Notes under the pieces: model-generated
What the model was told of the DNA's origin: nothing
The model's input: the letters and a program-made list of their open reading frames with translations, nothing else
Databases searched by the model: none
Shown: positions 1-64,000 of the stretch, one piece after another
How the letters are laid out: each line of letters starts with the position of its first letter
Numbering within the stretch: position 1 is the first letter of the stretch
IMG/VR virus record: IMGVR_UViG_3300042013_000045
Location: 96,001-160,000 of that record
Origin: a virus
Reading direction: 5' to 3' (one strand)
Length of the DNA: 64,000 nucleotides
Program-made: the position numbers and the translations under genes

Positions 1-126
1 ACCCCTGCTGCGCTGGCCCCGTCCTTGGCTGCCATCGGCCAAAGTCAAACCGACCTCGTCGCTCTGGTAGATGAAATGACTGCTGCGTTCAACGCCGCTG
101 CCGATGACATCGACCCTGCCGCCTAA
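1..126 (+). CDS. 3' end of a gene running in from the left edge (Ala-rich C-terminus, possibly virion/fibre protein)
   Basis: Open frame 1 (TPAALAPSLAAIGQSQTDLVALVDEMTAAFNAAADDIDPAA*), TAA at 124-126, followed by a terminator hairpin. Confidence 0.6.
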   Translation, partial: TPAALAPSLAAIGQSQTDLVALVDEMTAAFNAAADDIDPAA

Positions 127-147
127 GACCGCACACGCGGTATAAAA

Positions 148-185
148 CATAGAGCCCCGGAGCATTGCTGCTCCGGGGCTCTATG
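148..185. terminator. Bidirectional hairpin terminator between convergent genes
   Basis: CATAGAGCCCCGGAGCA-ttgc-TGCTCCGGGGCTCTATG perfect inverted repeat. Confidence 0.8.
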
Positions 186-188
186 CTG

Positions 189-728
189 TCAGTCGATGGT
201 TCTGACCTGACCTTCGTCAGTCATGCGGATACGGCCTTCATCTGTAATCCGACGGATACCGCCCGACCAGAAGATGTTGATCGTCTTCTTCCCGATGTAA
301 ATGAGGGAATCAGGCTTGGCTACCAAGTCAATGGAGGTGTAGAACAACAGAGAACCCAGTGGGTCTTCCAAGTCCAAGTCAAACTCACCGTCTACGAGGT
401 TGAACTTACCGTCGATGTACGCAATGAATGCTTCCTTGTCATTCACGTCCGTCAGGTCTTCGATGTCAATGCTGAAGTCTGGGTAGTACTTCTCAATGTC
501 AGCCCGAGCGTAGTAGAGGTCCACCTCATCCTTTACGGAACTACCAGCCCTACTCTTGACCAAGACGATACTGTTATCGCCGTCAGGATCGTCTACAGGA
601 CGGGGTAGGTCTACTTCCACCTCATTGCTGGTCAACTTGATCTTGTTGTTACGGTAGACCAAGCTGAAGAAGTTCTCCAGCGCAGACTTCTCTGGGTCGA
701 ACTGGAAACGATCGCAATACTCGGACAT
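189..728 (-). CDS. Putative virion structural protein
   Basis: Acidic 179 aa ORF with YYARAD motif and C-terminal RITDEG/RMTDEG repeat, resembling phiKZ-like structural proteins. Confidence 0.5.
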   Translation of the reverse strand: MSEYCDRFQFDPEKSALENFFSLVYRNNKIKLTSNEVEVDLPRPVDDPDGDNSIVLVKSRAGSSVKDEVDLYYARADIEKYYPDFSIDIEDLTDVNDKEAFIAYIDGKFNLVDGEFDLDLEDPLGSLLFYTSIDLVAKPDSLIYIGKKTINIFWSGGIRRITDEGRIRMTDEGQVRTID

Positions 729-752
729 AGGTCACCTGTTGGAAGTGGGGCA

Positions 753-1118
753 TCATACTATTTCGCCGCAATACTCAAAGGGTATCCCGTTATCCTCAGC
801 GATCTCCCCTATGACTTCAATGTAGATGTGACGGTGGCAGAACTTACCCGCTGTGCAGTAACACGCTACCGCTTTATCCGCATCGCCTTCCAATAGCTCT
901 TCGAAGGCCTCAGGGGTAGCTAGGAGCTGTCTGTGCATCTTCTCCCGATAAAGCCTCGTGTATTCCTCATCCGTCACTTCACCGCGCTTATACGCCCAGA
1001 GAACATCAGGGGTCGGAGCGAACCGTTGATCGCCTGACTTGACCGTAATGTCAAACAACTCAATCCCTAACGCCTTGGCTTTCCTCCATTGGGGGATAGC
1101 GACTGTGTACCATTTCAT
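753..1118 (-). CDS. DUF488-like protein
   Basis: FAPT..L motif and ACYC....CHR motif; AGGAGG RBS precedes the ATG at 1118. Confidence 0.6.
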   Translation of the reverse strand: MKWYTVAIPQWRKAKALGIELFDITVKSGDQRFAPTPDVLWAYKRGEVTDEEYTRLYREKMHRQLLATPEAFEELLEGDADKAVACYCTAGKFCHRHIYIEVIGEIAEDNGIPFEYCGEIV

Positions 1119-1624
1119 ACTACCCTCCTGCTGGGTAAGCGCATAAAGAGAGGGTGGAACGGTTGCCCGTCCACCCTTCCTGACGTACTGGTATTCCACA
1201 GTGATCATCCCCTAGGCAACCTTCAGTCAAGCCGGGACCGAAAGTGCCTAGAGGCTGTACACTGCTCTAGTCTTGGTGAGGAGCGGGCACCTTGACCAGA
1301 ACAACAGCGATGCGGAGAGACAAGCCCTGCAACGCGTCATCGTTTACCACGCAGACACCAAGTTGCGGTCGAGTCCATGCCAGACTCACTTGGACCGAAT
1401 GGAACCAAACCCTCATTCACCTTGCTATCACGACGAGTTCGCAAGGCTTGCAACAAAATAAGCGGAACAGGGGACCCGAAGGTCCCCGTCCTAGTGAGCG
1501 GCACGCTGGCCGCGGGAAGGGATGCACTGAACCCTTCCGTCGACGCCGTTAGGCGTATGCAGGGAGATAGCCTTTTGTTAAAGAACGTATTTCCTACATA
1601 TAATGGTAGAAGGAGAGTATTAAA

Positions 1625-2815
1625 TTACGGCTCTTCTTCTTCTTTCAGCTTCTTCTCGGCCTCTTCCTTCTCCTTGGCTTCAGCTTCTTTCTCAGCATCG
1701 GTTTTCTCGATGGTGAAAGCGCCTGGCTCGGACAGTACATCGTCGTCACCATCAGTAGCGTCAGGATTTTCAGTAGGAGGAGTGCTGTCGTCGCCGGAAC
1801 CGGTTGTAGGAACCTCTTCAACAACTGGTTCTTCAACCACGACTTGATCGCCATCGCCTGCAACCGCGGCAGCAGCTTCAGCTTCGGCCAGAGCAGGATC
1901 AACCGCTTCGTCACCAGCGCCACCAGTAGCAGCGGCTGCGTCAGCATCGATCACTGCATCAGGATCAGTTGGATCGGTAGCAGCAGCACCGTCGGTGCCA
2001 GCAGCAGGTTCAGCATTACCGGTGTTGGTGGTAGTGGAGACTTTGACACCTTCATCTACCTTCACGCCGGAAGCATCTTCACCGCGAGCTTTTTCAGTCA
2101 GCTTGGTGCCGAGGTCAGAACCGTCATCAGGACCGGTTGCTTGATCAGCTTCGGAGCGAGCGTCACTCACCTTGGTTTCGGCCACTTCACGAGCGTTGTC
2201 GACCACCTGAGTGATACGATCAACAGCGTCGGTCAGATCGCCCAGCACTTGAGTCGCTTCGAGATCTTCGACGGAGATGCTCAGCGCGTCGGTGATTGCC
2301 GGTACTTGCTTGATGAAGTGCACAGCCATCGGACGCAGGTTGTCGACAGTGATGCCTTCCATGCTGGCCATGGTTTTCAGAGCGCCCAGACCGCTGTGGT
2401 ACACGTTGATCTCAGCCGCTTGCTGTTCCAGACTTTCCAGCGAAGGGCCGGCAGTCATTTGGTCGCGAGTGGTGAACGGTTGCTCGACTTCTTCTTCAGC
2501 TTTGGTGGCCAGGTGCTCTTCGAGCTTAGCCACGGTAGTGAGATGAGGTTGCAGGATGTCTTGCATGATCAACTCAACTTTGGCAGCTGGGTCAGTCACG
2601 CCGTCAATCTTGACCATCTCTTCGTCCAGGCCAGCCGGTTCCAGCACGTCCTCGGTCAGAGTCGTGTAAGCAACCGCGTCGCTGTCCTCCATAGAAGGCT
2701 TGGCAAGTAGGGCCTGGCCGACAACCATCAGCGATTCAAGACTGGAACGGAATGCAACGGTGGCGGCGTGCTGCTCCCGTGCAGTCGGGGTAGCGGTCTT
2801 GTTAACTTGAGTCAT
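1625..2815 (-). CDS. Internal head-type protein (phiKZ-like, likely prohead-protease processed)
   Basis: Multiple S-x-E motifs (SLE, SME, SLESLE, SME, SVE) and long acidic Ala-rich tail; start MTQVNK after AGAGGA. Confidence 0.6.
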   Translation of the reverse strand: MTQVNKTATPTAREQHAATVAFRSSLESLMVVGQALLAKPSMEDSDAVAYTTLTEDVLEPAGLDEEMVKIDGVTDPAAKVELIMQDILQPHLTTVAKLEEHLATKAEEEVEQPFTTRDQMTAGPSLESLEQQAAEINVYHSGLGALKTMASMEGITVDNLRPMAVHFIKQVPAITDALSISVEDLEATQVLGDLTDAVDRITQVVDNAREVAETKVSDARSEADQATGPDDGSDLGTKLTEKARGEDASGVKVDEGVKVSTTTNTGNAEPAAGTDGAAATDPTDPDAVIDADAAAATGGAGDEAVDPALAEAEAAAAVAGDGDQVVVEEPVVEEVPTTGSGDDSTPPTENPDATDGDDDVLSEPGAFTIEKTDAEKEAEAKEKEEAEKKLKEEEEP

Positions 2816-2865
2816 CTTATGATCCTCTTTTATCCTAATTCCCTTGCTATTAAAGGAATAGAACA

Positions 2866-4968
2866 ATGTACGGTAGTGTTGCACGACTCGTTGGGTTCGT
2901 GTCTGTTAAAGAAACGGATTCTCACATTATAGTGAATGGTATCCCTGGATTGCGGTTCAGTCGAGACGTGTATAATTACTGGAAGACCAGTAAGATCAAC
3001 AACAACATGTTTTCGGCAATCTCCAAATCCCAGGTCAAGTTCCCGAAGTTCTTCGCGATCGAAGTCGACTATATGTTCCAACGGCTCCTAGAGAGTCGTC
3101 GCACATCAGTCTCCCGTCGCATCCTTCAGAAGTCGATTGAGGAGTTGAAGTCTCATACATGGTTGAGTAAAATCGGTTCTGGTCAGTTCAACAGTAAGCT
3201 GGACTTCAGCAAACTAAAGGACCTGAACGTCACACTATTTGCCCACCAACTTTCTTTTTTACAGACGTACGACGTTACCACGCAGGAATATTCCCTCAAT
3301 GGGATGCTCATGGACGTGGCGGCTGGTGGCGGTAAAACCATCACCGGATATGCCCTTGGCCACCTTTTGGGTTCTGACACACAGATCTACGTGGTGCCTA
3401 AGAACTCCGCGGTTGACGTGTGGGAGAAGACCATCGCTAAGCAGCTCCCTGCATACGGGGGTGAGTACTTCTTCAAGAACGGTGTACCAGACTACTGGTC
3501 GTCCATGCACGGTACTGAGCCATCGCTGGGCAAGAAGATCTACATCGTTCACTACGACTACCTCGAGAAGTTCCTGAAGTTCGTCAAGGCCAACAAACGC
3601 GCTTTTGGCAAGACCTTCATCGACATCGACGAGTCGCACAACTTCAACGAAGAGTCGCAGCGTACCGGTACGTTGATTGACCTGTGCCTGACCTTGGACG
3701 CCAAAGACGTGGTACACGCCTCGGGTACGCCATTCAAGGCCATGGGCTCTGAAGCGATCACTCTGCTGTCGACCATCTGCCGCGACTTCACTCCTGAGGC
3801 TAAGGCAGCCTTCCGGAAGATCTTTGGTAAGGAAGCCAAACGCGCTAACGAGATCTTGGCTAACCGGATCGGCATTGTTTCCTTTAAGGTACACAAGGCG
3901 GACATCGAGACCCCAGGCGTGGATTACCACACGGTCAAGGTCAAGATCCCTAACGGCGATCTGTACACCCTGGATGCCATCCGCATCAAGATGACCGCGT
4001 TCATCGATTCGCAGATGAAGATGTACCAGAAAGGGATGCCTGAGTACCAGCAACTGTACGACCTGTGCATGGAACTCCATGGCAAGTCTTTGGCACGAGC
4101 GGCTCCTGTACAGATCAAGGCTTTTGAACTGTACAAGACTTACATCAAACAGATCCGTAGGGGTTACGATCCTGTGACCATGAAAGACATGGTGATGTAC
4201 TGCAACCGTTACGAGCTGAAGAACATTGTGCCTTCGCTGCCAGAAGCGTACCGTAAGCCGTTCATCAATGTACGGGCTATCATCAAGTACGTGGAACTGA
4301 AGGTCTTGGGTGAAGCGCTGTCGCAGGTACTGGGCAAGTTGCGTATCCAGTGTCATTTGGACATGCTGGCGAACATGGGTCTTGAAGACATCATCGACAA
4401 CGCGCAGAAGAAGACAGTGATCTTTACCAGCTACGTCGAAGTGGTCAAGTCGTTGGAACTGGCATTGCCGCAGGCTGGGTATAAGCCGCTCTTCGTTTAT
4501 GGTGAGACCAACAAAGACTTGCCAGCGATCATCAAGAAGTTCCATGAAGACCCAGATGCCAACCCACTGGTAGCGACCTTCAAGTCACTGTCCACTGCTG
4601 TTCCGCTGACGGCTGCCAACACACTCGCCTTCACGAACTCCCCGTTCCGTGACTACGAACGTACGCAGACCATCGCACGGGTTGACCGCATCGGTCAGGA
4701 CCAGCGTTGCCATGTGCACGACATCTTCTTGGACACTGGGGAATCGCCAAACATCTCCACGCGCTCTAAGGACATCTTGAGCTGGAGTAAGGAACAGGTC
4801 GAAACGATTCTGGGTGTGAAGACACCGGATGACATTGAGGCTTCTCTGGAGGACTTAGCAGAGAACCCGAATGCTACCCTGACCTCCGCTGAGGACTTCA
4901 TCGAGAAGCTCAAAGCAGAGCTGCCGATCGACGTCATCGAGACTGATGGCATCGAGCGCGAGGAATAA
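2866..4968 (+). CDS. SF2 (SNF2/DEAD-like) helicase
   Basis: Walker A AAGGGKT, DESH motif II, SGT motif III, QTIARVDRIGQ motif VI. Confidence 0.9.
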   Translation: MYGSVARLVGFVSVKETDSHIIVNGIPGLRFSRDVYNYWKTSKINNNMFSAISKSQVKFPKFFAIEVDYMFQRLLESRRTSVSRRILQKSIEELKSHTWLSKIGSGQFNSKLDFSKLKDLNVTLFAHQLSFLQTYDVTTQEYSLNGMLMDVAAGGGKTITGYALGHLLGSDTQIYVVPKNSAVDVWEKTIAKQLPAYGGEYFFKNGVPDYWSSMHGTEPSLGKKIYIVHYDYLEKFLKFVKANKRAFGKTFIDIDESHNFNEESQRTGTLIDLCLTLDAKDVVHASGTPFKAMGSEAITLLSTICRDFTPEAKAAFRKIFGKEAKRANEILANRIGIVSFKVHKADIETPGVDYHTVKVKIPNGDLYTLDAIRIKMTAFIDSQMKMYQKGMPEYQQLYDLCMELHGKSLARAAPVQIKAFELYKTYIKQIRRGYDPVTMKDMVMYCNRYELKNIVPSLPEAYRKPFINVRAIIKYVELKVLGEALSQVLGKLRIQCHLDMLANMGLEDIIDNAQKKTVIFTSYVEVVKSLELALPQAGYKPLFVYGETNKDLPAIIKKFHEDPDANPLVATFKSLSTAVPLTAANTLAFTNSPFRDYERTQTIARVDRIGQDQRCHVHDIFLDTGESPNISTRSKDILSWSKEQVETILGVKTPDDIEASLEDLAENPNATLTSAEDFIEKLKAELPIDVIETDGIEREE

Positions 4969-4988
4969 AGAAAAAAAGAAAGACATCT

Positions 4989-5019
4989 CCCGGAGCCTTT
5001 CGGCTCCGGGTGTATGCCG
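4989..5019 (+). terminator. Hairpin + TATGCCG terminator
   Basis: CCGGAGCC-tttc-GGCTCCGG followed by TGTATGCCG, between convergent genes. Confidence 0.75.
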
Positions 5020-5020
5020 C

Positions 5021-5416
5021 TTACAGAGGGAACTTGGTCAGACCGTCACCGCCGAACATGGATTGGCCATCGGCGTAGTCGATCTGTTCCATCATGCCCA
5101 GTACTGGGCGGGTAACGGTTACGTCGATCCGATCAGTGTCAGTGTGGTTAACACGTACCTTGACCGGGGTTTCTTTCGCACGTGCAGAAGTACCCATCAC
5201 GCCTTCCATTTCGGATTCGTTAGGGGTGATGACGGTTTCACGCTCGTGGATGTGGATGGTCTTCGAAGCAGTGTTGGTACGGGTGTGGGAGCCACTGTTA
5301 GCCATCGCAGTCAGGATGGCTTTGGCAGCTTTAGGGTTTTTCTTTGCAGCTTTGTAGCCCAGGTAGCCAACACCAGCAACACCAACAAGGATAGCAGCAG
5401 CTTTGAGAAAGGACAT
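5021..5416 (-). CDS. Hypothetical protein with N-terminal hydrophobic segment
   Basis: GGAG RBS, hydrophobic N-terminus. Confidence 0.6.
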   Translation of the reverse strand: MSFLKAAAILVGVAGVGYLGYKAAKKNPKAAKAILTAMANSGSHTRTNTASKTIHIHERETVITPNESEMEGVMGTSARAKETPVKVRVNHTDTDRIDVTVTRPVLGMMEQIDYADGQSMFGGDGLTKFPL

Positions 5417-5457
5417 GGTTGTATCTCCAATAGATCGTAGGTTAGGTGCAGCAAGGT

Positions 5458-5775
5458 TTAGTGCAGGACTGACACCCCGTTTGCTACGAGGGTCGATTTC
5501 ATCTTCTCTACCCAGACTTCCTGGGGTGGACGTTTGCCTCGGTTGTTTGCAATGCGACGACGGACGTCACGGGTGGTTGCCAACAGCCACAGCGGGTAGT
5601 AACCACAGTTGCCCGAGGACGGGTCACCATGACGTACCAGCAGATCGTGATCCAGTACTTTCACTTCAGCGGGATCTACCGCCACGTACGTGATGCCTGT
5701 GTCGGCTTCCACCTTGGTGAAGAGGATGCCGTCGTGGTGATGTACTTCTACTTGCCCTGTGTTCATTTGGTCCAC
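5458..5775 (-). CDS. Hypothetical protein
   Basis: Overlaps upstream ORF end, GAGGAG RBS. Confidence 0.6.
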   Translation of the reverse strand: MDQMNTGQVEVHHHDGILFTKVEADTGITYVAVDPAEVKVLDHDLLVRHGDPSSGNCGYYPLWLLATTRDVRRRIANNRGKRPPQEVWVEKMKSTLVANGVSVLH

Positions 5776-6419
5776 TCCTCAACAAAGTGTTCGATTTCAT
5801 TACGTTTAAGGTCCCACTCAAGATCCTGTTCCTCACGAGTGAGGTAGGAGTCCCGAATGGCTTTCTCTGTGAACGCGTGAGAGGCTGGGAAGTAAAGGAA
5901 CTTACCGTTCAGCTCAAAGCGTACCAGGTATGCGTTTGGAATCAGGTTGCCGATAGACAACCCCATGCGATCCACGTACAGCTGTGCCACTAGGCGATCT
6001 TCCAGCGCTTCGTAGAAGTCTTGATTCTTAACAAAGATCAGACCTTTCGAAGCGTGCTTGATAACCGTCTGGCCCACGTGATCCTTCTTGGCAATGTATG
6101 CGCCTTCAGGATGGTTCACCGCTACGTGGATAGTGTGCCGCGAAGTGCCCAGTTGGACAAAGCGACGTTTGTGCATAGCGCAGGCCAGCGCAATAACTGG
6201 TGGCACAGCTTGGAGGCTGTACGACATGTTACTGTTGTAGGCAATGCGCTCGTCTTCCGTTTGTTCGTACTTCACCACGAGGATAGAACCCCGCAGTTCG
6301 TACCCGATGGACTCGTGGTAGGTAGGCAGTTCGCTTACCCACAGGTTCTCGGATACTTCCTTCGAGTTATAAGTCAGCTCGAGGAGGTCTTGACTGGTGA
6401 CAGCGGCTTCGTAATGCAT
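5763..6419 (-). CDS. Hypothetical protein
   Basis: 218 aa ORF, AGGAG RBS. Confidence 0.7.
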   Translation of the reverse strand: MHYEAAVTSQDLLELTYNSKEVSENLWVSELPTYHESIGYELRGSILVVKYEQTEDERIAYNSNMSYSLQAVPPVIALACAMHKRRFVQLGTSRHTIHVAVNHPEGAYIAKKDHVGQTVIKHASKGLIFVKNQDFYEALEDRLVAQLYVDRMGLSIGNLIPNAYLVRFELNGKFLYFPASHAFTEKAIRDSYLTREEQDLEWDLKRNEIEHFVEEWTK

Positions 6420-6454
6420 TTTTGATCTCCTAATAGATCATGGTTAAGGGTGTA

Positions 6455-6727
6455 TCAGTACAGCAGACCGCGTGTTTCAGAGCAAGCTTGTTGGATCTGT
6501 TTACCCAACTCAAGGTCAACAGCCAACGGAGACTCAGCGCTGAAGTACTTCTCCTTCTTGGCAATGATGTCATCGAGCTTGTCACGGAAGCCTTTGGTGG
6601 AAAGGATATTGGAAATCCCCTCCAAGTGTTTTGCAGTGTTGATCCGCAATTGCAGACCGTCCAGTGCGTGTTGCACCGCCATTACTTCGCCGGTATAGAT
6701 GACCGGGCTGGTTGCGAGTGTTCTCAT
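6455..6727 (-). CDS. Hypothetical protein
   Basis: AGGAG RBS, fits operon. Confidence 0.6.
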   Translation of the reverse strand: MRTLATSPVIYTGEVMAVQHALDGLQLRINTAKHLEGISNILSTKGFRDKLDDIIAKKEKYFSAESPLAVDLELGKQIQQACSETRGLLY

Positions 6728-6776
6728 GATGCGCTCCTAGACTGGGGCTACGGAATGTAGCCCCAGCATACGTGGG

Positions 6777-8063
6777 TTACTTGGCTTCGGTTTCAGCTAC
6801 AGCAGCTGGAACTTCGACCACTTCTTTTTCTTTCGACTGATTGACAATGAACTCCGCCATGTCCAACAGTTTCTTCTGGTCATCAGACATAACCGGAGCA
6901 CTACTACCCATCATGGTGCGGAACATGCTTGGCATATGCAGGTCCATCATCATGTTACGTTCGCTTGGGGTCTCGGACTTATCTTTGGTCAGCGCAGGGT
7001 CGTGGAAGCGATTGTTAACAGTCGCCTGCACAGTGCTACGCCATTCTTCCCGTGCCAACAGAATCAAATCGCCTTCCAATACGAACTGGCGCTCGACACC
7101 GAGGAAGGTTTCTTCGAGAACTTGGTTGCGAGCCTCGCCGTCGAAGTCGACCTTGTAGATCGGCTCTGGATCGGTTTCGGTCTTCAGTTCGAGGGAGAAC
7201 TTGCGACCTGGTGATGGTACCAGCTTGATGTAGCCGTAGAACGGTTCGCCTTTGTAGATGACCTTGCTTGGGGTCAGGTGCGGATAGACCGCAGGCGGGC
7301 AGTTCAGGATCTCGATCCGGCGGTTGAATTCCAGGTAGTTCCCGGCTTCAGCGGCGATCGGCATCAGGAAGCGCAGCATGTCGAACGTCACCGTGTTGGA
7401 ATGCACGTAGGCGTTGAGCATTTGAGCCATTTCATTGTCCAGGCCGTGGTCGTCCATCATTTCGATGATGGCCAGCGGGTCGAGGGCTTTGAAGTCGATG
7501 CGGAACAGGAAACGACCAGGGCGGTCGATCATGTACTTGTCGAGTTCCTTCTTGCTGTTGCTGGTGACGATGAACATCACCTTCTTGAACGAGGAGTCCG
7601 AGAAGTAGGTCAGCAGGTCACGACGTTCTTTGGCAGGATAGATCTTGCCGAACTCGTCGAAGTAGACGATGCAAGAACCCATCATGGTGGTGGCTCGCGC
7701 CAGTACCGATGGAGAGATAGCACGGTCAACCAACAGCACTGGCATGTACTTGGCCAGACCTTCGTTGCAGATGTCTTCGGCCAGAGCCGATTTACCTGCA
7801 CCCTTGATACCGCGCAGCAGGACACCCACGGAACCTTCTTGTTTATTGAAGGCTGCCATGATTTCTGCTTTGTTAGCGTTGTGCTTGCCGTAGAACTTTG
7901 CAGCCACGTCAAACTTCGGACGATCCGGTACCAGGAACAGATCGTTGGTCAACGGGTGTTCGCGCAGACGGTACACCATCGGTGGGACATGGTCGGTCAC
8001 ATTAGCGTCGCTGACGTGACGGATTACGATGGTGCCATCTTCGTTGAACAGTTTAGTAGACAT
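6777..8063 (-). CDS. AAA+ ATPase
   Basis: Walker A GIKGAGKS, Walker B VYFDEF, second region of homology DRPGRF. Confidence 0.9.
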   Translation of the reverse strand: MSTKLFNEDGTIVIRHVSDANVTDHVPPMVYRLREHPLTNDLFLVPDRPKFDVAAKFYGKHNANKAEIMAAFNKQEGSVGVLLRGIKGAGKSALAEDICNEGLAKYMPVLLVDRAISPSVLARATTMMGSCIVYFDEFGKIYPAKERRDLLTYFSDSSFKKVMFIVTSNSKKELDKYMIDRPGRFLFRIDFKALDPLAIIEMMDDHGLDNEMAQMLNAYVHSNTVTFDMLRFLMPIAAEAGNYLEFNRRIEILNCPPAVYPHLTPSKVIYKGEPFYGYIKLVPSPGRKFSLELKTETDPEPIYKVDFDGEARNQVLEETFLGVERQFVLEGDLILLAREEWRSTVQATVNNRFHDPALTKDKSETPSERNMMMDLHMPSMFRTMMGSSAPVMSDDQKKLLDMAEFIVNQSKEKEVVEVPAAVAETEAK

Positions 8064-8128
8064 GGTGTTTCCTCAATGGTTAAGTGAAGCAAAGGTTGTG
8101 GGGATGGAATGTTCCATCCCCTCGGGTA

Positions 8129-8392
8129 TTACATGTTATCAGAGCCCGTGTTGATCACGCCCTTCTTGCAGATCAGACAGATGCAGTCGTGCTTGAAGCT
8201 CACGTCGAACCCTTCCTTCTGCAACTCCAAACCAACCTTACGGCCGATGAAGTGGCTGTCACAGAACTCTTCTAAGTCCTTGATCGACTGAGGCCATGTC
8301 TCAGGGTCGCCATCAAAGACGTACTGACGGTCAGGAACCGTAGCATCGCCTTCAACAGCTTCGATCAGGGCACGCAGCTTTTCAATATCCAT
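8129..8392 (-). CDS. Hypothetical protein
   Basis: AAGGAG RBS, directly downstream of early-type promoter. Confidence 0.6.
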   Translation of the reverse strand: MDIEKLRALIEAVEGDATVPDRQYVFDGDPETWPQSIKDLEEFCDSHFIGRKVGLELQKEGFDVSFKHDCICLICKKGVINTGSDNM

Positions 8393-8416
8393 GGTGTTCT
8401 CCTTAAGAACGGGGTA

Positions 8417-8478
8417 GATAGAAGAGAATGTTCTTCCTATTCACCTCTACAATGTATTGCCAAGATATTTTCGAATTG
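8417..8478 (-). promoter_or_regulatory. Early-type promoter (TACATTGT) with 5' leader hairpin
   Basis: Minus strand ATTCGA...TACATTGT..GTGAATAG; similar modules at 13236-13295 and 52302-52360. Confidence 0.65.
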
Positions 8479-8486
8479 AAGCGATG

Positions 8487-8521
8487 CGGCATAAAGCCGG
8501 GACCGAAGTCCCGGCTTTATG
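8487..8521 (-). terminator. Hairpin + TATGCCG terminator
   Basis: CATAAAGCCGGGAC-cgaa-GTCCCGGCTTTATG; TATGCCG on the minus-strand 3' side. Confidence 0.8.
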
Positions 8522-8773
8522 TTACTGGAAGAGCGCAGTATTCTTTGCGTTGATCTTCTCGATGTTGCTGTTGCATTCAGTTGTCTTCACTACCTGTCCC
8601 GTGTAAGCCTGGGTCATCATGACCAAACGCTCGTCCACACTCCCTCTCAGGTACGTTTGAGGTGAAGGGGGTTTAGCGTACTCGCACTCCGGCGTAGGGG
8701 TGTAGCTCCAACGTGTGCACCCTGCGGTAGTCACAACGACCACCATCAGGAAAATAACTGCTAATATTCTCAT
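8522..8773 (-). CDS. o-spanin (Rz1-like lipoprotein)
   Basis: Signal peptide with lipobox TAGC, Pro-rich, Cys residues, directly downstream of i-spanin. Confidence 0.7.
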   Translation of the reverse strand: MRILAVIFLMVVVVTTAGCTRWSYTPTPECEYAKPPSPQTYLRGSVDERLVMMTQAYTGQVVKTTECNSNIEKINAKNTALFQ

Positions 8774-8776
8774 GCG

Positions 8777-9277
8777 TTACTCCTTGCGGTAGGGCTTGCA
8801 GATCTCCGCCTTATGGTCAGTGGCGATGCAGTAAGCCTTCCAGCTATTGCTCAAAGCCTGTGTACCGATCTGATCGGAAGTAGCACGGTCTTTAGCGGTT
8901 CCCTGTACTTTCACAGGCACGATCTTGTCCTTGTACTTGGTCACTTCAATGACCTCAGGGACAGCTTTCGGTCCTTCGATCTGGATAGGTGGCAGGTCGT
9001 AACGAGCCATGCACAACAAGTCGATGTTCGATTGATCAAGGTCAGCGAACTTCTCTTCCCGTTGTTTCTGGGTATCGTCTACCGACTTGACACGTAAATC
9101 GAGACCCTCTGCCTTCTTCTTCCAATCAGCGGCAGCAGTCACAGCAGCGTCCCGTTCGCTGTGTAAATCCAAGACGTAGTTACCGAATGCAACAACAGCG
9201 ATGAGGCCTATGATGATCATAAGCGCTTTGACTGAGATTCCACCGATGAACGTCCTTAGCGCGGTTATAAAGCCCAT
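8777..9277 (-). CDS. i-spanin (Rz-like)
   Basis: Single N-terminal TM helix, coiled-coil, C-terminal Cys residues. Confidence 0.7.
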   Translation of the reverse strand: MGFITALRTFIGGISVKALMIIIGLIAVVAFGNYVLDLHSERDAAVTAAADWKKKAEGLDLRVKSVDDTQKQREEKFADLDQSNIDLLCMARYDLPPIQIEGPKAVPEVIEVTKYKDKIVPVKVQGTAKDRATSDQIGTQALSNSWKAYCIATDHKAEICKPYRKE

Positions 9278-9352
9278 GGCTATTTACCTGTAAGATGATT
9301 CATAGTAGACGGCATAAAAGGAGAGCCTAAGCCCTCCTCTTATGTTTAAGCC

Positions 9353-10144
9353 TTAGTAGGCCGATGCCTGAACTGGGTTCAGGTGAAGCAGTACGGACAA
9401 CGGTTGGGTCACCGAGGTGCTGTTGCGCGTGACGACAGCGGACAGTTTGGTCAGGCCACGGAACGCTTTGCGCTGGCTACGGCGGTTCTCGTAAGCCAGC
9501 ACCGCTTTCAACACGCTGGTGATGGTCTTTTCGATGGCCAGGCGCTTCTTCGAGATCTGCTTGGCAGTCACGTGCAGTTGGCGATAAGCAACGCCGCCTT
9601 TGTCGCTGAAGAAGTTGATGGTGTAGTCAGAACCCAGCGGATTAGTCTGTGCCAGTACGGTGTGGTCGATCGGATCGGTGTCCAACATGGTCACAACCGG
9701 CGGGGTAAACAAGGCGCGCTGTTCGAAACCGGTCGGCAGGGCTTCCGCTACAGCAGACTTGACATCGGCTGTTGGTTTGATCGCTGGCTTCGCAGTAACG
9801 CGCTTGGCGGCTGGTTTAGCAACAGGGGTCGCTGGAATAGCGGTCTTCTTGATGCCGTCAGCTGGGGCGATCTTGGCCACTGGCTTCTTCGCCGCCGCCG
9901 GCAGTACAGTGCCGACTGGTTTCTTACTGGCTGGCAGTTTCTTTGCAGTAGCCGGTTTAACAGCAGGGGCAGTTGGGGCTTTCTTCGCCACGGCGGGCTT
10001 CTTTACTGCTGGAGCCTTGATCGAAGCGGCCGGCTTTTTAGCGGCAGCAGGCTTCTTGGCTGGAGCAGGTTTCTTCGCTACTGGTTTGGCAGCGGTGGTG
10101 GTGGCTGGTTTCTTCGGTGCAGCGGCTTTCTTTGGAGCTGGCAT
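9353..10144 (-). CDS. Histone H1-like / AlgP-like Lys-Pro-Ala-rich basic protein
   Basis: About 130 aa of KKPA/KPAA repeats followed by a globular-looking C-terminus. Confidence 0.65.
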   Translation of the reverse strand: MPAPKKAAAPKKPATTTAAKPVAKKPAPAKKPAAAKKPAASIKAPAVKKPAVAKKAPTAPAVKPATAKKLPASKKPVGTVLPAAAKKPVAKIAPADGIKKTAIPATPVAKPAAKRVTAKPAIKPTADVKSAVAEALPTGFEQRALFTPPVVTMLDTDPIDHTVLAQTNPLGSDYTINFFSDKGGVAYRQLHVTAKQISKKRLAIEKTITSVLKAVLAYENRRSQRKAFRGLTKLSAVVTRNSTSVTQPLSVLLHLNPVQASAY

Positions 10145-10204
10145 GGAGTGATCCTTACTTCGTTATGGGAATGAAATGTTTCCCTCATATCTCGGATGAG
10201 GTGG

Positions 10205-10948
10205 TTAATTTTTAACCATGTCTCTAACAGTTACCACAGTGGTCAGTCGATCGTTCTTCAGTTTGATCTCTAGCGGGGTCGATGGATCGCCGGCCTTATC
10301 GTTGAGGTCGAACATAAAGTTCTGGATGTCAATCTGCTCACGATGCGACCAATGTTCCCAGTTGCGTTTACCGCACCCTGCTGTGACAGAGATCTTATCC
10401 GCCACGTGGAACTCAGGATCGCCACCCTCCTTAGGAAGAATGATCGTGTGCATCATAAAGAGAGAGCCTTCACCGCCCTGAAACTGTTTGCTGGCTACAC
10501 GCTTTACTCGGGAAGCGATGACCTTGGCCATGGCGACTTTGAAGTCGACACTTTCCTGAGCACTCATGTTGTACGTCATGCAGATGTCTTCGAACAACAT
10601 GACACGTAACTCGTTGTACAACAGTGTCGTGGCCGACGCCCCATCGAGGCCCGGTTTGGGGACTTCCACAAAGTAGAACAACGTGGATTCAATGTACGCC
10701 AAGGTCTTGTCAAAGAGTTCAGTCCACAACGCTGAGTGCTTCGGTGGGCGCTGGCCTTCCGTTGTGGGTTCTTCCGCCAGAGAGGGCTTCTGGCTCAACG
10801 TGGACGGTATGTCTGAGGTACTCGGCACCGAGACCGATCCACTCGGCCATCTCTGGCGTATAAGAGTGATTATCCACATTGCCAAGAATATCGGCCAAGT
10901 GCAAAGCAAGAAGATCGGAGATCTCTGCTTCCAGTTTGTAAACAACAT
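10205..10948 (-). CDS. Hypothetical membrane-anchored protein
   Basis: AAGGTGA RBS, N-terminal TM segment; overlaps upstream ORF by 230 nt. Confidence 0.55.
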   Translation of the reverse strand: MLFTNWKQRSPIFLLCTWPIFLAMWIITLIRQRWPSGSVSVPSTSDIPSTLSQKPSLAEEPTTEGQRPPKHSALWTELFDKTLAYIESTLFYFVEVPKPGLDGASATTLLYNELRVMLFEDICMTYNMSAQESVDFKVAMAKVIASRVKRVASKQFQGGEGSLFMMHTIILPKEGGDPEFHVADKISVTAGCGKRNWEHWSHREQIDIQNFMFDLNDKAGDPSTPLEIKLKNDRLTTVVTVRDMVKN

Positions 10949-11285
10949 ACGTCACCTTTGGCTTATTAATTACAATGATGCATTGTGCTCGTGTTCCTCT
11001 GAATGCCTTTTCGAACTGCGACAGCTCTTTCAGATAGGGATCGTCGAAGGCGAAGGTCTCTTCACTGCACCAGCATATGTGCCAGTAGTGAGAGTCGTCT
11101 CCTTCCTTCAATGCGATGTTCCACTCTGAGTAGTTATAGCGAGTCATACTCAATGTCCCTTCGATGATGTTCACCGGGGACATGTCTAGATAGTCATCAC
11201 GTGTCGCTTGACTATCGTATAGGTAGTGTTCAAGGTCATTAGCGTCGAACCGAGACTGTGGATGGAAAATCAACAGCTTCTTCAT
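10719..11285 (-). CDS. Hypothetical protein
   Basis: Start MKKLLIF; protein-like composition. Confidence 0.6.
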   Translation of the reverse strand: MKKLLIFHPQSRFDANDLEHYLYDSQATRDDYLDMSPVNIIEGTLSMTRYNYSEWNIALKEGDDSHYWHICWCSEETFAFDDPYLKELSQFEKAFRGTRAQCIIVINKPKVTYVVYKLEAEISDLLALHLADILGNVDNHSYTPEMAEWIGLGAEYLRHTVHVEPEALSGGRTHNGRPAPTEALSVVD

Positions 11286-11348
11286 CGTAGTGGCTCTTAG
11301 TCTATTACAGGATTTGAGACAACATTCTAATTTAACGCAGGGATTACC

Positions 11349-11816
11349 ATGAAGAAGCTCTACCATGGATCAGGCTACAGTCAAGACGAGTTAATGCCGG
11401 GCATCAAACACTCGGGCAAGTTGGTGCAGTGGGACGGGACTGAATCCAACGAATGGCTGTACGCTGCTTCGTCTATGGAAGAGGCTGTCTCACAGGGGTT
11501 CGCTTCCACACTGGAGAAGCACTTCAACGTCTCGCGCTTCAAGTCTGACGGTAACAAGATCACCATCGAGATCGATAAGGGTCGTGTGCCCACTACGAAC
11601 GAGATGAAGGCTCTTGACGTCTGGCTGTATACCATTGACCATACTGACTGCTGGCGTCTCGTGCTCAACGCTACGAACGGTATCAAGGATGAGTACAAGA
11701 CTCAGGAGACCATCAAGGATTCGATCGTCAGTAAAGAGAAGGTCGACATCGCCAAGTGGTTCTCGGGTAAGCAGGTCAAAGTGGTCAGCGTGTCTAATCG
11801 CTCGTACGACTGGTAA
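11349..11816 (+). CDS. Hypothetical protein, possible ADP-ribosyltransferase fold
   Basis: N-terminal LYHGS and downstream WLYAA resemble the H and Y strands of Arr/PARP-like ART folds. Confidence 0.4.
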   Translation: MKKLYHGSGYSQDELMPGIKHSGKLVQWDGTESNEWLYAASSMEEAVSQGFASTLEKHFNVSRFKSDGNKITIEIDKGRVPTTNEMKALDVWLYTIDHTDCWRLVLNATNGIKDEYKTQETIKDSIVSKEKVDIAKWFSGKQVKVVSVSNRSYDW

Positions 11817-11877
11817 ACAAAGAAAAAAAGGAAGGCAGAGATAGGGCGCCGTGAGGCGCCCTATCTATTCCGTCTCC

Positions 11878-12270
11878 TTAACGGTTCAGTACGAACGGCT
11901 TCAGATCACCGAGTGGAATGTACTCAGGGAGCAAGCCGGGGAAACGAGCCTCGATCGACCCATCCTCGTAAACCATGAAGCTGTGGATGGTACGCACAGC
12001 GCCGTAAGGCGTACGCACCAGTTGACCGACCTGTGGAATCCACTGGCCGTTCAGTTCCACCGACACCACAGGCTTGTCCGACCCTTTACCTTTGTCAGCT
12101 TCAACTTCACCGACGAGGGTACGTTCCAGGCGAGCGATGATTTCGCTGTTCATGGAACGATGGTGGGTACGGGCCACTTCCGCGATACGTTCACGCATGC
12201 CATCCGGCAGACGTACTACGAACTTATCAGCGGTACGGGACGAGTAGATTGCTTGTTTCAATGGTTTCAT
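11878..12270 (-). CDS. amrZ: Arc-family DNA-binding protein, AmrZ (AlgZ) homologue with a different C-terminus
   Basis: [49 protein letters not shown] closely matches the recalled Pseudomonas AmrZ N-terminal RHH domain. Confidence 0.85.
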
Positions 12271-12338
12271 GTTAAGGCTCATTTCCAAGTGCGGCGAGAT
12301 TGCCGCGAGGTTAGATAAAGTGTTTTGTTGCGGTGTTA

Positions 12339-13205
12339 TCAGTACCGTCCGTTAAGGAAGGCCTTGGCTTCGAGGACTCCTACCTCGGTGGCTTCATTGA
12401 AGCGTTTGGTTTGGGTTACGGTACGGAATGTACCAGCCTCACGATCAGTGAGGTACAGCGCGTTCATGCTATTTTTGGTAACATGTACGATGCCGTATAC
12501 TTCGGTGCCCATTTCGCGGATCGGATGGTAGCCTTTGCTGTACTTGTCCTTGAGAGACAACAGGTGAGCATCATCCAGTTGATCCAGGATGTGGGACTTC
12601 TGTGCAATACGTGCAAAGAAGTTATCCCAGAAGCGCAGGTCAGCTTTCTCGAACTCTTGGACCTCCAACTCTAACGGAGCTTCCAGTTGATCGGTGTAGG
12701 TGAGATCACCCAGACACTCACGAGCAGCCTCACTTAATAGAGCAGCGCGGGGACCGCTTACTACGATCTCAGCCGCTACCGGTGTTTCATCAACAGGATG
12801 GTCGTCAGGGATCACCTGGACATCCACACCTTTGACGATTTCCAGCTCAACGTCGTGGTGACGAGAGTGAAGGATAGCGTCGCTGATCGCTTGTGGATCA
12901 TCAGCAGGAACCTTCAACACCGCACGATGATGAACATCGATGGTGGTGACGCCCTTGAGCTGGCCGCGCTTCTGAGCCATCTCAGCGATGTTCAGGCTAG
13001 GCGGCAGTACCACTTCGATCGGTTCCATTGGAGGAACTTCTTCCAGATGCACAACACCGTAGCGTTCCATGATGTTGGTACGCAACTGACCCTTGAGCGT
13101 TTCGACTGGGTCGATCGGAGCCGGTTCAACACCAGCAACCACAGTCCCCTTCACGCCACAGAAGCGACGTTTGATAGCAACAGCACCAGCGAGTAATGCG
13201 AACAT
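12339..13205 (-). CDS. Hypothetical protein
   Basis: AGGAG RBS before MFALLAG; downstream of early-type promoter. Confidence 0.65.
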
Positions 13206-13235
13206 AATGAATCTCCTGAAGATAAGGTTAAGAGC

Positions 13236-13295
13236 AGAAAGATTAGTCTCTCTATTCAACTGTACAATGTATGGCTGAAAATAATTGGAATCGAA
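13236..13295 (-). promoter_or_regulatory. Early-type promoter with leader hairpin
   Basis: TACATTGT at 13264-13271; 23 nt identical to 52302-52324. Confidence 0.65.
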
Positions 13296-13299
13296 CATA

Positions 13300-13337
13300 C
13301 GGCATAGAGGGAGAGCCATCAGGCTCTCCCTCTATGC
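13300..13337 (-). terminator. Hairpin + TATGCCG terminator
   Basis: GCATAGAGGGAGAGCC-atca-GGCTCTCCCTCTATGC. Confidence 0.8.
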
Positions 13338-13637
13338 TCACATGGTTGGACACCGTGACTTGGCTACAGCCAGAAACTCAGCGTGGATGTCAAACAGTTG
13401 ATCCATGGTGGTAGCGGTTTGTACAGCATCGATGAAGTGACCAGACGAAGCCATGATGTGCGATAGGAGCACACGTACGGCGTCAAACTCATCACCTACT
13501 AGCTTTTCCACGGGAGCGGTCTTCCACGTCTCCATGAGGACCCTGAGGGCGTTAGCGTTGCGATACACCTCTAACCACTTACCAGAGTTGCCACGGTCGA
13601 TGTTGATGCTACTGGTTACTTGAACGACTGGAGTCAT
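13338..13637 (-). CDS. Hypothetical protein
   Basis: ATGA overlap with upstream DUF1353 gene. Confidence 0.6.
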   Translation of the reverse strand: MTPVVQVTSSINIDRGNSGKWLEVYRNANALRVLMETWKTAPVEKLVGDEFDAVRVLLSHIMASSGHFIDAVQTATTMDQLFDIHAEFLAVAKSRCPTM

Positions 13638-14041
13638 GTGCGTTTGCCTTTCCAGCGTTTGCCCCCGAAGAGACGCACGCCGCCGTAGAAGATAGCGCTA
13701 CGCCAGAGGGCTACCCCCTCGTTACGCAATGCTCGGAAATAGATAGCGTCAGCGTCAGCCCGGTAAATGGTTGCACCGGAATCAGGAAGGCCGCCACCGT
13801 AGAGATAATCGTGGATGGTTGCTGCTTTATCCCCATACCCTGCCAACAGAGCGTAGATGATAAAGAAGCCAATGTCTCGCAAGGTTTTGATCGAGGCAAA
13901 GTCGGTGAAGCTGTTAGCAGGTGCGGTGATCACACCATAAACAGCATCGACACAGCTGAACGGTGCCAGCAGCATCTTCTTACGTTTGCCTACGTGACGG
14001 GTGTCTAAGTTGCCAAAGACAGATGTATCGGTGTCAGCCAT
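13634..14041 (-). CDS. DUF1353 family protein
   Basis: FTDFASI, AATIHDYLY, ADAIYF, GVRLFG motifs. Confidence 0.8.
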   Translation of the reverse strand: MADTDTSVFGNLDTRHVGKRKKMLLAPFSCVDAVYGVITAPANSFTDFASIKTLRDIGFFIIYALLAGYGDKAATIHDYLYGGGLPDSGATIYRADADAIYFRALRNEGVALWRSAIFYGGVRLFGGKRWKGKRT

Positions 14042-14088
14042 GACAGGTTCCCTAAGAACACAAAAAATAAAGGTACTTCATATCATCA

Positions 14089-14886
14089 CGGCATAAGAAA
14101 GGAATGGCCCCCACTCATCTAAGACTCTCGATGTATCCCCTAGCCCTTGGGCTGGTTCAATCATGGAGTCGGTAGTGAGAGGAGGCACATTGATACAGCT
14201 CGCATTGCCTAAGGAGGGATGCGATGAGGGACGTCTATCCCTTATAAGGCGGAACTTAATCCGTTTTGGCTGTTGTCGGTTCGGCCATGGGCTTACAGGG
14301 TCTGGAACCCTGGGCTTGGGGCCGTAGTACTCGTCATGCGGCGTGGTAATGTGAACAGTACAACCTGCTGAACGGCGGCCTGTTCGGGCGACTCGAAGGT
14401 TTTACCCGGACGATGTCGAACGAACTTGGCGGCAACCGGGACTGTGTAAAGCGACGCATCGCTATTCACTCCCGTGGGTGCAAGTTGAACATGGCAGGCT
14501 TCGGGTTGTTTATACCCGATAGCACCGGCATTACTGAAGCACATTACTAATCCGCAGACAATTGCGGCGAAGCTCAGTTCAAGGTCCTTAGAGGGATACG
14601 TTTTCCCTCGGAGTAGGAGTTCATATTTTGCAATCACGTATCAGGCGCCCCCAGACGACCACCTTATGGTCGCGGGGATGCCGTCGCACGGACAGCGTGG
14701 TAGGGTTTCGCGGTATCATCGGCACGGCGTGGATGCGTATCCAATCAGCGCGGAGCGACGCAAGAACTTGCGCCCTCCAAGTGCTGTAGGAAGCCCTAAG
14801 CGTCCTAAACACATCACGCAATGCCGAGAACAGAGACGGCATTCAGAACATCCTTTTACAAACTACCGGCAATCTTTTCATCATAG
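14089..14886 (-). ncRNA. Candidate large structured ncRNA (~800 nt)
   Basis: No convincing ORF in a coding-dense genome; many short hairpins; bounded by TATG (14882-14885) and TTTCTTATGCCG. Confidence 0.55.
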
Positions 14887-14908
14887 CACATTGATATCAT
14901 GGAATTAT

Positions 14909-15457
14909 TTACCGGCGTTCGAAGTCCAGTTGGTAAATGTGACTGAGGAAGTCGTGACCGTGTTCGAGGAGTACTTCGCTTACATTCTCGTTGGACGACA
15001 TCTTCTTCATCTTTACAATGCGCCCGTTCTGCACAGTAAGTCTGACATAATAGCCAAACTCTTGCAGGTTAGTGTTCAGGTCGATGGTGTGAGGGCCATG
15101 TACTTTCCAATTCGCGCCCTCGAACAAGTTGATACCCACACGAGAGACCGTCTCAACCTCAACCGTGGGCACAACTTCAGCCGATAGATGAGACGCTAGT
15201 ATCACCGCAGCGTACATCTTCGCGTGGATAGCTGCCTGACCACCAGTGAGGGACATCAGTTCCTCGAGTTCGGCGACTTCGCGCTCCATCTCCAGTTTAC
15301 GGAACTCTTCGAGAAGCTCCTCCAGTGGTCTCCAGTGCGTGGTTGTCCAGATACCGTACACTTCACCCTCATCGTCGGTGATGAGCTTTACAGGACGTAG
15401 GTTATTGATCACTGGTGGGCTCCCCTTTAGGTCGGACAGGTGTAGTTGTGCAATCAC
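14909..15457 (-). CDS. Hypothetical protein, paralogue of 15402-15962
   Basis: Shared G-I-W...E-L/M-x-E-E and NW-V-G motifs. Confidence 0.6.
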   Translation of the reverse strand: MIAQLHLSDLKGSPPVINNLRPVKLITDDEGEVYGIWTTTHWRPLEELLEEFRKLEMEREVAELEELMSLTGGQAAIHAKMYAAVILASHLSAEVVPTVEVETVSRVGINLFEGANWKVHGPHTIDLNTNLQEFGYYVRLTVQNGRIVKMKKMSSNENVSEVLLEHGHDFLSHIYQLDFERR

Positions 15458-15962
15458 GTCCTTCGAACAGTTGGTGCATGTCGGTACCGTAAGGAATGAT
15501 GACCTCTTCGGTCTGTACCCACGCCTGACCGTTCCACTTGGACAACCCTACTACCAGTTCACCGTCAAGATGGACTGAGTATCGAGTATCGAGTTCAGGA
15601 TCTCTGTCATTAAGGATCTCGAACTCGACCGACATTGTACCGGTCACGCCCCAGTTAGGGTTAGACAGCGGTTCGAAGACTGTCTTACCGATGATCTCAA
15701 CCACGTGAAGACCGTTCATGGCTTTCGTGTTGACAACCAAATGGCGAAGACGACGACTGACTTCCATCATCTTCGCGAAATCTGTATCAGTGCCCATGTA
15801 CGCACGGATCTTCGCCAGTTCTTCTGCATGACCAAAGGTTTCCAGTTCCTCAAACATCTGTTCGATGCCTTTCAGTTGGTTCTGATACCAGATGCCGGTC
15901 ACCCCGTTCTCGGGATCGTACTTCAATGTGACAGGGTATTCGCTGTGATAATCATACTGCAT
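15402..15962 (-). CDS. Hypothetical protein, paralogue of 14909-15457
   Basis: GGAG RBS; shared motifs with neighbour. Confidence 0.65.
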   Translation of the reverse strand: MQYDYHSEYPVTLKYDPENGVTGIWYQNQLKGIEQMFEELETFGHAEELAKIRAYMGTDTDFAKMMEVSRRLRHLVVNTKAMNGLHVVEIIGKTVFEPLSNPNWGVTGTMSVEFEILNDRDPELDTRYSVHLDGELVVGLSKWNGQAWVQTEEVIIPYGTDMHQLFEGRDCTTTPVRPKGEPTSDQ

Positions 15963-16019
15963 CGGTCTTCTCCGGCGGATTATTTACGAGTTTTACGACG
16001 GCTGACTCTTCAGGGTTCC

Positions 16020-16607
16020 TTAAACACAGCCATGGGTGCGGGCACCGGAATCTTCTTTAGGTTTTGCTATAGAAGCCGTAGGGATGTCCACTGGATACTT
16101 CTTGGCGTGAATCTCCTTGACAGTCTTGATGAGTTCCTCGACGTTGTACCATTTGTATTGTTCAGCCTGGCGGATGTCAGAACGTACCATGAGGTCTTGG
16201 ATCTCTTCACGGGTCTCGCCGATCAGCATTGCGGCTTGGCCCTTCTCAGACTGTGACTCACTGCCAGAGTACGCCCAAGAGACACCTTCACCCATTGGCA
16301 TGGCACGGCAGTACTTCTCGTCATCGTCGCCATTGAGACCATTGGTCAAAGTGAACTCCATGTGGAACAGTTCCCCTTCCAATGTCAACAACAACACCTT
16401 AGGGAAGGATTGGGTCCCGTCGACACCGGCTTTCTTACCGTCCATCCACGGTTTGAGGTTAGTGGCAGCTTGGTTGAGCCAGATCATCAATCCCTTGGAG
16501 CAGACCCACCATTCCAGCGGCATAAAGACTTGGGTCATGCCAAAGGTGATGATATTGGTGTTGAAGAATAAGTGACCGTCTTTGTAGATAATAGTCTGGG
16601 CACTCAT
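16020..16607 (-). CDS. Divergent HslV-like paralogue (probably inactive)
   Basis: QTIIYKDGHL mirrors TTIVYKDGVL of neighbour but lacks the N-terminal Thr. Confidence 0.45.
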   Translation of the reverse strand: MSAQTIIYKDGHLFFNTNIITFGMTQVFMPLEWWVCSKGLMIWLNQAATNLKPWMDGKKAGVDGTQSFPKVLLLTLEGELFHMEFTLTNGLNGDDDEKYCRAMPMGEGVSWAYSGSESQSEKGQAAMLIGETREEIQDLMVRSDIRQAEQYKWYNVEELIKTVKEIHAKKYPVDIPTASIAKPKEDSGARTHGCV

Positions 16608-17134
16608 GCTTTAATCTCCTTTGGGAACGCCTTCAGTTGCGTGTGCTTGATGGAAAGGACTTTGCTTGGGTAAGTGTAGTAGTCGAGCTTAATACCCCAC
16701 TCAACGGCTTCTATGGCCGTCTTACCGGCCAAGCAGGCAACCATCGCCGGATCACGGCCCGTACCGATAGTGCTGAACTCATCGCCGATGAGACGAGAGA
16801 AGTGCTGAGTATTGTCTCGACGAACGCCACGACTGTAAGCACAGTCTTTGGTGATGATGATCCAGTCACGACCATCTAAGACATCCGTGATCTCTTTAGG
16901 GATCACGGTCGTAGGAGCGAATCCGTCGCGATGGGCCATGAAAAAAGCAAGCAGCTTGATTTCAAAGTCCTTGATCCAATCGGGGTCAATGATCGCTCCA
17001 GAGATACCGTACGCAAAATGTTTACACGCACTGATACGAATCTTGGGGTAGGTACTGATGTAAGCCACCGACGTACCGGTCACAGCGGATGAATCAGAGG
17101 CGAGAACGCCGTCTTTATAAACGATCGTAGTCAT
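16604..17134 (-). CDS. HslV-like Ntn-hydrolase / proteasome-beta family peptidase
   Basis: MTTIV..G..ASDS N-terminus, conserved K, IGTG motif, A.EAV...D. Confidence 0.75.
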   Translation of the reverse strand: MTTIVYKDGVLASDSSAVTGTSVAYISTYPKIRISACKHFAYGISGAIIDPDWIKDFEIKLLAFFMAHRDGFAPTTVIPKEITDVLDGRDWIIITKDCAYSRGVRRDNTQHFSRLIGDEFSTIGTGRDPAMVACLAGKTAIEAVEWGIKLDYYTYPSKVLSIKHTQLKAFPKEIKA

Positions 17135-17153
17135 GAGAGTTCCCTAGGGTTGA

Positions 17154-17186
17154 CGGCATATAGCGCAGCACTAGTGCTGCGCTATA
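17154..17186 (-). terminator. Hairpin + TATGCCG terminator
   Basis: TATAGCGCAGCAC-ta-GTGCTGCGCTATA. Confidence 0.75.
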
Positions 17187-17204
17187 CTCAGGCCGGACAG
17201 TAGA

Positions 17205-17537
17205 TCAGTAGTTCGCTTTACCGTGTGGAGCTTCGGTAGCTTTGTTCGGAGAACGAGTCGATGCCACGGCCTGCTGACGCTGAGGAGCGGCCGGGATCAC
17301 GACTTCGGTGATGGTGCCGTCGGCAGTGAACAGGATGGTGGAACCGGCTTTGACCGCAACTTCGCCTTCGAACTTCAGGCGAGCCGATACGTCGTTGCCC
17401 AGTTGCAGGTGGAGCCCGTTGTCGTTGATGTCGATCACGGTTGCGCTGTAATGCGTTACGCCTTCGATTTCAACGCGGTTCAGAGCGTCGGACAGGGTGT
17501 CGATGTACGGCTGGATCAGGGCGAGGTTCAGTTTCAT
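17205..17537 (-). CDS. Hypothetical protein
   Basis: Biased codon usage (C/G-ending), operon context. Confidence 0.65.
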   Translation of the reverse strand: MKLNLALIQPYIDTLSDALNRVEIEGVTHYSATVIDINDNGLHLQLGNDVSARLKFEGEVAVKAGSTILFTADGTITEVVIPAAPQRQQAVASTRSPNKATEAPHGKANY

Positions 17538-17539
17538 GA

Positions 17540-17725
17540 TTAAAATACCTGTTTGCGGATTGGGGTTGAGGGTTTCATTGAATCTACTGCAATTACATCA
17601 CGTACAATGCAAGTGTTCACCACACCATTGCAGACGCCAGCTTCGTTAAACTGCCACGTACTGGTAAGTTTAACACCAGTCGTGCGGGCAACCATGATGG
17701 ACTGGATACCACGAGAAGCTTTCAT
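17540..17725 (-). CDS. Hypothetical protein
   Basis: ATGA overlap with upstream ORF. Confidence 0.5.
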   Translation of the reverse strand: MKASRGIQSIMVARTTGVKLTSTWQFNEAGVCNGVVNTCIVRDVIAVDSMKPSTPIRKQVF

Positions 17726-17949
17726 TTAGGTTCTTCGCTGCATGTACCCAAGATGGTCGGGTACTTTGGGTTGAAGGGGTAAGACACGACCCACTTGTCG
17801 TCGTGTTGCTTGACGATCAGCTTCTTCGGATCGATGGGTGGAGCGCCCAGAGCTGCATCGTTGTCGTCGTACCAGCGACAGAGGGCGACTTTCGTGTCCT
17901 CGTCGATTGCCACTGGATGACTAGGGTTAAGCTTGGACTTGAATTGCAT
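17722..17949 (-). CDS. Hypothetical protein
   Basis: Operon packing. Confidence 0.55.
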   Translation of the reverse strand: MQFKSKLNPSHPVAIDEDTKVALCRWYDDNDAALGAPPIDPKKLIVKQHDDKWVVSYPFNPKYPTILGTCSEEPK

Positions 17950-17951
17950 GA

Positions 17952-18224
17952 TTAGCCACCTGTAGCTGCGCGGTCGTAGTAACGTTGGAGTTTCTCATAC
18001 AATTTCTGCTTGCGCTTGGTGATGCGCGTGCTGATGCCCAGTGGCGAGGTGTGCTGAGAATTCCAGAATACTTCCCGCAGGTTGGTATGATCATTCAAGA
18101 TGCACACCATGTAGCTGTCGCACAGACGGCGGTGCGGAGCACGGTGCATCTTTTCATGCTTCTGACGATCGAGACCTTCTGTCCCAACGTACTGGAAATG
18201 TTTCTTACCAAGACGACGACACAT
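17952..18224 (-). CDS. Small basic hypothetical protein
   Basis: AAGGAG RBS. Confidence 0.55.
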   Translation of the reverse strand: MCRRLGKKHFQYVGTEGLDRQKHEKMHRAPHRRLCDSYMVCILNDHTNLREVFWNSQHTSPLGISTRITKRKQKLYEKLQRYYDRAATGG

Positions 18225-18233
18225 GGCCGCTCC

Positions 18234-18479
18234 TTATTTGACAGGGGTACATTCCAACTTGACGCCAGTGATGTTGTTCGCCAGTCGTTCACCTTGCCGA
18301 GACTGCCAGAGGTCTGGGTAGCTCGTTTTGGTGTACTCTTCATTACGGGCATACGTCAATGCCACCGCAGCACGCAGCGAATGGCAATCGTCCATCGACT
18401 CCGTAGGGGTGATGTCAACACTGAAGCCGTGAACCCCAGCGGTGACGGTGAGAACCAATGCTGCGCCGACGGATGACAT
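18234..18479 (-). CDS. Hypothetical secreted/membrane protein
   Basis: AAGGAG RBS, hydrophobic N-terminus, Cys pair. Confidence 0.55.
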   Translation of the reverse strand: MSSVGAALVLTVTAGVHGFSVDITPTESMDDCHSLRAAVALTYARNEEYTKTSYPDLWQSRQGERLANNITGVKLECTPVK

Positions 18480-18488
18480 GACTGCTCC

Positions 18489-18782
18489 TTAATTAGTACG
18501 GATGGTTGTAGCTTTCGCAATGAGGCCCGAACACACCACGCCAGAGATCTGGTACCCATCACGGTTCTTGCCCGTGAACCCCTGACTGATCGAATCGCTA
18601 CCACACGCCCACGGCTTGTAACCGGTTAAAGTCACCTCCGTGTAACCTGCCTCTTTCAAGACACGCTTGGTGTTAGGTGGTGATTTGACATTCTCGTGCA
18701 TGATGGATAAAGCACCACCGCCGAGTATCACCAGATAAATCAACCACATATACGGGGATGATGAACGAGTCTTTCTGTACAT
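18489..18782 (-). CDS. Hypothetical membrane protein
   Basis: TM helix; L...GYT.V...G....C...D...GF...GVVCSG pattern common in phage proteins. Confidence 0.65.
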   Translation of the reverse strand: MYRKTRSSSPYMWLIYLVILGGGALSIMHENVKSPPNTKRVLKEAGYTEVTLTGYKPWACGSDSISQGFTGKNRDGYQISGVVCSGLIAKATTIRTN

Positions 18783-18835
18783 GTAACGCTCCGAATAGAA
18801 AGAGGGTGGTCACCCACCCTCTCCATTGCTACGGG

Positions 18836-20767
18836 TTAAGAAGCTGACACAGTACCAGTGACGACTTGGGTTTTCAGAGGGACTTCTGCGCCTGCCGGAT
18901 CTTCAACCAGATCTTCTTCGTCAACCTTCACGTAACGATCGACGATACGCGGGAACTTCGACACCTCAGGCTGCACAAGGTAGCCGTGCAAGGAGATGGC
19001 GTAGATCGCGAACTCACGACCCATCAGCACCGCATGTTCACGGGTGTACTTGACGCGCAGTTCGATGGTAGCCAACTGACCGTTACGCTGGGCGTGTGGG
19101 TCGAATGCACCGATCGGGAAGCCCACTGCTTGCTGACCATCGCAACGCGGGATCGCCGTAGCAGCCGAGTAGTCTTCCAGTGCACGACGGTGATCGTACA
19201 GCTCGTTGAGCAGGCAGCTGGCGAACAGCGTAGGACGTGGCGCGCCCGGAGCTACCAGATCATCCAACAGGAAGATGACCGATGGCGACGAGTTCGACTT
19301 GTCCAGACCGATGGTTTCAGGCGTGGTTACCGCCGGAATGTTGATGACCAGGTCGTTACCCTGACGCTCGGTTTTGTCGGTCACCATCGTGGTCACAGAG
19401 AACACGGACTCGTACGAGAACATGATGTGCGGGCACGGGCTCTCGATGGTGTCCCAAGTAAAGATCTTCTTCGCTTCCGGGTTAGCCATGCTGTTCCAGA
19501 ACGCTGGACGCATCCGGGTGTTGACCGGGATGATCAGCGCCATGCTTTCGACATGTGGCATGACTTCGTTGAAGAAGTAACCGACGTCAGTGGTACCCGG
19601 TACGCGCAGTGGGCCGTTCGGGGTATCTTTGCCGTCTACCTTGGCCTTGACTTTCGCGAAGTCAGCAAAGGAAGCCTGAGTGGTCGCGTCAGCCGGTTTA
19701 ACGACTTCGGTGTACTTGGACTTCGACTCCCATACAACCGGCAAAGCCGCTTCAGGGGTTTCCACTTGTTCCAGAGACGCCATGTAGCCGTTCTCTTCGA
19801 GGAACATGAGGGTGCCACCGATCTGCTTGGTCGAAGCAGGGGCCGAGGTGCGGCGATGCTTCAGACCGCTGGACTGAGTCTTCCAGAAGCCTTGTACCGC
19901 TTCGACGTTGGTCTTCGAATTGCCAGCCTTCTCCAGCTCGACTACCTTGGCGATGGTTTTACCCAGCAGGCTGTTCTTCAAAGTCAGCAGGTTCTGATCC
20001 GCCAGCGCGTAACGCCACACCATGTTGACAATCGCGGTTTCACGAGCGTACGGGTTGCCCAGTACTTCGTAAGACGGCGAAGCCTTCAGGGTTGCGATGG
20101 TAGCCAGGAAACCTTTGGTCAGGTGCAGGTTTTCTTCAGACGACGCTACGTGTTTCAGGACGCCCGATTGGAACCACTGCTCCATGATCGCTACAGCCGC
20201 AAACGGGGTGTTAACCGCGAAACGGATCAGGGCTTCGACCTGAGCGTGCAGCTTGCCCGGATCAGGCATGTTCAGCTTCTTCAGCGTCAGCGGGCTGTGA
20301 GGAGTCATCAACGACGACTCAACATAGAAGTGACGGAACTCTTTGCCGCCGTTGTTGGTCTGCTCGGTGTAATGAGCGTACGACGAGTTCATGTTGAAGA
20401 CCGAGCTCACACGCGCTTCTTCGACGAAGCGTTTCATGTCAGCCACGACCTTCTTCATTACTGGGTCAGACACAACGTCCGGGTTCCAGTAAACAGAATG
20501 CGAACCCATGTTGTCCAAGAACACCACCGAACCCATGCGAGCAAAGAAGCGAGCGCAGTGAGAGCAGTTCAGTTGCTTGCGCAGCTGGACAGCGTACTCT
20601 TCACCCTGTACTTCCAGCGCGTGCGACGAGATCAGGAACAGGAACTTGGCAGCCAGAGTCTTGCGAATCTGGGTATTGAAGAAGACACCGTGAGGCTTGG
20701 ACAGCAGCTCGTTGGAGGCAGCCTGCAATTCGTCCAGAGTCTTGTGGTAGTCGTAAACGTATTCCAT
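18836..20767 (-). CDS. Large hypothetical protein with CxxC motif
   Basis: 643 aa, NCSHCARF and FRHF motifs, AAGGAG RBS. Confidence 0.75.
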   Translation of the reverse strand: MEYVYDYHKTLDELQAASNELLSKPHGVFFNTQIRKTLAAKFLFLISSHALEVQGEEYAVQLRKQLNCSHCARFFARMGSVVFLDNMGSHSVYWNPDVVSDPVMKKVVADMKRFVEEARVSSVFNMNSSYAHYTEQTNNGGKEFRHFYVESSLMTPHSPLTLKKLNMPDPGKLHAQVEALIRFAVNTPFAAVAIMEQWFQSGVLKHVASSEENLHLTKGFLATIATLKASPSYEVLGNPYARETAIVNMVWRYALADQNLLTLKNSLLGKTIAKVVELEKAGNSKTNVEAVQGFWKTQSSGLKHRRTSAPASTKQIGGTLMFLEENGYMASLEQVETPEAALPVVWESKSKYTEVVKPADATTQASFADFAKVKAKVDGKDTPNGPLRVPGTTDVGYFFNEVMPHVESMALIIPVNTRMRPAFWNSMANPEAKKIFTWDTIESPCPHIMFSYESVFSVTTMVTDKTERQGNDLVINIPAVTTPETIGLDKSNSSPSVIFLLDDLVAPGAPRPTLFASCLLNELYDHRRALEDYSAATAIPRCDGQQAVGFPIGAFDPHAQRNGQLATIELRVKYTREHAVLMGREFAIYAISLHGYLVQPEVSKFPRIVDRYVKVDEEDLVEDPAGAEVPLKTQVVTGTVSAS

Positions 20768-20967
20768 GTGTTGCTCCTTGCGGTTAAAGTTTGATGAAAC
20801 GTTTGCGGATCAATGCCACAAAGCGTTTATAAAGGGTTGGCTTTTGTTTGCGGTACTTCGTTTGGATATGTTGCATGGTGACATTGTTACCGTAGGTTTT
20901 GCACACTTTACTTCATCGTCCTAAGTGCTAGCACAACATGGTTAGGTTGAGTATCTTTTTACCCTCA

Positions 20968-21002
20968 CGGCATAGACAGGAGCCCGCGAAGGCTCCTGCC
21001 TA
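20968..21002 (-). terminator. Hairpin + TATGCCG terminator
   Basis: CAGGAGCC-cgcgaa-GGCTCCTG. Confidence 0.7.
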
Positions 21003-21011
21003 GCTATGGGT

Positions 21012-22301
21012 TTACCAGCGACTGGCCATCGCTGGAATGACTTCGTACGAAGTACTGGCGAGTTTTGGGTTCACCTGATATTCGAGGAAGTTCACGTTCA
21101 TGCCTTCTTCGGTCAGTTCCAATACCAAGGTAAAGGCCTCGGACTTGAACTTGGCGCGATGTACCTTTGGCATGTCGGAGCGGTTCAGTTGCAACACGAA
21201 CCGATCGTCACCCACGGGACGCGCATCAAGGAAGCGCTTGTGGATCACGAAGCCACCGTCGTCAAACACTTCACCCATGATCAGCGGCTTGAAAGTCAAC
21301 CGGATGCGCTGGTGCATTGGGTTGTCCCAGACACGCTGGCGGCGGATGCTCTCGGCCTTGAAGTAGTACTTGCGGGCTTCAGGGTCCTTGTGAGCGCCAA
21401 TCGTCAGTGCGTGAGCCAAGATGGCACGGCCAGCTTTGGTCAAGTGAGAGTTATCGTCACGGAACCATTGCGGGTAATGCTTTTCAGCCCATGGAGCATA
21501 ACGGCTCAAGTGCTTGCGCATCTGCTCACAGTTCACACCACCACCGGCTTCCATGTAATACAGGTGCATACCACGGGTGGAGTCCACCATTGCTTCCGAC
21601 ATGTGTTCAGCGTCAGGGAGTACAACCATCCCTTTAGCCACTTCATTCATCGGTTGCAGTTCAGCCGGAATGGAGTCGATCATGCGAATGCCTTCTTCGC
21701 AATCACCTTCTTCCAACACAGCCTTTAACTTGGCGAACCAATCAGCGCCGGTGTAAGTGCCCATGGTCCGAAGACCTTCATCGAGCAGCTCATTGACCAT
21801 CTGCTCATCTTCTTCAGCCGCCAAACCGACAGGCTCGTCGAGCACGTAACTCGGCTCAACCGGGACCATACCCATTGGAACGCTGACTTCGATAACCCGA
21901 GTCATCTCCTCGATGATCTCACGCGGGGTATTGATCGGTGTACCTTCTTCACGAGGGTACATGGAATCGACCAGCGAAGTGTCGAACGGATTCGTCACAG
22001 GTGTAGCGCTTGGGACCGCACCTCGGATGTCCTGAGGATCGGTACCATCAGGGAGGCCATCAATAATGCCCACAACGCCCCAACCAGTAACGCTAACGAA
22101 GTAACCATCCCAACCAATCCGACTGTCAACACATGGTGACAAGAAGACAGGTGTCGGGAGTGCGAGTTCACCCGGTTGCAGCGGTGCAATAGTGGACATC
22201 ACTTCGAAAGCTTTAGCGCAGACGTCACCGAAGGTGTTGCCAATCTCTACAACAGTGGCCAGCGAGTCTTCAAGACTACCGCGATGTTCACGGAATTTCA
22301 T
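21012..22301 (-). CDS. Hypothetical protein
   Basis: 429 aa ORF. Confidence 0.75.
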   Translation of the reverse strand: MKFREHRGSLEDSLATVVEIGNTFGDVCAKAFEVMSTIAPLQPGELALPTPVFLSPCVDSRIGWDGYFVSVTGWGVVGIIDGLPDGTDPQDIRGAVPSATPVTNPFDTSLVDSMYPREEGTPINTPREIIEEMTRVIEVSVPMGMVPVEPSYVLDEPVGLAAEEDEQMVNELLDEGLRTMGTYTGADWFAKLKAVLEEGDCEEGIRMIDSIPAELQPMNEVAKGMVVLPDAEHMSEAMVDSTRGMHLYYMEAGGGVNCEQMRKHLSRYAPWAEKHYPQWFRDDNSHLTKAGRAILAHALTIGAHKDPEARKYYFKAESIRRQRVWDNPMHQRIRLTFKPLIMGEVFDDGGFVIHKRFLDARPVGDDRFVLQLNRSDMPKVHRAKFKSEAFTLVLELTEEGMNVNFLEYQVNPKLASTSYEVIPAMASRW

Positions 22302-22878
22302 GTGCGTTTCCTAGGTTGAGTGCAGGATTGGTTTTGAGAGCTTCCAGAAGTTCACCCTTGGTGCCACTGACAGCCAAGCGTAATAACTCTTTCAAGCTCT
22401 TATCTAAGTTATTGCGTTCTGTAAGGAACGCTCCCATCTCAGCTGAAGTAACTGGGCCGAGTGGGGTATGCATTAATTCGTGTACTTCGATGCCAGCTAC
22501 TTTCAACTTCCGATAACTTACGGTGTTGACTTGTGAATGATAGTACCGATCATTCATCATGATAGCGGAGTCTGGCAGTTCCTTGAAGCGCCCCAGTACC
22601 TGTCCAATGAAACCGTAACCTTTAATGAACACAGCTTTCCAGCTGTAATCACCTGGCTCGTATAACCCAAATAGGTCGAGCAGGACGTCGCTGTCATCAA
22701 ACTTGACAGTCGGGTAACGCTCACGTACTGCCTTGATAATGGCAGTGATGGTAGGTTCCAGGTCTGTAACCTGATTCTTTATATCCAAGTAAGAGTCCAC
22801 GTAGAACGATAGCTCAAACCGTGAACTGTCCCCGGTGTAATCGAGGTCGCTTTTAGAACGCTTCAAGGTTGTTTCCAT
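22288..22878 (-). CDS. Hypothetical protein
   Basis: 196 aa ORF overlapping downstream start. Confidence 0.65.
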   Translation of the reverse strand: METTLKRSKSDLDYTGDSSRFELSFYVDSYLDIKNQVTDLEPTITAIIKAVRERYPTVKFDDSDVLLDLFGLYEPGDYSWKAVFIKGYGFIGQVLGRFKELPDSAIMMNDRYYHSQVNTVSYRKLKVAGIEVHELMHTPLGPVTSAEMGAFLTERNNLDKSLKELLRLAVSGTKGELLEALKTNPALNLGNAHEIP

Positions 22879-22908
22879 GTGCCCATCCAGGTTGATAATG
22901 CTCAGTAG

Positions 22909-23364
22909 TTAAGACCGACCATACAGTGCATCAATGATCCGGTATTTGTTGGTGTCATCAAGAAGGTTGATCGAGAACTTGGCCAACTTCAATGGCATCA
23001 AGTCACCGTTCTTGTCCACAAGGAACCATCCGTCCAGTTCCGCTTGGGACTTGGAACTAGGGATCGTGTTGCGGATGAACCCTTCTAAAACCTTCGCTTC
23101 AGCGCGAGTGATCTTGCCGTTTCGATAGTGGGTGTAGTCCACCAGCTCGAGTTCGGTAATGTAACGTGGAGCGGTGTAGTCACTGCGGCACTTCTCAGTA
23201 GCCTTGGCGATACCCACTTCATCCCCTTTCATCACTGCTCGGCGTGTCACAAACCGTGCGAGCGACGACTTCTGATCACGGAGCGCAGTGCCCATGATCA
23301 CATACATCTCTTGCCCCGGTTGCCCCATCACAACCGGAATAACATATTTCCCTTTAGACATCAT
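22909..23364 (-). CDS. Hypothetical protein
   Basis: AAGGA RBS; downstream of TACATTAC at 23505-23512. Confidence 0.6.
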   Translation of the reverse strand: MMSKGKYVIPVVMGQPGQEMYVIMGTALRDQKSSLARFVTRRAVMKGDEVGIAKATEKCRSDYTAPRYITELELVDYTHYRNGKITRAEAKVLEGFIRNTIPSSKSQAELDGWFLVDKNGDLMPLKLAKFSINLLDDTNKYRIIDALYGRS

Positions 23365-23572
23365 GAATCCTTCGTGCTTAGTGGTTAAGTTTGCCCCTCT
23401 TTGTGGGCTTGTCACAGTATAAGCACGACCTTAAGATAACTGGGACTTTTATAAAAGTACTTGGTTAACGGTAAAGTCGAGTTGAGGCGACCACCTTCAC
23501 GTTAGTAATGTAGGTCCTTAATAAATTTGAATGGAGGGCATAAAAGCAGGCCGAAGCCTGCCCCTATGTTTA

Positions 23573-24061
23573 TCACAGTACGCCTGGCAGACCCATGACA
23601 ACGAACGCACCTTCCAGATCAAGGAAGTACGTCCCGAAGGTACCTTCCGTGTTCTTATAGATGCGTCCCTTAGGCAGAACAGAATCGGTCTTGCCGATGA
23701 TTGACCAAGTCGACGTACCGGTGTTCCACCGATGGACATCTTGGTTACGGGTATCGATGATATCGGTCTTCACTGGCTGCGCAGAAGCTTTCATCGAAGT
23801 GATTTCAGCATCGGTGGCAGCCATGCGGAACCGCGTGACAAGAGGTGCTGGTGCGAACGAGAGCCCTACGTTACTCTGAGCAATGAAAGGTATCTCCCCC
23901 ACATTGCCTTTAGAACTCGCGCCAATCTCGTCCAGTGTTTTACCCCCAAGCTTGGCAGAGTCAGCCGCCTGCTCGGTCTTTCCAAGCTTGGTGCCGATCT
24001 TCAGTTTGATCGCCGTAGAGAACTCATGAAGCTTGGCGATGAATACGGTTAATGCTGTCAT
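23573..24061 (-). CDS. Tail-fibre-associated protein, short paralogue of 24092-25231
   Basis: AADSAKLGGK fibre motif; collinear N- and C-terminal similarity with neighbour. Confidence 0.7.
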   Translation of the reverse strand: MTALTVFIAKLHEFSTAIKLKIGTKLGKTEQAADSAKLGGKTLDEIGASSKGNVGEIPFIAQSNVGLSFAPAPLVTRFRMAATDAEITSMKASAQPVKTDIIDTRNQDVHRWNTGTSTWSIIGKTDSVLPKGRIYKNTEGTFGTYFLDLEGAFVVMGLPGVL

Positions 24062-24091
24062 GTTCCGTTCCCTGTTTATTTTGCGTCGGGG

Positions 24092-25231
24092 TTATGAACC
24101 GCCACCACCGCCGCCCAATGTAAGCCAGCTCCCATCCATGTCCAAGAAATAGGACCAGTAGGGAGTCTCTGTGTTCTTGTAGATCCGTCCCCTAGGTAGG
24201 ACTGCGCCACTCTTACCCACTACGCTCCACGTCTGGGTGGTGTTGTTCCACCGGTGCAGGTCTTGGTTGCGAGTGTCGATGATGTCAGTCTTCGGGGTTG
24301 GTATAATGAGGTTGTCGTAAGTGGTGTTCGGCTGAGACAGCGAGTAGTAACCAAACGCTGCCTTGCCTTTGAACGGATCGGGAATCGCCCCCGTCCACTT
24401 GATCTCACCGGCAGGCCAATACGTCCCATCAGGTTTGCGGACTTCCACTTCCATGGTGTCGTTAGGCAAGCGCTTGGCTGTAATACGGATACCGCCAGCA
24501 ACCGCTGCCCCACCATTGAAACCAGACCGGGGTAGGCCAAGTTCCTTTTGGAAGATCAGACTCAGACCACGACCAACCCCTTGGTTCAGGTTGACCACGA
24601 TGTACATGCTCGGTAGGGCAGTGGTACTGTAACTGTCCCATGTGTATCCACCAGTGGTTACGCCACACACCAGCGTGGTCTCAGCCCCGCCTACGGTCTT
24701 AAAGGCCAGTACCATACCGATGGAGTCGTCATCCGCACTGTTAGACTTCACGATCATGTCAAAGACATATTCGGAGAACTCATACGGACTGATCAGGCCA
24801 CACATGGAGCCCGTGTTCATGGTCATGGTCACACGGTCAGTCGCACCGTCGTACGTCCACGATTCCATTTCAGAAGGAACTGCCGGATATACACCAGTGT
24901 TGTTGTGTGAGGTACGCTTCCATTTGTTGAACACGTCAGCCATGGACTGGGTACTGCCTTTCATGGCAGTCAGTTCAGCGTCGGTACTCGCCATGCGGAT
25001 CTTGGTGAGCAGCTGGGCTGGGGCGAAGTTCAGGCCAGAGTTAGCCTGCGCAATGAAGGGGGTTTCGTTCGGGTTGCCAAGAGCGTTAGCGCCGATTTGA
25101 GCCAAGGTCTTACCAGCCAACTTGGCAGAATCCGCTGCCGTCTCTGTACGCCCCAACTTGCTATCCACTTTCAACTTGATCGCGGTCGAGAACTCGTGCA
25201 GCTTCCCTTGGAGGATGGTTAGTGCTGACAT
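24092..25231 (-). CDS. Tail-fibre protein with inserted lectin-like domain
   Basis: AADSAKLAGK motif; central beta-rich domain with DDDSIGMVLAF (thrombospondin-C/ConA-like pattern). Confidence 0.7.
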   Translation of the reverse strand: MSALTILQGKLHEFSTAIKLKVDSKLGRTETAADSAKLAGKTLAQIGANALGNPNETPFIAQANSGLNFAPAQLLTKIRMASTDAELTAMKGSTQSMADVFNKWKRTSHNNTGVYPAVPSEMESWTYDGATDRVTMTMNTGSMCGLISPYEFSEYVFDMIVKSNSADDDSIGMVLAFKTVGGAETTLVCGVTTGGYTWDSYSTTALPSMYIVVNLNQGVGRGLSLIFQKELGLPRSGFNGGAAVAGGIRITAKRLPNDTMEVEVRKPDGTYWPAGEIKWTGAIPDPFKGKAAFGYYSLSQPNTTYDNLIIPTPKTDIIDTRNQDLHRWNNTTQTWSVVGKSGAVLPRGRIYKNTETPYWSYFLDMDGSWLTLGGGGGGS

Positions 25232-25326
25232 GGTTATAATCCTGTACTGAAATTGACGCGACATAGTATCTCAGCAAAAAAGAATGCATACACAGCGGAG
25301 CCGCAATGGCTCCGCTGTGTGATGAC

Positions 25327-25656
25327 TTATGCTTTTACGTTGCGACCAATGGCTCGACGGCAGTTGTACCCCACAGCTGATGCGTAGTCTTCTTCGGCTA
25401 ACTCATCATTCTCGTAGTACTCCTTAGCAGCAGCGTCGATAAACGGGATGATCTCCTTGAAGGCCTGAGGGTTAGTCGCGGTCTTCTGCTCCTTCTCCAG
25501 ATACTTCTTGAATTCATCCAGCTTTACCTTGGCGGCTTTCTGCGCTACCAGTTGCGACAACTCTTCATGGAAGATGTCGCAGTGTTGCGCGCTCATGGTA
25601 AATGCCTGGGATGCGGCAGAGAACATAAAGGCTACGCAGAACAGTACGTGTTTCAT
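25327..25656 (-). CDS. Hypothetical secreted protein
   Basis: Sec-type signal peptide ending ASQA. Confidence 0.6.
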   Translation of the reverse strand: MKHVLFCVAFMFSAASQAFTMSAQHCDIFHEELSQLVAQKAAKVKLDEFKKYLEKEQKTATNPQAFKEIIPFIDAAAKEYYENDELAEEDYASAVGYNCRRAIGRNVKA

Positions 25657-25658
25657 GG

Positions 25659-26198
25659 TTACACCTTGCTTGGTTCTTTAGGTTGAGTTTGCTCGTAGGT
25701 TTCGTACCAGTGTGTGGGATTCTCATCCACTTCGCACTTGGTCATTCTGAAACGTCCCCAGTAAGGCTTTTGATCGGGCAGATCAACTAGGGCCATTCCT
25801 GACAGATCATCGACTTTGTCCTTGACGACTGTCCGGTGTACAAAGTGGCAGTATGGAATCGCTTGGTTAATGAGATCGCCACCACCGATTACGAATTGCT
25901 CCTCGTAACCGTATTGATCACAGAGCCTGAAAGCATCTTCAAGACTGTTAACCACTGCCAAGTTCTCTTCCAGATCCAACGAGAGTGGAAGAGACGTTGA
26001 GACGATGACATGTAACCGCCCCGGTAATTTCCCCGGAAGGCTCATGTAAGTGTATCGCCCCATGATCATGGCGTTATCATGGGTCAGGTCTTTGAAGCGT
26101 GGAAGGTCACCCTTGAGTCTCCAAAGGAGCGGATGGTTTCCCTTACGCCCAATGTGCCCAGATTGGGATTGAGCAAAGATGGCATGACGTGTCGACAT
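25659..26198 (-). CDS. folA: Dihydrofolate reductase
   Basis: IG....L.W.L..DL..FK..T, IMGR.TY.SLP..LPGR, VIGGG motifs. Confidence 0.92.
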   Translation of the reverse strand: MSTRHAIFAQSQSGHIGRKGNHPLLWRLKGDLPRFKDLTHDNAMIMGRYTYMSLPGKLPGRLHVIVSTSLPLSLDLEENLAVVNSLEDAFRLCDQYGYEEQFVIGGGDLINQAIPYCHFVHRTVVKDKVDDLSGMALVDLPDQKPYWGRFRMTKCEVDENPTHWYETYEQTQPKEPSKV

Positions 26199-26263
26199 GT
26201 ATCAGTTCCCCCTTCTAGATAAAAGAAAAGGAGGGTTTTCACCCTCCTCCATTGCAGTGCCGT

Positions 26264-27400
26264 TTATTTAACGACGTGGTTCGGGTCAACTACCCCCATA
26301 TCACCATTTTGCACAGTGGTGGTGTATCCCAGATCCGCTGTAGGGTCTGGCGTGATGAGCAGGCGCTTGGTCTGTTCAGCGTACTCAGCAAACGCTGGGT
26401 CCATGCTGGTGGTTTCATTACCGAAGACATAGCCATCAGCTTCGTCAGGAACGTTCGCCTTGACGGTACCTTCGTAGCCACCACTAGTTGCCACGGGCGA
26501 CACGAAACCATGCGCCTCCCACTGCTCAGTAGCGAACTGGCGCAGGTTCTCAGTGCCACGAGAACCATTATCCAGAGCGTTCTCGGTGAACTGAGGCGCT
26601 TTGGCATTCAGTGCGTCCATTAGCGCGGGGTCCATGGTGACAGCTTCCCCGATGATGTCTTTCATGCCGTGAAGGGTATTCAACGGCAGCTTGTTATTGA
26701 CCAGTTCGGCAAACTCCGTGGTGGCTTTGGTGAGTTGTTCCTTGGCCATCAGTTGTTCCATCGCCGGCGACCCCGGTCGGATCATCGCAGTGATCTTGTA
26801 GCGCTCGTTGCCACCATCGGTGACCACTACATCTTTAGCGATACCCGCCTCTTCAGCATCACGCTCGGCGTTCGCCTGACGGATCAACATGGCAGTCTTC
26901 TCCAGTTGCGACATCTTGAAGACTGTGATGCTGAGGGAGATGCGACCCACTGGCTGGTACTGATCGTCCAGCAGATAAGCCGCGATACCGAAGACGTACT
27001 CGGCGCGGTTGGTGTTCTTGGCGTCGACGGCCTTGTTCAAAGCGAACACAGGGGCCACGACTTCCATACGGCGCAGGCCTTCAACGATCGCGACGATAAC
27101 GTCGGTCACGCCTTTGGACACTTCCAGCACCGCCATCTGCTCAGCGATAGCGGTGACGTCTTTATCAATGATGCAGTTCGGACGACCGCTGACCAGCATA
27201 TGTTCCAACGATGCACGTTCGCCTTCTTCAAGGAGTTCGTACTTGATGGCCCCGCGGTCATTGCCACTGAACTGCAAACGGAAAGTCAGGTTCTGGTCTT
27301 TGCCAGACGCGCTGAAGCTGAAGTAACCGGACTTGCGTTCGGTCATGGCTTCGATTGGTTTCAGGATGTTGAAGATGTTAGCGTAGGTTGGGTTCGACAT
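26264..27400 (-). CDS. Hypothetical protein
   Basis: 378 aa, AAGGA RBS, downstream of TACATTGT at 27440-27447. Confidence 0.75.
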   Translation of the reverse strand: MSNPTYANIFNILKPIEAMTERKSGYFSFSASGKDQNLTFRLQFSGNDRGAIKYELLEEGERASLEHMLVSGRPNCIIDKDVTAIAEQMAVLEVSKGVTDVIVAIVEGLRRMEVVAPVFALNKAVDAKNTNRAEYVFGIAAYLLDDQYQPVGRISLSITVFKMSQLEKTAMLIRQANAERDAEEAGIAKDVVVTDGGNERYKITAMIRPGSPAMEQLMAKEQLTKATTEFAELVNNKLPLNTLHGMKDIIGEAVTMDPALMDALNAKAPQFTENALDNGSRGTENLRQFATEQWEAHGFVSPVATSGGYEGTVKANVPDEADGYVFGNETTSMDPAFAEYAEQTKRLLITPDPTADLGYTTTVQNGDMGVVDPNHVVK

Positions 27401-27489
27401 GATGCAGTTCCTTGAACAGTGGGTTAATTACTCAACCTAACAATGTAGGGTTCAAAACAATTCGAATTGAACCCTACACTGCCGTGGGA

Positions 27490-27939
27490 TTACTCGGTGA
27501 AGTTACCGTTCAACGCTTTGACGTTATCGCGGGTGACCACTGGCACCAAGTTGACCTGGTTCTCGGACGGCTTGAGCAGACTGAGTTCAGTGTGGACGAC
27601 GTTGTCTTCTTCGTCCAAGCACATGATCATCAAGCAGTCTTTGTTACAAGGTTGGTCAATCACGTGCATGTCGGAACCCTGGTAGGAACCGATGCGCGTA
27701 CCTTGTTGTACCGCAGGGCGATATTCACCGCTGAGGGTGATCACGCACTGGTCGTCGCCATTGATGAAGTTGGCCATCTCCACGTTCACAGCGAAGGCGT
27801 ACTTGGACGCTTCGCTTTTACGTGCACACAGAGTGATCAGGTCACGAAACAGACCCGGAGCCAGACGCACTTCACCCCAACCCAAAGCACGAGACAGGTC
27901 AGGTGCCTTTGTTACTACTTGTTCAACTGTCAACTTCAT
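27490..27939 (-). CDS. Hypothetical protein
   Basis: ATGA overlap with ligase stop. Confidence 0.65.
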   Translation of the reverse strand: MKLTVEQVVTKAPDLSRALGWGEVRLAPGLFRDLITLCARKSEASKYAFAVNVEMANFINGDDQCVITLSGEYRPAVQQGTRIGSYQGSDMHVIDQPCNKDCLMIMCLDEEDNVVHTELSLLKPSENQVNLVPVVTRDNVKALNGNFTE

Positions 27940-29969
27940 TCCGAGATCCCCTGTGGATTCACAAACATAATACCGTCTTGCACGAAGCCCAGCTTGATAG
28001 CCTTCTTGACCTTCTCAGGCCCAGCTCCAGTACCGGCGTAAAGAATGTCCAAGTTAGGACTGATGGTAGAGGTTAAGCGACCACCGCGTGCCTTGACATT
28101 GGCTTCCATCTGACTGCGGCTCAGGCCGTCAAACGATCCCCCTGTCACAACAACCCGCTTACCTTCCAAGTCACGGACGATAGATGGGTCAGGCGGTGCA
28201 TCCTCTACATAAGTGAAGAGCTTGTCGTAAGATAAATACTCACGACGGTTAGCCGCACACGCATCAATAACAGCTTGAGCCGTGTCTGGGCCAATGTCCG
28301 GGATACTTTTCAGCTCTTCAAAGGTAGCGTTACAGATTTCCTCAAACGTTTTATAGTTCAAAGCCAACCGTTCGGCTGTACCTTCTCCCACACCCGGCAT
28401 CCCTACGGCAAAGATCACCTTACGCAACGGTTGAGTCTTTGCCGCCTGAATGTTCTTCAGTACTTTCTTGATGGTGATGTCCGAGGTTGGGTACACCAGC
28501 TTCAGGTCCTCGTAGCCTAAGTAGAACAGCGACGAGAACGAACCCACCAACCCATGCTTCACCAGTTCAGTGATGCCTGCTTCACCCAAGTCCTTGATGT
28601 TCATGCCATCACGGCTCACGAAATGCACCAGACGTGCTACGGCTTGGTCTGGACACCCACTGTTGTTTGGGCAGTAGAGTGAATGGGTCTGACGCACCAG
28701 CTCACAACCACACGACGGACAGTGTGTCGGATACTCAAGCGGTGTGCAGTCCGGGGTACGCAGGTCTAGGATCACCGATTCGATCTTGGGAATCACATCC
28801 CCGCGACGACTGACGATGATGTGGTCACCGACCATGAGGTCCAACCGCTCGATCTCAGCGATGTTGTGCAACGTAGGACTGCTCACCGTCACGCCACAGA
28901 TGTGGACAGGACGAATGATGGCCACTGGGGTCACCACACCGCTCTTGCCCACTTGGAACTTGGCTCCGTGGAAGATCGACACCCCTTCTTCAGCTGGGAA
29001 CTTGTACGCTGTAGCCCACCGAGGTGAGTTGCTGCGAGAACCCATGGCCATGCGAAGTGCTAACTGACTGACCTTGAAGACCATGCCGTCAATTTCATAC
29101 TCCCAGTCAGGGCGTATTGCCAGTGACCGTTCCAACATCTGCTCGTAGATCTCTCGACGGACTTCTTTGGGCAGGTCTTTTCGGCTCACCAATACAGGCA
29201 CTGGCGTAGTGGTCTTGAACCCCCACTGGTAAAGCAGATCGTGAGGGCTTGTGCCGAGGTAGTACTTGTCTGGAAAGTCCAAGACGTAGTCATACGCCAC
29301 GAAACTCAACCGACGATGGATCACCTCGTCAGGGTCTTTCAGACGTAGCGACCCTGCCGCGTAGTTGCGTGGGTTGGCATACGTCTTCTTACCCGCTTCA
29401 CGATTGGCGTCGTTGATCTCTTTGAAGACCTTCTTGTCAACCTTGACCTCGCCGCGGACTTCAATGAGACTGTCCGGGTGAACGCTGTTACCCAAGCTGG
29501 TCTGTACGCCCCAGACATTGATTGCGTTCTGGGTTACGTCCTCGCCTTCAAATCCGTCCCCACGAGTGGTGGCCGTTTTCAGGAAGCCGTTGAGGTAGAC
29601 CAGGTTCAGACTGAGTCCATCGACCTTCGGTTCCATCACTACGTCAGCTTCTGGAGGGAGGGTCTCATCCCATTCCATTAGTTCGTCGATGTTGAAGACG
29701 TTGTCCAGGCTGCGCATCGGGGTAATGTGACGGATCACCTCAAACCCATTCGACCCTGTGGTGTAACCCACTGTCTTGGTAGGGGAAGTAGGGTCATCAA
29801 TACCTAGGATGCGTTCGTATTCGATGAGCTCTTTCTTGAGCTCATCGTAGACAGGGTCAGTGACTTCACTAACACTGTCTTCATGATAACGTTTATTAAG
29901 GTGCACGATCGTGTCCCGTAGGACCTGCATGTGATCGTGTAACTGTTGTGTGCTCTCTGACGTTTCCAT
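27936..29969 (-). CDS. ligA: NAD-dependent DNA ligase
   Basis: MRSLDN, EPKVDG adenylation motif, TRGDG, RRGDVIP, CPSC zinc finger, HhH repeats, C-terminal BRCT. Confidence 0.97.
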   Translation of the reverse strand: METSESTQQLHDHMQVLRDTIVHLNKRYHEDSVSEVTDPVYDELKKELIEYERILGIDDPTSPTKTVGYTTGSNGFEVIRHITPMRSLDNVFNIDELMEWDETLPPEADVVMEPKVDGLSLNLVYLNGFLKTATTRGDGFEGEDVTQNAINVWGVQTSLGNSVHPDSLIEVRGEVKVDKKVFKEINDANREAGKKTYANPRNYAAGSLRLKDPDEVIHRRLSFVAYDYVLDFPDKYYLGTSPHDLLYQWGFKTTTPVPVLVSRKDLPKEVRREIYEQMLERSLAIRPDWEYEIDGMVFKVSQLALRMAMGSRSNSPRWATAYKFPAEEGVSIFHGAKFQVGKSGVVTPVAIIRPVHICGVTVSSPTLHNIAEIERLDLMVGDHIIVSRRGDVIPKIESVILDLRTPDCTPLEYPTHCPSCGCELVRQTHSLYCPNNSGCPDQAVARLVHFVSRDGMNIKDLGEAGITELVKHGLVGSFSSLFYLGYEDLKLVYPTSDITIKKVLKNIQAAKTQPLRKVIFAVGMPGVGEGTAERLALNYKTFEEICNATFEELKSIPDIGPDTAQAVIDACAANRREYLSYDKLFTYVEDAPPDPSIVRDLEGKRVVVTGGSFDGLSRSQMEANVKARGGRLTSTISPNLDILYAGTGAGPEKVKKAIKLGFVQDGIMFVNPQGISE

Positions 29970-30082
29970 GAGAGTTCCTTAGAATGGTTATTGCCGCATC
30001 AAACAATGGTAGTGGTTTTTTCTAAATGACTAACTCCTCCGCTATTCACAAGGATAATGTAGCGCCAGATAAAAGTTAAAGG

Positions 30083-30113
30083 CGGCATATCCGGGAGGCC
30101 GTAGCCTCCCGGA
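30083..30113 (-). terminator. Hairpin + TATGCCG terminator
   Basis: TCCGGGAGGC-cgta-GCCTCCCGGA. Confidence 0.75.
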
Positions 30114-30118
30114 GTCGG

Positions 30119-30604
30119 TCACTTGACCACTTTGAGGAATGGCTGACGTTCAGGTTTCGGTGGCTCTGGTGGAGTAGGGTCGGTGTAGTTCGCTGTGTTC
30201 TGCCCCATCGAGTAGTCCATCATCACCATGAAGTCCACCCCGTTACGAATCATGGCAGTGGGTGCGACGGAGAGGCGATGGATCACCCCGTCACGGCAGT
30301 TGGTCATTCCCATCATCTGGTCGAACGGCACGTAGAACTCGTGCGCAGTGCCACTGAAGCGTGCGCTGAAGAAGATGCCGTCTTCACAGAACTCCAGAGC
30401 ACGGATCGCTTCGTCAGCCAGGTTCAAGGCCACCAACTTAAAGCCGTCGTAATCGCGGATGTGCGGTTTCAGGACGTCGTACTTCTCAAAGAAGGCCGGG
30501 TAGGTGAAAACGTGTACCTTCCCGGTCACTGCCAAGCAGTAATGACGCAGCGCGGTGAACATGTGTTGCAGGTAAAGGCGACGATCTTCTTCAGGCGACA
30601 TCAC
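30119..30604 (-). CDS. sspB: SspB-like ClpXP adaptor
   Basis: ALNL...AI..L......F.ARFSG.....VP motif; C-terminal PFLKVVK resembles the ClpX-binding tail. Confidence 0.8.
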   Translation of the reverse strand: MMSPEEDRRLYLQHMFTALRHYCLAVTGKVHVFTYPAFFEKYDVLKPHIRDYDGFKLVALNLADEAIRALEFCEDGIFFSARFSGTAHEFYVPFDQMMGMTNCRDGVIHRLSVAPTAMIRNGVDFMVMMDYSMGQNTANYTDPTPPEPPKPERQPFLKVVK

Positions 30605-30830
30605 GGTGGCTCCCGAGGTGATGAATGCTGCGGTCTAGCGCTTGAAAGCGCCGAATGGTTTGCTCTTGTAGGAGTTTGAAACTGTCACGACGCTTGCCGG
30701 TGTTCAGGAAGTCTTCCAAAGACCGATTATGTTCCCACGCAGTGATGGAATAGATGGCATCGATCAACGTAGGGGCTTCAAGCGCCTTTTGAATTGCTTC
30801 TTCGACGGCGTTTTCGCTTGTGGAGGTCAT
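30591..30830 (-). CDS. Hypothetical protein
   Basis: Operon packing. Confidence 0.5.
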   Translation of the reverse strand: MTSTSENAVEEAIQKALEAPTLIDAIYSITAWEHNRSLEDFLNTGKRRDSFKLLQEQTIRRFQALDRSIHHLGSHRDVA

Positions 30831-31161
30831 AGATTTCCGGATTTAGGCAAAGGTAGTCGGTGGAACTGACCAGCAACGCCTCGTAAAGCTTCTTACGTGT
30901 CGTCTTTGGCTTGCAAGGGTGCTCTGTGACACGGAATTCGAGGTCTTTGCTAGCAAGCTCGTTAAGCAGCTTACAAGGGTGCTTACCTTCGACCAGTAGC
31001 TTGAGTTGTTTGTCTGCTTCTTCGCTGACAGAGAGGCTCTCAGTGACGTAGAAGCGCCCTGTACCCTCGTGTTCGAGTACAAGGCAACCTTCTTTCACCA
31101 AAGCTGGCCGTTTGCAGCGTCCCGTTAGGGGGTACAACCATCTGGACGGCCCTACACTCAT
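30778..31161 (-). CDS. GIY-YIG-like protein (degenerate)
   Basis: GCLVLEH..TGRFYV, L..GKH..K.L pattern. Confidence 0.45.
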   Translation of the reverse strand: MSVGPSRWLYPLTGRCKRPALVKEGCLVLEHEGTGRFYVTESLSVSEEADKQLKLLVEGKHPCKLLNELASKDLEFRVTEHPCKPKTTRKKLYEALLVSSTDYLCLNPEIYDLHKRKRRRRSNSKGA

Positions 31162-31673
31162 GTCGCTGCGACCTCAACCGGTGGGACGTAGTGAGGATTC
31201 AACTCAACTACGCCGCAAACTGTGATGAACTTCTTGTCGGACTGCCGATCTTGGGGAATATCGAGTTCCCAACCGTCGGCCATGTGTTCTTCAACCTGTT
31301 TCATGGTTTGAACACGACAGACCCATACCGCATCCTTCTCACGTTTCCAGATGACGATGTTGAAATGCTCAGCAAAGACTTTGTGGGTGACATTGAAATG
31401 TTGACGGATGAGTCGCGGACCTTTGTAACCTTTGTACGGACCGATCTCGGCGTACAGGTAGATCTGATGGGCGCGGTGGTTGATGTTGTACTCGCTGTAC
31501 AGCAAGTGACGGATACCGCCGACGCGAACAGGGATACCGCTTTCCGCTGTTCTGACGTCAAGATGGTTGCGAGGTTCCACCTTGTAGCGCTTCCCGTTGA
31601 TCTCGCACCCGTAGAACACCTTGTCGTCCCCGTAGGAAGGCACGGGGATCATCTCGATCAGTGACAGTGCCAT
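31158..31673 (-). CDS. Hypothetical protein, paralogue of 35595-36050
   Basis: Shared G.YKG..GP.L and VQT...V......GW motifs. Confidence 0.65.
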   Translation of the reverse strand: MALSLIEMIPVPSYGDDKVFYGCEINGKRYKVEPRNHLDVRTAESGIPVRVGGIRHLLYSEYNINHRAHQIYLYAEIGPYKGYKGPRLIRQHFNVTHKVFAEHFNIVIWKREKDAVWVCRVQTMKQVEEHMADGWELDIPQDRQSDKKFITVCGVVELNPHYVPPVEVAAT

Positions 31674-31694
31674 GACAGGCTCCTTAAAATATCG

Positions 31695-32216
31695 TCATAC
31701 CAAAGACAGACCAAGTTCCGTAGAACCGAAAATGCTGTAGATCTTCGCATTCACGGGGTCAATGAATTCTTGGGTGTCCATGATGACATCTTTCATCAGC
31801 AACAGCTTCATCATGGAAGCAGTTTCACCGATGGCGAAGTTGATCTCACCGTCCTTGATCGGGATCTCCAGATGCGCCACGTCGTTACCGATGTATTCGC
31901 GGTCATTGGTAATCGCCCGATAAGCGTACATGTCCATACTGGCCGTTCGAGCGAACCAGATCTCGGTCTCGACTTTGAACGGAGATTGATGCTCCGTCAG
32001 AGTAGCCTTGAACATGCAGGAGAACAGGTCAGGTTTGTTAAGGCGAGTGACCCCCGTGTTGACCCGGATCACCTCAACATACTCTTCGATGGTCTCGAAG
32101 TAATGTCCGCCCAAGGCGAACTCGTTATTGAAGACGTAGTGACCGAGGAACGTGTAGACTTGTTCGAACAAGTCCAACTTTTCGATGTTATGGTCGCCTT
32201 GCATGCGAAACTCCAA
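31695..32216 (-). CDS. Hypothetical protein
   Basis: 173 aa ORF. Confidence 0.65.
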   Translation of the reverse strand: MEFRMQGDHNIEKLDLFEQVYTFLGHYVFNNEFALGGHYFETIEEYVEVIRVNTGVTRLNKPDLFSCMFKATLTEHQSPFKVETEIWFARTASMDMYAYRAITNDREYIGNDVAHLEIPIKDGEINFAIGETASMMKLLLMKDVIMDTQEFIDPVNAKIYSIFGSTELGLSLV

Positions 32217-32263
32217 AAGAAAGAATAAGAGCCAGAGGGGAAATCCCCCTCTGGTCTATGCGG

Positions 32264-32569
32264 TTAGTCCTTGATCAGTACCGACGTAAGTGCTGGTTCA
32301 AGGATGGAGCGCATGATGGTGAACATCGCTGCTTTCGACGCTGGGTCTTCAGGATCGCCCAAGGCTTCGCCAGCCAAAGCCGGGCGGTAACCTCGATCAC
32401 GGAGCGAGTCCATGAATGCATCGCGGACCACTTTAGCTTCTTCAATGGTCGGCCAAGAAGAAGCTTGAGAGAAGTCACCACCCAGCACGAAGTGACCTTC
32501 ACCCTGCATGACAAACTTCAGGTCGTCACCTGGAACCATCACGCTGATCAGATAAGATGTAGTGCTCAT
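32264..32569 (-). CDS. Hypothetical protein
   Basis: AAGGGG RBS, followed by hairpin. Confidence 0.6.
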   Translation of the reverse strand: MSTTSYLISVMVPGDDLKFVMQGEGHFVLGGDFSQASSWPTIEEAKVVRDAFMDSLRDRGYRPALAGEALGDPEDPASKAAMFTIMRSILEPALTSVLIKD

Positions 32570-32578
32570 GGAAACCCC

Positions 32579-33589
32579 TTAGTTGTGGACGTCGACAGCC
32601 GTGACTACGGTGCCCTTGTCAATATTGCGGATACGTTTCAAGACCTCTTTGACTTCTGCATCGTCAGGATGCTCAAAGAAACTCCAGTCGTACACCGTAC
32701 TTTGTGTGAACACACCATTCTTATCTGCGCTGTAGCCTTCTTCGTAGAAGACCCCGATGGCTGGCACGTAAGTACGAGCAGCAGCATAACGAATGAGTTG
32801 GCGGCGAGACATGCCAGCAACGTCGTACGGAGAGAACAACCCATCCATCCAATCCGGCAGTAACTTGTGGGCGATGTCTATTACCCGTTTGTGCCATGCG
32901 TCATATTCGACATGGTCAAACGAGTAGTAGCGTGCACCCTTAGGCAAGTTCATTCGTTTGAGGATGTTGGCTACGGGTTCCAACGTTGGATCGGCTTTAT
33001 GGATAACCTCCCATACTGCCAATGCCTGCTTGACCCGTTCCTGTTTAGCCTTCTTCCACTCGATGCTACCGAAAGCGACTGACGTGAAACGACCGGCCTT
33101 TTTGCTTTCCAGTTCACCTTTATCCACCGCCCAGCTGACTTCAGCAGGTCCAACAACGTCGGTGAGTGCTTCCCAAGGTTTGACCTCGAACTGGATCGGC
33201 CAACGACCCCCAATAACCCACCAGTCCCAGAACGCACGAGAGACCACGATCTTGGCAGTAGCTGCTTTGCTATCCAAGTCATAGGCAACAACGAACGCAT
33301 CCAGTTCCCGGATAGACCCTACGTCGATCCAATCGTACGCATTGTCCACCAGGATGATGGGACGACACTTGTTGTAGTTGGCCGTCTTGTCCGTGATCTT
33401 GCGGAACGCGGTGATCATGTCGAAGAGGGTGGTCTCCAACGTCATCACCGGCACATTCTCCAGTACAACAAGTTCAGGACGAAGTCCGCCCGTCTCTGGA
33501 CATTCCCAGTTCTCGTTATAAGGTTTCATGACGCGGGCCAAAGTCTCTTTGTCCTTTGGCCCGTACACGTAAGTCAAGTAGTGAGACAT
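32579..33589 (-). CDS. Phage hypothetical protein (WDWWVIGGRW motif)
   Basis: MSHY N-terminus, WDW..IGGRW, C-terminal VDVH. Confidence 0.75.
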   Translation of the reverse strand: MSHYLTYVYGPKDKETLARVMKPYNENWECPETGGLRPELVVLENVPVMTLETTLFDMITAFRKITDKTANYNKCRPIILVDNAYDWIDVGSIRELDAFVVAYDLDSKAATAKIVVSRAFWDWWVIGGRWPIQFEVKPWEALTDVVGPAEVSWAVDKGELESKKAGRFTSVAFGSIEWKKAKQERVKQALAVWEVIHKADPTLEPVANILKRMNLPKGARYYSFDHVEYDAWHKRVIDIAHKLLPDWMDGLFSPYDVAGMSRRQLIRYAAARTYVPAIGVFYEEGYSADKNGVFTQSTVYDWSFFEHPDDAEVKEVLKRIRNIDKGTVVTAVDVHN

Positions 33590-33596
33590 GGATCAC

Positions 33597-34373
33597 CTAT
33601 CGGCAAAACGTACTCGCATTCAGAACGACAGACCGCTTGTCGAATGTGATCACGTAGGTTTCAGCAACCGGCAGGACTTCTTTGCCGAGTTCGCCATTGG
33701 AGATGTACTTGGACGTAGGACCATCAGGACCGCCGAGGCTGGCGATGACCATAGCGCTGCCCTTGATGTCCAGTTCGGTCTTGACCTGCGTTTCGTCGTT
33801 ATGAGCCCAACGCACCCCGAGCATTTCGTTCTGGGTGTAGGAGTAATAACGCGTGCCGGTCAGACGGACTTGTTTGTCAGCAGTCTCGAAGAAGCAGATA
33901 CGAGGCTCGACGACATAGGTGTGCTTACGCACGGTGTACTGCCAGTACAACAGAGCACCAGCGGCCAACACAGCTAGGAAGCAAATGAACTTGATCCAGT
34001 TCCACATGCGACGAGCACGAGCCTTCAGACTACGGTCTTTGACCTTCCCACGCGCTGCTTCACCAGCATCAAGTTTGTACGGACGCTGCACGCCATGTGG
34101 CGCACTGAAAGGAGCATGACTTGGAGGAAGTTCCAGGGGACCCGGCTCTGGTTCCGGCATCATCCGGGCGTCGAACTCTTTCGGGTCGTTGGACGGTTTA
34201 CCGTCCACCTGACCAGATGCAGGGTCTGTAGGCTCAGGGACCGGGAAGCTCTCTTTGCGGATGTTGTGCGGATTGGCCGGGTCAAGCGTCAGGTCACTGC
34301 CGACGTAGATGCCTACTTGCTCAGGGGTTACTTCATCAGCGAGGGCACGTGGTGGCTTGATGTCTGTGGTCAT
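33597..34373 (-). CDS. Hypothetical membrane protein
   Basis: Pro-rich N-terminus, central TM helix. Confidence 0.7.
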   Translation of the reverse strand: MTTDIKPPRALADEVTPEQVGIYVGSDLTLDPANPHNIRKESFPVPEPTDPASGQVDGKPSNDPKEFDARMMPEPEPGPLELPPSHAPFSAPHGVQRPYKLDAGEAARGKVKDRSLKARARRMWNWIKFICFLAVLAAGALLYWQYTVRKHTYVVEPRICFFETADKQVRLTGTRYYSYTQNEMLGVRWAHNDETQVKTELDIKGSAMVIASLGGPDGPTSKYISNGELGKEVLPVAETYVITFDKRSVVLNASTFCR

Positions 34374-34424
34374 GGTTAGCTTCCTTGATAGAGTGTTGGT
34401 AAACGCGGGTTGTACAGCAGCGGA

Positions 34425-34946
34425 TTACTCCGCCGGTGCTTCTTCTATTGGCTTGTGGAGTTCGGTCACGATGAGTGTATCGTAGAACTCGCTGAACGCT
34501 GGGTTGAATGCCCGTACCTTGTCGATACGCTCTTGAGAGAAGTTGTCAACCTTCATTACCCACCGCAGGACTGCAAGGCCAACGAACTGCTCTTTCCACA
34601 GAGCGGCAACTGCTTCGTGGACATCGTACGGCTGGTACTTGAAGTTCAAGTACTGGTTCATCTGGAGGTAAGCTTTACTGTCCAGCACGTTCTTCTCACC
34701 GTACAGGAACGTAACCAGAGCATGTACCGATGAACTGATCCTGATACGGTTAGCGAAGTGATGATCAAACTTCATCTGGCTCAGATGAAAGTTAGGATCG
34801 CCCTTAGGTTCGTGACCCCATGCTTTCCACCAGAGACGGCGGAAGAAGTCTTGGGTAGGGAACCAGACCTTCATGAACAGGACGACGCAGTACACGAAGA
34901 TGAAATGCAGGGTAGCGTGTACGACTTTCTCTTTGAGCGTTGCCAT
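34425..34946 (-). CDS. Hypothetical membrane protein
   Basis: N-terminal hydrophobic helix, GAGGT RBS. Confidence 0.65.
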   Translation of the reverse strand: MATLKEKVVHATLHFIFVYCVVLFMKVWFPTQDFFRRLWWKAWGHEPKGDPNFHLSQMKFDHHFANRIRISSSVHALVTFLYGEKNVLDSKAYLQMNQYLNFKYQPYDVHEAVAALWKEQFVGLAVLRWVMKVDNFSQERIDKVRAFNPAFSEFYDTLIVTELHKPIEEAPAE

Positions 34947-34962
34947 GGGTTGAGACCTCAGG

Positions 34963-35598
34963 TTACTTGCTGTGACGAATCAGGGAGTCGTAGATCTGAC
35001 CCGCTTCAAGGTTAGGGATAGCTGCGCGGTGCGCTGCCAAGGCACTGCGGACAGCCATTTGAATCTGACTGCACACGTAGTCGACTTCCAGTCCACCAGT
35101 ACCAACTCCCATCAAGGGGATCAGTACGTTGACGGTGTCGGTACGCCGAAGGAGAGGTGATTGAATCAGCTCAATCAAACCGGCGCGGGTAGCGAGGTAT
35201 GGAACGTCGCTGTCTTTCGGCAGTTTGGTTGGCACGCGCATTGTAGGGGCGTAAGCACAGACAGGAATGTTCAGCCCACCTGTCTCAACAACAACGGCAC
35301 TGCCAACGTTCAGTTCCCCGTAGTGCCATTGACGGATACGGTTCTTGACGTTTGCCTGGATCGCCGGACCGAACGCATCCACCAGCCCCTGGTCGAAACC
35401 ACCGTCCATCTGACCGTAACTGTTACCCGGTGCGATGACCGCATCGAATTCAGCGTGGGACAAAGGTTTGTTGGTGACGCGCAGGTCTGCACCTTCGTTA
35501 GTAAGGATCATCAGGTAGCGATTACTACAGATGTAGTCCTGTACCTTCAACTGACTGTCGCGAGTGTGGCAGTAGATTGTGGCGATGATGTTGGTCAT
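34963..35598 (-). CDS. Macrodomain (ADP-ribose binding/hydrolase) protein
   Basis: IAPGNSYGQMDGGFD, YAPTMRVP, MGVGTGG motifs. Confidence 0.85.
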   Translation of the reverse strand: MTNIIATIYCHTRDSQLKVQDYICSNRYLMILTNEGADLRVTNKPLSHAEFDAVIAPGNSYGQMDGGFDQGLVDAFGPAIQANVKNRIRQWHYGELNVGSAVVVETGGLNIPVCAYAPTMRVPTKLPKDSDVPYLATRAGLIELIQSPLLRRTDTVNVLIPLMGVGTGGLEVDYVCSQIQMAVRSALAAHRAAIPNLEAGQIYDSLIRHSK

Positions 35599-36050
35599 TG
35601 GGCTTTCTCTTTGCATTCAGGTTTAGTGACGAGCCAGCCTTCGGAGATACGACGCTGGACAGTCTCGAGGGTTTGTACGGTGTCAGACCATACGACCGGA
35701 TCGCCCGCAGTGGTCGTGCCGTGTTTGAACAACTTGACCCAGAAGAACTTGTTGAACGCTTCAAGGGTGACTTGGATCTCACCTTCACGAAGCTGTGGAC
35801 CGATGAACCCCTTGTACTCACCTTCCGCCACCATGAGGTGAGGAATCATGCACCGCAGCAGTTGACTGTAGGCGAAGTGGATGTTGTACAACTTGCCGTC
35901 AATGTAGATCGGAATCTCTTCCTCACCGTCCCTCGTTGGTACAGGCGGTAAAGCGCCGCACTGAAGCTCGATGAAGTGGTGGTTGTAGATGAAGAGCGTG
36001 TCAGAGCGCAAGGTAGGCTTACTGACTTTGAGCGTCATGAGTTCCGTCAT
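35595..36050 (-). CDS. Hypothetical protein, paralogue of 31158-31673
   Basis: Shared motifs. Confidence 0.65.
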   Translation of the reverse strand: MTELMTLKVSKPTLRSDTLFIYNHHFIELQCGALPPVPTRDGEEEIPIYIDGKLYNIHFAYSQLLRCMIPHLMVAEGEYKGFIGPQLREGEIQVTLEAFNKFFWVKLFKHGTTTAGDPVVWSDTVQTLETVQRRISEGWLVTKPECKEKAQ

Positions 36051-36059
36051 GATGATTCC

Positions 36060-36308
36060 TTACAGGTCAACGACGATGGTGATGAACTTCTTGCCCGTGG
36101 GGTTGGTACGCTTCCAGTGTACGACCATGCCGTTGACACTGATGTTGAAGTCATCACTGTGGAACTCACGCAGGACTTCTTCATTGATCACGATTGGGGT
36201 CATGCGACCGACCACGGCAAGCTTCTGCACTTGCTGACGGACATTGATGAAGCCGTCGTTACTGGCGTCAACTTCGAGCGACAAGGACGAGACACGTACG
36301 TTATTCAT
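36060..36308 (-). CDS. Hypothetical protein
   Basis: AAGGA RBS. Confidence 0.55.
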   Translation of the reverse strand: MNNVRVSSLSLEVDASNDGFINVRQQVQKLAVVGRMTPIVINEEVLREFHSDDFNISVNGMVVHWKRTNPTGKKFITIVVDL

Positions 36309-36321
36309 GGATGCGATCCTT

Positions 36322-36843
36322 CTAGTTGAGTACAGGGGATTTGAGGCCGGGTGGAGTGAACTCCAGCATGCCCACAGACTTCACCAAACAATCACCTTTG
36401 CCAAAGATGACTGTAGGTACCGGGTAGTTGCCACCAGTGCTCACATGAGCCTCGTAGCCCCAGCTGATGAACTTCTCGATGACGAAGTTGTACTGGTCGA
36501 TGATCTCAGGAGCCAACCACGTAAAACGTTGCATGGCTTCTTTGAGCTTCTCTGCTTTGAACAGATGGAACTGTACTTTATCGTTCAAGCACTGACTGTG
36601 TACGATAGACAGTTCTTTAGCCAGACACAGTTTCAATGTCGAACCGCCGACATCCCAACCGATCATGACTTCGTTGATAGCAGCGTCGTCATCAAATATT
36701 GGGGTAAAGCTCCCCTTGTGCATGCGGATAGCGTCGTTGTCTTCCAGCGACGAGTTGATCATATCCCAGCAGGCTTCGATGAACGGGATGTCAACTGTAC
36801 GGTACAACGTCATATTGGCAACATCGGCAAACTTAGCGGACAC
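36322..36843 (-). CDS. Hypothetical protein
   Basis: AGGAGAGG RBS, GTG start, downstream of TACATTAT at 36877-36884. Confidence 0.65.
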   Translation of the reverse strand: MSAKFADVANMTLYRTVDIPFIEACWDMINSSLEDNDAIRMHKGSFTPIFDDDAAINEVMIGWDVGGSTLKLCLAKELSIVHSQCLNDKVQFHLFKAEKLKEAMQRFTWLAPEIIDQYNFVIEKFISWGYEAHVSTGGNYPVPTVIFGKGDCLVKSVGMLEFTPPGLKSPVLN

Positions 36844-36950
36844 TAGCCTCTCCTTTAGAGGGTTTATACTACAAGGATAATGTATGTTTATTATCTTTTA
36901 CAAGAAAGCGGCATAACTCCCCCTCACCATCAAGTGAGGGGGAGTCTGTA

Positions 36951-37568
36951 CTATCCAATCAATTCAAGCACTGGTCGCCATGCAACGTTAGCACCATTCG
37001 CATTCCTATCCCCGTAGGTCCAGGATTCAATGGTGTTACCCCGCATCGCAGCGTAGAAATCGCCACGCGGTTCTTGTACCCAGCTAAGCATAGCGGGAAT
37101 GTCCAACTGGGCTTCGGTGTAATCATCCCACTTTGCCAACCCGGCAGTAGGTTTCACACAGACCCGGTACAGCAGCTGGTTCCATTCGGAGGCATCCTGG
37201 GAAGGTATGTTGCTTTGTAAGCCGCCCGTCATCAATCTGACTTTATACGACTTGGTCCCAATGACTACAGTTTTACCTGCGACCAGCTGTTTGCCATTGA
37301 GCACGTTCCATGAAGTGGAATGTCTCAAGTGACGACTTGCGATAAACAGTGTCTTACCCAAGTGTGCAAACTGAAGCCAATCAGCTGCCGGGTTGGATGA
37401 AACTCCAGTAGCACTCATGTCGACTAACGCTGCCAGATCAGTACCCGTGATAAGCTCAGCCGCGGGTACTGGACCGTAATAACCCAGCTGATCGTCACCA
37501 AACATCAGCGGTCTTTCTGTAGGTAGCGGGTGATAACTCCCCGCTACTTGTAACAAACGGCTTATCAT
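36951..37568 (-). CDS. Virion/tail-associated protein, paralogue of 42425-43087
   Basis: GD.QLGYYG, YKVRLM.GG, SEW.QL.YRVC, WRPVLEL motifs shared. Confidence 0.75.
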   Translation of the reverse strand: MISRLLQVAGSYHPLPTERPLMFGDDQLGYYGPVPAAELITGTDLAALVDMSATGVSSNPAADWLQFAHLGKTLFIASRHLRHSTSWNVLNGKQLVAGKTVVIGTKSYKVRLMTGGLQSNIPSQDASEWNQLLYRVCVKPTAGLAKWDDYTEAQLDIPAMLSWVQEPRGDFYAAMRGNTIESWTYGDRNANGANVAWRPVLELIG

Positions 37569-37612
37569 ACTACCCTCACGTTTTATTGAACGACATACGA
37601 TAAGCCTCGCCG

Positions 37613-38026
37613 TCAGCGACGACCGTAACCGAGTGACTCGTACGGATCGTCACGCTCCACAGGCTGTTCGAATGAGCGACCTTGCATGAAGTCTAGGTTC
37701 AGTTTGGGTTCCGGGAGCACCCCTTCTGTCACCTTGCGAGAAGAGAACTGCAAGGACTTCTTGATCCAGGTCAGGTCTCGCCCATACGCAGTAGCCTTAC
37801 CTTCAACGACCACGATAGCCCGACGAACGTTATAGGCATGCAGGTACTTGAGCGCGTTTTCCAAACCACCTTTGAATACCACGGTGAAGGCCACTTCGTA
37901 CATCACGTCGAGGTGCTTCACCATATCGTCCAATGGCACTGCTGCGGTTACACCTAAGAAGTCTTGAACCTGAACAATCTCTGCCTCGTCATCAACGAGG
38001 ATCAAGCTGATACCTTCACTGAGCAT
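37613..38026 (-). CDS. Hypothetical protein
   Basis: AAGGA RBS; downstream of TACATTAC at 38075-38082. Confidence 0.6.
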   Translation of the reverse strand: MLSEGISLILVDDEAEIVQVQDFLGVTAAVPLDDMVKHLDVMYEVAFTVVFKGGLENALKYLHAYNVRRAIVVVEGKATAYGRDLTWIKKSLQFSSRKVTEGVLPEPKLNLDFMQGRSFEQPVERDDPYESLGYGRR

Positions 38027-38155
38027 GGGATTTTCCTTATGGAATTGTTGGCAGCTATACCATCTACGTGGCTAGTAATGTAGAACTCAAGTAATTATCA
38101 GTCGAATTCTATGATGCGTCATACCATAACCCGGCGCTATATCGAGGACACGAAC

Positions 38156-40180
38156 ATGCAACTACTGGTCCTGGCGGCCGCCATCATTAACGCACAGCGC
38201 CCCCCTGCCATTGTAAACCAATTCTGGGATGACGTTGTGGCACTGCCTGTCGTCGAGAACGGGGTTCTGTACGATTCTAAACAACCTGTGATTTCATCAA
38301 AGACCGTTACGCTGGGAACAGGACGTTTCGGTGGACAGTGCATGGTGGTCGACACCGGTCAAGCTTTTCGTTATGGTAACACCCCGTTCGTATTAGCCGG
38401 TGACTTCACCATTGAAGGACACGCTCAGTGCACCAGCAGCGTCCGCAAGAACAACTACATCTTCGACGCAGGTACAAACGGCCTCGTGCTCAAGCTGATC
38501 GGAGAGGCGTGGAAGTTGTCCAATGGCGGGGGACTCCCTATCATAGACACCGCGGTTACTACCATCCTTAACCAATGGTACCACTTTGCAGTGGTGCGCC
38601 AAGGCGCCTTGATCAAAATTTTCATTGACGGCGTGATGATAGGACAGACTGTGTTTACAGCGGTCCTCAACGCTGCCACATTCACATGGGGTAACTACGG
38701 AGGTGGTGGTTCCTATAGCCACGAAGGTAAGCTCGATGCGTGTCGTATCACGCTGGCGGCACGGTATACCGCGAACTTCACACCGCCGATGTCGCCGTTC
38801 CTTGCTGGGGGTCAAGAAGCGACATTCGACCCATTCTGGGATCGAACTGTTCTGTTGATCCAAGGTGGGACTGTTGGCGGTAACGCTGTCGACCTGACAG
38901 GTAAAGGGACGGTCAACAAAGTACTCAATGCCAGCGTCAGCAACACGGTAAGACGTTTTGGGGATTCTTCACTCAAGATCCCCGGTGATGCTTCGTACTT
39001 CAGTGTTGCGAACGACGATGGTAGGTTTGATTTCAACTCTACAGACTTCACCGTCGAAGGATGGCTTTATCTGACAGCGGCCAACGGGTCAAATCAAGTG
39101 TTCGGGCGTGGCAGTGCCAGTACATACGGTGGTTACAAAGTGATGCTCGACCAAAGACGGCCGAGGATCTTCATCTCTGTTGCCGGGGCGACTAGCTGGA
39201 CCGCAACAGGTTCTGTGACAGGGTCAGAGATTCCTCTTAACGTCTGGACGCACATTGCCTTGACGAGACAAGGCAGCATGATGCGACTGTACATCAACGG
39301 TGTGTTCTTGGCTCAAATGACAGTATCTACGCTGACCACCAGTGCGATCCCCTTTACCATCGGCGCGTCAAATCTTGGGAACGAACCAACTCCTGGGTAC
39401 ATCGATAGTGTCAGGGTTACTCGCGGTTGTCGTTATACAGAGAACTTCACTCCTAAACTGCTAAGCGATTTTGCGGTAAGGGGACCTAACGGGGGAGATG
39501 GTCTAGCAGGGTACGATACCTACTATGCTAACAGTGTGTTCAACGCTCGGTACATCGATAGTCTCGCTGATCGTCGTCAGACCGCCCCACCAACGTTAGT
39601 TGGGACCACCGTGGCGTTTGATAACACTCGGAAGCTATTCGGCGAACCAACCATGACCATGACTACTGGTGCCAATGGTAACGTTGCGTACGCGGTGAAT
39701 AGAGCACTGATGAACGCTCCTGACTTCACAGTAGAAGCGTGGGTCAACACTGACTACGACTCTACTCTTGCCAATGCGTGTATCGCTTCACAGTGGGATG
39801 TTTCTGCTGGTGGCGTATGGGCATTGACAGTGCGGTCGACTGCAACGGAACGTGGACGGGCTCGGTTCAACTATGCCACCGCATCGTTCATCGGCTCCAC
39901 CACTGACGTCGCAGACGGTAATTGGCACCACATTGCTGTTTCACGACGGGATGGTGTAATCACGCTGTATGTCGATGGTGTAGCAGAAGCCACGGTTATT
40001 GATACACGTAACTTTAACTTCACTGGTAACCTCACTGTCGGGAAACTCGCTACCTATGCTCCGACAGCCGGATTCAGGCTGAACATCTCGGATCTTCGCA
40101 TCACTGCTGGTATCAGTCGTTACAATACCAACTTCACCCCTCCGACCGGTTTCCATCCGGTTTCTGGACTTGCAGCATAG
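38156..40180 (+). CDS. Tail-fibre/adhesin with three LamG (ConA-like) repeats
   Basis: Three copies of DFT(I/V)E...W.H.A..R....Y/F(I/V)(D/N)G...R(I/V)T...RYT.NFTP. Confidence 0.85.
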   Translation: MQLLVLAAAIINAQRPPAIVNQFWDDVVALPVVENGVLYDSKQPVISSKTVTLGTGRFGGQCMVVDTGQAFRYGNTPFVLAGDFTIEGHAQCTSSVRKNNYIFDAGTNGLVLKLIGEAWKLSNGGGLPIIDTAVTTILNQWYHFAVVRQGALIKIFIDGVMIGQTVFTAVLNAATFTWGNYGGGGSYSHEGKLDACRITLAARYTANFTPPMSPFLAGGQEATFDPFWDRTVLLIQGGTVGGNAVDLTGKGTVNKVLNASVSNTVRRFGDSSLKIPGDASYFSVANDDGRFDFNSTDFTVEGWLYLTAANGSNQVFGRGSASTYGGYKVMLDQRRPRIFISVAGATSWTATGSVTGSEIPLNVWTHIALTRQGSMMRLYINGVFLAQMTVSTLTTSAIPFTIGASNLGNEPTPGYIDSVRVTRGCRYTENFTPKLLSDFAVRGPNGGDGLAGYDTYYANSVFNARYIDSLADRRQTAPPTLVGTTVAFDNTRKLFGEPTMTMTTGANGNVAYAVNRALMNAPDFTVEAWVNTDYDSTLANACIASQWDVSAGGVWALTVRSTATERGRARFNYATASFIGSTTDVADGNWHHIAVSRRDGVITLYVDGVAEATVIDTRNFNFTGNLTVGKLATYAPTAGFRLNISDLRITAGISRYNTNFTPPTGFHPVSGLAA

Positions 40181-40183
40181 ATA

Positions 40184-40222
40184 GCATATCGGGGAGAGCA
40201 TTACGCTCTCCCCGATATGCCG
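40184..40222. terminator. Bidirectional hairpin terminator, TATGCCG on plus side
   Basis: GCATATCGGGGAGAGC-attac-GCTCTCCCCGATATGC. Confidence 0.8.
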
Positions 40223-40227
40223 TGTGC

Positions 40228-41193
40228 TTACTGACCTGGACGGCGGTTGTAGTTGACCAGATCGACTTGCAGCGCAATGGTCAAGTCTTTGGTGAGACCG
40301 TCGAAATGAATCTCGGCGACGCAGGTCTGGCGGTTCACACGCACCATCAGCTTACCTTCGCCCGTTACGTGGGCGCTCATTTCAACGTAGAGACTGTCGC
40401 ACTTGATGTATTTGAAATCAGTCAAACCAATCAAGTTGCCGGCAGGGTCGGAGATCTGTTTGATGCCCGCGATACCAATTGCGTCGGTGATATCTGCGTA
40501 GTCTGGCATCTGACCTTGTGCAGTCAGCAAACCGAACAGGTTGTACTTGGTGTTGGCCAGCGGCATACGCGCAACCAGTACCTGTTCGGTGCTATCGGCA
40601 ACCCACTGTCCAACCAGAAGGGAATGGTCGAACGGTTCCGCCTGAGCTTCGCGCAGCTTTTCACGCAACCACTCGTCGGAGTAACCCAGCGGTTTCACGT
40701 CAGCAATCTTCTCGACGTAACCTTGAGTGGTCTCGACCAGGTTCGGGTCAGGTTTGAACAGTTCAGCGATGCCAGCCGGGTTGGACATCTCTTCGATACG
40801 AGCATCGAGGATTTCCAGCAACGAGACCATCACGCCGTGTTGCTTCTTCAGCAGTTCGAACTGAGCCACGGTCATGCCGAGTTGGTGTTCGGACTGGTCT
40901 TTCTTGAGAGCGAGGAAACGACCCAGTCCCACGACGCGGTCATTCAACTCAGCACGCTCAGCCAACAGACGCACTTGGAACGCTGGTAGGTGGATCACGT
41001 TACCCAGTGGAATGGAGCACGCTTCGAACGGTCCTTTCGGAGACCAGGAGATGTGGCCGGTGTCGTACTTGACAGCGTAGCCTTCGACTGGCTCGCCTTT
41101 GTAACCTTCCGGAGCGCCTTCAGGGATGTCGCCTTCGTAGCGAAGTTCCGGCCATGCAGTTACAACTTTGCGAGACAGATATTCTTGAGTCAT
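40228..41193 (-). CDS. Hypothetical protein
   Basis: GY.V.Y..G..SWSPK..FE and R...E..EL..R...L..F motifs common in phage proteins. Confidence 0.7.
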   Translation of the reverse strand: MTQEYLSRKVVTAWPELRYEGDIPEGAPEGYKGEPVEGYAVKYDTGHISWSPKGPFEACSIPLGNVIHLPAFQVRLLAERAELNDRVVGLGRFLALKKDQSEHQLGMTVAQFELLKKQHGVMVSLLEILDARIEEMSNPAGIAELFKPDPNLVETTQGYVEKIADVKPLGYSDEWLREKLREAQAEPFDHSLLVGQWVADSTEQVLVARMPLANTKYNLFGLLTAQGQMPDYADITDAIGIAGIKQISDPAGNLIGLTDFKYIKCDSLYVEMSAHVTGEGKLMVRVNRQTCVAEIHFDGLTKDLTIALQVDLVNYNRRPGQ

Positions 41194-41576
41194 CGTGTTA
41201 CTCCTGTGGTCACATCTTTGCGCCATGAACTGACTGCGACACGCAGTACAAGACCAGGCACTTGTTTAAGAGCGTTGACTTTAAACACCAACGTCTCTGG
41301 GTCGATCTTCACCGAGAACGGACCATGGACATATACACCACGATCGCCATACTCGTTATCAATGTTGTCAGTCTTGTTACCAGTGATCTCAAGCGCCTCA
41401 GAGCCATCTAGGATGGCATGAATCGCAATGGCACCTACCGCATCGGTACGCTGGTAATCAAGCCCCTGAGCGAGCGTAACGAGGTCGTAGAAGCCATTCA
41501 TCATTGGCAGGCTGACTATGATCGTCTTTACATTCGGCGGGATGGTCAGACCTTGCTGTACAATGAGTTCTGTCAT
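41190..41576 (-). CDS. Hypothetical protein
   Basis: GGAG RBS, ATGA overlap. Confidence 0.6.
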   Translation of the reverse strand: MTELIVQQGLTIPPNVKTIIVSLPMMNGFYDLVTLAQGLDYQRTDAVGAIAIHAILDGSEALEITGNKTDNIDNEYGDRGVYVHGPFSVKIDPETLVFKVNALKQVPGLVLRVAVSSWRKDVTTGVTR

Positions 41577-41771
41577 GCTACTCTCCCGGTTACACAAGAT
41601 CAGATCACATCGCAATTAATAACCAGATGCGCATACGGCATACCCTCCCACCCAGCCAACATGGACCGAGTGGGAGGGCGGTAGATTGAGTTCGTGTGCC
41701 TAAAGGCGTTCGAGTCAGTACTCTACAAATAATAGTCAGGGTTGGTTTTTATTTACTATTGTTGGGTTTAC

Positions 41772-42428
41772 CTACAGCGCCTTGAAGAACTTGATGTCGC
41801 GAATCCACCCGTTGAAGAAGTTAGGTGCCGCACCGTTGATGATTTCGATGATGTCACAGCTTACATCACTGGCGCTAACCCGGCTACCTCTTAGAACATC
41901 GTTGACGTAAAACCGAGTCGTGTTATCGACAGCGGAGTGGGTGACAGCGAACTTACGCCAGGTATTCGTCGGCATCGTGACCGTATCGGCAAACATGGGT
42001 GCTGTTTCTACTTTCCACTGGTCACCGGTCATGATGATCTTGTTGTTAGTCTGGGCGTGCTTCCAGAAGAAGAAGTTGTAGGCCGCCGAGAGAGGAGCTC
42101 TGCGCAACACGAAGATCGTCTCATGTTTGAACACCAATGGGTTGACCATTCGAATTTCAAACTCGAACCGCCAATTCGGGGTGTTCATTAAGCGCGGCTT
42201 GCCAGGGATCACGTTCCAGGTAATCCCTTGCCCAGCGTTGACCCGTAGAGCACCCCTGCCATCAATCTGTTCAAAGATCGGTACGCCACCGGCATACCCA
42301 AACACCGTGGGGGTGGAGTTCCCTTTAGCATCGGTGTAAGTGTTGTTGAGCGAGATGTCGATGATCTGTGGGTCATCGAATGGCTTGGGTTTATAGTTCC
42401 CAGCCACTTCAAGCAAACGAGCGATCAT
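41772..42428 (-). CDS. LamG/ConA-like tail-associated protein
   Basis: MIARLLEVAG N-terminus; NTW..FAVT....RFYVN..L; ATGA overlap. Confidence 0.65.
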   Translation of the reverse strand: MIARLLEVAGNYKPKPFDDPQIIDISLNNTYTDAKGNSTPTVFGYAGGVPIFEQIDGRGALRVNAGQGITWNVIPGKPRLMNTPNWRFEFEIRMVNPLVFKHETIFVLRRAPLSAAYNFFFWKHAQTNNKIIMTGDQWKVETAPMFADTVTMPTNTWRKFAVTHSAVDNTTRFYVNDVLRGSRVSASDVSCDIIEIINGAAPNFFNGWIRDIKFFKAL

Positions 42429-43087
42429 AGGACTAACTCCAGAACAGGTCTCCACGCAGACCATGGATAAGTGTTGTTCGCGCCCATGTCGAGATAAGTG
42501 CTTGCCGAGATACTGGCACGACCACGTGTCTCGTTGATGGTACCGAATCCGCCGTTGATAGCATACTCCTGGGTCTGCCAGAAGTCACCGGTGACATATG
42601 TAGAGTACGGAACAATCTTGCAGAGCTCAGCGTGAGGGATGTTGTCCCACTTCTGCAACCCACCAGGTCCTTCAGTACACACACGGTACATTAACTGGCT
42701 CCACTCACTACCATCCAGACCCGCTTGGTTCTGAGTAGCGCCACCTTTCATCAGACGGACCTTGTAGGTCTTCCCTTGAATGACGATGGTTTTACTACCG
42801 TTTACCACGTTGCGTCCTTGCAGATACAAGTGAGTCAGGTTCTGACGGATACCTTGTTTAGCTACAAAGAGCGTCTTGCCCTTGTACGCAAACTTCATCC
42901 AACTGGTGTCAGGGTTAATGCTGCTACCCTGCACGATGCCTAACTGGGTAATCAACTCAGCAGGGGTGATGAGTTTGGCCTGAGAGATCTGTCCGTAATA
43001 TCCCAGTTGGAGGTCGCCGAACAAAAGCTTAGTGCCTTCTGGTGTGGGCTTAAAATGCCCAGCGACTTGTAGCAAACGACTATTCAT
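42425..43087 (-). CDS. Virion/tail-associated protein, paralogue of 36951-37568
   Basis: Shared motifs, upstream TATG. Confidence 0.75.
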   Translation of the reverse strand: MNSRLLQVAGHFKPTPEGTKLLFGDLQLGYYGQISQAKLITPAELITQLGIVQGSSINPDTSWMKFAYKGKTLFVAKQGIRQNLTHLYLQGRNVVNGSKTIVIQGKTYKVRLMKGGATQNQAGLDGSEWSQLMYRVCTEGPGGLQKWDNIPHAELCKIVPYSTYVTGDFWQTQEYAINGGFGTINETRGRASISASTYLDMGANNTYPWSAWRPVLELVL

Positions 43088-43165
43088 ACTGGCGTACCGT
43101 TTTGGTGATGGACATACGATACGGCGGCATAAAAGCCCCTAGCGCTTGGCTAGGGGCGTGTTCTA

Positions 43166-43354
43166 TCAATTACCCTGACCAACCCACACACCGTCGTTGA
43201 AAGTGCGCTCAAGGTCAGCACGGTAGCGTTCACATTTAAGCCAACGTCCTTTGATCATGGGCCACGTACTGTCGCCACAAACCACTACCCAACTCCATGG
43301 ATGCCAACTGCGCTTTTCTAATCGATGACGAGGAACATACTCTTCAGGCATCAC
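43166..43354 (-). CDS. Small hypothetical protein
   Basis: AGGAG RBS; flanked by terminators. Confidence 0.5.
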   Translation of the reverse strand: MMPEEYVPRHRLEKRSWHPWSWVVVCGDSTWPMIKGRWLKCERYRADLERTFNDGVWVGQGN

Positions 43355-43365
43355 ACTCTCCTAGG

Positions 43366-43398
43366 CGGTATAAGAGCCTGTCCTTCGGGACAGGCTCT
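43366..43398 (-). terminator. Terminator of the tRNA/ncRNA operon
   Basis: AGAGCCTGTCC-ttcg-GGACAGGCTCT then TATACCG on minus strand. Confidence 0.8.
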
Positions 43399-43408
43399 CA
43401 GGATTTAC

Positions 43409-43800
43409 TGGTGACTCGGTCAACGGTTGGAATTCCGCCTCCTATGCAACTTAGACTTCAAGACCCGCCCACCATTGGATTCAGGTTACCGACAGCTACC
43501 AGTTCCACCTAGTTACCATGAGTACCCTACTTGAAGAATGCAACTTCCCCTGTGTTAAGTCTGTTTTATTCCATGAGGAATGACCAGACGGTCACCATGG
43601 AGCGCCCAAGAGACTGGAGTTCGGGTTCTACCAGTACGTCATGTCAGCCTAGTTCAAAGCCCTTGATCGGCTCTTCTGCTGCATGTGTCCTCGCTTGTAT
43701 TCCTGATCAGAGGAGTACTCGCTCAGAATAGACTATAGGGCGACTTCGACTTAACTTCGTTGCTGCGACAAAGACGAGGAGCCTTGCGACTCCTTATCAG
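43409..43800 (-). ncRNA. Candidate ACCA-terminated structured RNA
   Basis: No credible ORF; long-range pairs GUUAAGUC/GACUUAAC and CUUCAAG/CUUGAAG; ends GAGUCACCA just before terminator. Confidence 0.5.
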
Positions 43801-43804
43801 TGTT

Positions 43805-43881
43805 TGGCTCCATGACCAGGATTCGAACCTGGGACAAACGCGTTAACAGCGCGCTACTCTACCGGACTGAGTTATCATGGA
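43805..43881 (-). tRNA. tRNA-Asn (GUU)
   Basis: Full cloverleaf, anticodon loop CU-GUU-AA, T-loop UUCGAAU, encoded CCA. Confidence 0.95.
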
Positions 43882-43892
43882 ATTGAATGGTG

Positions 43893-44129
43893 TTACGCTG
43901 CGACTGGTGTGTACCAAGGCAGCGTATGGTCAAGCATCATGGGAATGTAAGCGCGTTCACGATTGGTACGTTCAGACCAGTAGTTACCATCCCGGCAACG
44001 TTCCATCGAGATCGAGTACACTTTACCATCCTCAAACTTGAACCACGAAGGGCCGAAGCCGTCCGTTCCATCGGTGTAGTGTGTTGCTCCAACAGGAGCC
44101 TTGATGCACTGGTACTCTGCTGGCAACAT
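43893..44129 (-). CDS. Small hypothetical protein (AP.GATHY motif)
   Basis: APVGATHY motif seen in small phage proteins. Confidence 0.55.
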   Translation of the reverse strand: MLPAEYQCIKAPVGATHYTDGTDGFGPSWFKFEDGKVYSISMERCRDGNYWSERTNRERAYIPMMLDHTLPWYTPVAA

Positions 44130-44154
44130 GGTGCTTTACCGATGGTTGTTGAAA

Positions 44155-44568
44155 TGGTGCCCACTGCCGGGATTTACCCAGGACCAACATGCTCCGCTCC
44201 ACTAGACCTGCACACAATGGCTGTCAAGGGTGGCGCTGTCGTTTTCAACGGACATGGAAAGCCGTCCAGCAATACGACCGGCATTAACCCTAAGGCATGG
44301 CACAGTCGTACTCCCGGACATTCGGGTGCTCGACCACTACGCTCCAGTCATGTCGTCCCCGTCGGGGATCTGTCACGTCGTAGCAGCCGAACATTAAAAG
44401 GCTCTCTACCAGCCAAGCACCTTTACTTGCTACGAGAGCAAGGAGGGATACGAGCACTAGCAGAGTAGCAGTAGAAGAAATGTGCATCCGTCTTACTATC
44501 GGAAGCTCAGAGGTCTGTTTCCAGACACGAGAGCCCGCGCCAGCAGCTTTCACTGCCACTCCCCACAA
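44155..44568 (-). ncRNA. Candidate ACCA-terminated structured RNA
   Basis: Many hairpins (GGCAGUGAAAGCUGCU, GUCUGGAAACAGAC, UCCCCGACGGGGA); ends GGGCACCA-UUUC. Confidence 0.5.
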
Positions 44569-44757
44569 TTGAATGTATCCCCTAGGTCACGTTCTTTCTG
44601 AGGCAGAACTCGAATCTGCAATGAGTCACGCTCTGATGCCCGAAGGCCGCACGCTCCTCTCACCAACGGACAGGCAGCCACAATGGACTAAGGTTTCCAC
44701 TTTAAGAGGCTTCAACCAAGGGTATACCAGTTCCCCCACTCGTAGGGACACATTCAA
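44569..44757 (-). ncRNA. tRNA-like RNA with long closing stem
   Basis: ~15 bp terminal stem, D-arm GGG-GAACUGGUAUA-CCC, T-arm GCAGA-UUCGAGU-UCUGC, expanded centre. Confidence 0.6.
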
Positions 44758-44765
44758 AATGAAGC

Positions 44766-44951
44766 TTATCGTTCGTAAACGATGGTGAAGCTCGAGCGAC
44801 CAGCGGTCACGATACGGCCAACGAGTTCTTCGTCAGTGTAGGACTGTTTGGGACTGGAGGCTGAGACAGGGTCAAAGCCGAGATGCTTGAAGTCAGCGCC
44901 ATTCAGGACTTTGCCAGTATCAGCAACACGCTTAACAGCTTCAACGTTCAT
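44766..44951 (-). CDS. Small hypothetical protein
   Basis: AAGGAG RBS. Confidence 0.55.
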   Translation of the reverse strand: MNVEAVKRVADTGKVLNGADFKHLGFDPVSASSPKQSYTDEELVGRIVTAGRSSFTIVYER

Positions 44952-44969
44952 CGGAGACTCCTTAGGAAA

Positions 44970-45081
44970 TGGTAGTGCCGCCTGGAGTCGAACCAGGGAC
45001 TTCTTTCTGATGGTGAGCGGCTAGCTCCACTCGAGGTGGAGCCGCTCGGGGAAAGGTCTCTACCAACTGAGATACGGCACT
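44970..45081 (-). ncRNA. tRNA-like RNA with 36-nt hairpin insertion in the anticodon loop
   Basis: Perfect acceptor, D, anticodon and T stems and encoded ACCA; 43-nt anticodon loop region. Confidence 0.8.
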
Positions 45082-45102
45082 GATCAAGCATGTTGCAGGA
45101 AA

Positions 45103-45180
45103 TGGAAGGGGTGACTGGATTCGAACCAGTGATCGCGGGATCAAAACCCGCTGCCTTGGGCCGGACTAGGCGACACCCCA
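45103..45180 (-). tRNA. tRNA-Gln (UUG)
   Basis: Cloverleaf, GCGGG-UU-UUG-AU-CCCGC, encoded CCA. Confidence 0.93.
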
Positions 45181-45188
45181 ATTAAAGC

Positions 45189-45337
45189 GTTAGAAGAAGC
45201 GGACGAGCGAGATTCAAACTCGCGGATGGATAACTATAGCCCCATGGCAGGCAGCCTCCACTCTAGCTCATGTATCGATCGGCGCTACCCGATATATCAA
45301 CGTTCAACCACTCCGTCACCGAACGCTTCTTCTGAAC
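45189..45337 (-). ncRNA. tRNA-like RNA with long closing stem
   Basis: AGAAGAAGCG/CGCUUCUUCU stem, D-arm ACG-GAGUGGUUGAA-CGU, T-arm GCGAG-UUUGAAU-CUCGC. Confidence 0.65.
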
Positions 45338-45339
45338 AA

Positions 45340-45426
45340 GGCCCCGAGGGATGGATTCGAACCATCGACCTGCACCTGGAGGAATTACCTCGCAGACATC
45401 GCTCTAACCAACTGAGCTACCCAGGG
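45340..45426 (-). ncRNA. tRNA-like RNA with extended non-canonical anticodon arm
   Basis: Canonical D-arm GCUC-AGUUGGUUA-GAGC and T-arm GAUGG-UUCGAAU-CCAUC; 28-nt anticodon arm with 5-nt loop. Confidence 0.7.
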
Positions 45427-45631
45427 GATCACGCTGTGAAAACGTACGCAAGAAGATGCTCTCAGCTATCGTCCAGATCGTCCCAGTGGGAGCGTCCTTA
45501 GTAGGTGTGAGGTTAGTGTACACGACCATCGGCCATGAACAGTCCTGAGCATGTCTTGCGATATGAAGCACCTTGAACTCAAGACCACTAGGAGACTTGT
45601 AGGTCTCATGTTGCTCAATGGTCTCAAGCAT
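45404..45631 (-). CDS. DUF1653-like small protein
   Basis: YK..SG..FKVL.IA.H......MVVY.....W......F motif; 3' end overlaps tRNA-like RNA. Confidence 0.6.
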   Translation of the reverse strand: MLETIEQHETYKSPSGLEFKVLHIARHAQDCSWPMVVYTNLTPTKDAPTGTIWTIAESIFLRTFSQRDPLGSSVG

Positions 45632-45645
45632 GATGCTTTCCTAAT

Positions 45646-45733
45646 TGGTGGAGAGAGAAGGATTCGAACCTTCGAAGTGCGGTCGCACATCAGATTTACA
45701 GTCTGGTCCCTTTGGCCACTCGGGAACCTCTCC
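45646..45733 (-). tRNA. tRNA-Tyr (GUA)
   Basis: Cloverleaf with long variable arm, CU-GUA-AA, encoded CCA. Confidence 0.95.
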
Positions 45734-45740
45734 GGGAAAT

Positions 45741-45853
45741 TGGTGGTCAGTACCGGGCTCTTAACCGGCTGCTTCATCTTTCGATTAAACTGCCCCGACT
45801 CGTAAGCAGCGAAGGTTCTTCCAGTCAATGGGCGAAACGCCCGATCGGCTGTA
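45741..45853 (-). ncRNA. Candidate ACCA-terminated small RNA
   Basis: Hairpins plus GCCGG-8nt-CCGGU-ACUGACC-A-CCA 3' end. Confidence 0.5.
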
Positions 45854-45855
45854 GG

Positions 45856-45932
45856 TGGCGGGCCAAGCAGGATTCGAACCTACGACATCTGGTTTTGGAG
45901 ACCAGCGCTCTGCCAGACTGAGCTATAGACCC
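45856..45932 (-). tRNA. tRNA-Trp (CCA)
   Basis: Cloverleaf, CU-CCA-AA, encoded CCA. Confidence 0.93.
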
Positions 45933-45943
45933 TGAAGCAGTGA

Positions 45944-46618
45944 TCACTCGTGAGTGGTAGACAACTCACTAATGATGCACACCGAGCCGTCTTCATCAGA
46001 GGTTGAGTCTGTGTAGTCGACTTGGTTGTAGATGCCACCATGGAACTGGAGGATCTGGTCTTTCCACGAACTGTCCAAACGAAGCGCAGGGCACGTAGAC
46101 TTACGTCCTTGGCACAGCGCATTGACAGATACGGAACCAGCCGCAGTTACATGAACACTGATCTTGAACGGAACACCCAAGGGTACGTTTTCCAGTATGG
46201 TACTGTTAACGATCGCAGGGTCAGCGAAACTGGCTCGGAAGCCAATGGTCAGCTTACCCTTGTTCCAGAACACTTTCAGCGGTGGTGTGTTAGCGTTTTT
46301 AACATGCACTTGAGCAACCACAACCTTGGAGGCTGAGTTGACCTTTACCAGTGTCATCTCTTGACGACTCCAGTGATGGAGAGCGCTAGACAATGGCCAG
46401 TACTCGACTTCCTTCCATTCTGTGCGAGTGCGATGAACGCTCTTGCTCGATGCACCCTTAGTAGGAGCGGTGAATTGAACGGAACCGTCTTCAAGCTGAA
46501 CAACGCAACTCGGGCAGTTAGCCAGTGCGTAGTCACCCATGACCTCCAATGCAACTGGATTGGTCAGCGAAACGGGAAGCGGAGTAGCTATTTTGTACTG
46601 CGAAATATCAACGAACAT
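45944..46618 (-). CDS. Polysaccharide lyase family 7 (alginate lyase)
   Basis: PL7 motifs RTEWKE, QVH, QFHGGIYNQ. Confidence 0.8.
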   Translation of the reverse strand: MFVDISQYKIATPLPVSLTNPVALEVMGDYALANCPSCVVQLEDGSVQFTAPTKGASSKSVHRTRTEWKEVEYWPLSSALHHWSRQEMTLVKVNSASKVVVAQVHVKNANTPPLKVFWNKGKLTIGFRASFADPAIVNSTILENVPLGVPFKISVHVTAAGSVSVNALCQGRKSTCPALRLDSSWKDQILQFHGGIYNQVDYTDSTSDEDGSVCIISELSTTHE

Positions 46619-46667
46619 GTTCAGTCTCTCAGCGTGGGTGCATAAGATGACGAACAGTTCTAGAATG

Positions 46668-46744
46668 TGGCGCCTCGTACCGGACTCGAACCGGTGACCC
46701 CTAGCGTGACAGGCTAGTACTCTAACCAACTGAGCTAACGAAGC
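46668..46744 (-). tRNA. tRNA-Asp (GUC)
   Basis: Cloverleaf, CU-GUC-AC, encoded CCA. Confidence 0.95.
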
Positions 46745-46832
46745 GGATGTGAAGTTCCCGGCGTTTGGCTACGACGAAGTCGATCTGCATGCGGCGGGTT
46801 CTTCACATAAGGTATTGATAAGCAGGAATTTT

Positions 46833-47327
46833 TTACACGATGAGTGCCCAAGTACCCGTTAAAGGCAGAGGAGTAGGGAAGTGCCAACGGATGTAACTGG
46901 TCCCCGCAGTAGCGTTCCATTCCCAGTTGATCATCTCGCCGATGACGCCATTAACAGAACAGTTCCCAAAATCGAGCCCTGTAATGTCCCCGGCGATTGC
47001 CATTTCGATCCACTGCACCGAAGGGGCGTCCAAGAACACGGTGTTCTCGGTGATGACGTACATCCCCTGAGATTGCTTGGTGGAGGTAGGGCTTGCTGAA
47101 CCACCTGTGGCTTGTCCATGAAACCCCCAGATGTCCAGTCCCGGTGAAAGGTTACCATGACCGACTGTGATGGTACCGTTATAGATGTTGTTCTTGGGGG
47201 CGACTCCCACAGTCTGTTTCCAGATGCCGCCTACCTTTACAAAGACAGCCTTACTCAGCTTCCATGTACCGGCTACCTTGATTGCTGGCCAGACTCGTTT
47301 CCACAGACCACTCACATTAAGCTTCAT
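46833..47327 (-). CDS. Putative fibre-tip adhesin
   Basis: N-terminal triple (K)V.G.WK repeat shared with 51362-52009. Confidence 0.6.
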   Translation of the reverse strand: MKLNVSGLWKRVWPAIKVAGTWKLSKAVFVKVGGIWKQTVGVAPKNNIYNGTITVGHGNLSPGLDIWGFHGQATGGSASPTSTKQSQGMYVITENTVFLDAPSVQWIEMAIAGDITGLDFGNCSVNGVIGEMINWEWNATAGTSYIRWHFPTPLPLTGTWALIV

Positions 47328-47385
47328 TTCGTTCACCATTAGTAAGCAGCATAAAAGAGACCTGTCCCTTTTCAGGGACAGGTCG

Positions 47386-47492
47386 GTACAGGCGCCGGTG
47401 GAGTGCATGCAACTGTTTCCCAACGTTGCTCATCACTCCGGGAAGGAACTAGGCTGGATCACCCCCTTACGTGCAGTCGAAACTGCCTGTAC
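47386..47492 (-). ncRNA. Candidate small structured RNA
   Basis: GUACAGGC/GCCUGUAC closing stem, internal hairpins, TATG at 5' end and terminator at 3' end. Confidence 0.45.
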
Positions 47493-47513
47493 ATAGGATG
47501 TGTCTTTTAGCCA

Positions 47514-49289
47514 TCAGACGAACGAGATCGTCTTCATTTCTTCGTCGGTCGGCCAAGTCAAGTACAAGTTACTGGAGTAGTACACTGCCGTGTCGTTGCT
47601 GTTCGCTTTACCAGCTGCCGTACCAGTGACCATGTTAAAGGTCTCACTGCCAATCTTGATGTTATTCGTCATTACTGGGGTGTCGGCTTGGCGAGGTTCA
47701 TTCGATGGGGCATGGGCCAGTACAATCAACCCATTACCTTGCGTGCAGATAGCCTTGATTCGCACCATGCGGTTCTGCTGACTGTTCCAGTAGACCTGCG
47801 GGTACAACTCACCGAAACTAAGCGACGTGTTGGAATATAGGAAGTTCTTCGCAAAACCACGCATTAGACCGTTGACTGTCTCACGTCCACCGACTCGTAC
47901 AGAGTAGTTCGGGATAGCAGCTTTATAGTTAACTGGCATCTGAGGGAGGACGGTTGGCGCAACAATATTACCACTGTACATTGCACGCTTGGCAATACGG
48001 ATATCCCACACGTAAGCTTGGAACGCTGTCGACCCACTGTAGTAGTTCGACAGCCGGTTACCAGTAGTTGCCCACAACGCTGTTGCCAGTGCCAAGGTCA
48101 AGATCAATACACCGTTCAAGTACCCCTTCACAACACCACCCTGACGTTCAACGACGAAGTGGTAGTCCTTCCCGACAGTCACGACACCCGCAGCAGAAGA
48201 GATATTGGTAGACCCGGTCGCAACTGCACTGACACCAAACCCTACGTTAATCGACCCATTCTGTTGAACTAGGAAGAGGTAACGGTTGTTAGTATTCGCC
48301 ACCGCGCCGTTATGCCAATGGGATGGCAGGACCGCTCCAGTAGCTGGAATGGTAGCACCTTCGGGGATACGGAACTTAACCTCATACGTGAAGTCGCCTG
48401 CACCGAAATAATCGATGTCAGCACTGTACGTGTCAGCCACGTTGTTACGTCCGGTGATCGCACCGTACTCCAGAGCCGCCCATGAAGCGAACGTCATCGG
48501 TTTGCCGGTCACTTCATTGTGCGGATCATCCCGTCGGAAAGCAAACTGAGCCACGATATCGGCAGCAATAGCAGTGCTGTACTTAGGAGCGTAATCAGCC
48601 TTGATGAACCTGGCAGGCGGAGTGAACGGACCACCAAATACAACTTCGTTGGAGATCGCCATGTCCCAGATAGCGCCCACACCGCCTCGCTGAACAGTAA
48701 ACCGCTGAACAACACGGGAGCCGCCGATACTAATGGTGGACGAGACTTTCTCTACGCCATCGACATAGATAGTGACTTTATTTGTGGCGTCACGTTCAAC
48801 AGCGATGTGAAAGTCTGTGTTCAGCGGGATTGCATTGGCTAGGGTCGAGACCGTGGCCACAGTATTACCGGTGTTATCGCTTATCTGGAACCGTACATTG
48901 AGGGTATCCAAGATCTGGAGAGCCCAACTGCATCTGCCGGCAGCAGCGTTCTCTGGCCACACCCCCATACGGAAGCCTTGAGTGACGTTACTTGGAGCAG
49001 AGGTGAACCGCCCTTTCATCTGTACGCAGAATGGTGTGTTCGGTGCGATGTAGTACGATTCTTGGTCTTGCAGCGGATCGACGAGTCGGTTAGCCTCGTT
49101 AAGCAACTTGGTGTTGCTGACTTGGTTCATGACGCTGGTGTTGTACATCGGTTGTACGGAGAACTTTTCAGTCACATCGTTGATGAGTTCATTGTCGTAC
49201 ATCGACCACAAGCGCATCACACCATTGACCTGCGTCGGATCAGGCGGAGGCGGGAGATACCGCGCTGCACCGAAGATTACGTTTTTCAT
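47514..49289 (-). CDS. Tail-fibre/adhesin with two LamG repeats
   Basis: FHIAVER..VTIYVDG and DFT.E...YHFVVER...YLNG...RIAK. Confidence 0.8.
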   Translation of the reverse strand: MKNVIFGAARYLPPPPDPTQVNGVMRLWSMYDNELINDVTEKFSVQPMYNTSVMNQVSNTKLLNEANRLVDPLQDQESYYIAPNTPFCVQMKGRFTSAPSNVTQGFRMGVWPENAAAGRCSWALQILDTLNVRFQISDNTGNTVATVSTLANAIPLNTDFHIAVERDATNKVTIYVDGVEKVSSTISIGGSRVVQRFTVQRGGVGAIWDMAISNEVVFGGPFTPPARFIKADYAPKYSTAIAADIVAQFAFRRDDPHNEVTGKPMTFASWAALEYGAITGRNNVADTYSADIDYFGAGDFTYEVKFRIPEGATIPATGAVLPSHWHNGAVANTNNRYLFLVQQNGSINVGFGVSAVATGSTNISSAAGVVTVGKDYHFVVERQGGVVKGYLNGVLILTLALATALWATTGNRLSNYYSGSTAFQAYVWDIRIAKRAMYSGNIVAPTVLPQMPVNYKAAIPNYSVRVGGRETVNGLMRGFAKNFLYSNTSLSFGELYPQVYWNSQQNRMVRIKAICTQGNGLIVLAHAPSNEPRQADTPVMTNNIKIGSETFNMVTGTAAGKANSNDTAVYYSSNLYLTWPTDEEMKTISFV

Positions 49290-49350
49290 AAGCCACCCTA
49301 ATAAATAGTAAAGACTCTACCGCCTCGGTTAAAAGGCGGTAGAGTCGAGC

Positions 49351-49779
49351 TTACGGTTGCAGAGCAGCCAGCTCGGCGGTCAGGGCTTCGAACTCGGTGT
49401 TGAGGTCGATGAGCGTCTGAGTGGCGCCTTGCTCGCCCAAGCCGGCAGCGACTTGACGCAGTGGCTTGATGGACTCGGAATCGATCGCCATCAGACGGGC
49501 TTGAATTTCCCACACGCGAGCGTTCTCGGCGTACAGTTCTTCAGGAGTCTTGTCAACGATCTGCCACACGATAAACCACTGGCCTTCGATTTCCTCGTTA
49601 CCACCATCGACCACTTTCTGGTGGGAAGGTACGGCTGGCTGCTCAGGAGCATTCAGCACTTTGTACGGGAAGTCGACCAGAGCAGCATCGGACAGCTTCT
49701 GTGGGAACGACACGTTCGGGTACAGCTGGCGCAGTTGATAGTCTTCAACGCGTTGGAATGTATCGGTGTTAATAAGCAT
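49351..49779 (-). CDS. Tail fibre assembly-like protein
   Basis: LRQLYPNVSFP, W...W.I, L..ID..SI.PLR motifs. Confidence 0.65.
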   Translation of the reverse strand: MLINTDTFQRVEDYQLRQLYPNVSFPQKLSDAALVDFPYKVLNAPEQPAVPSHQKVVDGGNEEIEGQWFIVWQIVDKTPEELYAENARVWEIQARLMAIDSESIKPLRQVAAGLGEQGATQTLIDLNTEFEALTAELAALQP

Positions 49780-49906
49780 TGTTAAACCCTCAACAACAGA
49801 AATGAACAGAGACGACGAGGCCGGTGTAACGGGCGCGGTTTAGGCCCCCGTTGGAAATTCCTTTTAGTAGACACTTGTCTCTCGCTAAGAGGACAGGGCT
49901 ATCGGA

Positions 49907-50413
49907 TTAAACCGAAGCCTTCATGTCTTTACCGATCAGGTAGCCATCCCAAGTAGCGCCGCCGTTCAAGGTGGAGAAACCGATGACGTCACGACCAGCG
50001 GTCGACAGTGCCGGAGCGATACCTTCAGCCCAGCGGATGTTCGGCCACCAGGACATGGTGAAAGCACCGCCGTTGGTGATGTGCAGGATGAAGGTCGCTA
50101 CACGAGGGGCGGTTGGTACGTTGGTAACGGTCAGGGCAGTGTTAGCCGTTACCGTCTTGCTGTAGTGGTTCGCTTTGCCGACGTCGATCTCGTTGGCTGG
50201 TAGAGCCAAGGCCGCTTCGGTCACAGCAACGGTGAAGTCACCGCCGACAGGAGCACCGAGTTCCAGGATCGCACGCTGAAGCTCGTCATCCATTTCTTCG
50301 ATGAGGACTTCGGTTTGTTGCACGGCACGGGTGTTTGCATCTTCAACAGCAAGTTTGGTCTTGCCGGCGAAGTTGCCAATTGACGCTAGGAGCGCTTGAG
50401 CATCTACGGACAT
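49907..50413 (-). CDS. Tail-fibre-associated protein
   Basis: WP.NIRW..G.AP.LS..GRDVI.F.T..GG.TW.G motif; N-terminal helical anchor. Confidence 0.7.
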   Translation of the reverse strand: MSVDAQALLASIGNFAGKTKLAVEDANTRAVQQTEVLIEEMDDELQRAILELGAPVGGDFTVAVTEAALALPANEIDVGKANHYSKTVTANTALTVTNVPTAPRVATFILHITNGGAFTMSWWPNIRWAEGIAPALSTAGRDVIGFSTLNGGATWDGYLIGKDMKASV

Positions 50414-50569
50414 AATAGCCTCGGTCATCTGGTGAGTAAGCTCAGCAAAACACTGCGCTTCATAGGATAAACCTATATATCTTGCTCTGACTATTTTTAA
50501 CTGTAGAGGCCAAAAAAGAAAGGAGGGGGCATACAGCCCCACGCCGAAACGTGGGGCTGTGTTGGGAGG

Positions 50570-51250
50570 TTATGGTTGAATGGTCAGGAAGCATGACCCG
50601 ATAGAGTGGTCGTAACTGTCAGACCAGCGGTTGAGGGTTTTACGAGTACCTCCACTACCTACAGGGAAGACCTTGACGATCGTGTTACCTTGTTCGTCGA
50701 TCGTTACGAAGTCGTACTCGCTGTTGATGGCATTGAGACGGATGTTCATGGCTTCCAACTGAGTGTATACAGACCGTGGCGCTACACCAGCACGACCGAT
50801 GGCCGTTGACCCCAGTACCGCTTCCATTAAGCCGTGTGCATCGCTCAGGGCGTTATGAGGTACCTTGGACAGATGCTTAACCCCTTTGAGTGGACGTACG
50901 AACTCCATGTTGATGAGGGTACGTGCTGCGGCTTCTTCGAACAGCTTGGCAAAGTGGTTAGCGTCGGTGTTGTTGTCCATTACCAAGGTGATACTATCGA
51001 ACTGGCTGATGAACTTGTGCAGGGAGTCGATTGCTTCCTGACGTGTGATCTGCGGTTTACCGAGGACTGGGATGACATGGTGTCGTGGCCAGTAATCCAG
51101 TTCGACCCCTTCTGGTAGATGCATGGCTTCGTACCATCGGTGACCTGTAGAACTTACCAGTGCTGCTGAGAGTAGCTTACCTCCACCACTGTTGAATTCT
51201 GTATCAGTATAAAACCGCACGTGCTGGAATGGTTTGGTTGGGAGGTTCAT
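50570..51250 (-). CDS. DEDDh 3'-5' exonuclease
   Basis: YTDTEF ExoI and HNALSDA ExoIII motifs. Confidence 0.8.
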   Translation of the reverse strand: MNLPTKPFQHVRFYTDTEFNSGGGKLLSAALVSSTGHRWYEAMHLPEGVELDYWPRHHVIPVLGKPQITRQEAIDSLHKFISQFDSITLVMDNNTDANHFAKLFEEAAARTLINMEFVRPLKGVKHLSKVPHNALSDAHGLMEAVLGSTAIGRAGVAPRSVYTQLEAMNIRLNAINSEYDFVTIDEQGNTIVKVFPVGSGGTRKTLNRWSDSYDHSIGSCFLTIQP

Positions 51251-51361
51251 GGCTTGTTCTTGTTCCTAGTGGTTAGTCTAATCTATAATGTATTTTCTAT
51301 TTGTTTTTCATTACCGTAATCAAGCTGGATTGTTATGTGAGTAACCCCTTAATAGGATTGA

Positions 51362-52009
51362 ATGATGCGGATCAATGTCAGCAGTGTGTGGAAGAAGGTG
51401 ACGACCTTAGCAGTTAAAGTAGCGGGTCAGTGGACACCGGTCACTACTGGCTGGGTGAAAGTTGCTGGTGTATGGAAGAAGATGTACCCGCTCAACCCTG
51501 CGTTGTTCTTGAACGGGGTTGGTGGACTGATAGCCGGTAACTGCTTCCATTACGAAACCATCAGCCGATTGCAGTTCGTAGTAGCCACGGGCGATCAGCT
51601 AGTGTATGACATGTATCTCGGGGCTAATACGGTCTCTGGCGGGTTGGATGCAGCGTACGAAGATGGCACGGGCACCAAGTACTTGCGAAGCGCTGCGTTG
51701 GTTGATCAGAACAACAAAGGCGTTCATCCTGGAGGATCGATTGCCGAAGCACAAGGTAAGTGGTATACCCGTGTCTTCAACCTTGATATTCTGGCAGGGG
51801 CAACTGTCACCTTATGGGCCATGGTACATGAAGACGATGCCGGAGGCTGGCATGAGCTTTATATACGGAATGCCCGTATCCTCAGAGCTGATGGGTCGTT
51901 GAAGATGGAGATCTTTATCAACACCTTGAACGTTCCTGAGATGGCTACCTTCCAAGGAACCTCTAACGGGTACGGCCAGGTAAGCAAGTCGATACAACCA
52001 GGTCCATAA
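51362..52009 (+). CDS. Putative fibre-tip adhesin with carbohydrate-binding-like domain
   Basis: N-terminal V.G.W repeats; C-terminal domain homologous to part of 53912-56473. Confidence 0.65.
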   Translation: MMRINVSSVWKKVTTLAVKVAGQWTPVTTGWVKVAGVWKKMYPLNPALFLNGVGGLIAGNCFHYETISRLQFVVATGDQLVYDMYLGANTVSGGLDAAYEDGTGTKYLRSAALVDQNNKGVHPGGSIAEAQGKWYTRVFNLDILAGATVTLWAMVHEDDAGGWHELYIRNARILRADGSLKMEIFINTLNVPEMATFQGTSNGYGQVSKSIQPGP

Positions 52010-52065
52010 ACAAAGAAAAAGAAAGGTAGTGATCAGTGGCTAACGCCACTGATCACTCTTTCATA

Positions 52066-52272
52066 TTACGCTGCGAAGGAGAATACATAGTTCTTCTCCG
52101 CGTGGTCAGCGGTGTCATACAGGTCAACGTGGATGCCTTTGTCAGATACAGCTACAGCCAGAACAACGCGCATGCGCAGTTTAGCAGCGATGATCTTAGC
52201 GGAACCAGCGTCGATGCCAGCTTTGATCAGTTCAGCGAAGTTGTCGTTGAAGCGGATATGGATCAGTTTCAT
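52066..52272 (-). CDS. Small early-type hypothetical protein
   Basis: GGAGG RBS, own promoter and downstream hairpin. Confidence 0.6.
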   Translation of the reverse strand: MKLIHIRFNDNFAELIKAGIDAGSAKIIAAKLRMRVVLAVAVSDKGIHVDLYDTADHAEKNYVFSFAA

Positions 52273-52301
52273 TGCAGTGCCCTCCAAGGGCTAGGTAAGA
52301 T

Positions 52302-52360
52302 AGAAAGATTAGTCTCTCTATTCACCTTTACAATGTATTGCCATAACTTTTTCGAATCGA
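52302..52360 (-). promoter_or_regulatory. Early-type promoter with leader hairpin
   Basis: TACATTGT at 52330-52337; matches 13236 and 8417 modules. Confidence 0.65.
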
Positions 52361-52405
52361 ATAACAGCCCCTCTAGGAGAACCGGAGTTCTCCTAGAGGG
52401 ATCTA

Positions 52406-53029
52406 TTACGTTTCTTCTGGTTGTCCGCCAGTAGGTTCTTCTGGCAGAACGAAAGTGAAGGACCACGTCACAGCCTTCACAGTTTCAACGTTACCCAGTG
52501 CTTTGGCCATCAACAGGTCTTTCTCAGCCGCATGGCGTACTGCTGTGAGATAAGAGATAGCCGGACTGTAGATGGTATCGTTAGCCAACACCCGATCAAT
52601 CAGATCGACCAAACCATCACCTACCCCTTTAGCCGTACGAGCGTCACTGAGGTTACTCAGGAACGGTGTCGCCGGTGCGGTGCCTGTACTACCAGCCACA
52701 CGCCACTCGTCGTACAGTTTCGCCTCAGCGATCTGCACAGGCCATGTGGTGATTTCGCCAGCTGGATAATTACCACGCAGTTTGGTGACTGCCTGTTCAT
52801 AATCGAGGTTCAACGTGTAGATAGCGTTGGACACCAGCTGTTCAATTGGAAGTTCAGGTGCAGGAGGCGCTGGTATGGTGATCGGCAATCCATCCTGATC
52901 CGCAGACAGTACACGACCAGTAGCGAGTTCAGCCATGATCTGGTTGTGTACACTGTCCGTGACTGCCACGTTATCAGCCCATTGATCAGGCCGATTGATA
53001 AAAGCGAGTTCGATAGCAGAGAAGTACAT
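52406..53029 (-). CDS. Tail fibre assembly chaperone
   Basis: MYFS....F, G..L.AD.DG.P, YP..EI.TW..Q..EA, TP.L..L..AR motifs. Confidence 0.75.
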   Translation of the reverse strand: MYFSAIELAFINRPDQWADNVAVTDSVHNQIMAELATGRVLSADQDGLPITIPAPPAPELPIEQLVSNAIYTLNLDYEQAVTKLRGNYPAGEITTWPVQIAEAKLYDEWRVAGSTGTAPATPFLSNLSDARTAKGVGDGLVDLIDRVLANDTIYSPAISYLTAVRHAAEKDLLMAKALGNVETVKAVTWSFTFVLPEEPTGGQPEET

Positions 53030-53041
53030 AGCGAATGTCCT

Positions 53042-53893
53042 TTAGGAATACTGCAACCAGATGTCGCCGTCTTGACCGCCGCTAGGAGCTGCTGTAGAGA
53101 CGGTGATGGTGTTTGCGATCTCGCGCTTGAGTGTCCATGCGCTCCACGTAGTCGTGTTACTAATGCCGGACGATTGCAACGTACGTCCGTTGATCAGCAG
53201 TTCACGTTGGACCTTAGGGCTGCTGCCAGAGTTCGAACCATTGGCTTCAGCCCACACTGTCAAGACACCGACATCAGTGGTGGTGATAGCCCACAATGGG
53301 TCGAGCGTGGCGATGTTCGAGACGATCAATTCGCCAGTAATTCCAGTGTCGTCCGTGGCGCGCACATACACCTGAGCCGTGACCTTAAACACGCTCCCGT
53401 ATGCGCCGGTGATTGCTGACGGAGTGTCAGTCAAGATCGGGTTAGGGGCGATGTTAAACTGATATGCCTGCTGGACCGTCGACGTGAGTGCTGCGACCCC
53501 GACCCACGTCGACCACGTGGTAGCATCGATGGCATACTGGGTAAACATCAGTCCGCTAGCGCCACTGAACTCGCGCCGGATAGCGTTGAACGGTGTGGTG
53601 CCAACAGCCCCCGAAGCTTCAGCGAAGATCTTCAACACACCCGTCTTGTTACCAGTTGCAACTGGACCGGTCAACCCCAGCTCGGTTGCACGAGCACGTC
53701 CGACAATCAGACCTTTGCCGTACAGTGCACCCGGCAGGGCTTGAGCCAGTGTCAATCCGGCACCGGTGGTCATGTCCAACGAAGTCAACAGTCCACGGCC
53801 GTCAATGTCAACTTTGTCCAGTTTGAGTGCCAGTTTTGTTTTGATCTTCCCACCCAACAGGGCGATGGAATTCATCAGATCAGTGAAGTTCAT
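53042..53893 (-). CDS. Tail fibre protein
   Basis: Two TTWS.W knob-like repeats; C-terminal VSTAAPSGGQDGDIWLQY. Confidence 0.75.
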   Translation of the reverse strand: MNFTDLMNSIALLGGKIKTKLALKLDKVDIDGRGLLTSLDMTTGAGLTLAQALPGALYGKGLIVGRARATELGLTGPVATGNKTGVLKIFAEASGAVGTTPFNAIRREFSGASGLMFTQYAIDATTWSTWVGVAALTSTVQQAYQFNIAPNPILTDTPSAITGAYGSVFKVTAQVYVRATDDTGITGELIVSNIATLDPLWAITTTDVGVLTVWAEANGSNSGSSPKVQRELLINGRTLQSSGISNTTTWSAWTLKREIANTITVSTAAPSGGQDGDIWLQYS

Positions 53894-53911
53894 TTGTTCG
53901 ACCTCTAGTCT

Positions 53912-56473
53912 TTACGAAGCGGCGTATTCTTGAGTTTTCCAGACACCCGGTTCCGGACGCAGTACCACTGCACCTGTGACCACGTTGACCATTGCGAACG
54001 TCCAATAGGACGGTGTGTTAGCCGGTACGTTGGTGTTGGAGACCTTGAGGGCGTAAAAACGACTCTCAGTAAGGGTGATGTTGTTCTGACCTTGACCTCC
54101 CTGCGTGATCACTTTGCCGCCGTCGATATAGAAATCGAAGAGGTCATCCGCCTGACTGTAGACACGATACGTGCCAGCTGGTAGGTAGACGTTAGCGTAG
54201 TAATCTAGCTTGAAGTTCCCAGGTACCGACTCAGTCCCGTAAACAGGGGAGTAAGCTAGGTAACCGAAATCAATGATGTCACCTGTGACTGGGTTCAAGG
54301 GTTGCCAGAATGCGAACGATCCACTAGCAGCCCATGGGCGTGCGGAGAGGTTGTAGACCTTAGTGGCTGCGTTAGGCAGTACCAAAGAGGCTACGCCTTC
54401 GTTGTTGAAGTAGTCGCCCATCAGCTTCAGGTTGATTGGCATCGACTGTACGTGTTTGATACCGAGGTGTGGTGCAGTAGACCCAATGTCCTCAACCATC
54501 TTCTTGACACGCTTGACGTCAGTCAACGTAGGGAACGAAGCACGCAACGTCCGCATGATCTCAGACAGATCGCGTTTACCCTTGATGGCTGGCTGGAAGC
54601 GTTTGATGGTAATCGCACTGGTCATGACAACTGGTGTGGTCAGTCCTACGCTAAACTGGTCATTGTTCTGAACCTTCACAGGTCCAGAGCCAGCACCATC
54701 CCACGTCTGTACAGTGCCACCTGCTTGGGTATACGTGAAGGTCCCGACGCGCGTACCGTTCTTATAAACGAGCCCCGCGGCGTTTGCAGCCAGCGTACCC
54801 GAGATCGCGGTTTGGATAAGAGACTGGTTCTTCACTCCTACGTCCAGCACTTGGCCGTTGTCCTTGGTTTGAGTTCCATCGGAGAACGTAACCTTAAACG
54901 AAACGACGTTGTACTCGATCTTGTAGGGAATGACCTCTCCGGTGTTCAGCACAGCTGCCACACGGATGATAGTCTTACCTAACGGGATGTTAAAGGGTTG
55001 AACTTGGCCGGGGAGGATCGAGGTGAATGACGCCAGTTGCACACGGCTTTCAGAACCACCTGCGTCGATGGATTCGTCGTTCGTCATACCTGCGTATAAC
55101 GGATGATCCCCGTAAGTAGAACGCAAGAATCCAACGTTGACTGGAGTCCGGTCATAGTTCCCGCTGAAATACGCACCAAACTGAGTGATGAGTTTGTTCG
55201 CGGTCCAGAAGAACGCAGCACCGAGGCTAGTGGTGTTGGCTTGACTGATATTGCTGAGGACAGGGCCATGGTCGGTGATAACGATCAGTCCGTTGCCAGC
55301 TTCACGAAACGCCACCAAGTTAGCTACGCATGCATCTGTCATGTATGACGCTGTACCGCCGGCGGACGACATCAACAACACGCACGCATACTGAGTGAGT
55401 TCAGCTGCCGAACAATCAAGTGATCCGCCTGGATAGTCACCAACGTCCCTGAATGTTGGTGAGAACCCAGCAGCTGCACAGAGCCTGGTGAGGCTGGTGA
55501 AGAACCCGTACAGACTGGTTCCTTTAATGGGGTAACTCGCCGTAGAGATAGAATCCCCCAAGATGAGGATCTTCCGACTTCCAGCAGTTACCTTTTTCGG
55601 GTTTGCTGTCCACAGGATCGCGTTGTACAGGTACTTGTAAGAACCAGTAAGTTGACTACGCGGGTCGTAAAGGGTTTTGACCAAGTTGGTGTAGCCAGAA
55701 GCACCAGCCTCAGTAGACGAGCTGTTGGGCAAGTCAATGACGTCTTTAAATAACGTGGCTTTAATATTGCCATTGCGATCCAGGACGTAGATATCACGGA
55801 ATCGAGTGGCAAAATCTCCAGCAACATCACCCTCATACGCCATCGACCATTTGATGAAGGTCTGCCCGGCACACGGCGTCAAGTCAAACTCACGGTGATA
55901 CCACTGGTTGACAGCCCGACCAGCCAAGTCTTGAGCAGGGTGAATACGGATACCGTTCTGATCGTTAATCAGAGGCAGTCCAGGAGCGCCCCAGTCACGA
56001 AGCGAGTACTGACCTGGGAACTGAGCAGGATCATTTGCGGTCACGGCATCCAGACCGACCTTAGCAGCATTGCTGTTCTGGAACATGTCAAAGACCAACT
56101 TGTCACCGGTAGCAACGGTCACGTTCTTGTTGGTAAAGGCATTGTAGTAGTAGAGGTTCTCAGTACCCACTTGACCAAGGCAAGTCGCTTTGAACTCCAT
56201 GGTGATCGAAGCATTGATACCGGCGACTGGAGCTACGGCGTTATAGAACTTAGGGAAGCCGCCATCGTACACCACGTTACCCGTGCCGTCTTGTGTCACA
56301 GCGATGAACGGGTTAGGTGGAACGAGTTGGTCGTACGCCACGTATTTGGAAATGGACGGAGGTGCTCCGTTGACGCTGAACTGCAAGCTCTGGACGTTGC
56401 CACTCAGGATCATGTGAGTAGTGAACGCCGAGAGGTAGTAGCCCTCAGCGACATCAAACGAAATATCAGCCAT
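53912..56473 (-). CDS. Large tail/virion-associated protein (multi-domain, C-terminal PA14-like region)
   Basis: 853 aa in fibre operon; YDGGFPKFYN, ITDHG, C-terminal ADD....IDG. Confidence 0.7.
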   Translation of the reverse strand: MADISFDVAEGYYLSAFTTHMILSGNVQSLQFSVNGAPPSISKYVAYDQLVPPNPFIAVTQDGTGNVVYDGGFPKFYNAVAPVAGINASITMEFKATCLGQVGTENLYYYNAFTNKNVTVATGDKLVFDMFQNSNAAKVGLDAVTANDPAQFPGQYSLRDWGAPGLPLINDQNGIRIHPAQDLAGRAVNQWYHREFDLTPCAGQTFIKWSMAYEGDVAGDFATRFRDIYVLDRNGNIKATLFKDVIDLPNSSSTEAGASGYTNLVKTLYDPRSQLTGSYKYLYNAILWTANPKKVTAGSRKILILGDSISTASYPIKGTSLYGFFTSLTRLCAAAGFSPTFRDVGDYPGGSLDCSAAELTQYACVLLMSSAGGTASYMTDACVANLVAFREAGNGLIVITDHGPVLSNISQANTTSLGAAFFWTANKLITQFGAYFSGNYDRTPVNVGFLRSTYGDHPLYAGMTNDESIDAGGSESRVQLASFTSILPGQVQPFNIPLGKTIIRVAAVLNTGEVIPYKIEYNVVSFKVTFSDGTQTKDNGQVLDVGVKNQSLIQTAISGTLAANAAGLVYKNGTRVGTFTYTQAGGTVQTWDGAGSGPVKVQNNDQFSVGLTTPVVMTSAITIKRFQPAIKGKRDLSEIMRTLRASFPTLTDVKRVKKMVEDIGSTAPHLGIKHVQSMPINLKLMGDYFNNEGVASLVLPNAATKVYNLSARPWAASGSFAFWQPLNPVTGDIIDFGYLAYSPVYGTESVPGNFKLDYYANVYLPAGTYRVYSQADDLFDFYIDGGKVITQGGQGQNNITLTESRFYALKVSNTNVPANTPSYWTFAMVNVVTGAVVLRPEPGVWKTQEYAAS

Positions 56474-56475
56474 GA

Positions 56476-57084
56476 TTAAGCCGCCAGTGGTTGGATGATC
56501 ACTTTGATGTAGATGTCGATCGGACCGCCAGACTGGTTGGCTACGATGACGTAACGGTTGTCTTTCAAACCGTAGGAAACAAATGCTTCAGCGTTAGCGT
56601 AAGCATTATAAAGAGGCGAGGCTGGGTTCGTGTCTTTCACACGGATACCGATCTCAGCAGTCTTGATGTCGTAGCTGGTGAAGTTTGCACCCATCAAGGT
56701 CTGCAAGTCGTATTGCCGTACTGCATCGACAGCGATCGTGACGGTTTCATTGACCGGCATGATGGTCTGTGGCTTGATCTGGATCAGTGCCACACTGATG
56801 ATACGCCCTTTGGCATCGACCGTGATCTCTGGAATAGACGTCGCTGAACCGTAGGTACCGGCAGCGGTGACGTTCTTTAAAGCCATTACGCCTCCGACGT
56901 TTGCTGAACCGTCAAAGTTCAACTGCCACGTCGCATCCCCAGTCATGGAGATGGTGCGCGAGGTAGTCAATTTAGCAGCAGCCACTGCCGGAGCGGTAGC
57001 GTCAAGCTTTGTATTAATACGGGCAAGAATGCGGGCAGAAAACGTACGGAGCGTCGCCAACATTTCAGGTAGATTGTTTAACAT
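56476..57084 (-). CDS. Tail fibre protein
   Basis: KL.TSRTI..TGDA.....FDGSAN, AGTYG....ITVDAKGRI motifs. Confidence 0.8.
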   Translation of the reverse strand: MLNNLPEMLATLRTFSARILARINTKLDATAPAVAAAKLTTSRTISMTGDATWQLNFDGSANVGGVMALKNVTAAGTYGSATSIPEITVDAKGRIISVALIQIKPQTIMPVNETVTIAVDAVRQYDLQTLMGANFTSYDIKTAEIGIRVKDTNPASPLYNAYANAEAFVSYGLKDNRYVIVANQSGGPIDIYIKVIIQPLAA

Positions 57085-57161
57085 GGTGTCGAGCCTCGTA
57101 GCCTAGTAAGGGTTGCCTATACGATTAGCCCAGATCACGTCACAAGCAAAAAAGAAACAAG

Positions 57162-57203
57162 CGGCATAGAGCCCCTCAGCCTTAGTGGCTGAGGGGCTCT
57201 ATG
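57162..57203 (-). terminator. Hairpin + TATGCCG terminator
   Basis: CATAGAGCCCCTCAGCC-ttagt-GGCTGAGGGGCTCTATG. Confidence 0.8.
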
Positions 57204-57206
57204 GGA

Positions 57207-57455
57207 TCACTTGATACCAAACATCTGTTTAATCGCAGCCCACCAGCCTTTGCCGGGGAGACTTGCAATCATTTCTTTCTCGTAGCAGTTATCACACTTA
57301 CCCGTGGCATGTGGATTACGTTTACGTGGTGGGAAGTTACGGATGTGTTCCTGGATGTTTTCACACAAGGTGAACTGATCGTGACGTTTGCTGATACCGC
57401 AAAACGCGCACATGAAATCAAACACCTTATCCCTTTTCTTCGACTTCTTTGGCAT
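57207..57455 (-). CDS. Small zinc-finger-like protein
   Basis: CAFC...CDNC. Confidence 0.55.
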   Translation of the reverse strand: MPKKSKKRDKVFDFMCAFCGISKRHDQFTLCENIQEHIRNFPPRKRNPHATGKCDNCYEKEMIASLPGKGWWAAIKQMFGIK

Positions 57456-58299
57456 GTCCGCTCGTTTCCTTGATAGCGTTGCGTAAATTGATGAGGGTGA
57501 GGAGCAGTTGCGTGTGACCGTCATAGTCAGCGGGCAGACTGTTCAGGAAGGGATCTGCTTTTGTAAGCGCTTCTTCCATAAGGAGATGAACATCGCACGG
57601 CTTCGTTGTCGGTACGATGCCTAGTGCCTGCCCGGTGTGACCTGTTACGATTACAGGACCTTGCCAGCGCAGATCATCAAACCAACTCATGTCGGTGTAG
57701 ACTTTGATGACCGGTAGATAGCTGTGGTCGTGGTAGACCAGTCGCAGTGGTCGTTCAATGGCATCCTGTTCAACGCCGTTGGACAACATCACAGCGTAAC
57801 ACAGGGACTTCACCCCATCGATCAGGGTGTAGCAGTCGTGGATCATGTCGTACCATTCAGGGGGTTGAGTGATACGTCGTTGATCGTGAATCTCGACCTG
57901 AAGACATTCCCCATTATCTTCATTGTTGTAGTACATCTTCCCGAATGGGGTTGTTTCAGCTTCGCCGATGCAGAACGAGTAACGACGAGCAATACCGTCG
58001 ACCATCACATAACCAGAACGTAACAGAGACTTGATGTGATTTTCAAGGGTCTGCTTTTCACGTTCGTTCTCGACCCGCTGTTCCTCGTTCAGTCGTTCAA
58101 ATTCCGCATCCCGTACCTGCATGCGCTCAAGGTCGGGGACGTATTCAGGGATATGAGGACCAGCGGAGGGGAACTCCTCGGGTAGATCCTCTATAGGTTC
58201 CCACTTCCCTTTTGGCGGGTTCATGCAGAACCACAAGAGACCAGCACAAACAAACCCACCTACGCACGCGGCTAAGACCATGTCCCATGCTGAAAACAT
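57427..58299 (-). CDS. Hypothetical membrane-anchored protein
   Basis: N-terminal TM helix, AAGGAG RBS. Confidence 0.7.
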   Translation of the reverse strand: MFSAWDMVLAACVGGFVCAGLLWFCMNPPKGKWEPIEDLPEEFPSAGPHIPEYVPDLERMQVRDAEFERLNEEQRVENEREKQTLENHIKSLLRSGYVMVDGIARRYSFCIGEAETTPFGKMYYNNEDNGECLQVEIHDQRRITQPPEWYDMIHDCYTLIDGVKSLCYAVMLSNGVEQDAIERPLRLVYHDHSYLPVIKVYTDMSWFDDLRWQGPVIVTGHTGQALGIVPTTKPCDVHLLMEEALTKADPFLNSLPADYDGHTQLLLTLINLRNAIKETSGHAKEVEEKG

Positions 58300-58313
58300 A
58301 TTCGTGTTGCTCC

Positions 58314-59057
58314 TTAATCCAGTTTCTCGAATTCTTCAGGGTAGTGAGACAACAGGTCTTCACTGGTAATGCCGTGAGCCTTGTCTCCCCACTTCCAACC
58401 TGTCTGATCACGTAGCGGGACGCAGTGATCATCGTCAGCCACGAGTGTGTCAGCAGTGAAGAAGCTATCCCGGAACGTCAGACCGCCAAGCTCCAACGTA
58501 CCTTCTTGTTGAATAGACCGAAGGCGCTTGGTATTGAAACCATCGACTGGTTTAGGGACAGGCCTGAACGGGTCTTTCTGTTCAGCAAATACCAGCAGAC
58601 CTTTATCTGTTTCCAAGGTCAGGTCTGTCAGCTTCACAGCAGGACGCTGATCGAGCTTATCGAACAGCAGGTTCTGCAACGCTTTCACATGCCGCATTGA
58701 AGGTGCAATGACCACGATGCGGTCAGCTACCAATAGTGCCAGCACCCGCGCTTGTGGGTCACGATCTGTATCTGTAAGCAGGCTCATTGGTTCATCCTTC
58801 TTTTTGAACAGGTTGGAAAAGTAACGGTTGTAAAAGTACACGGCCATCATGACACCAGTGCTTGCCCCTATTGCACCGATGGCTACATTCCAGTAGCCAC
58901 CCTTAGAGACCATAATCACTGCACTACCTTCAGCAAGGTAGATCATCCCGCCCACTATACCCATCATTGGGTACTGAGTAGCTGCAACGACCTTCTGCTG
59001 AAACCCTCGCAAGCCGACCATCGTAAAGACGGCTGCAAACATGAGAACCTTATCCAT
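58314..59057 (-). CDS. Membrane protein (three N-terminal TM helices) with soluble C-domain
   Basis: Hydrophobicity pattern. Confidence 0.65.
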   Translation of the reverse strand: MDKVLMFAAVFTMVGLRGFQQKVVAATQYPMMGIVGGMIYLAEGSAVIMVSKGGYWNVAIGAIGASTGVMMAVYFYNRYFSNLFKKKDEPMSLLTDTDRDPQARVLALLVADRIVVIAPSMRHVKALQNLLFDKLDQRPAVKLTDLTLETDKGLLVFAEQKDPFRPVPKPVDGFNTKRLRSIQQEGTLELGGLTFRDSFFTADTLVADDDHCVPLRDQTGWKWGDKAHGITSEDLLSHYPEEFEKLD

Positions 59058-59060
59058 TAA

Positions 59061-59420
59061 CTAAGCGTCCGTAGATGTGAAGTTAAGCGCATTCTTCCAA
59101 GCGACTATCTCTTCTCGCTTGTAGAGTTGTTTGTGCCCGACCTTCGCAGTGGGTTGAGGGAACGGTGGTTTACCACGAGGTACCTTTCCGGCGATGTACC
59201 GATGGATGCTCGTGTGTGCTACGCCCAGATACTTGGTGACTTGAGCACGGGTTAGGAAGTTGTATTCGTTGTAGCCAGGGAACGCCATCTCGGTTGAGTA
59301 GATCTTCAGGACTTCCCGCGCATCCACCAGAGCGTTCAACAGCTCACGTTGGCGCTCAATGTCCGCGTCGAGTAGCTGTATCGCTTTGGTTAGTGTTTCT
59401 TGATGCGTTGAATTATCCAT
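59061..59420 (-). CDS. AlpA/excisionase-like HTH protein
   Basis: LT..QV..YLGV...SI.RY.....FPQP......Y...EI..W. Confidence 0.75.
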   Translation of the reverse strand: MDNSTHQETLTKAIQLLDADIERQRELLNALVDAREVLKIYSTEMAFPGYNEYNFLTRAQVTKYLGVAHTSIHRYIAGKVPRGKPPFPQPTAKVGHKQLYKREEIVAWKNALNFTSTDA

Positions 59421-59830
59421 GCACGTACTCTCTGTAATAACGAGGGTTGGGGTTCCGAACCGTATTCCTTCTCCCATGACTCCATGGTAGCCTTGAGCAC
59501 AGTGCTCAGCTCATAAGGCCGATGCTCGCTTTCAATGGCGCGTATCGTGTCGGACTCTCCGGCTGTGAAGCGACACGAAGTACATTCTTCTTTCAGGATA
59601 GGTTCTTGTCCTTGGAAGAAGACACAGAAATTGCTTCGTGGTGATGGCTTTAAGCAGGTTGGACAAAGCTGGGTCTTGCATTCGATCTCACTTCCTTGCG
59701 GGTAACGACACATCTTGCAGACGAAATACCGACGCACGCCAATCCCGTGGCGGAACTGGAACTGCCGATCGTTCTGAAGGCGGTCACACTGAGTGCACAG
59801 ATAGACTTTCATGAGGATCTCCGAGAGCAT
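59390..59830 (-). CDS. Zinc-finger protein
   Basis: Four CxxC motifs. Confidence 0.6.
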   Translation of the reverse strand: MLSEILMKVYLCTQCDRLQNDRQFQFRHGIGVRRYFVCKMCRYPQGSEIECKTQLCPTCLKPSPRSNFCVFFQGQEPILKEECTSCRFTAGESDTIRAIESEHRPYELSTVLKATMESWEKEYGSEPQPSLLQRVRAWIIQRIKKH

Positions 59831-59867
59831 AGAAACGAGCCCCGAAGGACTCGTCTCCGATCATTGA

Positions 59868-60455
59868 TCAGTTCAACGCGACGACGATCATGTCTGGGTT
59901 GCCCAGATTGGCCAGAGCCACGTAGATATCACGGACTTTCGTGTTGTACGAGAAGTCATCAATGATCGCTCGATTGACGCCACGAAGTTTCTCAGGCTCT
60001 TTCTCGAGTATTGCAGTCAGGTCCATCAAGGTGAACACATTGGGTACAGTGGCCTTGTGGTATTCCTTCAGAAGCCCCTCTACTACTTCGTAGGGGTTCA
60101 CGCAGTCACTTGGAATGGTGATGGTGATAGAGTCTTTCATGTTCCGCAGACAGAAGCGACGGTTGATGTCTTGACGCATGTCCTTGTTGCAGGCGATCAC
60201 AATTGTACCGTCGGTAGCAAGCATGTTCACTGCCCAATCCGTCTTACCATTCTGACGACCGCCGCCCATGTGAATGGTGCGCAACTGACGCAACGCATCG
60301 GCTGGGTGGAGACGCAGTTCTGGACAGTGGGATATAGCGTAGCGGCTGGAGTCGTAAATACCCATCCAGTCCACAGAGGTACTGCGTTGTTGGTACGACT
60401 GCGCTGGTGGAAACAACTGTGAGCGACGCGGGTGATGCAGATCAGAGGTATTCAT
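59868..60455 (-). CDS. P-loop-like protein
   Basis: GRQNGKT Walker A-like and AIIDD Walker B-like. Confidence 0.55.
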   Translation of the reverse strand: MNTSDLHHPRRSQLFPPAQSYQQRSTSVDWMGIYDSSRYAISHCPELRLHPADALRQLRTIHMGGGRQNGKTDWAVNMLATDGTIVIACNKDMRQDINRRFCLRNMKDSITITIPSDCVNPYEVVEGLLKEYHKATVPNVFTLMDLTAILEKEPEKLRGVNRAIIDDFSYNTKVRDIYVALANLGNPDMIVVALN

Positions 60456-61579
60456 GCTTCAGGTCCTTGTATTGCAGGGCTAGGTTTGTTGCGATGGTTT
60501 ACGTGGTATTCCTTCATGACGCGACCAATGACACCTTTGTTGACGGTCACAGCAGGGAACCAACGTGGCTCACCTTTCACACGACGCCAGTGTCCCATGC
60601 GTTCGTGTTCACGAGGTGAAGCGTGAGTACCGCCTTGCCATGGCTTGCAGACTTTGGTGACGCCCATGACAACACGAACAATCCGATACTTACGGGTAGT
60701 GCCCGCAGCAGGGATCACTCGATTTGGATCACGGGCTTGTGTGCCAATGATCGTATTACCTACACTGAACTCAGCGATGAACCCAATGATCGCCATCAGA
60801 GTCCACTCAGCTACTGCTGGGTCTGTCTGGTAAACCATCTGGTTAATTTCCAGTATAGCGCCGTGGGAAAGATCCACATGACTCATCGCGCCGACTTCGA
60901 ACGGTGTGTCCTTGTCGGTGTGCAGGTATTCGGTCGAGAAGTCAAACCCGTGTGTGCCGCGCTGAGTCACCACAACCATGTGACGATTATCTTCCGGCCC
61001 CAGTTCGAACAGGATCTTCGGGTAAGGAAGACGCAAGTTGGTTGGCTTGTACTGCGGTTCGTTGACAAACGCAAACGGACCCACGTCAGCCATGATGAAC
61101 CGAGGTAGGTTGACCAACTCATCCAACGGAAACCCAGGGATAGGTGTTGGAGGTGGAGGTACGATATCACCTAGCGCGTTACCGTCGAAGTCCGCATTAC
61201 GCCCTATCATGAACGGGTTGATTGGACCCATGCCAGTAGGACTGTACTTCGGATCGGTCAACATCGCCTTGCGGTTGAAGTACTCAGTATCCTTCAGCTC
61301 AAGCAAAGCGTTGTGACGATACGCTCTGACGCGCTCAGCATCCGCTTGGTCTGGATTATCAGCATGAGGACTACCAGCGTAGGGGTTCATGTCGAACCCA
61401 CCGTACTGTGAGATCTCAGACTCACCGTACGAACGATTCGGCGTAGGACGCATGTTAGGGGCGATCTTTTCCAAGAGCGCATAGGTTTCAGCGCGCTGGT
61501 CTTCCGGGATGATGAGACCCGACAGACCGTGCATCAGGCTCAGTGCTTGTTGAGCAACACCAGTTTGATTCTCTGCCAT
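60452..61579 (-). CDS. Hypothetical protein with C-terminal SPREHERMGHWRR motif
   Basis: H.R.GH.R motif seen in many phage proteins; AAGGA RBS. Confidence 0.7.
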   Translation of the reverse strand: MAENQTGVAQQALSLMHGLSGLIIPEDQRAETYALLEKIAPNMRPTPNRSYGESEISQYGGFDMNPYAGSPHADNPDQADAERVRAYRHNALLELKDTEYFNRKAMLTDPKYSPTGMGPINPFMIGRNADFDGNALGDIVPPPPTPIPGFPLDELVNLPRFIMADVGPFAFVNEPQYKPTNLRLPYPKILFELGPEDNRHMVVVTQRGTHGFDFSTEYLHTDKDTPFEVGAMSHVDLSHGAILEINQMVYQTDPAVAEWTLMAIIGFIAEFSVGNTIIGTQARDPNRVIPAAGTTRKYRIVRVVMGVTKVCKPWQGGTHASPREHERMGHWRRVKGEPRWFPAVTVNKGVIGRVMKEYHVNHRNKPSPAIQGPEA

Positions 61580-61662
61580 GATTCGTTCCTTCAGGTCTAT
61601 TTAATGCAGGTCTAAACGGACGCCTTAGAGACGTCCATATAAAGGACAAGGGTTTATTTTAT

Positions 61663-62127
61663 TTACTTCACGGGTTTGAACGAGCCACGTCGAGAGTCAG
61701 CCAAGTCGTTGACCATGGGGGTCAAGTCCACATTGAACTGATACCCTACCGTTCCTTCTGCACCGAGGAATGTATCGACGTCTTCGGGGGTCAGGGTGTA
61801 GTCGAATCGTTGATTGATCCAGTCCACAATTTTTGATAGCTTCGCCATCTGGTCCAAATAGACAGCGTCGCCTTCTTTGGTACCTTCAGGAATGGCGCGG
61901 TAGATCACTACTGTTAGGTAGGGTACGGAGACCTCCTCTTCCAGCAGACGAAACAACATGCCATGGATCGGGAAATCGAAACCGAAGTTCAGATCCCACA
62001 TGTGCGGAATGCCCTTGACATCAGGTTTTCCTGCTATCTCAGGAATCCACCCGAGGTAGTTCAGGATGTCTTCGCTGTCATTAGCGACTTCTTTCTCGAA
62101 GTCAATGATGATGAAGGTGATAGCCAT
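61663..62127 (-). CDS. Acidic hypothetical protein
   Basis: AGGA RBS. Confidence 0.6.
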   Translation of the reverse strand: MAITFIIIDFEKEVANDSEDILNYLGWIPEIAGKPDVKGIPHMWDLNFGFDFPIHGMLFRLLEEEVSVPYLTVVIYRAIPEGTKEGDAVYLDQMAKLSKIVDWINQRFDYTLTPEDVDTFLGAEGTVGYQFNVDLTPMVNDLADSRRGSFKPVK

Positions 62128-62143
62128 GGTTAGTGGTTCCTGG

Positions 62144-62329
62144 TTAATTGATCCAGCCGAGTCCCGTTGCTGCCACACACGCCAAGCTGACGAACAGCAC
62201 GGGGGTCATGGTGTTCCAGAACGCACGGATGCGTTTGTTTGACACGCCGATCATGGCAAAGGCCAGTACAGCGTAGATAACGGCAAAGAAGAAGATCACG
62301 CCGTAGAATACTTCGTCCCACATGTTCAT
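62144..62329 (-). CDS. Small two-TM membrane protein
   Basis: Hydrophobicity, ATGA overlap. Confidence 0.55.
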   Translation of the reverse strand: MNMWDEVFYGVIFFFAVIYAVLAFAMIGVSNKRIRAFWNTMTPVLFVSLACVAATGLGWIN

Positions 62330-62691
62330 GTTGGATCATCCCTCATGATTTGACGTTCAGCGGCTGTGAAGCCGTTAGCGTCTTTTGGATAGGTTTCTGG
62401 GTTCTTGTCACACACAACTTTAGCAGAAGGTACGGTGCCGAAGTGTTCCCGTGCTTTGTCCACTTCATAGAAGCGCTCGCCGCAATGGAAGCACGCCCAG
62501 CCGTACACTGGGATGGTCACATAAGACTGACGCTCCAGCGCGGCTTTATGTTCTTCCAACAACACGTCACGCCGAGCGGTCAGAGAACGCATCTTCTCTT
62601 GGCGCATGTGGACGAAGGTGTAATTGGTATCGTCGATCTCTTTGGCGATACCATCCAAGTCACTTGCGATGTCTTCCCCACTGCGATTCAT
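62326..62691 (-). CDS. Hypothetical protein with CFHC...HF zinc-finger-like motif
   Basis: WACFHCGERF....A.EHFG. Confidence 0.6.
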   Translation of the reverse strand: MNRSGEDIASDLDGIAKEIDDTNYTFVHMRQEKMRSLTARRDVLLEEHKAALERQSYVTIPVYGWACFHCGERFYEVDKAREHFGTVPSAKVVCDKNPETYPKDANGFTAAERQIMRDDPT

Positions 62692-62915
62692 GAGTTCCCC
62701 TTAGGAATGCGGATTACCAGTTCCATGTACTCGTCACTGGCGTTGTTAGCGAAGATCTTCGCACCGTCGTACTCGGCCATACGCCAGGTGGCGTCGACAA
62801 AGTCGCTAGGCGTATGCTCGCTCGGATGAAACCCACACTGTTCGGTCACAGCGTTATCAAGGGCATCGTATTCAACCAAAGGCACCGTTCCGGATGGAGC
62901 GTCAGTGATACTCAT
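62688..62915 (-). CDS. Hypothetical protein
   Basis: AAGGA RBS. Confidence 0.55.
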   Translation of the reverse strand: MSITDAPSGTVPLVEYDALDNAVTEQCGFHPSEHTPSDFVDATWRMAEYDGAKIFANNASDEYMELVIRIPKGNS

Positions 62916-62990
62916 GGTGGTTTCCTTAATAAAGTACAGCGGATAAAGAGAATAAAACCACACCCCGCGAACGAGGTGTGGGTCCAACGG

Positions 62991-63236
62991 TTAATCTACC
63001 AGTGCAGCACGACGTTCAGCGAAGGTTACATCCCCAAAGACGCGACGAGGATTACAGCACAAGTAACAGCGAGCCTGACCACAGTTGAGAGCCTTATGTT
63101 TTACCATACGCCCCAACTGCTTAGCGGACAAGGTCTCGGTCTTGTCATTGTGGTAGTAAAAGATCCGTGATTGTTTCTTGACGGACTTGCGGTTACGTTG
63201 GCGACGTTCTGCACGGGCAAACTTGTTATACGACAT
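62991..63236 (-). CDS. Small basic Cys-motif protein
   Basis: CG..RC.LCCNPRR. Confidence 0.6.
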   Translation of the reverse strand: MSYNKFARAERRQRNRKSVKKQSRIFYYHNDKTETLSAKQLGRMVKHKALNCGQARCYLCCNPRRVFGDVTFAERRAALVD

Positions 63237-63280
63237 CTTGACTTCTCCACGCGGAGTAGCCCTCACCGGAATGATGAGGG

Positions 63281-63547
63281 CTATCGCATGTAGAGGCCAC
63301 CTTTGCTGCTCAGACCAAGATCAGCTTTGGTCAGGGCGTAAGGGTTGGAGTGAGGTCGCGGATCAGCAAGAACCACGCACTCTTCCTCCATCTGACATTC
63401 AAGGGGGAGTCCCTCTTCAACCAGTTGTGTAACAGGTATATTAACCGCAGGGATCGGTGGTATCTGCGAAGCAGGTAACTGTGACGTCACTGCTGCCGCC
63501 GCGGCGCCAATACCCAGCAGCTTCATGAACCTACGTCGCTGCATCAC
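63281..63547 (-). CDS. Small protein with twin-arginine (Tat)-like signal
   Basis: MQRRRFMKLLGIGAAAAAV; AAGGAGG RBS. Confidence 0.6.
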   Translation of the reverse strand: MMQRRRFMKLLGIGAAAAAVTSQLPASQIPPIPAVNIPVTQLVEEGLPLECQMEEECVVLADPRPHSNPYALTKADLGLSSKGGLYMR

Positions 63548-63986
63548 CAGCCTCCTTCTTTAGTACGCCAGTACCGATCAATAACGCTTGTTCATGACCA
63601 TGGTTCCAGTTGTGGTTGAAGTCCCGCAACTCTTTCATGGTCATGATCGGGCACTTAACATTGTAGTTGGGCAATTGACCAAACGACAGTTGTTCTAGGA
63701 TCGGGATCATCGGGGCCCAATCGTGTTCGGTGCTCTTGAGCTGAAGATCCAACTCACGCAATGCGCCGTCTACACCTTCGCCAAAACCTACCGGGAACCA
63801 TTCGCTCTTACCGAGTCCCCACAGTTCCCATTCGCTGTCAGCATTGAAGTCACCCATAGTGCCCATCAACTGACTAGCGATGTCTTCCTTCATGACAAAT
63901 GCCACGTAGTTCCCGAACCGGTACTCGGCAGCGACTACCGTGAACCCGGCCGTCACATGAAGGAACCCTTCAATAGACTTGAACAT
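63531..63986 (-). CDS. Hypothetical protein
   Basis: GAGGA RBS. Confidence 0.65.
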   Translation of the reverse strand: MFKSIEGFLHVTAGFTVVAAEYRFGNYVAFVMKEDIASQLMGTMGDFNADSEWELWGLGKSEWFPVGFGEGVDGALRELDLQLKSTEHDWAPMIPILEQLSFGQLPNYNVKCPIMTMKELRDFNHNWNHGHEQALLIGTGVLKKEAGDAAT

Positions 63987-64000
63987 GATTAGTCCTCGCC

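Follow-up and report, generated by a model that had tools for sequence, protein, structure and literature searches.

What does an 867-nt interval (14042-14908) encode when the ORFs inside it match no Pfam or PHROG family? In the annotation of jumbo phages, such intervals are left blank or filled with inconsistent ORF calls. This one lies in the window analysed here, a stretch of 64,000 nucleotides from the IMG/VR record IMGVR_UViG_3300042013_000045, and a preliminary description had read it as a space with no credible gene, occupied by an undescribed, stand-alone and late-expressed large noncoding RNA. The flanking genes and the boundary signals of the cassette within it are as follows.

13634-14041, minus strand: DUF1353 gene, one flank of the 867-nt interval
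14909-15457, minus strand: 182-aa ORF, the other flank of the interval
14882-14906, minus strand: 25-mer AATTCC-N5-ATCAAT-N4-TATG, a putative promoter-like element that marks the 5' edge of the cassette
14096-14191, minus strand: long terminal compound stem-loop (14103-14191) and U-rich tract, terminator-like
14089-14095, minus strand: UAUGCCG punctuation motif, with the DUF1353 start ~45 nt downstream

The 172,837-bp record has two copies of the 25-mer, one at the cassette and one at 46806-46830 of the window, upstream of a tRNA island, and relatives retain an A-rich stretch and TATGA at the same edge (alignment columns 1-30). At the opposite end, UAUGCCG(U)NAUNNUAUG shows no variation in any lineage. 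No fewer than 10 intergenic sites in the window have a GC hairpin and then U(2-4)AUGCCG, and TATGCCG is found 29 times in the record, compared with 14 times for the control. The motif may be either part of a terminator or the promoter of the next unit. A scan located a hairpin and T-run at 14102-14116, and in the minimum free energy (MFE) fold of this phage's sequence a 17-bp helix (14173-14191:14103-14121) keeps its pairing in 20 of 30 cells changed on both sides. The proposal that the unit is bracketed by signals recurring elsewhere in the window is borne out in essence: the hairpin with UAUGCCG does recur and TATG belongs to the 25-nt motif, whereas the exact 12-mer UUUCUUAUGCCG is present as a single copy and, as a repeated signal, was replaced by the shorter combination of hairpin and UAUGCCG. 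The cassette most likely forms one self-contained transcription unit on the minus strand, with presumed ends at 14882 and ~14096.

TATG is present at both ends of the cassette, and the late promoter of phiKZ is T(-3)ATG(+1) (PMC7598289). The likeness consists of a TATG where the 5' end is presumed to lie and of TATGCCG after terminator-like hairpins; the cassette differs in that its motif has more bases (UAUGCCG) and is tied to hairpins, and in that sigma-70-like factors, in place of phiKZ-type polymerases, are reported for PaBG, the nearest cultured relative, and its group (PMC7412058). Additionally, no beta or beta' domains of a phage multisubunit RNA polymerase were detected in the 65%-complete record. 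The earlier assignment to late expression, drawn by analogy with the phiKZ promoter, is accordingly not supported.

Searches for known structured RNAs agree with the preliminary description that the cassette belongs to no known RNA family. Infernal against Rfam at the gathering threshold returned only six tRNAs in the whole window, and cmscan of 13900-15100 at E<=10 gave only a chance snoRNA match of 15.6 bits against a threshold of 43. Covariance models of RNase P, tmRNA, group I and II introns, GOLLD, ROOL, OLE and HEARO had no match at the cassette, and ARAGORN placed no tRNA or tmRNA there.

Profile searches revealed that ~10 uncultured lineages related to Pseudomonas phage PaBG conserve the cassette immediately upstream of DUF1353, with full-length nhmmer matches in L002, L021/22/23, L024, L025/26, L027/28, L029, L030, L033-36 and L072-74, and this adjacency holds even where the genes further upstream differ. 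Between this phage and L002, perfectly conserved runs reach 85 nt within flanks that are 81-87% identical. Samples SRR25078846, SRR28403158, SRR31159452 and JGI 3300042934 are sources of carrier phages. The nhmmer profile and both covariance models found no cassette in PaBG or pPa_SNUABM_DT01, nor at the more distant DUF1353 loci (L003-L011), and the small ORFs upstream of DUF1353 in PaBG and L006 are not ORF2-like. No cultured phage carrying the cassette was found; blastn in distant mode matched none of 50,697 GenBank phages, and with five related jumbo-phage records its matches were by chance only. Exact and degenerate DNA patterns recovered the L002 contig alone from IMG/VR and no true match from a metagenome collection, where all 32 candidate loci failed the profile test. 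The 182-aa neighbouring ORF, used as bait, had no relatives, and covariance model R1, run against the whole record of this phage, recovered only the cassette itself, with no second copy.

Within the cassette, two reading frames with ribosome-binding sites are recognised.

14621-14842, minus strand: ORF1, 73 aa (MPSLFSALRD...), leader-like
14851-14855, minus strand: Shine-Dalgarno AAGGA of ORF1, 8 nt before ATG
14293-14577, minus strand: ORF2, 94 aa (14577-14296) plus stop, with a CUG start in this phage and an N-terminal hydrophobic helix (SFAAIVCGLVMCF...)
14585-14590, minus strand: Shine-Dalgarno UAAGGA of ORF2, 6-8 nt before the NTG start

ORF2 bears a clear coding signature across the relatives and appears to be a protein-coding gene under protein-level selection. 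Its frame is free of stops in all eight lineages scored for them, which is true of no other of the six frames, and it is open from the NTG start in 12/12 lineages examined. In four independent pairs, synonymous changes make up 49/177 in frame and 35/354 off frame (Fisher p=3e-7), with synonymous to non-synonymous counts of 49/128 and 35/319, the best of six frames. The dN/dS ratio (omega) is 0.16-0.5, parsimony changes by codon position amount to 55/51/85 (3-periodicity, p=0.004), and the sole indel within ORF2 is of 3 nt, compared with 1-nt indels in the flanks (this phage, L002, L021, L024, L025). At the ribosome site, CUCUAAGG is invariant in all 14-17 sequences, and the NTG start stands 6-8 nt after UAAGGA in the same alignment column in 10/12 lineages, as CTG, ATG or TTG; L033/L034 have a gap at this column, and there ORF2 starts with an ATG abutting the Shine-Dalgarno. 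Between CUG and the first AUG, this phage and L002 differ by 5 synonymous and 2 non-synonymous changes, L021 and L072 by 3 and 0. CUG, used in this phage's lineage, is a rare start. ORF2 spans 94-95 codons in 8/12 lineages and 104-112 in L025, L030 and L029, with a range of 94-112 over all 12. A 5'-extended form of 114 aa was discarded, having in-frame stops in L002 and L024 and no coding signal in the extension.

The product of ORF2 would be a small protein whose N-terminal membrane helix is followed by a tail that appears disordered: AF2 predicts a helix at residues 3-15 only, with a pLDDT of 52.6, a model too poor for a fold search. No relatives of the protein were found in Pfam, PHROG or Atlas, and its codon usage is atypical, scoring 0.06 compared with 0.22-0.53 in neighbouring genes. 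Assignment as a lipoprotein was rejected, with only 7-12 residues preceding the cysteines and no lipobox.

ORF1 presents a different picture. All lineages scored keep AAGGA with a start codon 6-10 nt after it, and the frame is open in 10/10 lineages (58-84 codons), the other frames containing 1-7 stops. The frame has neither a synonymous signal (23/91 in frame vs 40/190 off frame, p=0.56; omega 0.5-0.8) nor a codon-position signal (63/61/60 substitutions). This pattern, in which translation but not the peptide sequence would be kept, is leader-like. The start codon of ORF1 lies inside a hairpin at 14821-14842. Both ORFs named in the preliminary description are thus conserved open frames with ribosome-binding sites, and the one given there as 114 aa carries, in its 94-aa form, a significant coding signature; the absence of a credible gene does not hold. 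Coding support for these ORFs had been named there as evidence against a noncoding RNA, and it was found for the larger of them in the synonymous signal. Since ORF2 has this signature, the cassette is not a stand-alone noncoding RNA of the GOLLD or ROOL type.

The folded elements, listed in the 5' to 3' order of the minus strand, were then compared among the relatives.

14644-14693, minus strand: hairpins a0 and a, a 3-bp stem and then a 15-bp interrupted stem at the 3' end of ORF1
14591-14609, minus strand: hairpin b (GAGGGA...UCCCUC), directly 5' of the ORF2 ribosome site
14282-14324, minus strand: hairpin c with outer helix c'; the 7-bp inner stem (14296-14312) encloses the last codons and stop of ORF2
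14250-14263, minus strand: hairpin d, CGGA-UUAAGU-UCCG, nearly invariant, 100% paired
14228-14241, minus strand: hairpin e, GGGA-N6-UCCC, 78% of cells paired
14200-14224, minus strand: hairpin f, loop CCCUCCUUAGGC; 14208-14217 reads CCUCCUUAGG

Compensatory changes among the relatives support a conserved structure for hairpins a0, a, b, c, e and f. In the A5 alignment of model R1, 89.7% of the cells in hairpins a0 and a are paired, compared with 41-47% in slid controls, and 14 pairs have changed on both sides, compared with 2-4. In a non-circular test, built on the structure of this phage alone and a sequence-only alignment, cells changed on both sides kept their pairing in 8/8 cases in the inner stem of hairpin a and in 9/12 in its outer stem. 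The stem of hairpin b is present in all lineages, with co-varying arms (GAGAG/CUCUC, GAGGU/ACCUC, GAGGGG/CCCCUC). The inner stem of hairpin c is intact in every lineage (98% of cells paired in the A7 alignment; 7/7 cells changed on both sides kept), and it is retained while the encoded peptide goes from PGFQTL to HGCGLC. Hairpin e has compensatory variants (GAG/CUC, GGC/GCC), the stem of hairpin f co-varies (CGCAU/AUGCG, UCGCG/CGCGA, GAACGU/ACGUUC), and hairpin d shows a single compensatory change, from G-C to A-U, in L029. The loops UAAGG (hairpin a), UUAAGU and CCCUCCUUAGG are invariant. The hairpins listed in the preliminary description are recovered here as real elements, 14655-14673 being the inner stem of a, 14591-14609 hairpin b and 14296-14312 the inner stem of c.

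Over its whole length, the cassette is hairpin-rich, as had been proposed, with an MFE well below that of shuffled sequences (with only 20 shuffles per strand, z is -4.6 for the minus and -5.2 for the plus strand), and a G-U to A-C ratio of 68:20 at conserved helices in the model-fitted alignment favours the minus-strand reading. Models of the conserved hairpins are 85-90% paired compared with 30-48% when slid, with 12-14 changes on both sides compared with 2-7. By the non-circular test, pairs changed on both sides are kept in 51-52% of cases, against 35-36% in slid controls (p=5e-6), and the excess is seen in ORF1 (0.47 vs 0.34), ORF2 (0.55 vs 0.38) and the 3'UTR (0.52 vs 0.34). Coding controls also keep pairs, at 0.38-0.45 vs 0.32-0.38 slid, with a smaller excess in 2/3 of them (0.44-0.45 vs 0.32-0.34), and contain zero to two short strongly supported helices, compared with four in the cassette. 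Whole-length structure support is only modestly above that of coding genes, and therefore only some of the hairpins are securely conserved. RNAalifold covariation over the whole structure was set aside as evidence, since the same procedure yields similar enrichment on a coding control made up of DUF1353 plus the 99-aa ORF. This gives a caution for scans of this kind: hairpin density and alifold-style covariation look equally good in ordinary genes unless coding controls are run. Additionally, synonymous divergence is depressed across both ORFs; the dS of ORF2 (0.18-0.29) is 2-4x below that of the adjacent DUF1353 gene (0.49-0.90) in the same genome pairs, which fits an extra constraint at the RNA level. 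The claim of an undescribed large RNA is consequently kept as far as a transcript-like folded unit with conserved hairpins is concerned, and given up as to its being stand-alone and noncoding.

The loop of hairpin f, CCCUCCUUAGG, located in the 3'UTR, mimics the anti-Shine-Dalgarno at the 3' end of 16S rRNA. The motif is present in 13/16 sequences and missing from L027, L028 and L029, which represent two lineages; CCTCCTTAGG is not enriched in the genome. In two RNAalifold runs, unprompted, this loop was paired with the Shine-Dalgarno of ORF2 through 8 bp (UCUAAGGA:UCCUUAGG). This helix shows no covariation because both of its sides are invariant; judged by conserved complementarity, the loop and the ribosome site could pair.

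Taken together, these results favour, at a probability of about 0.58, a heavily folded bicistronic mRNA of ~790 nt whose hairpins gate ORF2 in cis; since the cassette appears to encode at least one small membrane protein and carries several conserved hairpins, it is better read as a folded mRNA than as a noncoding RNA. From 5' to 3', the transcript would comprise the 25-mer, a leader with a ribosome site, ORF1, hairpins a0, a and b, UAAGGA-NTG and ORF2, whose stop would lie in hairpin c, followed by a ~200-nt 3'UTR with hairpins d, e and f and by the terminal stem-loop and U-tract. The conserved hairpins would most likely gate or limit the translation of ORF2 in cis and stabilise the RNA. By pairing with UCUAAGGA, the hairpin f loop would loop out the whole of ORF2 and hide its ribosome site, and further control might come from the weak CUG start and from the need for ribosomes on ORF1 to melt hairpins a0 and a. 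Both this regulatory logic and the function of the ORF2 protein are what we infer. Overall, the cassette is best described as a new structured bicistronic phage RNA, possibly with a dual function.

Such a dual function, in which the folded ~790-nt RNA would have its own job (as a scaffold, a decoy or an anti-Shine-Dalgarno loop acting on other mRNAs) beside the ORF2 protein, is put forward only tentatively. The compensatory excess shared alike by ORF1, ORF2 and the 3'UTR, the low dS over both ORFs, the identical runs of up to 85 nt shared with L002 in flanks of 81-87% identity, the 25-mer whose one other copy is at the tRNA and structured-RNA island, and the three invariant loops all speak for it; however, the whole-length signal is only moderately above coding controls, the genome holds no second copy and no enrichment of target-like motifs, and nothing observed requires a role in trans. 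Equally tentative is a fuller version, in which the dual-function RNA would be co-regulated with the tRNA/tRNA-mimic island through the shared promoter element, display the 16S-like CCUCCUUAGG together with the UAAGG and UUAAGU loops, and encode a leader ORF as well as a membrane protein initiated at CUG. The opposite simplification, two ordinary small phage genes with incidental or merely stabilising hairpins, would explain why gene callers on relatives' contigs yield ORF1 (58-84 aa) and variants of ORF2 (83-114 aa) and why some pairing seems conserved in coding controls as well. It is unlikely, given that hairpins a and c keep their pairing (7/7 to 9/12 double changes) despite the replacement of PGFQTL by HGCGLC, that the best-supported structure lies in the 3' half of ORF1, where amino-acid constraint is absent, and that dS is 2-4x below that of the neighbouring gene.

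Two further explanations are very improbable. A stand-alone ~800-nt noncoding RNA like GOLLD or ROOL, with fortuitous ORFs, would suit the hairpin density, the low MFE, the conserved hairpins, the bracketing signals and the lack of a protein family for either ORF, yet it is contradicted by the coding signature of ORF2 in the best of six frames, by two frames open in all lineages with Shine-Dalgarno and start codons, by indels in multiples of three and by the absence of any Rfam match even at E<=10. By analogy with hok/mok, the cassette could instead be a type I toxin or lysis-timing module, with a membrane-damaging ORF2 silenced by the fold-back and ORF1 as the coupling frame. A leader ORF preceding a small ORF with an initial hydrophobic helix, a 3' element able to occlude the Shine-Dalgarno and a structure-dense mRNA would all be in keeping with this scheme, against which stand the size of ORF2 (94 aa with a ~70-aa tail, not <60 aa), the lack of overlap between the ORFs and the search for an antisense RNA gene or promoter, which returned only weak sigma-70-like matches on the plus strand.

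The folded bicistronic mRNA favoured here nevertheless shares features with known systems. One is the type I toxin mRNA of the hok/mok/sok kind (plasmid R1), in the Gerdes laboratory's model; the two have in common a highly structured mRNA, an upstream frame whose translation outweighs its product, a downstream ORF starting with a hydrophobic helix and a 3' element that folds back, in the cassette by prediction, to hide a ribosome site. In contrast, ORF2 is ~2x longer, the cassette's ORFs are free of overlap and dissimilar in sequence from that system, the predicted fold-back targets the Shine-Dalgarno of ORF2 and not the 5' end, and no antisense RNA was found. In the icaR mRNA of S. aureus, a 3'UTR anti-Shine-Dalgarno motif reportedly pairs with the Shine-Dalgarno at the mRNA's own 5' end, as attributed to Ruiz de los Mozos et al. 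2013. Here too a C-rich, anti-Shine-Dalgarno-like 3'UTR motif is complementary to the Shine-Dalgarno of the same mRNA, with repression as the predicted effect, whereas the cassette's motif is phage-borne, occupies the loop of a conserved hairpin and reproduces the 16S 3' end (CCUCCUUA), its pairing being only predicted.

Dual-function RNAs include S. aureus RNAIII/hld (delta-haemolysin), SgrS/SgrT and SR1/SR1P. Like these, the cassette joins many hairpins in a large RNA with a frame for a small protein; it differs in a much larger coding fraction, the two ORFs occupying ~65%; a dual role here would be by analogy. GOLLD (RF01998) and ROOL (RF03087) are similar in size (~600-800 nt), phage context, number of hairpins and a promoter-like motif shared with a tRNA cluster, but they are noncoding and their covariance models do not match, whereas ORF2 appears to be under protein-level selection.

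For a dsDNA phage, the cassette would represent dense RNA-level constraint on top of coding sequence, and its stop-codon-enclosing hairpin and anti-Shine-Dalgarno loop offer a testable case of long-range translational gating. In annotation terms, the interval can now be treated as one conserved unit in which the likely true ORFs are fixed, including a non-AUG start. Across the relatives, callers have been inconsistent at the cassette, reporting ORFs of 114, 108 (antisense), 104, 95, 83, 73 or 58 aa.

The interval 14042-14908, 867 nt long, houses a hairpin-rich minus-strand unit of about 790 nt (14882 to about 14096), the cassette. It is a new structured RNA with two ORFs, absent from catalogues and confined to one small clade of PaBG-like jumbo phages known only from uncultured sequences. 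The source record is a 172,837-bp IMG/VR sequence with a completeness estimate of 65%, of which the window covers bases 96001-160000, and among cultured phages, pPa_SNUABM_DT01 (DT01) and PaBG, both jumbo phages of Pseudomonas, come closest to it in protein similarity. The minus strand carries every neighbouring gene, including the two that flank the interval:

13634-14041, minus: DUF1353 / "tail assembly chaperone"-like gene
14909-15457, minus: 182-aa ORF

Neither Rfam, even at E<=10, nor ARAGORN returned a match within the interval, and gene callers disagree on how to fill it, proposing ORFs of 114, 108 (antisense), 104, 105, 95, 83, 76, 73, 68 or 58 aa. The preliminary description took it for a stand-alone, late-expressed large structured ncRNA of about 800 nt; its observations were partly confirmed, namely the hairpins and the bracketing signals, and its interpretation was partly supported.

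Because phage and metagenome DNA searches for the cassette gave almost no matches, relatives were recovered with the DUF1353 protein as bait, and their contigs were then fetched. Wherever a relative's DUF1353 protein was 55% identical or more, homology to the gap covered the adjoining 870-1000 nt on its upstream side, with full-length cassette matches at E 1e-128 to 1e-233 by profile nhmmer. About 10 distinct lineages carry the cassette, at pairwise identities of 40% to 97%, and homology persists at the relatives' loci L033 and L034 despite different genes further upstream. Profile nhmmer and covariance models found it absent from PaBG, DT01 and more distant loci. PaBG (L038, NC_022096) has about 1.5 kb without an annotated feature between gp317 and tRNA-Ala (867-2361 and 2911-3195), a short way upstream of the PaBG DUF1353 gene, a stretch in which nhmmer and covariance models detected no homology to the cassette.

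All hairpins listed in the preliminary description exist, and the interval folds far below dinucleotide shuffles (z -4.6 on the minus and -5.2 on the plus strand; 20 shuffles per strand). The hairpins are named a0, a, b, c', c, d, e and f from 5' to 3', and the principal elements are as follows:

14644-14682, minus: hairpin a, with invariant UAAGG in its loop, containing the ORF1 stop codon in distant lineages
14591-14609, minus: hairpin b, adjoining the SD of ORF2
14296-14312, minus: hairpin c, enclosing the stop of ORF2
14250-14263, minus: hairpin d, almost invariant
14200-14224, minus: hairpin f, its loop displaying CCCUCCUUAGGC
14103-14191, minus: long compound stem-loop, followed by a U-rich tract, upstream of UAUGCCG

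When all lineages were realigned to covariance models built from hand-defined hairpins, a procedure that biases the alignments in the model's favour, hairpins a0, a and b were paired in 89.7% of cells, versus 41-47% with slid 3' partners, and 14 pairs had changed on both sides, versus 2-4; for hairpins c', c, d, e and f, the values were 84.9% versus 30-48% and 12 versus 4-7. An RNAalifold consensus of the whole cassette (128 pairs, 84.5% paired versus about 40%, both-side-changed pairs 65 versus 26-35) was discarded as structure evidence, since the identical pipeline yielded nearly equal enrichments on the adjacent DUF1353 and 99-aa coding genes. In a non-circular test, structure predicted from the window's own sequence alone was scored on a sequence-only MAFFT alignment. 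Among cells with changes in both partners, 51-52% still paired versus 35-36% slid (p=5e-6), an excess seen in the ORF1, ORF2 and 3'UTR parts alike; three coding controls gave 0.38 versus 0.38, 0.44 versus 0.34 and 0.45 versus 0.32. Strongly supported helices numbered four in the cassette, those of hairpins a and c among them, against 0-2 short ones in the controls. Both-changed cells retained pairing in 8/8 and 9/12 cases for hairpin a and in 7/7 for hairpin c, which is intact in every lineage and persists while the encoded peptide shifts from PGFQTL to HGCGLC. Conservation is secure for several hairpins, which falls short of a fully "ornate" architecture over 800 nt. At modelled pairs read on the minus strand, G-U outnumbers A-C by 68:20, which, together with the ORFs and flanking signals, places the RNA on that strand.

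Across the same genome pairs, dS is 2-4 times lower in the cassette ORFs (0.18-0.29 in ORF2) than in the adjacent DUF1353 gene (0.49-0.90), as between the window and L002 (0.215 for the cassette ORF versus 0.898). The lower dS and the retention of hairpin c are compatible with RNA-level constraint, and the low dS could stem either from such constraint or from a recent recombination patch.

ORF1 (73 aa, 14842..14621, minus) begins 6-10 nt after AAGGA, and 10/10 lineages keep its frame open, against 1-7 stops in other frames. Since the open frame shows neither codon periodicity (substitutions 63/61/60) nor synonymous excess (p=0.56), with omega at 0.5-0.8, it behaves, on this comparative pattern, as a putative leader ORF whose translation is selected and whose peptide is not. 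Its AUG belongs to the 5' side of a 6-bp stem, AUGCCG...CGGCAU (14821-14842, minus), a hairpin that L024 and L025 retain with G-U wobbles and that may thus partly hide the start codon.

ORF2 (94 aa) follows an invariant UAAGGA, with an NTG start 6-8 nt downstream in the same alignment column in 10/12 lineages: CTG in seven (the window, L002, L021, L072, L074, L024 and L029), ATG in L025 and L030, and TTG in L027. The alignment of L033 and L034 is gapped there, and their start is an ATG immediately after the SD, or else a TTG 6 nt further on. The frame spans 94-112 codons; its end coincides with the stop codon within hairpin c or lies close to it, but in L025, L029 and L030 the frame continues. 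Over four phylogenetically independent pairs, synonymous/non-synonymous codon differences were 49/128 in frame versus 35/319 for the remaining two frames of that strand (Fisher p=3e-7). Of all six frames this one scores best, and it alone lacks stops across the eight lineages scored. Parsimony changes per codon position were 55/51/85 (p=0.004) versus 62/62/61 in the 3'UTR, NG86 omega was 0.16-0.5, and codon usage is weakly gene-like (0.06 versus 0.22-0.53 in neighbours). The 114-aa ORF noted earlier survives in this shorter form, which bears the coding signature; its 5' extension was rejected, as L002 and L024 have stops in it and it lacks coding signal. Runs of third-position synonymous changes occupy the stretch from the CUG to the first AUG, so translation must begin upstream of that AUG, and ORF2 appears to start at the CUG (14575-14577, minus), a rare non-AUG start, in seven lineages. 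The product opens with a hydrophobic helix (residues 3-15 in the AF2 model), followed by a low-confidence tail (pLDDT 52.6); neither a family nor a look-alike was found.

The loop of hairpin f includes the anti-SD sequence of the 16S rRNA 3' end, CCUCCUUA, and RNAalifold twice paired this loop with the SD of ORF2 (UCUAAGGA:UCCUUAGG, 8 bp). The modelled pairing, which may form in the RNA, is conserved in 13/16 sequences with both sides invariant, the motif being missing in L027, L028 and L029. The cassette is probably a self-contained, folded bicistronic mRNA, with ORF2 encoding a predicted small membrane-anchored protein whose output may be lowered or gated by the weak CUG start, by the 3'UTR anti-SD loop occluding the SD, and by ORF1 ribosome traffic, which would have to melt hairpins a0 and a. 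Protection of the RNA is a further probable role, here of the terminal and stop-codon hairpins. A dual-function, RNAIII-like RNA is an unlikely account of the same features. The closest working analogies for the bicistronic mRNA are mRNAs of the hok/mok type and the anti-SD in the icaR 3'UTR; the cassette belongs to neither.

The claim that recurring signals bracket the cassette is right in essence, given a shorter recurrent signal and a 5' motif. The proposed end signal, the 12-mer UUUCUUAUGCCG, occurs only once in the window; what recurs is a shorter signal, a GC-rich hairpin with U(2-4)AUGCCG behind it, present in 10 or more intergenic stretches of the minus strand. In the looser form, a perfect GC-rich hairpin runs straight into U(1-4)AUGCC(G) in the following intervals, all of which except 25265-25326 and 40181-40227 also exemplify the U(2-4)AUGCCG form:

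8393-8521, 9278-9382, 17135-17204, 23416-23572, minus: hairpin and U(1-4)AUGCC(G)
25265-25326, 29970-30118, 36847-36950, 40181-40227, minus: the same signal
41616-41771, 43088-43165, 57085-57200, minus: the same signal

TATGCCG occurs 29 times in the record versus 14 for the reversed control. The hairpin and UAUGCC(G) could punctuate the whole genome, as a terminator joined to the promoter or −10-like element of the unit that follows, and may be read by host RNAP with a phage sigma factor. The 5' TATG ends a 25-nt motif, AATTCC-N5-ATCAAT-N4-TATG (14882-14906, minus), found twice in 173 kb; the second copy (46806-46830, minus) sits before a tRNA / structured-RNA island, which suggests a shared, rare promoter class. 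"Late" expression is without support: the TATG-late analogy derives from phiKZ (PMC7598289), phages of the PaBG group are reported to encode sigma-70-like factors (PMC7412058), and RNAP beta / beta' domains were not detected in the incomplete record.

On a rough ORF map, other intergenic gaps measure 244-400 nt (10949-11348, 20768-21011 and 59058-59389). Across 14909-17134 (minus), genes for proteins of about 175-195 aa without a known family lie in tandem; 14909-15457 and 15402-15962 are diverged paralogues (26% identity, E 3e-8), and 16604-17134 matches a PHROG of HslV-family peptidases (E 6e-16). Relatives differ in how many copies the array has, L002 being without the 182-aa copy.

Follow-up and report, generated by a model that had tools for sequence, protein, structure and literature searches.

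A phage tRNA cluster encodes a complete tRNA cloverleaf with a hairpin and a CAU strand in its anticodon loop, most likely a non-decoding tRNA look-alike

The tRNA cluster of a phage represented by a 172.8-kb IMG/VR record (G000), estimated to be 65% complete, encodes a 112-nt RNA that forms a complete tRNA cloverleaf and whose anticodon loop has been rebuilt: a linker of 2-3 nt, CC(C), leads into a bulged hairpin of 10-12 bp, and this is followed by ACCAUYW, a conserved strand of 7 nt. The window, meaning the whole 64,000-nt stretch of DNA that was analyzed, covers bases 96001-160000 of that record, and the element occupies 44970-45081 of the window on the minus strand, with its 5' end at 45081. 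The element most likely acts as a stable tRNA look-alike, not as a decoding tRNA. In the form we consider probable, it is a non-decoding, tRNA-scaffolded stable RNA of Ile/Met(CAU)-type origin that displays its hairpin and CAU strand to a putative partner. The body, which has its acceptor, D, and T arms, carries A73, and ends in a gene-encoded CCA, is complete and, to judge by comparison with a divergent copy, is selectively maintained. Coordinates of the parts are collected in Table 1.

Table 1. Parts of the tRNA-shaped RNA gene and the repeats that flank it (positions in the window).
Feature	Position	Strand	Remarks
Whole tRNA-shaped RNA gene	44970..45081	-	112 nt; encoded CCA at 44972-44970
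Acceptor stem, 5' strand AGUGCCG	45075..45081	-	Partner 44974-44980; 3/7 pairs changed on both sides vs L003, 0 broken
D arm UCUC-AGUUGGUA-GAGA, with unusual U10-A25 pair	45057..45072	-	C26 next (45056); D stem identical in L003
Anticodon stem, 5' strand CUUUC	45051..45055	-	Partner GAAAG 45003-45007; 2/5 pairs changed on both sides vs L003
5' linker CCC	45048..45050	-	CC in L003
33-nt bulged hairpin	45015..45047	-	6 bp, 4-nt 3' bulge CUAG, 6 bp, loop CUCGA
7-nt single strand ACCAUCA	45008..45014	-	CAU at positions 3-5, anticodon-loop register; C33, pyrimidine 37
T arm CCUGG-UUCGACU-CCAGG	44981..44997	-	Direct reading and pair comparison with L003
Acceptor stem, 3' strand CGGCACU, discriminator A73, and encoded CCA	44970..44980	-	
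First copy of direct repeat CCAUUUCCU	45097..45105	-	CCA end and trailer of tRNA-Gln; cassette boundary
Second copy of CCAUUUCCU	44964..44972	-	CCA end and trailer of the element; just ahead of the ribosome-binding site of the 61-aa ORF

Direct reading of the minus strand gives the parts of a tRNA body: a 7-bp acceptor stem, a D arm, a T arm with a T-loop, and the residues of the tertiary pairs (U8, A14, G15-C48, G18 G19, and U54 U55 C56), with U8 A9 between the acceptor stem and the D arm and a variable loop of AAGUC. The anticodon loop departs from the tRNA norm of seven nucleotides with U33 and a purine at position 37. It is 43 nt long, consisting of CCC, the 33-nt hairpin (GAGCGG CUCCAC CUCGA GUGGAG CUAG CCGCUC), and ACCAUCA, and it has C33 and C37; among 553 tRNAs from the fetched loci, 92% have U33 and 95% have a purine at 37, and U10, which the element has as well, occurs in just 15. 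The cloverleaf-plus-hairpin structure is computed at -41.5 kcal/mol, against an unconstrained minimum of -43.5, and the fold of the whole RNA scores z = -3.25 relative to shuffles. The hairpin sequence occurs once in G000, and a repeated or mobile palindrome is thereby ruled out. An earlier sequence-only reading had described a near-perfect tRNA body here, with a 36-nt hairpin in a 43-nt anticodon loop. The body and the sequence of the loop are borne out by the minus-strand reading, the body also by its fold energy and by the cloverleaf scan described below; the hairpin is indeed in the loop, and the figure of 36 nt is the sum of CCC and a hairpin of 33. As that reading also said, taking out the 36 nt leaves CAU in the anticodon position between C33 and C37, and C33 with a pyrimidine at 37 recurs in the divergent copy.

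ARAGORN with default settings does not call the element, and the Rfam tRNA model RF00005 gives no match to it even at E<=10. In its intron mode, ARAGORN reports a tRNA-Ser(cga) with a 36-nt intron, but the body is class I and its variable loop has 5 nt, which rules out a bacterial tRNA-Ser; the assignment reflects mechanical placement of an anticodon. A strict cloverleaf scan demanded 7/7 pairs in the acceptor stem, 4/4 in the D stem with GG in its loop, 5/5 in the anticodon stem, and 5/5 in the T stem with the T-loop consensus. The real 172.8-kb genome yielded three matches, the element among them, and 30 shuffled genomes yielded none. The cloverleaf is far beyond chance. A coding region was considered and rejected as well, the overlapping ORFs (77, 60, and 58 aa) being ones that also span tRNA-Gln; those of 77 and 58 aa that overlap the element have no match in Pfam.

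Three copies of the element were found in all. In L233, a Logan soil contig whose PL7 polysaccharide lyase is 92% identical to that of the window phage, the gene is the same except for one extra base in the hairpin loop. The third copy, at 6896-6998 of the IMG/VR contig L003 (PL7 83% identical), is divergent. Of the 21 body pairs, 7 differ on both sides between the window and L003 and none is broken, making all 14 changed stem nucleotides compensatory; paired cells amount to 100% in this comparison, versus 38-50% in a control with the partners slid. The minimum-energy fold of the L003 copy is a cloverleaf plus CC, a bulged hairpin, and ACCAUUU. Its hairpin is 25 nt long and different in sequence, with a 1-nt 3' bulge, a UUCG loop, and 10 bp where the window has 12. 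Kept across the divergence are the architecture, the first two hairpin pairs (G-C and A-U), the CC(Y) linker, the 7-nt ACCAUYW strand, the rare U10-A25 pair, and C26; conservation of the hairpin and of ACCAU thus comes from one divergent comparison, two of the three copies being nearly identical. Because the body pairs in L003 changed on both sides and none was broken, the element appears not to be a decaying gene, and the pattern reads as a signature of structural selection. Alignment of the orthologs, which had been proposed as a check on the sequence-only reading, finds that L003 and L233 do not hold ordinary tRNAs at this gene and that both keep the insert.

Distribution of the element is narrow. 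A covariance model built on the window and L003 versions (R1) was applied to 22 records of related phages, of which seven have terminal repeats and are complete, and to 11 Logan, ENA, and JGI contigs, and it returned copies in L003 and L233 only. The cassette is missing from L232, the closest relative by PL7 identity (93%), and from about 20 other related records, and is for that reason dispensable; across the records compared, the element is apparently an accessory cassette. In a BLAST search of 50,697 phage records, the only matches to the element were generic T-arm ones. Exact and degenerate D-arm patterns, searched across IMG/VR, returned the L003 contig and one chance match in coding sequence. 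Two JGI metagenome scans yielded no ortholog: the first was empty, and the second, with tRNA-Gln as bait, led to L229 and L230, which have other tRNA bodies and from which the element is absent. A scan of GTDB genomes produced 61 matches, nearly all of them ordinary tRNAs with a chance match downstream and none an ortholog.

The element belongs to a minus-strand cluster that also holds tRNA-Asp, Trp, Tyr, Gln, and Asn, small ORFs, and several other folded RNAs. It is encoded between tRNA-Gln (45103-45180) and tRNA-Asn (43805-43881), all on the minus strand, with a 61-aa ORF (44766-44951, same strand) as its other neighbor and a terminator-like hairpin downstream of tRNA-Asn. The PL7 gene in the cluster, together with several of the tRNAs, links the phage to Pseudomonas-type jumbo phages such as Psa21, and close PL7 homologs are carried by Pseudomonas genomes as well. 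The source is a soil jumbo phage related to Pseudomonas phage Psa21, at least by its PL7 lyase gene. The repeat CCAUUUCCU is the CCA end and trailer common to the tRNAs of the cluster. In L232, the 61-aa ORF directly follows tRNA-Gln and everything between the two copies of the repeat is missing, so that the window, relative to L232, has a spacer and the element inserted between them. From this absence, these phages seem to acquire and shed tRNA modules through recombination at the common CCA-plus-trailer sequence. The site in L232 that matches the exchange at window positions 44964-44972 / 45097-45105 is at 7195-7230. Cluster content varies even between phages whose PL7 sequences are more than 90% identical. 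The ordinary tRNAs, at 43805-46744 of the window and in related loci, have mostly GUN anticodons (Asn, Asp, and Tyr, with His in relatives), accompanied by Gln and Trp. GUN anticodons are the queuosine set targeted by colicin E5-type nucleases, and their dominance is a possible clue to the host attack against which the cluster is directed.

A working scheme for the element as a non-decoding RNA can be put together from its parts. The intact body would let host RNase P and 3'-end enzymes excise it from a polycistronic transcript and would keep the excised 112-nt RNA stable, by analogy with engineered tRNA scaffolds and with the annotation of RNA1 and RNA2 of phage T5. A 43-nt loop with neither U33 nor a purine at 37 should not support decoding, and since the loop cannot decode, the element probably works by being bound. 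We infer that it presents the hairpin and the CAU strand to a protein that normally handles tRNA, the likely contact site being the conserved single strand ACCAUYW and the base of the hairpin. Candidate partners are an enzyme that reads CAU (MetRS, TilS, or IleRS) or a host anticodon nuclease, and binding by either kind would make the element a decoy or sponge. The in-register CAU and the encoded CCA would also suit a tRNA that matures in some way. Phage tRNA clusters are generally interpreted as supplies that serve codon usage or counter host defenses. The element, its operon neighbors, and many IMG/VR examples suggest that such clusters also carry tRNA-shaped RNAs unable to decode. With an intact body, one hairpin, and one conserved CAU 7-mer, this small, clean case may offer a tractable handle on what RNAs of the kind bind, be it a synthetase, a modification enzyme, or an anticodon-nuclease defense.

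Within a kind of RNA known since T4 and T5, whose tRNA-like RNAs are still without explanation, the element makes up a small new family. RNA1, RNA2, and RNA3 of T5 are annotated as "tRNA-like stable RNA with unknown functions" (GenBank AY543070). They, too, are encoded among tRNA genes on the same strand, and their folds retain an acceptor-like stem and a T arm, with the anticodon arm replaced or enlarged by non-tRNA hairpins, as in the element. They differ in having no sequence similarity to it, and the body of T5 RNA1 is of class II (Leu-like) and its insert is much larger; the element has a full class-I body, a CCA in the gene, and a CAU strand in register. Phage T4 makes small stable RNAs from its tRNA region, RNAC and RNAD (species 1 and 2), whose role is unknown (PMC3014915). 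T4 RNAC ends in a T-arm-like CCGGG-UUCGAAU-CCCGG, and like the element it comes from a tRNA cluster; the fold we obtained for it is no full cloverleaf, with no clear D arm or 7-bp acceptor stem, and its sequence is unrelated.

Two other natural comparisons and one artificial one bear on the architecture. The "enigmatic introns" of Lak megaphage tRNAs interrupt the anticodon region and are conserved from sample to sample (Devoto et al. 2019, PMC6784885). One Lak insert is itself tRNA-like, as are inserts in L005, L006, and L011, relatives of the window phage. Lak tRNAs, unlike the element, occur in alleles with and without the insert and are predicted to have an ordinary anticodon once it is removed. 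The YrlA RNAs (RF02553) are non-decoding RNAs with a tRNA-like module recognized by tRNA enzymes (Chen et al. 2014, PMC4201824) and provide a working model for a protein-binding tRNA mimic; a YrlA RNA ends in a Ro-binding stem and its "acceptor" is closed by a loop, whereas the element ends in a normal acceptor stem with CCA. In engineered tRNA scaffolds, the anticodon arm is replaced for expression of recombinant RNA in E. coli (Ponchon and Dardel; PMC3753655), a design that rests on recognition by E. coli cellular factors and protects the embedded RNA (PMC3753655). Scaffold and element share one architecture, with the acceptor, D, and T arms kept and a hairpin-closed insert replacing the anticodon stem-loop. 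The scaffold is artificial, and it accounts for stability, not for a biological role.

The CAU strand and the body together hint at an origin of the element from an Ile/Met(CAU)-type phage tRNA. CAU at positions 3-5 of the 7-nt strand is in anticodon register, and A1-U72, G2-C71, and A73 are common to the element, the tRNA-Ile(GAU) and tRNA-Met(CAU) of the clade, and a tRNA of L003 with an 8-nt anticodon loop. These features make it plausible that CC(C) and the hairpin were inserted between positions 31 and 32 of such a tRNA. The slot directly after tRNA-Gln is held by tRNA-Ile(GAU) in L003 and L229 and by the element in the window. Body identity to Ile/Met(CAU)-type tRNAs is 0.67-0.70, as compared to 0.62-0.68 for Asp and Asn tRNAs, values so close that the ancestry stays an inference. 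The Met/Ile2-type assignment in the sequence-only reading accordingly stands as regards the shared A1-U72, G2-C71, A73, and in-register CAU, and not as regards overall identity, which barely separates that type from other tRNAs. Initiator tRNA identity was rejected on inspection, the anticodon stem having no G-C triplet and the D stem no A11-U24. The 8-nt-loop tRNA, at 6734-6811 of L003, adjoins the ortholog of the element there; its anticodon loop, CCGCAUAC, has CAU and no U33, and it is possibly a paralog or a four-base decoder.

Like intron-bearing pre-tRNAs (archaeal and eukaryal with a bulge-helix-bulge, bacterial with a group I intron), the element has extra RNA inside its anticodon loop, and a reading that we retain as unlikely makes it such a precursor, of a tRNA(CAU) of Met or Ile2 type. 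A protein endonuclease would remove CC(C) and the hairpin (36 nt) and the halves would be ligated, by host RtcB or by an unrecognized phage enzyme, leaving a loop of ACCAUCA or an 8-nt loop, CC-N-CAU-NN. The 7-nt strand with CAU in anticodon register adjoins the 3' strand of the anticodon stem, and A73, A1-U72, and G2-C71 agree with tRNA-Ile(GAU), tRNA-Met(CAU), and the 8-nt-loop CAU tRNA of L003. RtcB is encoded by more distant relatives, G006 and Psa21 (beside its tRNA cluster), and unexplained "introns" are reported in Lak megaphage tRNAs (PMC6784885). However, in both lineages the product loop would carry C33 together with a pyrimidine at 37 and not the canonical residual loop of spliced pre-tRNAs, the insert position, 31/32, is non-canonical, and no insert-free allele was found, the cassette being either present with its insert or wholly absent. 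A bulge-helix-bulge, defined by a 3-nt bulge, 4 bp, and a second 3-nt bulge, is absent: the window has 3 nt opposite 7, then 6 bp and a 4-nt bulge, and the fold of L003 has bulges of 2 and 1 nt set 7 bp apart. A group I intron or ribozyme has no support either, Rfam giving no Intron_gpI or ribozyme match and the insert of 33-36 nt being too short for a group I intron (about 200 nt or more, with a P1-P9 core).

Genes for a splicing pathway were sought in the same phages. EndA is not found in G000 (65% complete), and neither RtcB nor Rnl2 is found in G000, in G001 (27% complete), in G002, or in G003, a complete relative that has other tRNA bodies with inserts; genes for a TilS-type or CCA enzyme are likewise missing from the records searched. 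The host may supply RtcB or another ligase. Absences from the incomplete G000 and G001 are weak evidence and a host ligase is possible, and splicing is for these reasons kept as an unlikely reading, not dismissed. The sequence-only reading, which had correctly judged the insert too short for group I and free of a bulge-helix-bulge, left the choice between a protein-spliced mini-intron and an unspliced mimic. The unspliced mimic is now favored, with both orthologs keeping the insert on a body held by compensatory changes, and the mini-intron is disfavored by C33 and pyrimidine 37, the lack of a bulge-helix-bulge or an insert-free allele, and the search for RtcB and Rnl2, prompted by its suggestion to look for such ligases, which came back empty in G000, G001, G002, and G003, as did that for EndA in G000. 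In its full form, with a genuine tRNA(CAU) precursor from which proteins remove a 36-nt insert at 31/32 to yield a decoding tRNA whose loop has C33 and a pyrimidine at 37, the precursor reading strikes us as quite unlikely. Enzymes of tRNA end processing might in that case recognize the minihelix formed by the hairpin and ACCA, after which a ligase would join the halves. If true, it would mean a protein-dependent (non-self-splicing) tRNA intron in a bacterial virus and, with splicing of the element, a previously unrecognized tRNA-intron pathway in bacteria.

That the element is a passenger, selfish or without function, is rather improbable; it would be a tRNA gene knocked out by the insertion and kept in circulation by cassette recombination at the conserved CCAUUU trailers. 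Its patchy presence among very close relatives, the CCAUUUCCU repeats that flank the cassette, and the total of only three copies would suit a passenger. Against this stand the 14 of 14 changed stem nucleotides that are compensatory in L003 with no pair disrupted, the retention of U10-A25, C26, CC(Y), and ACCAU across that divergence, and the fact that the hairpin is not a repeat in the genome.

Highly doubtful is a processing module, in which the hairpin and ACCA mimic an acceptor minihelix with its 3' end and in which RNase P and 3'-end nucleases cut the loop, releasing as the active species a minihelix of about 37-40 nt, a nicked two-piece tRNA body, or both. ACCAU(UU) right after the hairpin does correspond in both lineages to the 3' end and trailer of the cluster tRNAs, and the window hairpin has 12 bp. 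The hairpins are bulged, however, that of L003 has only 10 bp, neither has a T-loop, cleavage in the loop is only predicted, and the other insert-bearing bodies of the clade have no such ACCA.

Other classes were rejected more simply. A YrlA or Y RNA is contradicted by the score for RF02553 (16.7 bits, against a gathering threshold of 69, in a match that overlaps the element only partly), by the lack of a Ro60/TROVE gene in G000, and by RNA ends that form an acceptor stem with CCA. ARAGORN -m finds no tmRNA in G000, the D arm is complete, and pair 3-70 is U-A in the element and C-G in L003 instead of the Ala-type G3-U70 of tmRNA. A kink-turn at the CCC/GA junction was dismissed on inspection, there being 7 extra nucleotides on the non-bulged strand.

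Several tRNA bodies of this phage group have been rebuilt, the element among them. ARAGORN and Rfam call a tRNA-Arg(gcg) at 45340-45426 of the window (minus strand), a neighbor of the element that is probably a further mimic lacking an anticodon: the 28 nt of its anticodon arm fold into a sealed rod of 10-11 bp with a UAAUU pentaloop, and it has no encoded CCA. Its homologs have a continuous 11-bp helix with UAACU in L232 (7036-7121) and a rod of about 17 bp in L004 (888-986). Two further minus-strand RNAs, at 45189-45337 and 44569-44757, flank the neighborhood of the element; in both, long terminal stems replace the 7-bp acceptor stem and there is a T-arm-like hairpin, for example GCGAG-UUUGAAU-CUCGC at 45207-45223. 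By the ORF list, the region at 44140-44560 holds no minus-strand ORF longer than 92 aa.

More elaborate forms occur in relatives. At 5683-5830 of L005, 5683-5854 of L006, and 2551-2725 of L011, a circularly permuted tRNA, in the order T arm, loop-closed acceptor, and D arm, is nested in the anticodon loop of another, complete tRNA body; the two anticodon stems abut. The same three contigs (L005 6017-6139, L006 6448-6569, L011 2912-3034) and L229 (1282-1403) encode tRNA bodies with a two-hairpin insert in the anticodon loop, one hairpin being T-loop-like (e.g. ACGG-UUCGACU-CCGU) and the second a cUUCGg hairpin. T5 RNA2 has a similar internal hairpin, CUCG-UUCGAUU-CGAG.

Class-I bodies in which 36-66 nt separate the D-arm stem from the T-arm stem were sought across IMG/VR; more than 100 are among the matches listed, which include many Tyr and Ile introns of giant viruses and several recurrent phage insert families. 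Rfam, applied to L111, L117, L130, L160, L186, L198, and L222, reports only tRNA with a large insertion. In one recurrent insert type of phage tRNA bodies, a hairpin precedes the conserved motif ACAGCAA and the D and T arms lie 61-66 nt apart; it is found in L111, L117, L134, L140, L164, L170, L186, L191, L201, L216, L217, and L222, and also in L247, a Hungatella MAG. The second recurrent type, with GGUGAAGGRCCAAA, is found in L130, L160, L162, L198, L215, and L225.
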